Source: Coleofasciculus chthonoplastes F2-STO-03
GTDB lineage: Bacteria; Cyanobacteriota; Cyanobacteriia; Cyanobacteriales; Coleofasciculaceae
DNA: 31,619 nt
NCBI GenBank assembly: GCA_040222015.1
Contig: JAVJWO010000180.1
Location: forward strand, 1-31,619
Direction of reading: 5' to 3'
This document shows, piece by piece, positions 1 through 31,619 of the stretch; the first letter of the stretch is position 1; each line of letters opens with the position of its first letter. Below the pieces are notes generated by a model, which saw nothing but the letters and a program-made list of their open reading frames with translations, was not told the DNA's origin and did no database searches. A program made the position numbers and the translations under genes.

Positions 1-206
1 GGGAAAATCATCGGGTAGCTTCTCCCAGGTAATTTTAGGCTGAGTTGTCACCGTTGTCATCAGGTATCATCTCCCTCCATCTGTAAGCCCTATTTTAGAT
101 AAAGATAGAGTGCGATCGCAGGAATTGCTCCACTCAGGTAATCGCAAAAGACAGAATGAATTATCCAGACGCGATCGCTAATCTCCTGTAAGAGCGTATA
201 TGTTTC

Positions 207-1172
207 ATGGGTTACGCGATCGCTATGTCCCCTCCCTATCCGCCAGAACCCCCATCTCCTCTCGATTTGGACGAGTGGATTGCGATTATTGTGACATTGA
301 CAACAATTGGCGGTATTTTCTATTGGGCGATGGGTAAAGAACAAAAACAGCAAATTCTGCAAGATTTGGGATTGTCCCCGCCCTCGCCTCAACCTGACTC
401 AACACCGGAATCCCCAGAACCCACTAAACCCACGCCAACGGCTCCTGAGTTATCGGAGTCTGAAACAACACCTTGTTCTGTAGAGACGTGCCATGGCACG
501 TCTCGCCGCCAGGTTGCAGGAGAGCCAGAAAGAGTTCAAGTTAATCGAACATCTCCAACGCCTCAGCAAACCCCATTTCCGACTCCAACAACACCGACTC
601 CCTCGGTAGAATTTTCGGATGTTCCCGATGACTTTTGGGCAAAAAATGCGATCGCAACTTTGGCAAAGCGGAATATTGTGGTGGGCTTTCCCCAGGGTGA
701 ATTTAAACCGCAGCGATTTGCTACCCGTGGAGAGTTAGCCGCTATGCTACAGCAGGTATTTGAGCCAAAACCAAAGCAACGTGCGATCGCGTTTAAGGAT
801 TTACCGCCAAATTACTGGGGTGCTCAAGCAATTAAGGCGGTGGCTAAAGCGGGAATAATTATCGGATATCCTGATCATAAATTTCGTCCCAACCAACCGA
901 TTACCCGTGCTGAAGCCTTAGTTGTCTTAGCTAAAGCCCTAAACCTTAAACCTCCATCCGAACCCAGTAAAACCTTAAAACAGTACACAGATAGCAACAA
1001 AATACCCGATTACGCGATCGCTAATGTCGCGGCGGCGGTAAAAGCGGGTTTAGTCACTGGCTATCCTCAAGGAAATTTACTCAATCCCAATAAACCAGCT
1101 ACTCGTGCTGAACTTGCGGCGATGCTTCATCAAGCTAGGGTGGTTTCCAGAAACAGAACTTCACGACAATAA
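207..1172 (+). CDS. Membrane-anchored S-layer homology (SLH) domain protein
   Basis: Hydrophobic segment (WIAIIVTLTTIGGIFYW), Pro/Thr-rich linker, then three SLH repeats (FSDVPDDFWA..ATRGELA; FKDLPPNYWG..ITRAEAL; YTDSNKIPDYA..ATRAELA). Exact start codon uncertain. Confidence 0.88.
   Translation: MGYAIAMSPPYPPEPPSPLDLDEWIAIIVTLTTIGGIFYWAMGKEQKQQILQDLGLSPPSPQPDSTPESPEPTKPTPTAPELSESETTPCSVETCHGTSRRQVAGEPERVQVNRTSPTPQQTPFPTPTTPTPSVEFSDVPDDFWAKNAIATLAKRNIVVGFPQGEFKPQRFATRGELAAMLQQVFEPKPKQRAIAFKDLPPNYWGAQAIKAVAKAGIIIGYPDHKFRPNQPITRAEALVVLAKALNLKPPSEPSKTLKQYTDSNKIPDYAIANVAAAVKAGLVTGYPQGNLLNPNKPATRAELAAMLHQARVVSRNRTSRQ
480..504. repeat. GTAG-type palindromic repeat inside the SLH coding sequence
   Basis: GTAGAGACGTGCCATGGCACGTCTC, with a perfect 22-bp palindrome at 483-504. 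The same core occurs intergenically within 18618-18735, and a variant at 15735-15764. Confidence 0.85.
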
Positions 1173-1433
1173 ATCAGGTTTTACCGTATCGCTTACGCCT
1201 AGCTTTTACCTAGTAATTTAACCTATACCGAGAGACGTACTTTAGTTGAATCGACTGGTTATCTTCCTAAAAATTTCTGCTAAAGAGTTAACCATTGCAT
1301 TAGGGATCAGTCTAACCTCAGATAGATTAATCTTTATTGGCAATAGAGCTAATCTGAAATGAGCCAATTGATCCGATTGGTTAAAACTTGAGTGGAGTAG
1401 ATAGGTATTGACGCTATTTAGATAGAAATTGCA

Positions 1434-1528
1434 AGGCTAAACCTTGACGTTGAGCAAGATAGGCTGCGTTTCAGCGAACGCCAGAGTAGACTTGGGCAAA
1501 AAACAAGTCTATTCAAGGTTTCGAGCTT
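1434..1528 (+). ncRNA. Candidate structured cis-regulatory RNA in the 5' leader of the hemerythrin gene
   Basis: Pairing found by eye: 1439-1447/1513-1521 (perfect 9 bp), 1448-1451/1477-1480, 1463-1466/1472-1475, 1486-1494/1504-1512. No family assigned. Confidence 0.35.
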
Positions 1529-1610
1529 ATGTATATCTGAATGGCGAGTTAATTCCCACAATTAAGCTACTCAGTCAATAAACAAATTGTAGAAAGGAGA
1601 ACACAATAAA

Positions 1611-2639
1611 ATGGTTGCTACCCTTACTGATACTAAGCGCTCTGCCATTGCTGAAAAACTTGCCGATATGCGGGCAATTCAGAATTTAATTATTGCAAAT
1701 GAACAGCAATTTATCAACGACTGCAAAAATAACGAGATTTTTGGTCGCTTAGAAGATATGCTAGAGGATGACCAGAACAACTTAGACGTTCTGGAAACAA
1801 CTATCACTCAGTATGGAATTCAATCTGAGCCAAAAGAGAAAGTTCAAAAAATGATTGAACAAGCTGAGCAGATGATGAAAAGCTCTGAACTCAGTCTTTA
1901 TGAAAAGATGGCTCAGCATGAATTGCTAAAACATGGTCAAGTCATGTCAGGACTTGTGGTTCATAAGGCAGCTCAAATCGCTGGTGCGGATGTCGAGGAA
2001 GCACTTTCTCCCCTAAATTCGGTCAACTTTGAAAACCGGGCGCATCAGGAAAGACTCAAGGGCATGTTGGAATATTTAGGCACCCAAGAGTTAACCGGTG
2101 AAGAACCCGAACAAGGGATTTGGGGACGAGTTCAAGATGCAGTAGCTGCTATGACGGGTGCGATTGGTAGTGCTGTGACTCAGACATCTGATAAGTCTGA
2201 CATGGATATCATGGATGTCATTTTCATGGATCACCAAAAAGTCAAAACCTTAATTGGTGAAATTAAGGGAACCAATAATCCGCACCGCATCCAGGAGTTT
2301 TTTGGACAACTCTACAAGGATGTAATTGTTCATGCTAAGGCAGAAGAAGAAGCCGTCTATCCTCAAATTCGTTCGTTTTATGGCGATGCTGATACTCAGG
2401 AACTCTATGATGAGCAGGATCAGTTAGAAACGATTCTGAATGAGATGAAAAATCTGGGACCCACTTCATCTGAGTTTAAGTCTAAACTGAAGCAGGTAAA
2501 AGACATGATCGGCGATCACACTCGTCAAGAAGAAAGCACTATGTTCGCTTCCATGCGGAAGAATTTTTCGTCAGAGCAACGGGAACAAATGGCAACTCAA
2601 TTTAAGGAAGCCAAGCAGAAATTGCAAAGCCAAATGTAG
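1611..2639 (+). CDS. Hemerythrin (HHE) domain stress protein with N-terminal ferritin-like helical domain; cyanobacterial 'DNA nickase'/Alr3199-like family
   Basis: AGGAG RBS at 1595-1599. C-terminal HHE motifs DHQKV, HAKAEEEAVYP and HTRQEESTMF. N-terminal MVATLTDTKRSAIA..QHELLKH pattern recognised from this family. Confidence 0.8.
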   Translation: MVATLTDTKRSAIAEKLADMRAIQNLIIANEQQFINDCKNNEIFGRLEDMLEDDQNNLDVLETTITQYGIQSEPKEKVQKMIEQAEQMMKSSELSLYEKMAQHELLKHGQVMSGLVVHKAAQIAGADVEEALSPLNSVNFENRAHQERLKGMLEYLGTQELTGEEPEQGIWGRVQDAVAAMTGAIGSAVTQTSDKSDMDIMDVIFMDHQKVKTLIGEIKGTNNPHRIQEFFGQLYKDVIVHAKAEEEAVYPQIRSFYGDADTQELYDEQDQLETILNEMKNLGPTSSEFKSKLKQVKDMIGDHTRQEESTMFASMRKNFSSEQREQMATQFKEAKQKLQSQM

Positions 2640-2687
2640 GTGCTATAGCGTCGGTTGAGTAACCAATTAACACTTGGCATTCATCTT

Positions 2688-2750
2688 GTCGGGGCGGGTT
2701 GAGACACTCAACTACTTGTCACCCATAAATGAACGACAAAACCCGCCCTA
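2688..2750. repeat. About 63-bp inverted-repeat element (GTAGGGGCGGGTTT family)
   Basis: GTCGGGGCGGGTT...AACCCGCCCTA; same arms and length as the copy at 15085-15147. Confidence 0.8.
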
Positions 2751-2791
2751 TCTACCCATAAATTACACAATTTTACCGTTGAGGCACTAAA

Positions 2792-3682
2792 GTGCCTACT
2801 ACGAACGAACAGGAGCGCCATAACATGACAATTACACCGGATCAAATTCCACCTCAATCTCAAGAACGGAAACCTGCTTTAGAGTCAGAGATGACGCCAA
2901 AGCCGGAATATGATGACCCTAACTATAAAGGGAGTGATAAGTTACGGGATAAAGTCGCCTTAATTACTGGCGGCGATAGCGGGATTGGTCGCGCTGTTGC
3001 GGTTTTCTACGCCAAAGAAGGAGCCGATGTTGCAGTTGTTTATTTGGACGAGCATGGAGATGCTCAAGAAACGAAAAAAGCTGTAGAATCTTATGGTCGT
3101 CGTTGTTTATTAGCTGGCGATATTCGCAACGAACAATTCTGCCAGGAAGCGGTTCAGAAAACAATTGATGAATTTGGTAAGCTGGATATTCTGGTCAATA
3201 ATGCAGCGGAGCAATATCTAGAGGAGAGCATTGAGGTAATTGACTCAGCCCGATTAGGTAGTACCTTTGCAACCAATATCTTCTCAATGTTCTATTTCAC
3301 GAAGGCGGCGTTACCTCACCTTGAACCAGGGAGTTCTGTGATTAATACGACATCCATTAATGCCTATAAAGGTAACTCGTCTTTGCTCAGTTATTCTACA
3401 ACAAAAGGGGCTATCCTTGCCTTTACTCGTTCTATTTCTCAACCTTTAATTAAGAAAGGAATCCGGGTAAATGGGGTAGCACCTGGTCCAATCTGGACAC
3501 CGTTTATTCCAGATGCGTTTCCGGGCGAGCAAGTCGAAAGTTTTGGTCAACAAGTTCCGATGAAGCGTCCAGGACAACCTAAGGAGGTTGCACCGAGTTT
3601 CGTTTTCTTAGCGTCTCAAGATGCGTCTTATATGGCGGGTCAAGTGCTACATCCGAACGGTGGTGTGGTTGTTGGTGCATAG
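2792..3682 (+). CDS. Short-chain dehydrogenase/reductase (YhdF/YdaD general-stress type)
   Basis: TGGDSGIG NAD(P)-binding motif, NNAA, catalytic YSTTK, GIRVNGVAPGPIWTP. Alternative ATG at 2825, preceded by AGGAG. Confidence 0.92.
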   Translation: MPTTNEQERHNMTITPDQIPPQSQERKPALESEMTPKPEYDDPNYKGSDKLRDKVALITGGDSGIGRAVAVFYAKEGADVAVVYLDEHGDAQETKKAVESYGRRCLLAGDIRNEQFCQEAVQKTIDEFGKLDILVNNAAEQYLEESIEVIDSARLGSTFATNIFSMFYFTKAALPHLEPGSSVINTTSINAYKGNSSLLSYSTTKGAILAFTRSISQPLIKKGIRVNGVAPGPIWTPFIPDAFPGEQVESFGQQVPMKRPGQPKEVAPSFVFLASQDASYMAGQVLHPNGGVVVGA

Positions 3683-3701
3683 AGATTGGGGCAGTTAAAT
3701 T

Positions 3702-3778
3702 GGGCGCACGTCGGTGCGTCCCTACAATTCTGTGCCACGCCACTACACAGATCCCTGACTTGAAGAAGTCGGGGATCT
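3702..3778. repeat. Two adjacent palindromic repeats downstream of the SDR gene (possible terminator role)
   Basis: GGGCGCACGTCGGTGCGTCCCTAC (3702-3725) and AGATCCCTGACTT-GAAG-AAGTCGGGGATCT (3749-3778). Confidence 0.7.
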
Positions 3779-3968
3779 TGCTTGGATAGAATGTAGAAGT
3801 ATGCGTAATTAGGCTTATGTGGTCAAATCGTCGCAAGAGTGCTACATTATTTCTAGTTGTAAATAAATGTAAATTCACAAATTCAGAAAACGCAAACTGT
3901 GTACGCTACCTCAGTTTTAGCGTTTTTAACTCAACCAATTGGATAGGGGAAATAGGAGTTCAGCCACC

Positions 3969-4550
3969 ATGAGTCAATTGATAGCGAACGAACACCTAAT
4001 GCGAGACGATTTGCAACAGTCTCTAGAGCGCCATCATATTAATCCCGCTACATTGAGTACATTTCAGCGAATTTTACTCACCACCGATGGCACGTTAACT
4101 GATATTCTGGAAGCCTATCTCTTTGAACAGATCCAGGTTGTCAAAATCTCCCAAAATCTTATCCCCATTCCCAAATCACTTCCGATTATGGAATTAGCGG
4201 AGGGGACAAAAGTGATTGATAGACGTATATTACTCCAAGGGCGCATTAGTCGCAAAAACTATATTTACGCGGAATCCATCCTAGTTCCCGAACGCCTGAA
4301 TGATAATTTTAGACATGAATTGTTTAAAACCAAAACCCCAATTGGTAAGATTTGGTTGGAGCAAAAGGTGGAAACCTTTAAAGAAATTTTGGATTCTGCT
4401 AAAGAACCGGCTCAGGGTTTAGCGGAGTATTTTAACATTGAGGCGAGTGACAATCTGCTTTCTCGTACCTATCGCGTATTTACCAATGGTAAACCTGTAA
4501 TGATGATTACAGAAAAGTTTCCGGAACGTTATTTTCTCAATAGTGTTTGA
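3969..4550 (+). CDS. Chorismate pyruvate-lyase-like protein (DUF98/UbiC fold)
   Basis: RILLTTDGTLTDILEA, YAES, PIGKI and RTY..MITEKFP motifs. ATG 3969 with AGGAG at 3954-3958 is preferred over TTG 3939. Confidence 0.8.
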   Translation: MSQLIANEHLMRDDLQQSLERHHINPATLSTFQRILLTTDGTLTDILEAYLFEQIQVVKISQNLIPIPKSLPIMELAEGTKVIDRRILLQGRISRKNYIYAESILVPERLNDNFRHELFKTKTPIGKIWLEQKVETFKEILDSAKEPAQGLAEYFNIEASDNLLSRTYRVFTNGKPVMMITEKFPERYFLNSV

Positions 4551-4592
4551 TTTCGAGAACGAGCGATCATCTATATCCCACAGATCGCGTTA

Positions 4593-5327
4593 TCATGTTT
4601 CCGGCTCTATCCCCAAAGCCCTGAGCTGCTCCCGCAAACGAGAATTCTTTCCCTCGGCTCGTTCAGCTCGCTGGCGTTCCTGTTCGGCTCGTTCTTCCCC
4701 TGTCAACAGCAAATTCCCCTGACTATCCCACCACCGCAACCAGGGCAGTTCTACGTTCTTGTAGCGTCCCTGCCAAATGCCCAGCTCTACTCCCAGTGGC
4801 TCAATCGGGTAATGTCCGCGATTATTGGCGGGTAACAACCTGTAGCGTCCTTCTAACAGATGATAAACGTCTACCCTGGCTTGCTCTACTTCGTAGATGC
4901 CGTAGAAAGGAATGCGAATCGCTTGTTCGTAAACCCAGAACTTGCCTTGATAAGGCGTGGAATCTCGTTCTTCGGAGCCATTTCCAGAGACGAATTCTAA
5001 GGCGATGAGGGGGGAAACGATTTCCTGCCACAGGACGTAGGAGCGCCGCATTTGACCGTCCAGGGTGGGTGGCACATTGGCAACATAAAACCAGTCAGGG
5101 GCTTCGGCTCCGCGCTCTGGTGGGTCAGTTAAGCGCCAGTAGATACCACTGTCTTGACCGATGGCATAGTATCCATCGGGGTGTAGTTGTTGGAGAATCG
5201 GCTCAATGGACTCGGTTAACAGAATACTTTGAGGATGTTCCTGAAAGTTTTTCACAAACGTACCATCGGATTCTGGGAGTTGGGTGTGATCGGGTAGAGT
5301 TTTGGGAAGTTCGGGTATCGTTTTCAT
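4593..5327 (-). CDS. Uma2/DUF820 family putative endonuclease
   Basis: LPESDG, APDWFYV, ALEFVS, KFWVYEQ and WLRWWD motifs, plus ERAEQERQRAE coiled-coil tail. Confidence 0.92.
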   Translation of the reverse strand: MKTIPELPKTLPDHTQLPESDGTFVKNFQEHPQSILLTESIEPILQQLHPDGYYAIGQDSGIYWRLTDPPERGAEAPDWFYVANVPPTLDGQMRRSYVLWQEIVSPLIALEFVSGNGSEERDSTPYQGKFWVYEQAIRIPFYGIYEVEQARVDVYHLLEGRYRLLPANNRGHYPIEPLGVELGIWQGRYKNVELPWLRWWDSQGNLLLTGEERAEQERQRAERAEGKNSRLREQLRALGIEPET

Positions 5328-5352
5328 TCTTCATCAGTTCTCTAGGGCTGTG

Positions 5353-5402
5353 GAAACCCGCGCAGGCGGGTTTCGTTTGTGTAGCTGCGGTTTCTAACCG
5401 CC
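5353..5402. repeat. Palindromic dispersed repeat
   Basis: GAAACCCGC-GCAG-GCGGGTTTC hairpin followed by GTAGCTGCGGTTTCTAACCGC. Confidence 0.7.
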
Positions 5403-5409
5403 CAATCGA

Positions 5410-7524
5410 TTACGCTGATTGTTGATAAGGGCTGGTCAACTTATCCAACTGTTGTACCAACAAACTCAGGAATAAGCCCACATCTGTTACCACACCCACG
5501 GATTCTAAGGAACCGCGATCGCTTAACTTAGTAACAACGGCTGGATTGATATCCACACAAACCATTTTCACCCCAGATGGTGTCATATTTCCCACCCCAA
5601 TAGAGTGCAGCATCGTGGATAGCATCAGAATCATGTCCGCCCCTTCCAGCAGTTTGGCATAGTCGGCTTGGGCTTTAATCAAATTCATCTGCGTATCCGG
5701 TAGGGGTCCATCATCGCGAATGGAACCGGCGAGAGAAAAGGGAACATTCTGCTTGATGCATTCATACATAATCCCTTTTGTCAATGCCCCTTTCTCCACA
5801 GCACCAGCAATGCTGCCATAACGACGGATGGTATTAATTACCTTGAGATGGTGGCGGTGTCCACCCCGTACCGGGACACCCCGTTTCATATCCACACCCA
5901 GAGAGGTTCCCATCAGGGATTGCTCAATATCATGAACCGCGATCGCATTACCGCCCAACAAGGCTTGCACATATCCTTGGCGTATTAGACGGGATAAATG
6001 TTGAGAACCCCCCGTGTGAATCACCACAGGACCTGCGGTAACAATCACTTTACCCCCTTGATCGCGAATTTGGCGCAATTCCCAGGCAATTTGCTCGACA
6101 ATTAATTCCACTCGGCGTTCACTAGAGACGCCAGCACCCATGAAGCTAAATTCTTCACTCCCACGCTGTTCACGGGTTTTCGGCTTGTGAACGGTGCGGA
6201 TTCCTTCTACACCAACAACCACCTGTTCACCGACTTCTAGATCCCGTAGGATTTTACAGCAAGCAATAGGCTGGGAGTCAATCTGGGTAATCGCAATTGC
6301 CCCATCCATGCGCTGGTTTTGGACTTTCACCCACTCACCCTTAATCCGGACTTCTGTGGGATAAATCGTGGAAACATAAAAGTCATCCGGTGCTACACCG
6401 GATTGAATCACGGGTTCGAGATTGGCGTCACATTCCTCTTGAACGGGAGCGACAGCGCCCAACTCAATCAGTTGGCTCATCACCTCTTCCATCACATCAT
6501 GGGAGGGTGCTGATACGCGAATTTCAGCGCTGGAGGTACTTTGTCGTTGGACACCCAAATCGAAGTTGAGAACCTGGAAACTACCGCCTGTTTCCACAAT
6601 CAGATCTAACGCCCGACTGATCAATCCAGAGTCTAACAAATGCCCTTCTAAACGAATCATGCGACTTTCGACTGGGACATTCGCATGGAGTTCAGTACGA
6701 ACCGGTTCAGTTACTCGGAGAGTCAAGCATTTCGCCGCGCCACCAGCTTTGAGGAATTCCGTCAGGGGGGTTTCAACCACTCTAAACCCTGCCTCAGCCA
6801 ACCGTTGCTTCAGGCGATCGCTAGCTTTGTTCATCACCACAACTTGGTCAACATTCACCGCATTGCAGGCGAAGTTCACCGCATCCGCTTCTTCGAGGGC
6901 GATACGTTTTTCGGGTGCGACTCGCATTTCAATTAAGCGATTGGAGTACGCATCAAAGGCGGGGGGATAGTAGAGTAAATAGCCGCCTGTCAGGGGACAG
7001 AAACAGGTATCCAGGTGATAGAAGCGCTCATCGGTGAGTCGCAGGGAGACGACTTCAATATCCAGCCATTTTGCCAGATAGGGGTGAGAATCCAATTCCG
7101 AACGGAAGCCATAGCCTGCCCATAACCAGCGCCCTTCCCGATCCAGAAGGGCATCACCGGCGCCTTCAAAGGGGAGTTCTTTGGGGAGTTCGTAGACGGT
7201 GTAGCCTTGGGCTTCAAACCACTCCTTGAAATGGGGTTCCTCACCCTGGCGTTCTTTGTGCAAGAACCGACTCAGGACAACGTTTTTACCGAGAACCAGC
7301 CCCGCATTTGCCGTAAACACCATATCGGGCCACCCTTTTTCCGGGTTCACCAAATCCACGATCGCGTGATCTTTGAGGACATGGTGCAACTTGTGCCACT
7401 GTTCGACGGCGCGATCGCGCGAGGACTTATGAATATTCCCTTCCATCCAGGGATTAATCACATAGTCCACATCGTAGTGGTCTGGAGCGCACATGAGAAA
7501 GCGAATCGAATCAGTCATAATCAA
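5410..7524 (-). CDS. argZ: Arginine dihydrolase / ornithine cyclodeaminase ArgZ (AgrE)
   Basis: N-terminal amidinotransferase fold (PDMVFTAN, FEGAGD, YHLDTC, GGAAKC), central LOR/SDH-like region and C-terminal TIGR00300-type domain (GPVVIHTG, GSIRDDGPLP); 704 aa. Confidence 0.93.
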   Translation of the reverse strand: MIMTDSIRFLMCAPDHYDVDYVINPWMEGNIHKSSRDRAVEQWHKLHHVLKDHAIVDLVNPEKGWPDMVFTANAGLVLGKNVVLSRFLHKERQGEEPHFKEWFEAQGYTVYELPKELPFEGAGDALLDREGRWLWAGYGFRSELDSHPYLAKWLDIEVVSLRLTDERFYHLDTCFCPLTGGYLLYYPPAFDAYSNRLIEMRVAPEKRIALEEADAVNFACNAVNVDQVVVMNKASDRLKQRLAEAGFRVVETPLTEFLKAGGAAKCLTLRVTEPVRTELHANVPVESRMIRLEGHLLDSGLISRALDLIVETGGSFQVLNFDLGVQRQSTSSAEIRVSAPSHDVMEEVMSQLIELGAVAPVQEECDANLEPVIQSGVAPDDFYVSTIYPTEVRIKGEWVKVQNQRMDGAIAITQIDSQPIACCKILRDLEVGEQVVVGVEGIRTVHKPKTREQRGSEEFSFMGAGVSSERRVELIVEQIAWELRQIRDQGGKVIVTAGPVVIHTGGSQHLSRLIRQGYVQALLGGNAIAVHDIEQSLMGTSLGVDMKRGVPVRGGHRHHLKVINTIRRYGSIAGAVEKGALTKGIMYECIKQNVPFSLAGSIRDDGPLPDTQMNLIKAQADYAKLLEGADMILMLSTMLHSIGVGNMTPSGVKMVCVDINPAVVTKLSDRGSLESVGVVTDVGLFLSLLVQQLDKLTSPYQQSA

Positions 7525-7678
7525 TTTTTAATGGGTAGACGCTTACAATAGACCAACTTCCTATCCTATCGGATTTTCAAAGGACAACCCACATTAGGTA
7601 TAGTGATGGATTAGGTGAGATGCGATCGCCTCTCCAGTCGTCATACCCAATCAACTTTTGTCAACCTCTTCTGCTAGG

Positions 7679-7849
7679 TTATATCCACTGTTCAACCTGA
7701 AGACCTGGCACGCGGCTAAATTCACGCACATTATTCGTTGCGATCGCAACATTCAGGCTCAGGGCATGGCTGGCAATCAACAGATCGTTGTTGCCAATAA
7801 GCAAGCCAACTCGTTTGAGTTCAGTCCGTAGTCGTCCGTAACAAAGCGG
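7679..7849 (-). pseudogene. Truncated VapC/PIN-domain toxin (C-terminal part only)
   Basis: Manual translation PLCYGRLRTELKRVGLLIGNNDLLIASHALSLNVAIATNNVREFSRVPGLQVEQWI*. In-frame TAA directly upstream (7850-7852); no N-terminal half and no antitoxin seen. Confidence 0.85.
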
Positions 7850-8087
7850 TTAATCACATAAATACAGAATATACAGAAAGGATATACCACTGCTTATAGC
7901 AAATACTTCCCTGGTGAAGCAATCCAGTATCCCAGCGGAACGGCATCGAGGAGTTTAAATCTGTCGCACATCAACACAGGTGAATTGATAGTCCCATTCA
8001 ATGGATATTCTTTAGCCGTACAGAAGGGACAGTTGGCTTTACAGAAGTTGTGGTTCTAGCATTGATTTCGATAGCAGGACTGGTGTT

Positions 8088-8936
8088 CTAAATAAGGGGA
8101 ATAATGAGTCCTTCCTTTGCCAAAAACGAACCTTCACAAGCACTTTGCACCTCAATGGCAATTTCATCGAGATTATCATCAGTATGATTGGGTTCGTGGT
8201 GGAAAATCGCCAGTTGCTTAACGCCAGCGGCTTTGGCAAGTTTTACCCCTTCTTGCCAGGTTGAATGTCCCCAACCCACCTTAGGAGATTTGGGATTGTG
8301 GTATTCTTGGTCAGTGTACATGGCATCGTAAATCAGGATATCCGCATCACGAGCTAAATTCAGTACATTTTCATCCAAGTGATCAGGATAATGTTCGGTA
8401 TCGGTACAGTAAACCGCCGAACGACCTTGCCAACTTACCCGATATCCCATCGCCCCATTGGGATGATTTAGGGGACTGGTTTCAATGGTAATATCCCCTA
8501 GGGTCATCGTATCGCCACAGATCAAGTCATAGAATTTCAAATCCGCCTGGATATCTCGTTTTGGCACCGGTGAATTCAAGTGCAATACCCGTTCTTTGAA
8601 ATGCTGCTGCATAGACACTCCATCCGGTGCAGCGCCATGAATATGCAAGACATTCCCCTCGACAAAAGCCGGTTCAAAAAAGGGTACGCCCTGAATATGA
8701 TCCCAGTGATAATGGGTAAAAAACCAATAGGCTTCAATGGGGAGTTGGGGCAAAAGATGTTTACCCAACATCCGGATACCAGTACCCCCATCAAAAATTA
8801 GGCGTTTGTCAGCGATACGCATCTCCACACAGGAGGTGTTCCCGCCATAGCGAATGGTTTCTTTGCCGGGGGAGGGAATACTACCCCGCACACCCCAGAA
8901 TTGGACAACGAACTCAGAGGAAGAACTGCTTTCCAT
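8088..8936 (-). CDS. MBL-fold metallo-hydrolase (RNase Z/phosphodiesterase-like)
   Basis: FWGVRGSIP, GGNTSC, THYHWDH (HxHxDH), TDTEH, GHST and FHHEP motifs. Starts 7 bp after the aroC stop. Confidence 0.9.
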   Translation of the reverse strand: MESSSSSEFVVQFWGVRGSIPSPGKETIRYGGNTSCVEMRIADKRLIFDGGTGIRMLGKHLLPQLPIEAYWFFTHYHWDHIQGVPFFEPAFVEGNVLHIHGAAPDGVSMQQHFKERVLHLNSPVPKRDIQADLKFYDLICGDTMTLGDITIETSPLNHPNGAMGYRVSWQGRSAVYCTDTEHYPDHLDENVLNLARDADILIYDAMYTDQEYHNPKSPKVGWGHSTWQEGVKLAKAAGVKQLAIFHHEPNHTDDNLDEIAIEVQSACEGSFLAKEGLIIPLI

Positions 8937-8943
8937 CGGAATT

Positions 8944-10038
8944 TTAAGGCTTTAATGTATGGCACTGACCCTGATGACGCAGTAGGTGATCACATAATAC
9001 TAAGGCGACCATTGCTTCTACCATAGGCACAGCCCTGGGCAAGACGCAAGGGTCGTGACGCCCTTTGGCTGCTAGTATTGTTTCTTCACCGGTACTGGTC
9101 ACTGTACGCTGTTCTTTTCGTATAGTAGCAGTGGGCTTAAACGCCACTCGCAAAATAATCGATTCTCCGTTTGTGATACCTCCCTGAATGCCGCCAGAAC
9201 GGTTGGTTGTCGTCCGCACCGTTCCCGTATCATCGAGATAGAATTCATCATTATGTTCAGAACCCGTGAGTAAGGTTCCGGCAAAGCCAGATCCAATCTC
9301 AAAGCCTTTGCTAGCGGGTAGGGACATCACCCCTTTGGCGAGATCCGCTTCCAGCTTATCAAAGACGGGTTCTCCTAGTCCTTTTGGCACATTGCGAGCG
9401 ACACATTCGACTACCCCACCAATGGAATCCCCTTCACGCCGGATTCGCTCGATTTTTTCTATCATTCGTTGGGCGCATTCACTATCAGGACAACGGACGA
9501 TATTCTGTTCAACCTGTTCCAGGGTGATGGTGTGGGGATCAACGATGCCTTCTAAATCATGAATGCGTTTAACATAGCCAACGATGTCCACATTGGCAAC
9601 CTGCTTAAGGATTTTTTTCGCGATCGCACCCGCTGCAACTCGACCAATGGTTTCTCGGGCTGAGGAACGTCCACCCCCCTGCCAATTGCGAATCCCATAT
9701 TTAGCATCATAGGTGGCATCGGCGTGGGATGGGCGATATTTGACCGCCATCTCTGAGTAATCTTGGGGGCGAGTATCTTTGTTGGGGACAAAGATAGAAA
9801 TGGAGGTGCCTAGAGTTTTCCCTTCAAAGACGCCGGAGAGAATTTCACAGGTATCGGTTTCCTTGCGCGGGGTGGTAATCTTGCTTTGTCCCGGACGCCT
9901 GCGATCGAGTTCAAACTGAATCTCTGTGGCGGAAATCTCCAATTGGGGTGGACATCCATCAATCACCACACCGACACCGCCGCCGTGGGATTCTCCATAA
10001 GTCGTAATCCGAAACAGATGCCCGAAACTATTGCCCAT
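8944..10038 (-). CDS. aroC: Chorismate synthase
   Basis: GESHG, RPSHAD, RSSARET, SGGIQGG and [11 protein letters not shown] signatures. Confidence 0.98.
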
Positions 10039-10140
10039 AATGATCGAGATGATGCCGTTAAGATTCTTATGTTAGCAACGATTTAGTCGTCTGAGCCCAC
10101 CCTACACCTTAGCCCTCATACTTTCCTGTACCCAATCCCT

Positions 10141-11268
10141 ATGGTTCCCACTGTTGCAACCCTTCCAATTCAGCATCTCACCTCGGGCGATCGCCTCTCG
10201 ATCCCAGTCTATAAGTTTATTGGCGCTAACCCTGGGAAAAAGGCATACATTCAAGCTAATCTCCATGGTTCAGAAATTGTTGGCAATGCTGTCATTCACC
10301 AACTGATTGAGTTTTTCAGCACCTTAGAGGATAGTCAACTCACTGGAGAAATTTGGCTAGTTCCTGTCTGTAATCCCATCGGCACTAACCAGCGGAATCA
10401 TTTCTTTGCCACTGGGCGATTCAATCCCTACGATGGTAAAGATTGGAATCGGATCTTTTGGGACTACGAAAAAGAATGTGAGAATTTAACTGAGTTTGCT
10501 GAATTTCAGATGCATCACTCTCCTGAAGAAATCCGCCGCAATTATCTAGAACGTATTCAATCCAGCTTTGAGCAACATTTGGACGAACTTCAGTCTCCTA
10601 GCGGACTTGCTTTTACTGAACGCTATCGCTATCAGCTTCAATCCCTTTGTTTAGATGCTAACTATGTGATTGATATTCATAGTTCTACCAATCAGGCGAT
10701 TGATTATTTGTATTGTTTCCAGAGTCGTGAGGAAAGTGCCAAAGCTTTTCTGTTGGATCGCGGAATTTTGATGAATGAATATGATGGTGATGCCTTTGAC
10801 GAAGCCTTTATGAAGCCGTGGTTGGCATTAGAGAAGCAATTAGCCGCCTTGGGTAAAGCGATTCAGTTTGATGTTGAGTCTTGGACACTTGAACTGGGTT
10901 CGGGGATGGAAATGAATCCCGATTCGGTAAAAAAAGGAGTTCTGGGGATCAAAAATTATTTGGCACAAAAACAACTGGTCGATTGTCCAGATTTGCCCTT
11001 AGAGAAGACAACCTCTCAATCCGTTAACTTTACCATAAAAAGCCAAATTAAGCCGTACTATGCTCCAGTCGGGGGGATGATTCAATCACGAGTTCCGTTG
11101 GGCAGTCAAATTCAAGCCGAGCAGCCTTTGTATCAATTACTAAGTTTTAATCGAGAACGGGATTTACCTCAAATAATTGACGTTCAGGCTGAATCCGATG
11201 GTTTGGTGTTTAGCGTTGCCAAGAATTATGCGGTTAATGAAGGTGAGTATGTTTTATCAATTATGTAG
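10141..11268 (+). CDS. Succinylglutamate desuccinylase/aspartoacylase family (M14-like) protein
   Basis: LHGSE Zn motif, NPIG, DWNR, IDIHS and TLELG; C-terminal beta-barrel region (APVGG). Confidence 0.88.
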   Translation: MVPTVATLPIQHLTSGDRLSIPVYKFIGANPGKKAYIQANLHGSEIVGNAVIHQLIEFFSTLEDSQLTGEIWLVPVCNPIGTNQRNHFFATGRFNPYDGKDWNRIFWDYEKECENLTEFAEFQMHHSPEEIRRNYLERIQSSFEQHLDELQSPSGLAFTERYRYQLQSLCLDANYVIDIHSSTNQAIDYLYCFQSREESAKAFLLDRGILMNEYDGDAFDEAFMKPWLALEKQLAALGKAIQFDVESWTLELGSGMEMNPDSVKKGVLGIKNYLAQKQLVDCPDLPLEKTTSQSVNFTIKSQIKPYYAPVGGMIQSRVPLGSQIQAEQPLYQLLSFNRERDLPQIIDVQAESDGLVFSVAKNYAVNEGEYVLSIM

Positions 11269-11306
11269 ATAAAGATAGATGTTGTTGTTCCGTTATTGGT
11301 GAGAAA

Positions 11307-11435
11307 GGGCGGATTTTGTTGTTGGGTTATCGGTGGGGAGGGCGGGTTTTGTTGTTGGGTTATCGGTGAGGAGGGCGGGTTTTGTTGTTGGGTTATCGGT
11401 GAATAGGTTAATTTAGTCCCTAAACCCGCCCCTAC
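11307..11435. repeat. Three 33-bp-period copies of the left arm of the GGGCGGGTTT element, closed by one right arm
   Basis: GGGCGG(A/G)TTTTGTTGTTGGGTTATCGGTG at 11307, 11340 and 11373; AAACCCGCCCCTAC ends at 11435. Confidence 0.85.
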
Positions 11436-11452
11436 AATATAAAATTATAAAT

Positions 11453-12409
11453 ATGGAAGACAGCAACAATTTCACCTTAATTCCCGACGCAGACGCCGTA
11501 ATGATTCCTCAAGCCCCAGAGGGATTTAAATCGGGCTTTGTCGGTATCATTGGACGCCCGAATGTGGGCAAATCGACGTTAATGAATGAATTGGTGGGGC
11601 AGAAAATTGCGATCACCTCCCCCGTCGCCCAAACCACTCGCAACCGCTTACAGGGGATTCTGACAACAGACAATGCCCAACTGATTTTTGTGGATACGCC
11701 AGGAATCCATAAGCCCCATCATCAATTGGGGAAAGTGTTGGTACAAAATGCTAGGATTGCGATTGAAGCGGTGGATGTAGTGCTGTTTGTAGTGGATGGA
11801 GCGACACCCGCAGGAGGAGGCGATCGCTATATTATTAATCTACTCACCCAAACCTCAACACCTGTCATTCTAGGCATTAACAAATCGGATTTACAATCGC
11901 CCGGAAAAGGCTTAGATGAAGGGTATCATCAACTGGCAGATCCCCACAATTGGCAGGTGACAAAATTCTCTGCCCTGACAGGTGACGGGTTGGCAACCTT
12001 GCAGGAACAGTTAATTGAGCGGCTAGAATCGGGTCCCTATTATTATCCGCCGAACTTAGTCACCGATCAACCGGAACGTTTTATTATGGGGGAATTAATT
12101 CGAGAGCAAATTCTGCTGTTGACTCGCCAAGAGGTTCCCCATTCCGTGGCGATTACCATTGATGCTGTTGAGGAAGAACCTAAAATTACCCGCATCCTCG
12201 CCACGATTCACGTTGAACGGGAGTCGCAAAAAGGAATTTTAATTGGCAAAAAGGGCAGTATGCTGAAAACCATTGGTTCGGCGGCTCGCCAGCAAATCCA
12301 AAAGTTAATTGCCGGTAAAGTTTATCTAGAATTATTTGTCAAAGTGCAACCTAAGTGGCGACAATCTCGTCTGAGATTAGCAGAGCTGGGGTATCGGTTG
12401 GAGGAATAG
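11453..12409 (+). CDS. era: GTPase Era
   Basis: GRPNVGKST, QTTR, DTPG, NKSD and a C-terminal KH domain (SQKGILIGKKG). Confidence 0.98.
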   Translation: MEDSNNFTLIPDADAVMIPQAPEGFKSGFVGIIGRPNVGKSTLMNELVGQKIAITSPVAQTTRNRLQGILTTDNAQLIFVDTPGIHKPHHQLGKVLVQNARIAIEAVDVVLFVVDGATPAGGGDRYIINLLTQTSTPVILGINKSDLQSPGKGLDEGYHQLADPHNWQVTKFSALTGDGLATLQEQLIERLESGPYYYPPNLVTDQPERFIMGELIREQILLLTRQEVPHSVAITIDAVEEEPKITRILATIHVERESQKGILIGKKGSMLKTIGSAARQQIQKLIAGKVYLELFVKVQPKWRQSRLRLAELGYRLEE

Positions 12410-12410
12410 T

Positions 12411-12564
12411 TACAGCACTTTCCGCTCTTATGAGATAGGTTTGATCCCCCTAAATCCCCCTGCACGGGGGAGGAGAGAGGATGCGAGAGCTTTTGTTGCA
12501 TGGGGGAGGCGCTGGGGGTGAGGGCGATCCCCCTTCTCCCCACGGTCCGGAGTTGGGGTTAGGG
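12411..12564. repeat. Degenerate composite cyanobacterial repeat region (C-rich/G-rich palindromic units)
   Basis: CCCCCTAAATCCCCC..GGGGG, GGGGGTGAGGG and GGGGTTAGGG units between the convergent era and NACHT genes. Confidence 0.55.
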
Positions 12565-14781
12565 TAATAGTAAGGTGTCTTCTATTTCCTGTCGTACTTC
12601 CTGGCTGATGTAACAATCGCTTTTGAGGCAATCAACTAGCAGTTTATTGGCGTCGTAATACTGCTGTAATAGTTGCTTTTGTGCATCGCTGAATTGCCAG
12701 TCATGACCAATATTGCGATACTGAATCATTACGATTCTTAACTGCTCAGTCCAATCCCTACCGTTATCTTGCCACCATTGCTCTTTATCATTTTCTTCTG
12801 GGCTAGGAAGTTGATCTTTAAGTTTTTGAAGCGACTGTTTTAACTCAGGTTCGAGGGCGCGGGAGAGGGCGTGGTTGAGGGCGCGGTAGAGGGAGAGGTC
12901 GCGGGAGAGGTCGTGGGAGAGGAAGAGGGAGAGGTCGCGGGAGAGGAAGAGGGCGCGGGAAAGAGCGCGGGAGAGGTCGAGGTCGCGGGAGAGGTCGAGG
13001 TCGAGGGCGAAATAGAAAGCTCTAACAGCAGAGGGCTTGGAGGGAACTTCAACAGACAGTGATTTTTGATTGACCCAGGTGAGGAAACGCTGTAATTTCT
13101 CATCACTAGCTACCAATTTATCAATTATTTGCTTCATCTGCTGCACCAGTGTATCAGCATTCCGCATCATTCCAGCCGTCAGCAAAAACACCTCACGCCA
13201 ACGATTTTCCGTAATCTTACTGACCAACAAAGCAATATCAGATTTAGCCACAATTTCTCTAGCCGTAAAATACTCTTGAAACGTCAAATGAGAAAACGAA
13301 TAAATACCTCTCGCTCGTTCTACTAATAACCCATGATGGGCTTCAATCGATTTCAGAACCGCCTCACTGTCTAATAACAACGCATCTGGATCAGTTTGAG
13401 CATCGGGTAAATTCCGAATGTAATCAGCGATAGACTTTTCAATCTCTCTTTGCTTAAAGAAATACTCTCCCTGCTCAAACGTAGCAAAAGCAACTTCACT
13501 CAATAAATCTTCTTTACGCTGTACTGACAACTTTTTGTAAACCTGCTCTCGTACAATCCGTCGCTTCGCATCCCATTTCCGCAAAAGCGTATGAATGGCT
13601 CGATTGTACAATTCAGCCCGGTTAGCTGGAAATTCTCCAGAATCTTCAAATTCTATACACAGTAACGTCAATAGCAGCGGGTTGCTTGCCAATTCTTTGA
13701 TGGGTTCGTTATCTTCTAACTGTTCGATAAAATAGCCAGCTAAATCTAATTGTTTAGCCTGGAACCATTTTGTCGCAAATGTGCGAATCTGCTTATCGTC
13801 AAAATCATCAACCTCAACGTCTGTAAACTTTTCAAAGGTATATTCTCGTGCAGCAATCCGGCAAGTGATGACAAAGGTATTAGCATCATAGTCTTCGGTA
13901 AAGGCTTGAATCTGAGTTAAGACGCAATCAGCATCCTCTTCCCTAACTTCATCTAAGCCATCTAGCAGAATTAACCCTCTTCCGTGTTGAAGAATTGCAG
14001 AAACTTGAGTTTCGGTAACATTGCAGTTATCGAATATTTGATTAATATAGGTGGTCAGACTGGGCTGATTTTGAGTCTCGGCAAATTGCTTCAGCGTAAT
14101 AAAAATAGGAACTTTATCCGTCAAAACCTTAGATTTAGAACATTGAATCGCTAAATATTTGAGAAACGTTGTTTTTCCCGCACCCGGTTTACCTAACACC
14201 ATCAATTTGTCATATTTTTGGACGGCTTCTAGTCCTGGTATTCGTTCCTCTTTTACCTTGCTGAATCCCGGACGGTCAAAGCTTTCTGAGTCTAGATTAC
14301 AACCTTGCATCAATTCATTAATCGTTAACCGCCTAAGCCCAATAACTTTTTCTAGGATATTGACTTTGGTATAAATATCCTTCAATCCAATAGGTTGAGT
14401 CATATCCAGCACCTTCATTGTGCCGCACTGATTTTGAATGCTGGGTTTGATTTTCTGGCGTATTTCTTGCACCAGGGTATCAATCTCTACCTCATGAGTA
14501 GGAGTTTGAGGAGTTGAAGTTGGATGATAGGCTTGATACTTCTGGATGAGGAAGTCATGCAGCTTCCGCACCTTACCGGGACCTTTACCACCAATGCTGA
14601 ACTTTTTATAGACACCACTCATGCGAGTGCGAAAGGCATTATGAGAAATATAAATGGAGTCAGCTAAGTCTGATTCATTCCCTTGGCAACTAAAACGTGC
14701 CACAAATGCTTCTTTTTGTTCCAGGGAAAGGTCATAGTCGCGAGCAATTTGGGTCAGAAAGTCTTTGGTTAGCGGTTGCAT
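12559..14781 (-). CDS. NACHT (STAND) NTPase with N-terminal HTH-like region and C-terminal helical (NCH2-like) domain
   Basis: Walker [10 protein letters not shown], Walker [19 protein letters not shown] and [10 protein letters not shown]-terminal [29 protein letters not shown]-terminal [23 protein letters not shown] resembles an HTH. Confidence 0.92.
12853..13008 (-). repeat. In-frame 26 x 6-bp degenerate tandem array inside the NACHT gene
   Basis: 25 of 26 hexamers read NNC-CNC on the coding strand, encoding [52 protein letters not shown]. Confidence 0.9.
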
Positions 14782-14788
14782 GAGACGA

Positions 14789-14815
14789 ATGTTAGCTTAT
14801 GTTAGCTATGTTAGC
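14789..14815. promoter_or_regulatory. Triple direct repeat ATGTTAGC, putative operator
   Basis: Exact copies at 14789, 14799 and 14808, immediately upstream of the NACHT start codon (14781). Confidence 0.5.
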
Positions 14816-14886
14816 CTAAGTTTCAGCGTAATCTCTTAACTGCAACGGCGATAGTAGGAAGCAGTTGAGTTAAGAGGTTAATCGAC

Positions 14887-15066
14887 ATGACTAAACAACG
14901 GAACTTGAGTGCGGCTAAAATTATTATTGCTTTGCATGTTCTGCTGACGCCTGTGGTGCTGGTAACGGTTAGTTATTGGGTGATTAATTCGGAGTTTCAG
15001 GGGGTGATTCAATTGAAGCTAAACCGCGATGGGGGTGAAGTGTTGATTGATAGGCGTTCTAATTAA
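14887..15066 (+). CDS. Small (59 aa) single-pass membrane protein of unknown function, not in ORF track
   Basis: GAGG RBS at 14874-14877. MTKQRNLSAAKIIIALHVLLTPVVLVTVSYWVINSEFQGVIQLKLNRDGGEVLIDRRSN*: basic N-terminus, hydrophobic helix, beta-hairpin-like tail. Confidence 0.72.
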   Translation: MTKQRNLSAAKIIIALHVLLTPVVLVTVSYWVINSEFQGVIQLKLNRDGGEVLIDRRSN

Positions 15067-15084
15067 AAGAAAAATGGTGCGTGT

Positions 15085-15147
15085 GTAGGGGCGGGTTTCA
15101 CGACTATCTTTTTGGTTGCATCCAGATGTGACTAAACCCGCCCCTAC
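15085..15147. repeat. 63-bp REPIN/MITE-like element with perfect 14-bp terminal inverted repeats
   Basis: GTAGGGGCGGGTTT...AAACCCGCCCCTAC. Confidence 0.88.
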
Positions 15148-15303
15148 TTGACCTTTGATTTCGCTAGCTGGTCAGTTATAGTAATGGTGCGTTACGCTCC
15201 GCTAACGCACGATGGCGGCGTGACCCAACTAAAATAGGGCTTTGTTTGTAGTAAGCACAAAGCGTGCTTTAACGCATAGCTGGAGAGGGCTCAGGTTCCC
15301 TGA

Positions 15304-15576
15304 CTACGAACCTAATTAAAGACAATGATAGGGATAGGATAATGATACTAGAAATCGGGGAAGAATTGGACGCGATCGCGTGGCTTCAATTACTACTTGA
15401 TAGAGAAATGGTGCGTTACGCTCCGCTAACGCACCCTACGAACTTAATTAAATACAATGAGAGGGATGGGATAATGATACCAGAAATCGGGGAAGAATTG
15501 GACGCGATCGCGTGGAGTCAATTACTACTTGATAGAGAAATGGTGCGTTACGCTCCGCTAACGCACCCTACGAACT
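15304..15576. repeat. 132-bp tandem duplication, each unit with a HIP1 site and a GTGCGTTA..TAACGCAC palindrome
   Basis: CTACGAAC recurs at 15304, 15436 and 15568; the units are near-identical; a further palindrome copy lies at 15183-15210. Confidence 0.9.
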
Positions 15577-15686
15577 AAATCAAAGATTCTAGATAGGGAC
15601 TGCGCTCAACTTTCGTTCAATTCCTACTTGATAATTAAGCTGTTCGGCATTTAAACCTTAATGTCAAGCATCGCCAAATCCTATAT

Positions 15687-15764
15687 GTAGGGTGGGCATT
15701 GCCCACCCTACCACTATAGATAAGAACCCATCATTGTAGAGACGTTGCATGCAACGTCTCTACA
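15687..15764. repeat. Two perfect GTAG-tagged REP-like palindromes
   Basis: GTAGGGTGGGCA-T-TGCCCACCCTAC (15687-15711) and TGTAGAGACGTTGCATGCAACGTCTCTACA (15735-15764). Confidence 0.88.
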
Positions 15765-15784
15765 TCTGTTCTATTCCTGAACTA

Positions 15785-17401
15785 TTATCCAGAATTCAAT
15801 TCAGCCAAACCCAGCACTTCTTGCAACAGCCGTTGGTCTTCTAATTTTATCCGAAACCGTTCCTTTTCAATATCTCGAATCCAGCTTTGGCTTTTACCTG
15901 TCAATTGCGCCAAGTCGCGTTGACTGAGTTTGTTACGTTGTCTCGCCGCGATAACATCTGCGCCAGACAGTACAGAGGATGACTGGGATTTAGTCTTGCG
16001 TTTGGTTAATCGTACCTTGTTCGGCTCAACGGTAGTCAGCGCATGTTCCCATTCTGCTTTCAGTTCAAACCATAAAATCCGGGCTTTCATTAACAGGTTC
16101 CATTTGCCACGGGGCGCTGCATCCGTTAACCGTCTATTACTATTTCCATCTTGAATCCAAAACTCTAACGCCGCATCCGCATCGTCGGGGAGATCTCCTA
16201 ATTTCGCCCACATGGGTTGAATCTCTGGTAAATAGGTTACCGGATCAAACACAGGTTTGAGTCCATGATGACTGAGAACTTCTAAATCACTTTCAAATGT
16301 CCGCACTAAACGTTTCCGTTCATCTCGCTGGGAAGACGCCCGCAGGAGTTTGTCTTCTCCATACGCCACTCGCATTAATGTGGGTACGGTAATCCGTTGT
16401 CGTTTCCCAATTCGGGTTTTAAACAACAGCCACAACATCATCCGCGTCGCCCCTTGATGATGTTGCCAGTTACTCATCACGGCGCTGAGTAAACTTTGAG
16501 GCAGATTGCCATACTGATAGAAGGCGGTTTGGTTTTGACAGCCTCGCCTATTTAAGAAGTATTTTGCCCAAATTCCTGCCCTAATCCGAAAGGTTAAGCC
16601 AACTAAATGTTTATATCCCTGTTCGTCTTCTTGAAAATGGTGTTCAATTTGCTGAAGATGCCACAAGCGACTTTGGGGAATGCTAAATTCTGAGACGTTG
16701 CCTTGCTTTGACCAATGAGCGCCGATGCTAATTTGGCAGGGCTGCTGGGCAAGCTGTTTGATTAGACTTAATTTAGCCGCTTTACTCAAATCTGTGCGTT
16801 TCTCTAATCCTAAATAGTTCTCAATTTGCACATCGTTGACAGTAAACTCTTCTTGCCATGGTTTATCTAAGGCTGTGGCGTATGCAGCATATATTAAATG
16901 GAGACAGGTGGCTTTGATATCCATCGCCTCAAGCGTCGCCTGGGCTTCGTCAGCCGATAACGTATCAGTTGAGTCTGTATCAAATCTATCAGTTAGCCAG
17001 AAGTCCACTTGACCTTGACCTTGACGCACCTGGCGCTGATAACAAAATTTTCCAGATGCATCGGTGTGCCACGGGAGGGAAAGCCCCTGTGCCAATAGGT
17101 TGCACGCTTCCCAGATAACGATGGAGGAAGCAAAGGGATTGGTTTTGTCATTGGCAAATAAATCTGGGCTGGTGGGAGGTCTTTCTTTCAGCTTGTATCG
17201 TCCCTTTTTCCCGTGAGCGGGAACGGGAGAACTTATGGGACAGTGAATCACACATTGAGGTTCGGAATAATACCCTTCGCAGTTGTTACACAGATTTGGA
17301 TCAATCCACGTTTGGTTATCCTTGACTTTGATTGCACCCGTTGGACATTGGGTACGACAGATATCACACCCAGTACAACTTTGTGAGAGTTTGTAAGCCA
17401 T
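15785..17401 (-). CDS. cnfR: CnfR/PatB-type transcriptional regulator (N-terminal 2x[4Fe-4S] ferredoxin domain, C-terminal XRE-type HTH)
   Basis: CTGCDICRTQCP and CNNCEGYYSEPQCVIHCP clusters; TSPDLF..NPFAS.IVIWEACN block recalled from PatB; C-terminal ARQRNKLSQRDLAQLTGKSQSWIRDIE; 538 aa. Confidence 0.85.
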   Translation of the reverse strand: MAYKLSQSCTGCDICRTQCPTGAIKVKDNQTWIDPNLCNNCEGYYSEPQCVIHCPISSPVPAHGKKGRYKLKERPPTSPDLFANDKTNPFASSIVIWEACNLLAQGLSLPWHTDASGKFCYQRQVRQGQGQVDFWLTDRFDTDSTDTLSADEAQATLEAMDIKATCLHLIYAAYATALDKPWQEEFTVNDVQIENYLGLEKRTDLSKAAKLSLIKQLAQQPCQISIGAHWSKQGNVSEFSIPQSRLWHLQQIEHHFQEDEQGYKHLVGLTFRIRAGIWAKYFLNRRGCQNQTAFYQYGNLPQSLLSAVMSNWQHHQGATRMMLWLLFKTRIGKRQRITVPTLMRVAYGEDKLLRASSQRDERKRLVRTFESDLEVLSHHGLKPVFDPVTYLPEIQPMWAKLGDLPDDADAALEFWIQDGNSNRRLTDAAPRGKWNLLMKARILWFELKAEWEHALTTVEPNKVRLTKRKTKSQSSSVLSGADVIAARQRNKLSQRDLAQLTGKSQSWIRDIEKERFRIKLEDQRLLQEVLGLAELNSG

Positions 17402-17693
17402 AATGCGAGGAAACTACTGCAAATTTTAATAAGTAAAATTTTCAACTCAAGGGGGAACCTTTGAATCGCCTGTGCATTAAATAGGGATTGAGTGACGGCA
17501 AATTCTAAAATGGACGACTGCCACCGATAACTAGCTATAGATCGTTGCCTCAAATCACTGATGAATTTATGGCATTTTCTTTATGCTTATCAAGAATCTT
17601 TATAATCAAATTTTTGCTTGTTCCCTTCAGGATATTTGTTCAACCTGAGCAATTGTCGATTTCTTAAGATTTCCTTTAGTAGGTAACACTTTT

Positions 17694-17719
17694 TAATACT
17701 TTTTTATACTAAAGTATTA
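17694..17719. promoter_or_regulatory. Perfect 9-bp inverted repeat, putative operator
   Basis: TAATACTTT-N8-AAAGTATTA, 30 bp upstream of the RHH ORF. Confidence 0.45.
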
Positions 17720-17749
17720 CTATAGAGAATCTGAGGTGACTAGACGTAA

Positions 17750-17872
17750 ATGAAACGAACCACAATTACGATCAAAGTTACTGTTGAGCAAAAGCAGCAG
17801 CTTAAACAGGAAGCAGATAAAGACAAGCGAACGCTGTCAAACTATATCAAAGTAAAACTTGGCTTACTGTAA
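17750..17872 (+). CDS. 40-aa ribbon-helix-helix (CopG/Arc/MetJ-like) DNA-binding protein, not in ORF track
   Basis: GAGGTG RBS at 17733-17738. MKRTTITIKVTVEQKQQLKQEADKDKRTLSNYIKVKLGLL*: alternating beta-strand, helix A, then 'TLSNYI' helix B. Confidence 0.78.
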   Translation: MKRTTITIKVTVEQKQQLKQEADKDKRTLSNYIKVKLGLL

Positions 17873-18445
17873 GCCAGGTGAGTCCCAATCCTGGCTCTAA
17901 ATTGCTGTTTTTGCTAAAAAATGCCCAATTTTAATGTCTGAGAGGAGGATTTGACCTATTTTGATCTCGACTGATTGGTTTTAGCGATAGAGCGTCATAT
18001 TAAGCGATTTAAAACTTGCATCATTGTTATGCAAAGCTTACTTGTACGTTACTAAACAGTGACAAACTAGCGATCCCATTAGATTGGCAGCTTGCCACTC
18101 CTTAACTGTCTAAGCACAGAGGATTCGGAGTTTGTAGAGCGCTATTGGTTTCGTTAAATAGTTGGCTTATCCCTAATCAAGCAGTCTGAGCGTGGCAAGT
18201 CGTCTATCTCTAGATAGAGGAATGTTTGTCTGTAAAAATAGGGTTGTTTTGTAGTCTAATTAACTGAAATATATAACGAAACAATGTATAGAATTCTATT
18301 TTGATTTTTATTGAATAACCTTTGGTATCAATTTTAACAAAATTCAGGCAGGATGTAGGATATTAGTGAAGTAAAATTAATTAAATAGAATTAGGGCAAG
18401 AAATCGCAATCAACCCTCTAGTTTTTAGACGAGCGCAAAAATAAC

Positions 18446-18459
18446 GTAACAAAAGCTAC
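18446..18459. promoter_or_regulatory. NtcA-binding consensus site
   Basis: GTAACAAAAGCTAC = GTA-N8-TAC. I could not identify a clean TAN3T -10 box at the canonical distance. Confidence 0.55.
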
Positions 18460-18617
18460 CCGATCATCCTTGTTTGATTGTTAACTGTAAGGAGTCGGAC
18501 ACAATTAACGTTGACGGTTGAGATTGGGGAACTCTTAACAGGGAACAGGAAAGATTTGACGATTAAGATTTCTTAGTAAAGTGGACAGAATTGATGTCCA
18601 GGTACTGAATTACTCTA

Positions 18618-18735
18618 AGTCACCCGAAAAACTTCCCCGTTCAACCTATTCCAGACGTGCCATGGCACGTCTCTACAGTCACCCGAAAAACTCCCCTGTT
18701 CAACCTATTCCAGACGTGCCATGGCACGTCTCTAC
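18618..18735. repeat. 59-bp tandem duplication, each unit ending in a REP-like palindrome
   Basis: AGTCACCCGAAAAACT...AGACGTGCCATGGCACGTCTCTAC starting at 18618 and 18677. Confidence 0.88.
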
Positions 18736-19100
18736 GGTGGGCTTTCCGACCGTGAAACTGCTTTAATCAGAGAAAAATCAGCACATCTAGCTCGATTCGA
18801 TAACTTGCCTTATCATGATGTGAGTTGGTTCGTTACCAATGGTCAACCTCTCCTCGAATCAGAATCTCGCTTATTGACCATTCCTACCACAGACGGGCTT
18901 ACGTGCCGATAGGTTACAGGCGATTTGAACTAAAGACTTTACAATTAGTTACATGAATGTGGATAATGGCAAATAGTAAAATCTATTAACATTTTTTATG
19001 TTAAAGGCGAGAAAATTTAATAAAAATTTAAGCATTCAACCGTTCACTCCCGCAAAACCCTCGCAATAGTTGAGCCACGCCTCTGAGTGTGGAGAAAATC

Positions 19101-22100
19101 ATGGCTATTTTACCCACTTCCATTGAATCTACCCCCAACTCCACCAACAACCAACAGGCACCGGAATCCCAACAATACAGCGAAGCCCAATTTCAGGCGT
19201 TAGTTGCCAATGTTCCGGGCGCTGTCTATCGTTGTACCTGGGACTCGGTTGGAACGATGACGTTTCTGAGTTCAGCGATTCAGGATATTTCTGGCTATGA
19301 GGCGTCAGAGTTTATTAGCGATCGCATCCGTTCCTTTGACAGTATTATCCACCCTCACGATCGCCGTCGCGTGAAAGAAAGCGTGGGGCAAAGTATTGAC
19401 AACCAACACCCTTATGTGCTGGAGTACCGGATTGTCCGCGCCGATGGCAAAATCGCTTGGGTCTATGATAAAGGTCAAGGGACGCAGGATGAGAATGGTG
19501 TCGTCCAATGGCTGGATGGCGTGATCCTGGATATTAGCGATCGCAAACAAACCGAACTTCAACTGCGAGAGACGCAAGCCTTCCTCAACTCCGTGATCGA
19601 GAATCTCCCGGTGGGTGTCTTGATTAAAGATGCCAAAGCGTTACAGGTGATGTACTGGAACAAAACCAGCGAAGAACTCTTGGGTTACTCGAAAGCCCAA
19701 GTTCTGGGTAAGAGTGACTATGATTTTTTACCCTACCAACAAGCCCGACTCTTACGGGCGAAGGATCGACAAATTCTCATGGGGGGTACATTAGTCGATA
19801 TTCCTGAAGCCCCCTTGAACACACCCCATCGCGGCGAACGCATTGTCAATACTAAAAAAGTCCCCCTGCTGGATGAAACCGATACACCCCAATATCTATT
19901 AGGGATTGTGGAAGATATCACCGAACGCAAGCAAGCCGAAGCCGCCCTGCGAGAATCGGAACATCATTATCGTTGTATCGTGGAAACGGCATCCGAGGGC
20001 GTTTGGGTGTTTGATGAGAACAACCAAATCACCTTCGCCAATAGCCGCATGGCGCAAATGCTGGGGTATACGATCGCCCAAATGCAGGGGCGATCGCTGT
20101 TTGATTTTATTGACAGCGAATCCCAAGCGCTGATCCAAACCCACTTAGATCGTCGTCGTCAAGGAATCCAGGAACGCTACGATTTCAAGTTTCGCCGCAA
20201 AGACGGATCAAATCTATGGGCGATTATTTCGGCGACGCCACTATTTAATGATCAAGGAGGGTTTGTCGGCGTACTCAGAATGATTACCGATATTAGCGAT
20301 CGCAAACAAACCGAGGAAGCCTTACAGGAGAGAGAACAATTTTTAAGCAGCATCCTCAATGGTGTGGAAAACTCGATTAGTGTCGTCGATGTTCATCAAT
20401 GCCAGAGTGAACCTGATCGATCCTGGGAATTCCGTTATGTGGATGTGAATCCCGCTTACGAACAGTTAATCGGTATCCCCGCCGAACAGTTACGGAATCA
20501 ACCCCTCGGTGCGATCTTACCGCCGGATCGGGCAATCACGATAACTGAACATTACACAACCTGTGTCCAGACGGGAACATCCCTATCCTATGAAGAATGT
20601 TTTAGTGTACAGGGACAAGAACGGTGGTGGATTACCACATTAACCCCCCTGCGTGATCAACACGGACAGATTTATCGGGTGGTAAGTACCAGTACCAACA
20701 TCACCCAGCGCAAGCAAGCGGAACAAAAAACGGCGCGATTGACGGCGATTTTGGAAAGTACCACCGATTTTGTCAGTATGTGTGAACCGGATGGGACACT
20801 CCTCTATATTAATAAGGCGGGGCGGCAACTGGTGGGACTTGATCCAGATCAGCAGATCAGCCATCTACGGATGTGGGATTTCCATCCCCAGTCGGTGAAC
20901 CAACGGTTGTTCGCCGAAGCCTTACCCACCGTGATCCAGGACAAAGTATGGCAAGGTGAAACCTCACTCCTGCACCAACAGGATTGGGAAATTCCTGTAT
21001 CTCAAGTGGTGATGGCGCATCCCGGCGCAACTGGAGAAGTGGAGGTGTTTTCCACAATTATCCGGGATATTAGCGATCGCAAACAGGCGGAGGAAGCCTT
21101 GCGGAAATCGGAACAGGAGTTGAGAGTCAAAAACCAGGATCTCCAGCACACCTTAGATCAACTCAAAAAGACGCAAACCCAACTGATTCAACAGGAAAAA
21201 ATGGTTAGCTTGGGTCAGATGGTGGCGGGTATTGCCCACGAAATCAATAACCCGATTGGTTTCATTGCCGGGAATATTACCTATACTCGTCAATATGGGA
21301 CAGAATTGTTGCATTTATTGCAACTTTATGCTAAGCATTATCCCCAACCTGTTGCCGAAATTCAAGCCGAGATTGAGGCGATTGATTTAGACTTTGTTAG
21401 GGCAGACTTTCCCAAACTCTTGAACTCCATGGAAGAGGGTGCCAATCGCATCCGCCAAATTGTCTTATCCCTGCGGAATTTCTCCCGTTTAGATGAGGCG
21501 GAAATTAAGCCGGTGGATATCCATGACGGGATTGAAAGCACCTTACTTGTCTTACAGCATCGACTCAAATCAACATTGAATCGTCCAGAAATTCAGGTTG
21601 ATAAACACTATGGCAACTTGCCATCGGTGGAATGCTACGCCAGTCAGCTTAATCAGGTGTTTTTGAATATCCTGGGGAATGCCATTGATGCCTTAGACAC
21701 CCACCCAGAACCCCGCAAAATTACGATATGTACGGCAGTGAGTTCTCAATTACCCGTTGTACCATTGGAGGAGTCACCAGAAAACGAACCCCAGAACTTG
21801 CAACCGATTGAACGGGTAATTATTCGGATCAAGGATAATGGTTCAGGTATCCCCGAAGCGATTCAAAAGCAAATCTTTGATCCGTTCTTTACCACCAAAC
21901 CCATTGGCACAGGGACAGGGTTAGGCTTATCGATTTCCCACTCAATTGTGGTGGATAAACATGGGGGTCAATTGACCTGTATTTCTCAACCGGGTCAAGG
22001 GACAGAGTTTGTAATTGAGTTACCAGTGAAACAAAAATCGCTCTCGTCTCCGCTTAAGTTTTCCTTTGGGGAATCCTTCGCCTTATCACCCAAGTTTGTC

Positions 22101-22115
22101 CAGTCGCCAGCCTAA
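19101..22115 (+). CDS. Cytoplasmic sensor histidine kinase with five PAS/PAC domains
   Basis: Five PAS units ending (D/N)I(S/T)xRKQ; H-box AHEINNP, N-box NILGNAIDA, DNGSG, FDPFFTTK, GTGLGL; no TM segment or receiver domain. ATG 19101 is preferred over GTG 19089. Confidence 0.93.
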   Translation: MAILPTSIESTPNSTNNQQAPESQQYSEAQFQALVANVPGAVYRCTWDSVGTMTFLSSAIQDISGYEASEFISDRIRSFDSIIHPHDRRRVKESVGQSIDNQHPYVLEYRIVRADGKIAWVYDKGQGTQDENGVVQWLDGVILDISDRKQTELQLRETQAFLNSVIENLPVGVLIKDAKALQVMYWNKTSEELLGYSKAQVLGKSDYDFLPYQQARLLRAKDRQILMGGTLVDIPEAPLNTPHRGERIVNTKKVPLLDETDTPQYLLGIVEDITERKQAEAALRESEHHYRCIVETASEGVWVFDENNQITFANSRMAQMLGYTIAQMQGRSLFDFIDSESQALIQTHLDRRRQGIQERYDFKFRRKDGSNLWAIISATPLFNDQGGFVGVLRMITDISDRKQTEEALQEREQFLSSILNGVENSISVVDVHQCQSEPDRSWEFRYVDVNPAYEQLIGIPAEQLRNQPLGAILPPDRAITITEHYTTCVQTGTSLSYEECFSVQGQERWWITTLTPLRDQHGQIYRVVSTSTNITQRKQAEQKTARLTAILESTTDFVSMCEPDGTLLYINKAGRQLVGLDPDQQISHLRMWDFHPQSVNQRLFAEALPTVIQDKVWQGETSLLHQQDWEIPVSQVVMAHPGATGEVEVFSTIIRDISDRKQAEEALRKSEQELRVKNQDLQHTLDQLKKTQTQLIQQEKMVSLGQMVAGIAHEINNPIGFIAGNITYTRQYGTELLHLLQLYAKHYPQPVAEIQAEIEAIDLDFVRADFPKLLNSMEEGANRIRQIVLSLRNFSRLDEAEIKPVDIHDGIESTLLVLQHRLKSTLNRPEIQVDKHYGNLPSVECYASQLNQVFLNILGNAIDALDTHPEPRKITICTAVSSQLPVVPLEESPENEPQNLQPIERVIIRIKDNGSGIPEAIQKQIFDPFFTTKPIGTGTGLGLSISHSIVVDKHGGQLTCISQPGQGTEFVIELPVKQKSLSSPLKFSFGESFALSPKFVQSPA

Positions 22116-22132
22116 AATCAGGTAGTCTTATG

Positions 22133-22198
22133 GTGGGTGTGGGTTTAGACAGTCTCTGTGTTGGTAACGGATAACGGCTCAACCCAACCCGCCCCAGC
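22133..22198. repeat. Degenerate copy of the GTAGGGGCGGGTTT inverted-repeat element
   Basis: GTGGGTGTGGGTTT...AACCCGCCCCAGC. Confidence 0.6.
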
Positions 22199-22265
22199 GT
22201 TAACAGGCAGCTAATGACTTCACTCAACCGGATAGCTTCAATGGATAGTTTTAGAGGCAGTTAAA

Positions 22266-22886
22266 ATGGCATACAGTAACTTTAGTTTAGCCAAAGTCAA
22301 AGAGGAGTTTGATTTAACATTTACTGAAAATCAAAATGTTTTTGCTCAAGTTGAGCCAGCCAACTCCTCGGAAATTTTATCCCTACTCTTGCCTGACTAT
22401 ATTCTGCTGGCAACAGCAATTAATACAGAAAAAGCACGTTCTGAATTACTTATTTCTCAAATTTTAACCGAGGTGAGGCGCCAGTTAAATGCTCAGGTCA
22501 GTTTATTTTCAGGAACCGATTTTAACGTTGATGAAGAATTGGGATTGAATGGATACTGTGATTTTATTATTAGCGCCTCATCTGAACAGTATTTCATTAG
22601 CACTCCCGTAATTATTGTTGTGGAAGCAAAAAATGAGAATATTATCGGGGGATTGGGTCAATGTGTGGCAACAATGCTAGGAGCGCAGTTGTTTAATCAA
22701 CGGGCTGCCCATGAAATACCGATTATTTATGGTGCTGTCACGACGGGTACGATTTGGAAGTTTTTAACCTTGGCAGGGAAGTCAGTTTTTATTGATGCTG
22801 TTGACTATCATATTAAAGAAGTTGATAAAATTTTAGGAATTTTATTGCAGCCAATTCAGCAGTATTTATCAACCCAGGTTACTTAA
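22266..22886 (+). CDS. Conserved cyanobacterial PD-(D/E)XK restriction-endonuclease-like protein
   Basis: TEKARSE, GYCDF, VVEAK, GQC, YGAVTTG..WKF motifs. Confidence 0.75.
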   Translation: MAYSNFSLAKVKEEFDLTFTENQNVFAQVEPANSSEILSLLLPDYILLATAINTEKARSELLISQILTEVRRQLNAQVSLFSGTDFNVDEELGLNGYCDFIISASSEQYFISTPVIIVVEAKNENIIGGLGQCVATMLGAQLFNQRAAHEIPIIYGAVTTGTIWKFLTLAGKSVFIDAVDYHIKEVDKILGILLQPIQQYLSTQVT

Positions 22887-23212
22887 ATAATAAGTGGTCG
22901 TATAAAAAAAAGCACCGTACTAAGTTTTGTAAATACGCCTCAAACTCGGACAAAGGACAAAGGACGAATGACTTAGCTTGCTTCTTTTCGGGCAGCGAGT
23001 TCTTCACCGTTCACGTTAAGTCAGGCAGTTTTTTACTCTGTCATCGATTTAACCGGAAATAAAAAAAACACACAGAATATTTAACAAGGCTTTACATCAC
23101 TTTTTTGCCCTGAAGGTATGATGTAGATATAAAAAAAAATCTGAAATGTGGCAAAGTTAAAATTAGGACAGCTTACCCACAACTCTTGCTCTGATCACCC
23201 GACTCCTAAATT

Positions 23213-24385
23213 ATGCTGAAAACTACCCAACTGGTCAAACAAAGTTCAGTCGAACGCCTCGTCAAGCTATGGGCGCAACGTTACGTGCCAGACTTGTCAA
23301 CTCTATCCTCAATAGAAGGGGAGTTAACCCCCTTTGATTTGATAGCTGCATCTTCTCGAGAAGGGCGAATTCAAACCGTTGCCGAGACACGGCGCTTAGT
23401 CCAGATCCACTGCGAACGAGCCGGGATGAAAACCAATGCTCTTTTCTCTTATGTCCCTAATGTTGTGAATTTAGCTGAAGCACGGCGATTGGCTCAGTTT
23501 GGCTCAAAGGCTTATTCTAAGGCAATGGATGTTTATTTGCAGCAATCCCCATCTACTGCATCCCTAGCTGCAATGCGATTGACACTGACTCAAAATAACT
23601 CTGAAAACGTAATTGATTTATCAAGCAAAGTCTTTGTGAATTGGGCGAAACAAGCCTTAGAACTACCTGCCATTGAACAGCTATACACAGAGCTTGAACC
23701 CTCATTATTGGAACTTCAAGAGCAACATTTAGTCTCAAAAGATCCACGCACAATTGGTTTTATCAATACCCAGTTTCACTTCAGTGCTGCATTAATCCTC
23801 AAAAAACTCACCCTTGCCGAGCAAGTGTTGGTCAGCCCCTATCTGAAGTTTATCGAAGAGCAAGCTTGTATTCCTTGGAGACGGGTATGTTCAGCGGCTG
23901 CCCAGCATGAGCCAAGTTCACCTATCTTAGCGGTTGTCGAACAGATGCTACCGCTCAGTCACGAAATTGCCAACAAAGTTTACAATCAATGCATCGAATT
24001 ATTCCCTCATCATCAAAGCCGTCGAGGTGGACTAATTGACCCAGGTGTAACAGCCTCTACAACCAGAGATCTGAATATGTTCCAAAGCTATTTATGGTTG
24101 TGTGTGCTAGAGGAAAGTATGGCAGCCGTGGAACAAGAACTCGTACCTTTATGTGTGATGGTTTTTCCTAGCGTAGATGTAGCTTGGGATCTGGTAGCGG
24201 ATATGACCCAATTACTCATAGATGAAGTACTTGACCGTATTCCAGCAAAATCAAAGCATCTAGTACAACCCTATGCTCACACCATGAATGAAATCTTCTC
24301 CAATCTTGAGCAGAAAGCCGATGAACTTAGTCAAGGATTGTATAAATTCGTTGCCGATTCAATGCGACTGACGATGAGACACTAG
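23213..24385 (+). CDS. Hypothetical all-helical protein, possible C-terminal globin/phycobiliprotein-like domain
   Basis: 390-aa ORF with AGGA upstream; STTRDLNMFQSYLWLCVLE resembles the phycobiliprotein 'CxRD' helix (inference). Confidence 0.6.
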   Translation: MLKTTQLVKQSSVERLVKLWAQRYVPDLSTLSSIEGELTPFDLIAASSREGRIQTVAETRRLVQIHCERAGMKTNALFSYVPNVVNLAEARRLAQFGSKAYSKAMDVYLQQSPSTASLAAMRLTLTQNNSENVIDLSSKVFVNWAKQALELPAIEQLYTELEPSLLELQEQHLVSKDPRTIGFINTQFHFSAALILKKLTLAEQVLVSPYLKFIEEQACIPWRRVCSAAAQHEPSSPILAVVEQMLPLSHEIANKVYNQCIELFPHHQSRRGGLIDPGVTASTTRDLNMFQSYLWLCVLEESMAAVEQELVPLCVMVFPSVDVAWDLVADMTQLLIDEVLDRIPAKSKHLVQPYAHTMNEIFSNLEQKADELSQGLYKFVADSMRLTMRH

Positions 24386-24462
24386 GCTAAATCTGGCAAT
24401 AGGGATTGGTCATTGAAAATGGATAAAAGCCATAGGCAAACCTAGTCAATATAACCGATATG

Positions 24463-24554
24463 GCACTACGCATTGAGGTTAGGACAATAAAATTGGGTGA
24501 AAAGGCAACAGGAAACAGGCAACAGATAAATGTCATAACGTATCCCCGTAGTGC
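24463..24554. mobile_element. About 92-bp MITE-like element with imperfect 24-bp terminal inverted repeats and internal heptamer repeats
   Basis: GCACTACGCATTGAGGTTAGGACA ... TGTCATAACGTATCCCCGTAGTGC (17/24 match, outer 8 perfect); internal GCAACAG/GAAACAG units. Confidence 0.6.
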
Positions 24555-24628
24555 TAGGTTTGTAAAAAGGTTACTATCAATAGCGACAAGAAAGTTCCAT
24601 TACCCGCCCCTAAACACTCAAAACTCTC

Positions 24629-25669
24629 TCATCCCTTTGGTTTCTGTAATTGCTTCAGTGTTTGATACATTTCCGGTAACCGATTATAAATGGCGGATGC
24701 TTTCAAGAATAATTTATGGGGAACAGCGGGAGTACCAGAAACAATCGCCCCGGCTTCTACATTATTATGAACGCCCGTTTTCGCGGTTACGATCGCGCCG
24801 TCTCCAATCTTAGCGTGATTAGCAATCCCGACTTGCCCCGCGAGGATCACCCGATTCCCCACATTCACACCTCCAGCTAAACCAACTTGCGCCGCGATCG
24901 CACAAGCACCTCCCACTTGACACCCATGACCAATTTGGACTAAGTTATCAATTTTAGTCTGACGACCAATCCGAGTTTCTCCCACAGCCGGACGGTCAAT
25001 TGTCGTATTACATCCCACTTCCACCCCATCTTCTAAAACCGTATACCCCGATTGTTCCATCTTCAACCACCCCTCTTTAGTGGGGACAAAACCAAACCCT
25101 TCCGCCCCAATTACCACACCGCTATGAATCACACAATCCGCCCCAATTTGGCTACGTTCATGAATGGTACAGTTCCCATGTAAAATAGTGCGATCGCCGA
25201 TTTGCACATTGGGATAAATCACCACATTCGGATGAATACAAACCCCATCACCAATCCTCACCCCCGCCTGAATCACCACATGCGCCCCAATATAAACCCC
25301 CTCCCCTACCTGCGCCTCTGGGTGAATCACAGCGCTAGCATGAATTTCCGGTACAGGTTTCCAGGGTTGATAGAAAAGCGCGATCGCACGAGCAAATAAT
25401 AGTCGGGGTTCCGATGCGCCAATCCAAGCAATACCGCGTTCTGTGGCTTGTCTTTGTAACTCTTCATCTGGGGGTAAAATTAAAGCACTCGCCTCGGTAG
25501 TTTTCACCCTAGCGGCAAACTTCGCTCCCTCAATATAGCTGATGGTATCCTTGGTGACTTGATCAATGGGGGCAATCCCCTGAATATCTGGATCACCATC
25601 CGGATTAACCGATAGACTCGTGCGATCGGTGGCTAGATTAAGTTTTTGTACCAGTTCACTAAATTTCAT
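24629..25669 (-). CDS. lpxD: UDP-3-O-(3-hydroxyacyl)glucosamine N-acyltransferase
   Basis: Hexapeptide repeats, GAEGFGF, TTIDR, KIDNLVQIGH. Confidence 0.97.
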   Translation of the reverse strand: MKFSELVQKLNLATDRTSLSVNPDGDPDIQGIAPIDQVTKDTISYIEGAKFAARVKTTEASALILPPDEELQRQATERGIAWIGASEPRLLFARAIALFYQPWKPVPEIHASAVIHPEAQVGEGVYIGAHVVIQAGVRIGDGVCIHPNVVIYPNVQIGDRTILHGNCTIHERSQIGADCVIHSGVVIGAEGFGFVPTKEGWLKMEQSGYTVLEDGVEVGCNTTIDRPAVGETRIGRQTKIDNLVQIGHGCQVGGACAIAAQVGLAGGVNVGNRVILAGQVGIANHAKIGDGAIVTAKTGVHNNVEAGAIVSGTPAVPHKLFLKASAIYNRLPEMYQTLKQLQKPKG

Positions 25670-25737
25670 CGTTTTCTGGATTCATTATTTATCGTTCATG
25701 GTTAATTGTTAAGCCATGGATAATTCTGGGAACGGGT

Positions 25738-26127
25738 TCAATAATTTCCAATCTGTCTATTATAGTTAACAGTTACCGTTCCATTGGTTTGATTTACGGT
25801 TACGCTAGTTTCTACAGTGAACATTGTCGCACCGGGAGGGCGTCCTTTAAACGTAAACGTTACACTACCATCCTCATTTGCTGTATAAGGTGCATCTTGT
25901 ACAGGACCATGCATCGCCGCTTCAGCCCGATATTGCCTCAATCCACCATTAATCCGTTCAGCCGCTTGTCGGGCGAGATTTTTCGCTCGATTTAGGTCAA
26001 TATAATATCCGGGATCTACTTCTGGAGAAGATGCAGGCGATCGCGGGGATGTTTGGGCTATGCCATTGACGGCATTCCCGGCAAATGTTATCAGAGTTAG
26101 GGCAGAAACTATTAGAATTTTATACAT
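25738..26127 (-). CDS. Hypothetical exported protein
   Basis: Signal-peptide-like N-terminus (MYKILIVSALTLITFAG..GIAQ); GAGGA RBS upstream. Confidence 0.75.
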   Translation of the reverse strand: MYKILIVSALTLITFAGNAVNGIAQTSPRSPASSPEVDPGYYIDLNRAKNLARQAAERINGGLRQYRAEAAMHGPVQDAPYTANEDGSVTFTFKGRPPGATMFTVETSVTVNQTNGTVTVNYNRQIGNY

Positions 26128-26360
26128 ATTTCTATCCTCACAAGTTTGAAAACATATATTATCTATTATAGCGTTTTTTCTAAGAATTAGGGCTTACAAA
26201 CCTTGAGCAGCACAACCCTGGCAATTCTACGTGTTGCCGAGCAAGCTTTATTATTTATTCCTCACTAAAAAATAACCTAAATTCATCCCAAAGAATAGAG
26301 GAATACTATCATTTCATGGGCTTGTAAATCCCATCAAATTGTCCCTCAAATCCTTAACCC

Positions 26361-26400
26361 CCTCTGCGTCCCTCTGCGTAAACCTCTGCGCTCCTCTGCG
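26361..26400. repeat. Short tandem repeat CCTCTGCG x4
   Basis: Copies at 26361, 26371, 26383 and 26393. Confidence 0.8.
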
Positions 26401-27153
26401 TTGAAAAAATAGAATTCCGATACTGATAAGTTAGATTAGGACTTTATTGAATCGCTCAAACAACCAAATAGCAATAAAAACCTTTCTACCATCTGCATGG
26501 TCTCCACCTAACTGGAGTTTAGACTAATTCTGACTCGTCAGACAATGAGCGAGAGTCGTCAAGCTAAGTTGCTTTATCGACACCCTTTATAAACAGACAT
26601 TACAGCGACTTTGAAGGCACTTTCACACAGCCAGTGCGATGAGACAATTGTGCAATCACGAGACTTTTTGAAGAGGTTGAGTGAGGGTATAATTAGCAAA
26701 ACTATGCCAAACAACACAAATAATCAAGTTGCCCAAGAAGATCCACAAAACTTGCATGGCACTTTGCTTTTGGGTTTCAATTCTTCATTGCTTTAGTGTG
26801 GAATTTCTTGAAACCCAAAAAATTTACTCTGAAGTCCAAAACTCCAGTGATCGCGGAAAATTTCGGTTTCTGAAACGCTTATGGGACACTTCTGTGTTCT
26901 CAGCAATCGTTCTGAGTGGGTAGCTAACTAAAAACTCAACTTGAAACCATTGTCTGGTATACCTTCCTAACGAGTGCAGCAAGCCCTATGTAGTTTTCGG
27001 CAATCTTACTGGCTGAATTGTGCAAATAACCTTGTTGATATACGCAATCAAATTGGTAGAAAAGTGTATAGGCAATATGATTTCAATGATTTATTATGTA
27101 GATATGTTCCTCCTTGATCACCACATACGGGGTGACGGGGGTAATGACAGCCT

Positions 27154-27834
27154 ATGGAGTTTAACTCGATGATTTTTAGTCAATTAGCAAGCAATAATCG
27201 ATTCTTATTAGCCTCTTCTTTTGTGCTAACAGCTATTATTGGTGCTATGCCAGCTTCAGCAGCTTCAATTAATGGTCTATTTACAACTGGCGTGGATAAC
27301 GACAGTAATGCATTGCCTTTGGGTTTCCAGGATTCTCACTATACTGTAGTTGAAACGGGAAACAAAAACAGTTTTACAATATCAAAATCGTTACCAGTAC
27401 AGATTCCCAACAATTCAACTTCGCTGTGGATTTGGGAAAATTCTAATGCTAAGCCTATCGGGGTTACTCGAACATTTCGAACAACTTTCAATCTAACTGG
27501 ACTCAACCCAAATACAGCATCAATCAGCGGCTTATGGGCGACTGATAACTTGGGCTCAGATATTCTGATCAATGGATTGAGTACTGGAGAAAAAAGTACG
27601 GGTTACCGCAGACCCAGTTCTTTTAATATCAACAGTGGATTTGTAGCAGGCGTAAATACTCTTGATTTCGTCGTTCAGGAAACTCGCGGTGGTGATGGGG
27701 CATTTCGCGTATTAGAGATTTCAGGTACTGCTGAACCTGTACCAGAACCGCTCACTATCGTTGGTTCAGCCACAGCATTAGGTGTTGGCTCTTTACTCAA
27801 GCGACAATCTTCTAAAAATAAAAACAAAAGCTAG
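27154..27834 (+). CDS. PEP-CTERM sorting-domain surface protein
   Basis: Signal peptide (AMPASAAS), beta-rich domain (WIW, RTTFNL, TDN, GVNTLDF), C-terminal VPEP + hydrophobic segment + basic tail. Confidence 0.9.
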   Translation: MEFNSMIFSQLASNNRFLLASSFVLTAIIGAMPASAASINGLFTTGVDNDSNALPLGFQDSHYTVVETGNKNSFTISKSLPVQIPNNSTSLWIWENSNAKPIGVTRTFRTTFNLTGLNPNTASISGLWATDNLGSDILINGLSTGEKSTGYRRPSSFNINSGFVAGVNTLDFVVQETRGGDGAFRVLEISGTAEPVPEPLTIVGSATALGVGSLLKRQSSKNKNKS

Positions 27835-27860
27835 TCATTACTAGGAGCCAAGAATAAACT

Positions 27861-27885
27861 AAACCCTCAGAATATCTGGGGGTTT
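27861..27885 (+). terminator. Probable intrinsic terminator hairpin
   Basis: AAACCCTCAGA-ATA-TCTGGGGGTTT, 26 bp after the PEP-CTERM stop codon. Confidence 0.55.
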
Positions 27886-28069
27886 GGTATATTATGAGGT
27901 GCTTAGGCGGTAGCCTGTTTTTGTCCGCTATTTGGTTCTATAACACTTGTACTGTAACGGGAGCGAGAGCTAACTGCTATAAGTGTGAGTATTTAACCGG
28001 ACATGATATTATTGAGTAACGGTTTAAACCTTAAGTTTACACGGATGTTGGCGGATTGTTCCTACTCCA

Positions 28070-29293
28070 TTACTTGTTCCCCATTGCTTGACCCGCTAAC
28101 CAAGCCGTTGTCCAAGCATTCTGAAAATTAAATCCGCCCGTAATTCCATCAATATCCAGGATTTCACCCGCAAAGTAAAGCCCCGGACAGCAGCGACTTT
28201 CCATTGTTTTAAAATTCACCTCTTTTAAACTTATCCCGCCGCAGGTAACAAATTCTTCCTTAAAAACCCCCTTACCTTGAATCACATAACGTCCCTGATT
28301 CAGTTCTTGTACCAATTGATTCAATGCTTTTTTCGAGAGTTCTGCCCAGCGTTTGTTTGGGTCAATTCCAACATAACTCATTAAACTCTGCCATAACCGT
28401 TTCGGAATCGGAATCGGGCAACTCGTGCTGATATGACGGTGCGGAAGTTGAGATTTAACCGATAGTAATAGCTGGCGTAGATAGTCTTGAGTATATTGAG
28501 GAAGCCAATTAATCACTAAAGGAGTTTGGTAGTGACAATCGTGGAAAAATCGGGTCCCCCAAGCCGACAGTTTTAGGACGGCTGGACCACTTAATCCCCA
28601 ATGAGTAATCAGTAAGGGTCCCGTTTGTTCCTTGACAGTTTTCCCCGATTCTGGTAATTTTATCTGAACATCATTTACACTAATTCCGGCTAAATCTTTT
28701 AAGCGTGGGTCTGATATCGTAAACGTAAATAAAGAAGGCACAGGGGGTTGGATCGAATGACCCAAATCCTGAGCAAAGCGATAACCAAGGGGATTACTCC
28801 CCGTCGCCAAAAGTACGCGATCGCACTCAATTATTTCTCCTGTCTTTAACTGGAGTTGAAACCCAGAGGTAAAGCGAATGGATTTAACTGGAGTCGCGGT
28901 GCGAATCTGAACCCCTGCGCTTATAGCCCCATGGATGAGACAATCAACAATCGTTTGCGACGTATCCGTAACCGGGAACATCCGCCCATCCGCTTCGGTT
29001 TTCAGGTGTACCCCCTGCTCCTCAAACCACGCGATCGTATCTTTGGGTTGAAACCGAGTAAACGCCGAGCGCAAGGCTTTCCCTCCTCTGGGATAGGCTT
29101 GTACCAAAAGGGCGGGATCAAAACACGCATGGGTGACATTACAGCGCCCCCCACCAGAAATCCGCACCTTAGTTAAAGGCATTTTCGAGGCTTCCAGCAG
29201 GATGACTTGGGTGTGAGGATGGGCGGATGCAGATGCGATCGCGCCGAAAAAACCAGCCGCCCCCCCACCGATAACGACAATTTTAAGAGACAA
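28070..29293 (-). CDS. HI0933/YhiN (BaiN-like) NAD(P)/FAD-dependent oxidoreductase
   Basis: GGGAAG, ISGGGRCNVT, GRMFP, THWGLSGP, VTCGG, GEILDIDGITGGFNFQ; TTG start. Confidence 0.93.
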   Translation of the reverse strand: MSLKIVVIGGGAAGFFGAIASASAHPHTQVILLEASKMPLTKVRISGGGRCNVTHACFDPALLVQAYPRGGKALRSAFTRFQPKDTIAWFEEQGVHLKTEADGRMFPVTDTSQTIVDCLIHGAISAGVQIRTATPVKSIRFTSGFQLQLKTGEIIECDRVLLATGSNPLGYRFAQDLGHSIQPPVPSLFTFTISDPRLKDLAGISVNDVQIKLPESGKTVKEQTGPLLITHWGLSGPAVLKLSAWGTRFFHDCHYQTPLVINWLPQYTQDYLRQLLLSVKSQLPHRHISTSCPIPIPKRLWQSLMSYVGIDPNKRWAELSKKALNQLVQELNQGRYVIQGKGVFKEEFVTCGGISLKEVNFKTMESRCCPGLYFAGEILDIDGITGGFNFQNAWTTAWLAGQAMGNK

Positions 29294-29319
29294 GGTGCTT
29301 ACATTAATCAGAGTTATGA

Positions 29320-29481
29320 TTATTCTAAGGGTTCAAAATCCGATTTAGCCGCCCCACAGACGGGACATACCCAGTCATCAGGGATATCCTCAAAAGCGGT
29401 TCCAGGTTCGATACCGCCATCGGGATCACCTTTTTCGGGATCATATTCGTAGTTGCAAAGGGTGCAAACATATTTTTTCAT
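29320..29481 (-). CDS. Rubredoxin (soluble, 53 aa), not in ORF track
   Basis: [53 protein letters not shown]: two CxxC motifs and canonical YDP..GD / IPDDWVCP. Confidence 0.96.
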
Positions 29482-29589
29482 ATTGTCTTCTCTTCATTTA
29501 CAGGGTTTTCACTCAGTAGTCCTCCTGTAGGGGGGAACGAGGGGGGTGGGAAGGGGGCTAGGGGGTTAGGTTTTCTTATAACAAAGTAA

Positions 29590-29620
29590 CAAATGACGAA
29601 TGACAAATGACGAATGACAA
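29590..29620. repeat. Heptamer short tandem repeat (STRR-like, C[A/G]AATGA)
   Basis: CAAATGACGAATGACAAATGACGAATGACAA; related units near 22949-22972. Confidence 0.8.
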
Positions 29621-29622
29621 AC

Positions 29623-31464
29623 TTATTGATATCCCGCCGCCTGTAGCGCAAATAACCGCCCATAACGTCCGCCAAGTTCCACTAATTCCTCATGGGTTCC
29701 CTGTTCAATGATTTCTCCCCCCGCCATCACCACAATCTTATCCGCCATTCGTACTGTGGAGAAGCGATGAGAAATTAACACCACCATTTGATTCTGGGTA
29801 ATCGTGCGGAAGTGGTTAAAGACTCGCACCTCTGCTTCTGCATCCATGGCGGCTGTGGGTTCATCTAAGACTAAAATATCTGCATCGGTTCGCATAAACG
29901 CACGAGATAGGGCTATTTTCTGCCATTGACCCCCAGATAATTCCTGTCCCCCTTTAAACCATCGCCCCAACTGGGTGTTAAATCCGTCTGGCATTGACTC
30001 AATAAAGGGTTTCGCCATGCCTTTTTCTGCCGCATTTTCCCAACGGGTTTTATCTTGCAAATAGTCTACATCCCCGACGCCAACATTCTCGCCTACGGTA
30101 AATTGATAGCGGACAAAGTTCTGGAAGATTACCCCAATCCGACGGCGGAGGGTATTCATATCCCATTCCTGTAAATCTACCCCATCTAACAAAATGCGCC
30201 CGAAATCTGGTGTATAGAGACGAGTTAATAGCTTAATTAACGTTGTCTTTCCTGACCCATTTTCACCGACAATGGCTAATTTTTCTCCGGGTTTCAGGTG
30301 CAAGTTAATCCCTTTTAGTGCAGGGGTTTGACTTCCAGGATAGGTAAAAAACACAGTCTCAAACTGAATTCCATCCCCCGGTTTTGTCCCCTGAGTGGCT
30401 GTCCCCTGAGATTGGGGAACCTCTTGTTCCAGAAATTCGTAAAGATTGGAAATATAGAGGTTATCTTCATACATCCCGCCAATTGAGGTAAGTATGGCGG
30501 AAAAGGTGGATTGTCCTTGGCGAAATACGGTTAAATACATGGTCATATCACCTAAGGAAATCCGACCAAAGATGGTTTCGATGACAATCCACGCATACGC
30601 CCCATAAAATGTCAGCGTACTTAGTAACCCTAACAAATACCCCCAAAATCCCCGCCGAATGGTCAAATCTCTATCTTCTCGGTAAAGGCGTCTGAAGGTA
30701 TCGTTGTAGCGTTGTAGCATAGTTGCGCCAAGCTGGTATAGCTGAATTTCCTTGGCGTAATCTTCTCTAGCAATTAAGGTTTCCAAATAATGCTGCTGGC
30801 GGGTTTCTGGGGAACGCCAACGGAACAAGCGAAAGGCGACGCCAGCAAAGCGAGTTTCGGCGATAAAGGGAGGAATTGCAGCTATCACTAATATTGCCAC
30901 CGCCCAGGTTGAGAATTGCAGCAGTAATCCGCCAAAGGTGAGTAGCGACAAACTATCCCGAACCAGTCCAAACGTTCGCGTCACTAGCGCCAGAGGACGA
31001 CTGGAGGCTTCTCGCCGCGCCTGGGTCATTTTGTCGTAAAATTCGGAGTCCTCGAAGTGGGGTAAGTCTAAGGTTAAGGCTTTTTCTAGAATTAACACAT
31101 TGACCCGTTGCGCTAATAATACTCGCAATAGCGACTGGCAAACCGTTTGACCGCGCTGATTTCCTGCCAGTATCATTACCGCGATCGCTTCTAATCCGAC
31201 ATAGCCTAAGGCTAGCCACCGATGGGCGGCTATCCCTGACTGAGACGCCAATACTACGGTATCGACAATCAATTTGCCCAAGTATGCGATCGCGGCGGGT
31301 AATAATCCAGCTATGATGGTTAAAATAGCTAGCACCAAGGTTAGTCTGTGATTGGTTGTCCAAACTAATCCCAAGGCGCGTCCACTATAGCGGAATACGG
31401 AAAGCGATTGACGAATATTCCGGATCAGAAATCTCAGCGAGTAGCGTTTCTTGCGTCGGTTCAT
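29623..31464 (-). CDS. ABC exporter, fused permease/ATP-binding subunit
   Basis: N-terminal TM helices; GENGSGKTT, LSGGQWQK, LVLDEPT, ISHR. ATG 31464 is preferred over 31518. Confidence 0.92.
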   Translation of the reverse strand: MNRRKKRYSLRFLIRNIRQSLSVFRYSGRALGLVWTTNHRLTLVLAILTIIAGLLPAAIAYLGKLIVDTVVLASQSGIAAHRWLALGYVGLEAIAVMILAGNQRGQTVCQSLLRVLLAQRVNVLILEKALTLDLPHFEDSEFYDKMTQARREASSRPLALVTRTFGLVRDSLSLLTFGGLLLQFSTWAVAILVIAAIPPFIAETRFAGVAFRLFRWRSPETRQQHYLETLIAREDYAKEIQLYQLGATMLQRYNDTFRRLYREDRDLTIRRGFWGYLLGLLSTLTFYGAYAWIVIETIFGRISLGDMTMYLTVFRQGQSTFSAILTSIGGMYEDNLYISNLYEFLEQEVPQSQGTATQGTKPGDGIQFETVFFTYPGSQTPALKGINLHLKPGEKLAIVGENGSGKTTLIKLLTRLYTPDFGRILLDGVDLQEWDMNTLRRRIGVIFQNFVRYQFTVGENVGVGDVDYLQDKTRWENAAEKGMAKPFIESMPDGFNTQLGRWFKGGQELSGGQWQKIALSRAFMRTDADILVLDEPTAAMDAEAEVRVFNHFRTITQNQMVVLISHRFSTVRMADKIVVMAGGEIIEQGTHEELVELGGRYGRLFALQAAGYQ

Positions 31465-31519
31465 TTTTTCTGGTAGACATTTTGCCAGCACTACTACGCA
31501 GTGTAGATCCTGATCCATT

Positions 31520-31619
31520 GTCGGGGCGGGTTTAGGAACAATCGTAGGGGCGGGTTTAGGAACAATCGTAGGGGCGGGTTTAGGAACAATCGTAGGGGCG
31601 GGTTTAGGAACAATCGTAG
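31520..31619. repeat. Tandem array of 24-bp units (left arm of GTAGGGGCGGGTTT element), running off the window end
   Basis: GTAGGGGCGGGTTTAGGAACAATC at 31520 (GTC variant), 31544, 31568, 31592 and partial 31616; no spacers. Confidence 0.92.

Follow-up and report, generated by a model that had tools for sequence, protein, structure and literature searches.

What is the output of a bacterial NACHT protein that carries no recognizable enzymatic domain? The question is raised by a divergent gene pair in Coleofasciculus chthonoplastes F2-STO-03, located in a 31,619-nucleotide stretch of contig JAVJWO010000180.1 that was analyzed at its full length and is referred to here as the window. A first-pass annotation of this DNA had proposed that the NACHT protein controls transcription of the small membrane-protein gene opposite to it. 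That idea is now partly supported, having gained what looks like an operator array between the two genes and a relative, XssQ, that has been tested experimentally. On the basis of the sequence comparisons described here, the NACHT protein probably acts as a transcription factor that responds to a signal and drives the divergent small gene, and we place the probability of this reading at about 0.6.

Architecture of the gene pair

The features of the locus are as follows, with the supporting evidence in parentheses.

12559–14781, minus strand: HTH-NACHT-NCH2 STAND protein, 740 amino acids (open reading frame and Pfam)
12562–12843, minus strand: NCH2 domain, residues 647–740 (Pfam)
12832–13026, minus strand: hypervariable segment, residues 586–650, candidate sensor (repeat analysis and identity among relatives)
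13756–14205, minus strand: NACHT P-loop domain, residues 193–342 (Pfam; Walker A and Walker B intact)
14521–14781, minus strand: LuxR/GerE-like HTH, residues 1–87, HTH_VMAP-M9-like (profile, Atlas and model)
14789–14826, plus strand: direct-repeat array, candidate operator (sequence, cross-genus alignment and gap p-distance)
14846–14855, plus strand: conserved box CGGCGATAGT, putative weak extended –10 of the small gene (cross-genus alignment)
14887–15066, plus strand: 59-residue predicted single-pass membrane protein with a C-terminal β-hairpin, unnamed family (homologues, dN/dS and AlphaFold)

As originally described, the two open reading frames diverge, with 105 nucleotides between them. 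The closest named relatives belong to Coleofasciculus. The cassette lies among housekeeping genes, namely era and a gene for a 4Fe-4S/HTH regulator identified with Pfam, and no defense island surrounds it in the window. The latter gene (15785–17401, minus strand) encodes 538 residues with an N-terminal 4Fe-4S dicluster domain and a C-terminal XRE HTH (Pfam), and adjoins the cassette in most relatives within the genus. We take its product to resemble the PatB/CnfR-type regulators.

The region 3' of the small gene is rich in repeats. A 14-nt inverted repeat occupies 15085–15147, palindromic elements and dispersed repeats are found within 15085–15650, and a 132-nt tandem duplication (15304–15567) gives rise to a 78-residue open reading frame at 15342–15578. 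Coverage of 15004–15211 is very deep in four RNA runs, as expected of a multi-copy repeat. These runs (X1–X4) were rejected as evidence for expression or habitat: their contigs cover 29–30 of 30 bins, long records included, and they may therefore be of DNA origin.

The 59-residue protein

Purifying selection and the existence of relatives indicate that the small open reading frame is a real gene. The possibility raised at the outset, that it might have no homologues under purifying selection, is not borne out. Among 16 coding sequences, dN/dS relative to the window copy is 0.07–0.30 in 13 of 15 pairs, the other two being saturated, and the pooled value is 0.13–0.26. The additional alleles at codon positions 1, 2 and 3 number 53, 23 and 96, respectively. 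The gene is present in 14 of 61 related genomes and in 5 of 48 genera, its own genome counted. When 1.84 billion representatives were searched with a profile, 78 clusters of relatives emerged, which have in common a hydrophobic helix followed by the pattern [FY]xGxIxLxLGx[DE]GGxVxIDGR. Two phylum-wide profile searches gave 3 of 401 and 3 of 251 genomes, values that underestimate the range because only 14–25 candidates were scored in each.

The AlphaFold model (pLDDT 82.8) agrees with the fold first suggested for this protein, a hydrophobic helix with a β-hairpin tail: the predicted helix extends from residues 6 to 34, and the strands are formed by residues 40–46 and 49–55. The hydropathy peak of 2.27 falls at residues 10–28. 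The proposed ribosome-binding site is present as an RBS-like AAGAGG (14872–14877), but it is not conserved outside of the genus. Likewise, the gene is unannotated in the window, but its relatives do carry the NCBI label "hypothetical protein."

The small protein was compared with known families and folds, also as a candidate holin or type I toxin-like membrane toxin. It has no match in Pfam or PADLOC, none above the cut-off in NCBIfam, and no usable match in the Atlas; its model has no Foldseek match at E ≤ 0.001 in the PDB or viral libraries. No second copy was found in this genome by tblastn and HMM searches. In viral contigs, 82 pattern matches included no relatives of the protein, and in plasmids there was no match to one distant homologue that was used as the query. 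A search with a clade-B alignment, run without a positive control, gave 0 of 144 genomes in one family. A predicted four-copy complex scored 0.01. In amyloid systems of the BASS/HET-S kind, the N-terminus of the NLR and the C-terminus of an adjacent membrane effector carry the same motif. A link of this type was rejected here: the NACHT N-terminus is an all-helical HTH, and the small protein matches only its own gene in this genome.

The NACHT protein

Pfam matches NACHT to residues 193–342 (E 2.4e-16, 60.4 bits versus a cut-off of 26.7) and NCH2 to residues 647–740 (E 1.8e-41). The Walker A (GKPGAGKTT) and Walker B (DGLDE) motifs are both intact and conform to the signature of the NACHT-clade STAND NTPases, for which the accessible text of bioRxiv 2022.07.19.500537 gives D[GAS]hDE as the Walker B form. 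In keeping with the original description, Pfam finds no enzymatic domain within the 740 residues, and no TRADD-N, vWA or MoxR component in the window. Searches of PADLOC and NCBIfam for the named anti-phage NACHT systems gave no full-length match, only matches to the NTPase core: the PDC-S60 model covers residues 175–511, EruA scores 49.6 bits versus a cut-off of 1000, and DS8 scores 24.8 versus 790.

Residues 586–650 form a low-complexity L/D/S/R repeat built on 6/12-nt units. In a comparison of nine relatives, the NACHT domain is 92–99% identical in eight, the HTH head is 68–78% identical in six, and the repeat segment is 5–26% identical in six.

The assignment of the N-terminus as an HTH, tentative at first, is upheld by three approaches. 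A profile of 14 N-termini matches GerE (E 1.7e-5), with LuxR-type response regulators next. The best Atlas match, which is a lead, is PF26355 HTH_VMAP-M9 with a score of 0.90. Finally, the AlphaFold model of the head shows five helices (pLDDT 92), with the recognition helix predicted at approximately residues 47–60. A Foldseek search with this model returned mostly HTH DNA-binding proteins among its best rows, none of which reached E ≤ 0.001. Taken together, the profiles and the model point to a DNA-binding HTH fused to a STAND module, as in the XssQ, MalT and AfsR regulators. The dN/dS value of the head, 0.42, is raised compared with 0.12–0.15 in the core, yet remains below 1; within the head, the recognition helix has a value of 0.20 versus 0.50 for the rest.

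With a broader profile, the head was detected in 130 of the 260 genomes searched in the order. Two more proteins with the same HTH occur in this genome, and neither has a small partner. The same head is carried by a conserved HTH-NB-ARC clade of 430–475 residues, which has neither the array nor the small gene; copies occur in the window genome (G000:C14 7828–9147 and G000:C15 26641–27939) and at loci L073–L086. The G000:C15 copy lies upstream of what appears by eye to be a Ser/Thr kinase-like gene.

The intergenic gap

Two elements of the gap had been overlooked in the first-pass annotation, namely an array of direct repeats and a conserved box. The sequence ATGTTAGC occurs three times, at 14789, 14799 and 14808, and a fourth, degenerate copy, AAGTTTCAG, follows at 14818. 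The period is about 10 bp. None of 60 shuffles reached a three-copy chain of this kind. Tandem direct repeats upstream of the target are a feature of STAND regulators, and here they precede the small gene. Note that the automatic repeat caller missed arrays that could be recognized by eye.

The box at 14846–14855 has the family consensus TTGCGA.A.T. It can be read as TG-n-GACAGT, that is, as a putative weak extended –10 element. If so, the repeats would lie at about –40, –50, –60 and –70, and there would be no –35 element. A sigma-70 scan found no consensus promoter in the gap.

Among seven alleles from the genus, the p-distance of the gap is 0.053 versus a pS of 0.17–0.28 calculated from the first 520 codons, such that the gap is 3–5 times more conserved than synonymous sites. 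The element is held approximately 100 nt ahead of the small-gene ATG. In other genera its distance from the NACHT start ranges from 105 to 857 nt, and in Coleofasciculus the repeats begin 8 nt from that start. The element models scored no second copy in this genome. Two places, G000:C191 at ~4141 and G000:C216 at ~39400, have in common a ~45-nt sequence with TGTTAGCAAATGTTAGC, which is probably another repeat and is not scored by the element models. The inverted repeat at 14829–14880, which might form an RNA hairpin, is not conserved in other genera.

Recognition helix and repeat word

When the first variable position of the helix is Arg, the repeat word is ATGT[CT]AG, and when it is Ser, Thr, Gly or Asp, the word is AAGTCAG. 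The two agree at 35 of 38 loci, with three discordant and four further loci left out owing to ties or other residues. Mapped onto a tree built from the NACHT portion, this concordance is not significant, resting on two supported independent pairs, or four when all branches are counted. Within a more variable group, xY heads accompany AG[TC]TATCTC, and KK or KQ heads accompany TTCTAC-like words. At two loci, the small-gene family of the window occurs together with a Ser head and AAGTCAG, and thus the word tracks the head rather than the cargo. The variable helix positions presumably correspond to the base-contacting residues of NarL.

Linkage and the exchangeable slot

Homologues of the small gene are indeed linked to STAND genes, as had been anticipated. 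At 15 of 18 close-homologue loci, which include two near-duplicate pairs, an HTH-STAND gene diverges from the small gene. One of the three exceptions is a deletion locus that has lost the HTH, the gap and the small-gene start, and the other two loci end 370 and 465 nt upstream. Among the partners, one is an NB-ARC rather than a NACHT protein, another is interrupted by a stop at codon 6, and a third lacks its NTPase core through an in-frame loss. The neighbors of the cassette vary between genera and even inside the genus.

Several disrupted loci can be described individually. At L035 (4837–5895) the NTPase core is lost in frame and the HTH and NCH2 are left, and L131 shows a similar loss. A deletion at L036 (150–1891) runs through the HTH, the gap and the small-gene start, and L031 (251–1811) has a premature stop together with an internal deletion.

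The generality of the layout was examined with 132 HTH loci, drawn from about 69 of 94 places in one search and 70 of 220 in another as best hits or hand-picked entries, de-duplicated; two more were dropped for their short upstream sequence. The unpublished genome G752 enters only the tally of the first search, and none of the conclusions depends on it. A slot was scored as filled when, no more than 450 nt away, there was a divergent ATG open reading frame of 40–110 residues that included a hydrophobic stretch, and the NTPase types were assigned with our own patterns. Filled slots were found at 35 of 52 HTH-NACHT loci, 4 of 49 HTH-NB-ARC loci and 6 of 31 others, against a background of 120 of 2393 large genes in this genome (5%). 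These loci are related and partly hand-picked from hit lists. The element model separates the first two classes similarly (35/52 versus 2/49), a circular result given that it was trained on the same loci.

Across the order, at least eight unrelated families occupy the slot beside closely related NACHT cores. The membrane-type families have 17, 13 (that of the window), 6, 4, 4 and 2 members. Other occupants are nuclease-like, with three PD-(D/E)xK-like and two DUF559-like proteins, and one is a CyanoTRADDas_TM protein. At L147, L155 and L162, the array and box precede PD-(D/E)xK-like proteins of 209–217 residues rather than a membrane protein; for L155 the Pfam match has an E value of 0.0012, below the cut-off, and L147 is unmatched. 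A family-D small gene (L101, L152, L164 and L168) contains a second conserved overlapping frame of 40–43 residues beginning MAQSNR, which may be a mere shadow of codon conservation.

A reverse test began from an 81-residue, two-helix family, of which 12 of 201 genomes contain 13 loci in all. In 11 of these the gene opposite encodes an NTPase that begins with an HTH-like region, mostly of another, XRE-like type. Pfam identified NACHT or AAA/nSTAND1 in all seven partners tested, and HTH_3 in two. The closest full plasmid relative (62%), carried by a named plasmid, has type I RM, Abi and TA genes as neighbors and faces a gene of the cassette kind across the origin. Four close NACHT paralogues lack both the element and the small gene. 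The layout is more general than was thought when the pair was first described.

That description had also put the two genes forward as a candidate sensor/effector module. They do not form a dedicated pair: the slot is exchangeable, and the distant 59-residue relatives have no STAND neighbor. Indeed, none of six such homologues, one of them with little upstream sequence, has a STAND gene opposite. One of these distant homologues (family A; L051 (L030)) precedes a sigma-70 r4 gene, and another lies opposite an 845-residue protein with, by eye, an HTH-like start. A family-B small gene lies upstream of a DUF1822 gene. The loci at which members of these two small-protein families stand beside other regulators are L135, L051 (L030) and L216.

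Comparison with known systems

XssQ (Slr5058), encoded on pSYSM of Synechocystis PCC 6803, is an HTH-STAND activator, as shown by qPCR, RNA-seq and EMSA. According to the accessible part of that report (PMC8205485), it works with XssR/XssS and binds single or tandem short sites (AAGTTXXAC, by EMSA) upstream of its targets, which are polysaccharide genes. The NACHT protein of the window is 35% identical over residues 71–740 (E 7e-128) to the protein in the pSYSM record that we took to be XssQ from the order of the genes in the xss cluster, and both contain an HTH, NACHT and NCH2. The heads differ: that of XssQ appears XRE-like by eye and is matched by neither HTH model, whereas that of the window protein is LuxR-like. 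In addition, the window has one candidate target, the small membrane gene, and no adjacent two-component pair. Orthology was rejected, as the alignment starts at residue 71, the heads are unrelated by HMM, and the neighbors differ.

A second parallel is provided by AfsR of Streptomyces and its target afsS, whose product, AfsS, is a small protein. The afsS promoter has a poor –35 and a suboptimal –10, and AfsR, named alongside MalT as a STAND activator, turns it on through direct repeats spaced by one helical turn (PMC10936776, accessible text). The likeness lies in a STAND protein with direct repeats at a weak promoter. In the same text, AfsR has a SARP head, an AP-ATPase-type NOD, a TPR sensor and two 11-bp repeats, whereas the window has a NACHT domain, three to four repeats at ~10 bp, a divergent layout and exchangeable membrane cargo.

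The NACHT proteins surveyed by Kibby et al. (bioRxiv 2022.07.19.500537) have the same tripartite plan and NCH domain and are common in cyanobacteria. HTH and other transcription domains are counted there among the "adaptor" effectors, which may set off a response at the level of transcription. The accessible text names neither a target gene nor an operator, and no divergent small gene. The conflict modules of Kaur et al. (PMC8195603, PMC7159879) are echoed by the CyanoTRADDas_TM (PF20712) occupant and the HTH_VMAP-M9 (PF26355)-like head. The window differs in having no TRADD-N, vWA or MoxR, and the divergent cassette was not found in the available portions of those papers. Nor was it found in the literature searched, including the accessible text of PMC12267927; paywalled work and supplements lie outside that scope and may bear on novelty.

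Mechanism and alternatives

By analogy with XssQ and AfsR, the best reading of these comparisons is that the cassette works as those systems do, its regulator being a NACHT-clade STAND protein that is neither an XssQ orthologue nor a member of a named defense system. As in MalT, AfsR and XssQ, a ligand would meet the hypervariable C-terminal segment, and exchange of ADP for ATP would allow the protein to oligomerize. Several HTHs could then sit on the four repeats, one helical turn apart, and, when bound at about –40 to –70 of the weak promoter, would recruit RNA polymerase. That the small gene is activated by the NACHT protein is, in our judgment, quite probable. Because the repeats lie 8 nt from the NACHT start in Coleofasciculus, their occupation may also limit synthesis of the NACHT protein in that genus. 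The weakest step is the last, in which the output would most likely be a membrane-level response to conflict or stress, for example, growth arrest or permeabilization of the infected cell; this we hold only tentatively.

The alternative that survives best, itself improbable, casts the small protein as a membrane anchor, an inhibitor or a co-sensor that is regulated together with the NACHT protein and provides feedback on it, the true targets being elsewhere. The tight one-to-one linkage would suit such a role, as would the restraint of some STAND regulators by inhibitor proteins (PMC10936776, accessible text) and the several targets of XssQ (PMC8205485, likewise in part). It is difficult to reconcile with the variety of unrelated families found beside closely related NACHT cores, and the element models reveal no second site in this genome.

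A shade less probable is that the NACHT protein is an autoregulatory repressor, which would occupy the repeats, hold the two promoters silent, and come off when the signal arrives. In divergent regulator/target pairs the regulator is often a repressor. The closeness of the array to the NACHT start would fit, and a minus-strand TAnnnT (14851–14856) points at the repeats. The gap, however, offers no consensus promoter to shut off, the repeats lie upstream of the conserved box of the small gene rather than across its start, and both STAND regulators with experimental evidence, XssQ and AfsR, activate their targets.

Least probable is a direct role of the NACHT protein as an NLR defense effector, with the small gene hitchhiking on the same mobile unit and the repeats serving another factor: bacterial NACHT proteins do protect against phage (bioRxiv 2022.07.19.500537, accessible text), the defense models match the core weakly, and the HTH evolves faster than the core. 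Against this, HTH-NACHT is accompanied by the element and the small gene in one family after another, the repeat word shifts in all copies along with the helix residue, and conservation within the head is higher in the recognition helix than in the rest.

A role in defense?

Returning to the preferred reading, in which the NACHT protein activates the small gene, a defensive purpose for the cassette is conceivable at somewhat below even odds, and toxicity of the 59-residue protein is rather unlikely. Support for both is circumstantial. Counted in favor of a conflict role are the hypervariable segment, the fast-evolving head, the broken alleles, the CyanoTRADDas_TM and PD-(D/E)xK-like occupants, and the plasmid copy with its type I RM, Abi and TA neighbors. 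Counted against defense is that XssQ governs polysaccharide genes (PMC8205485, accessible text), and none of ten small partners, nor the small open reading frame of the window, has a PADLOC match. The boldest version, which taken as a whole we consider doubtful, is a widespread NLR circuit in multicellular cyanobacteria: a NACHT protein with a hypervariable sensor would oligomerize on the array, read through a helix/repeat code, and induce a plug-in effector. This would sometimes be a nuclease, but in most cases a membrane microprotein without annotation, by which the infected cell is arrested or killed.

Many cyanobacterial NACHT proteins have no enzymatic effector, and for these the cassette offers candidates for the output and the operator, together with a predicted specificity residue. 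A 105-bp fragment and a 59-residue protein suffice to make the question of output testable. The analysis also exposes several unnamed microprotein families that have one regulatory slot in common. Should the cargo prove toxic and phage-induced, this would be an NLR defense acting through gene activation. Should it not, many "immune-like" NACHT proteins would be transcription factors like XssQ.
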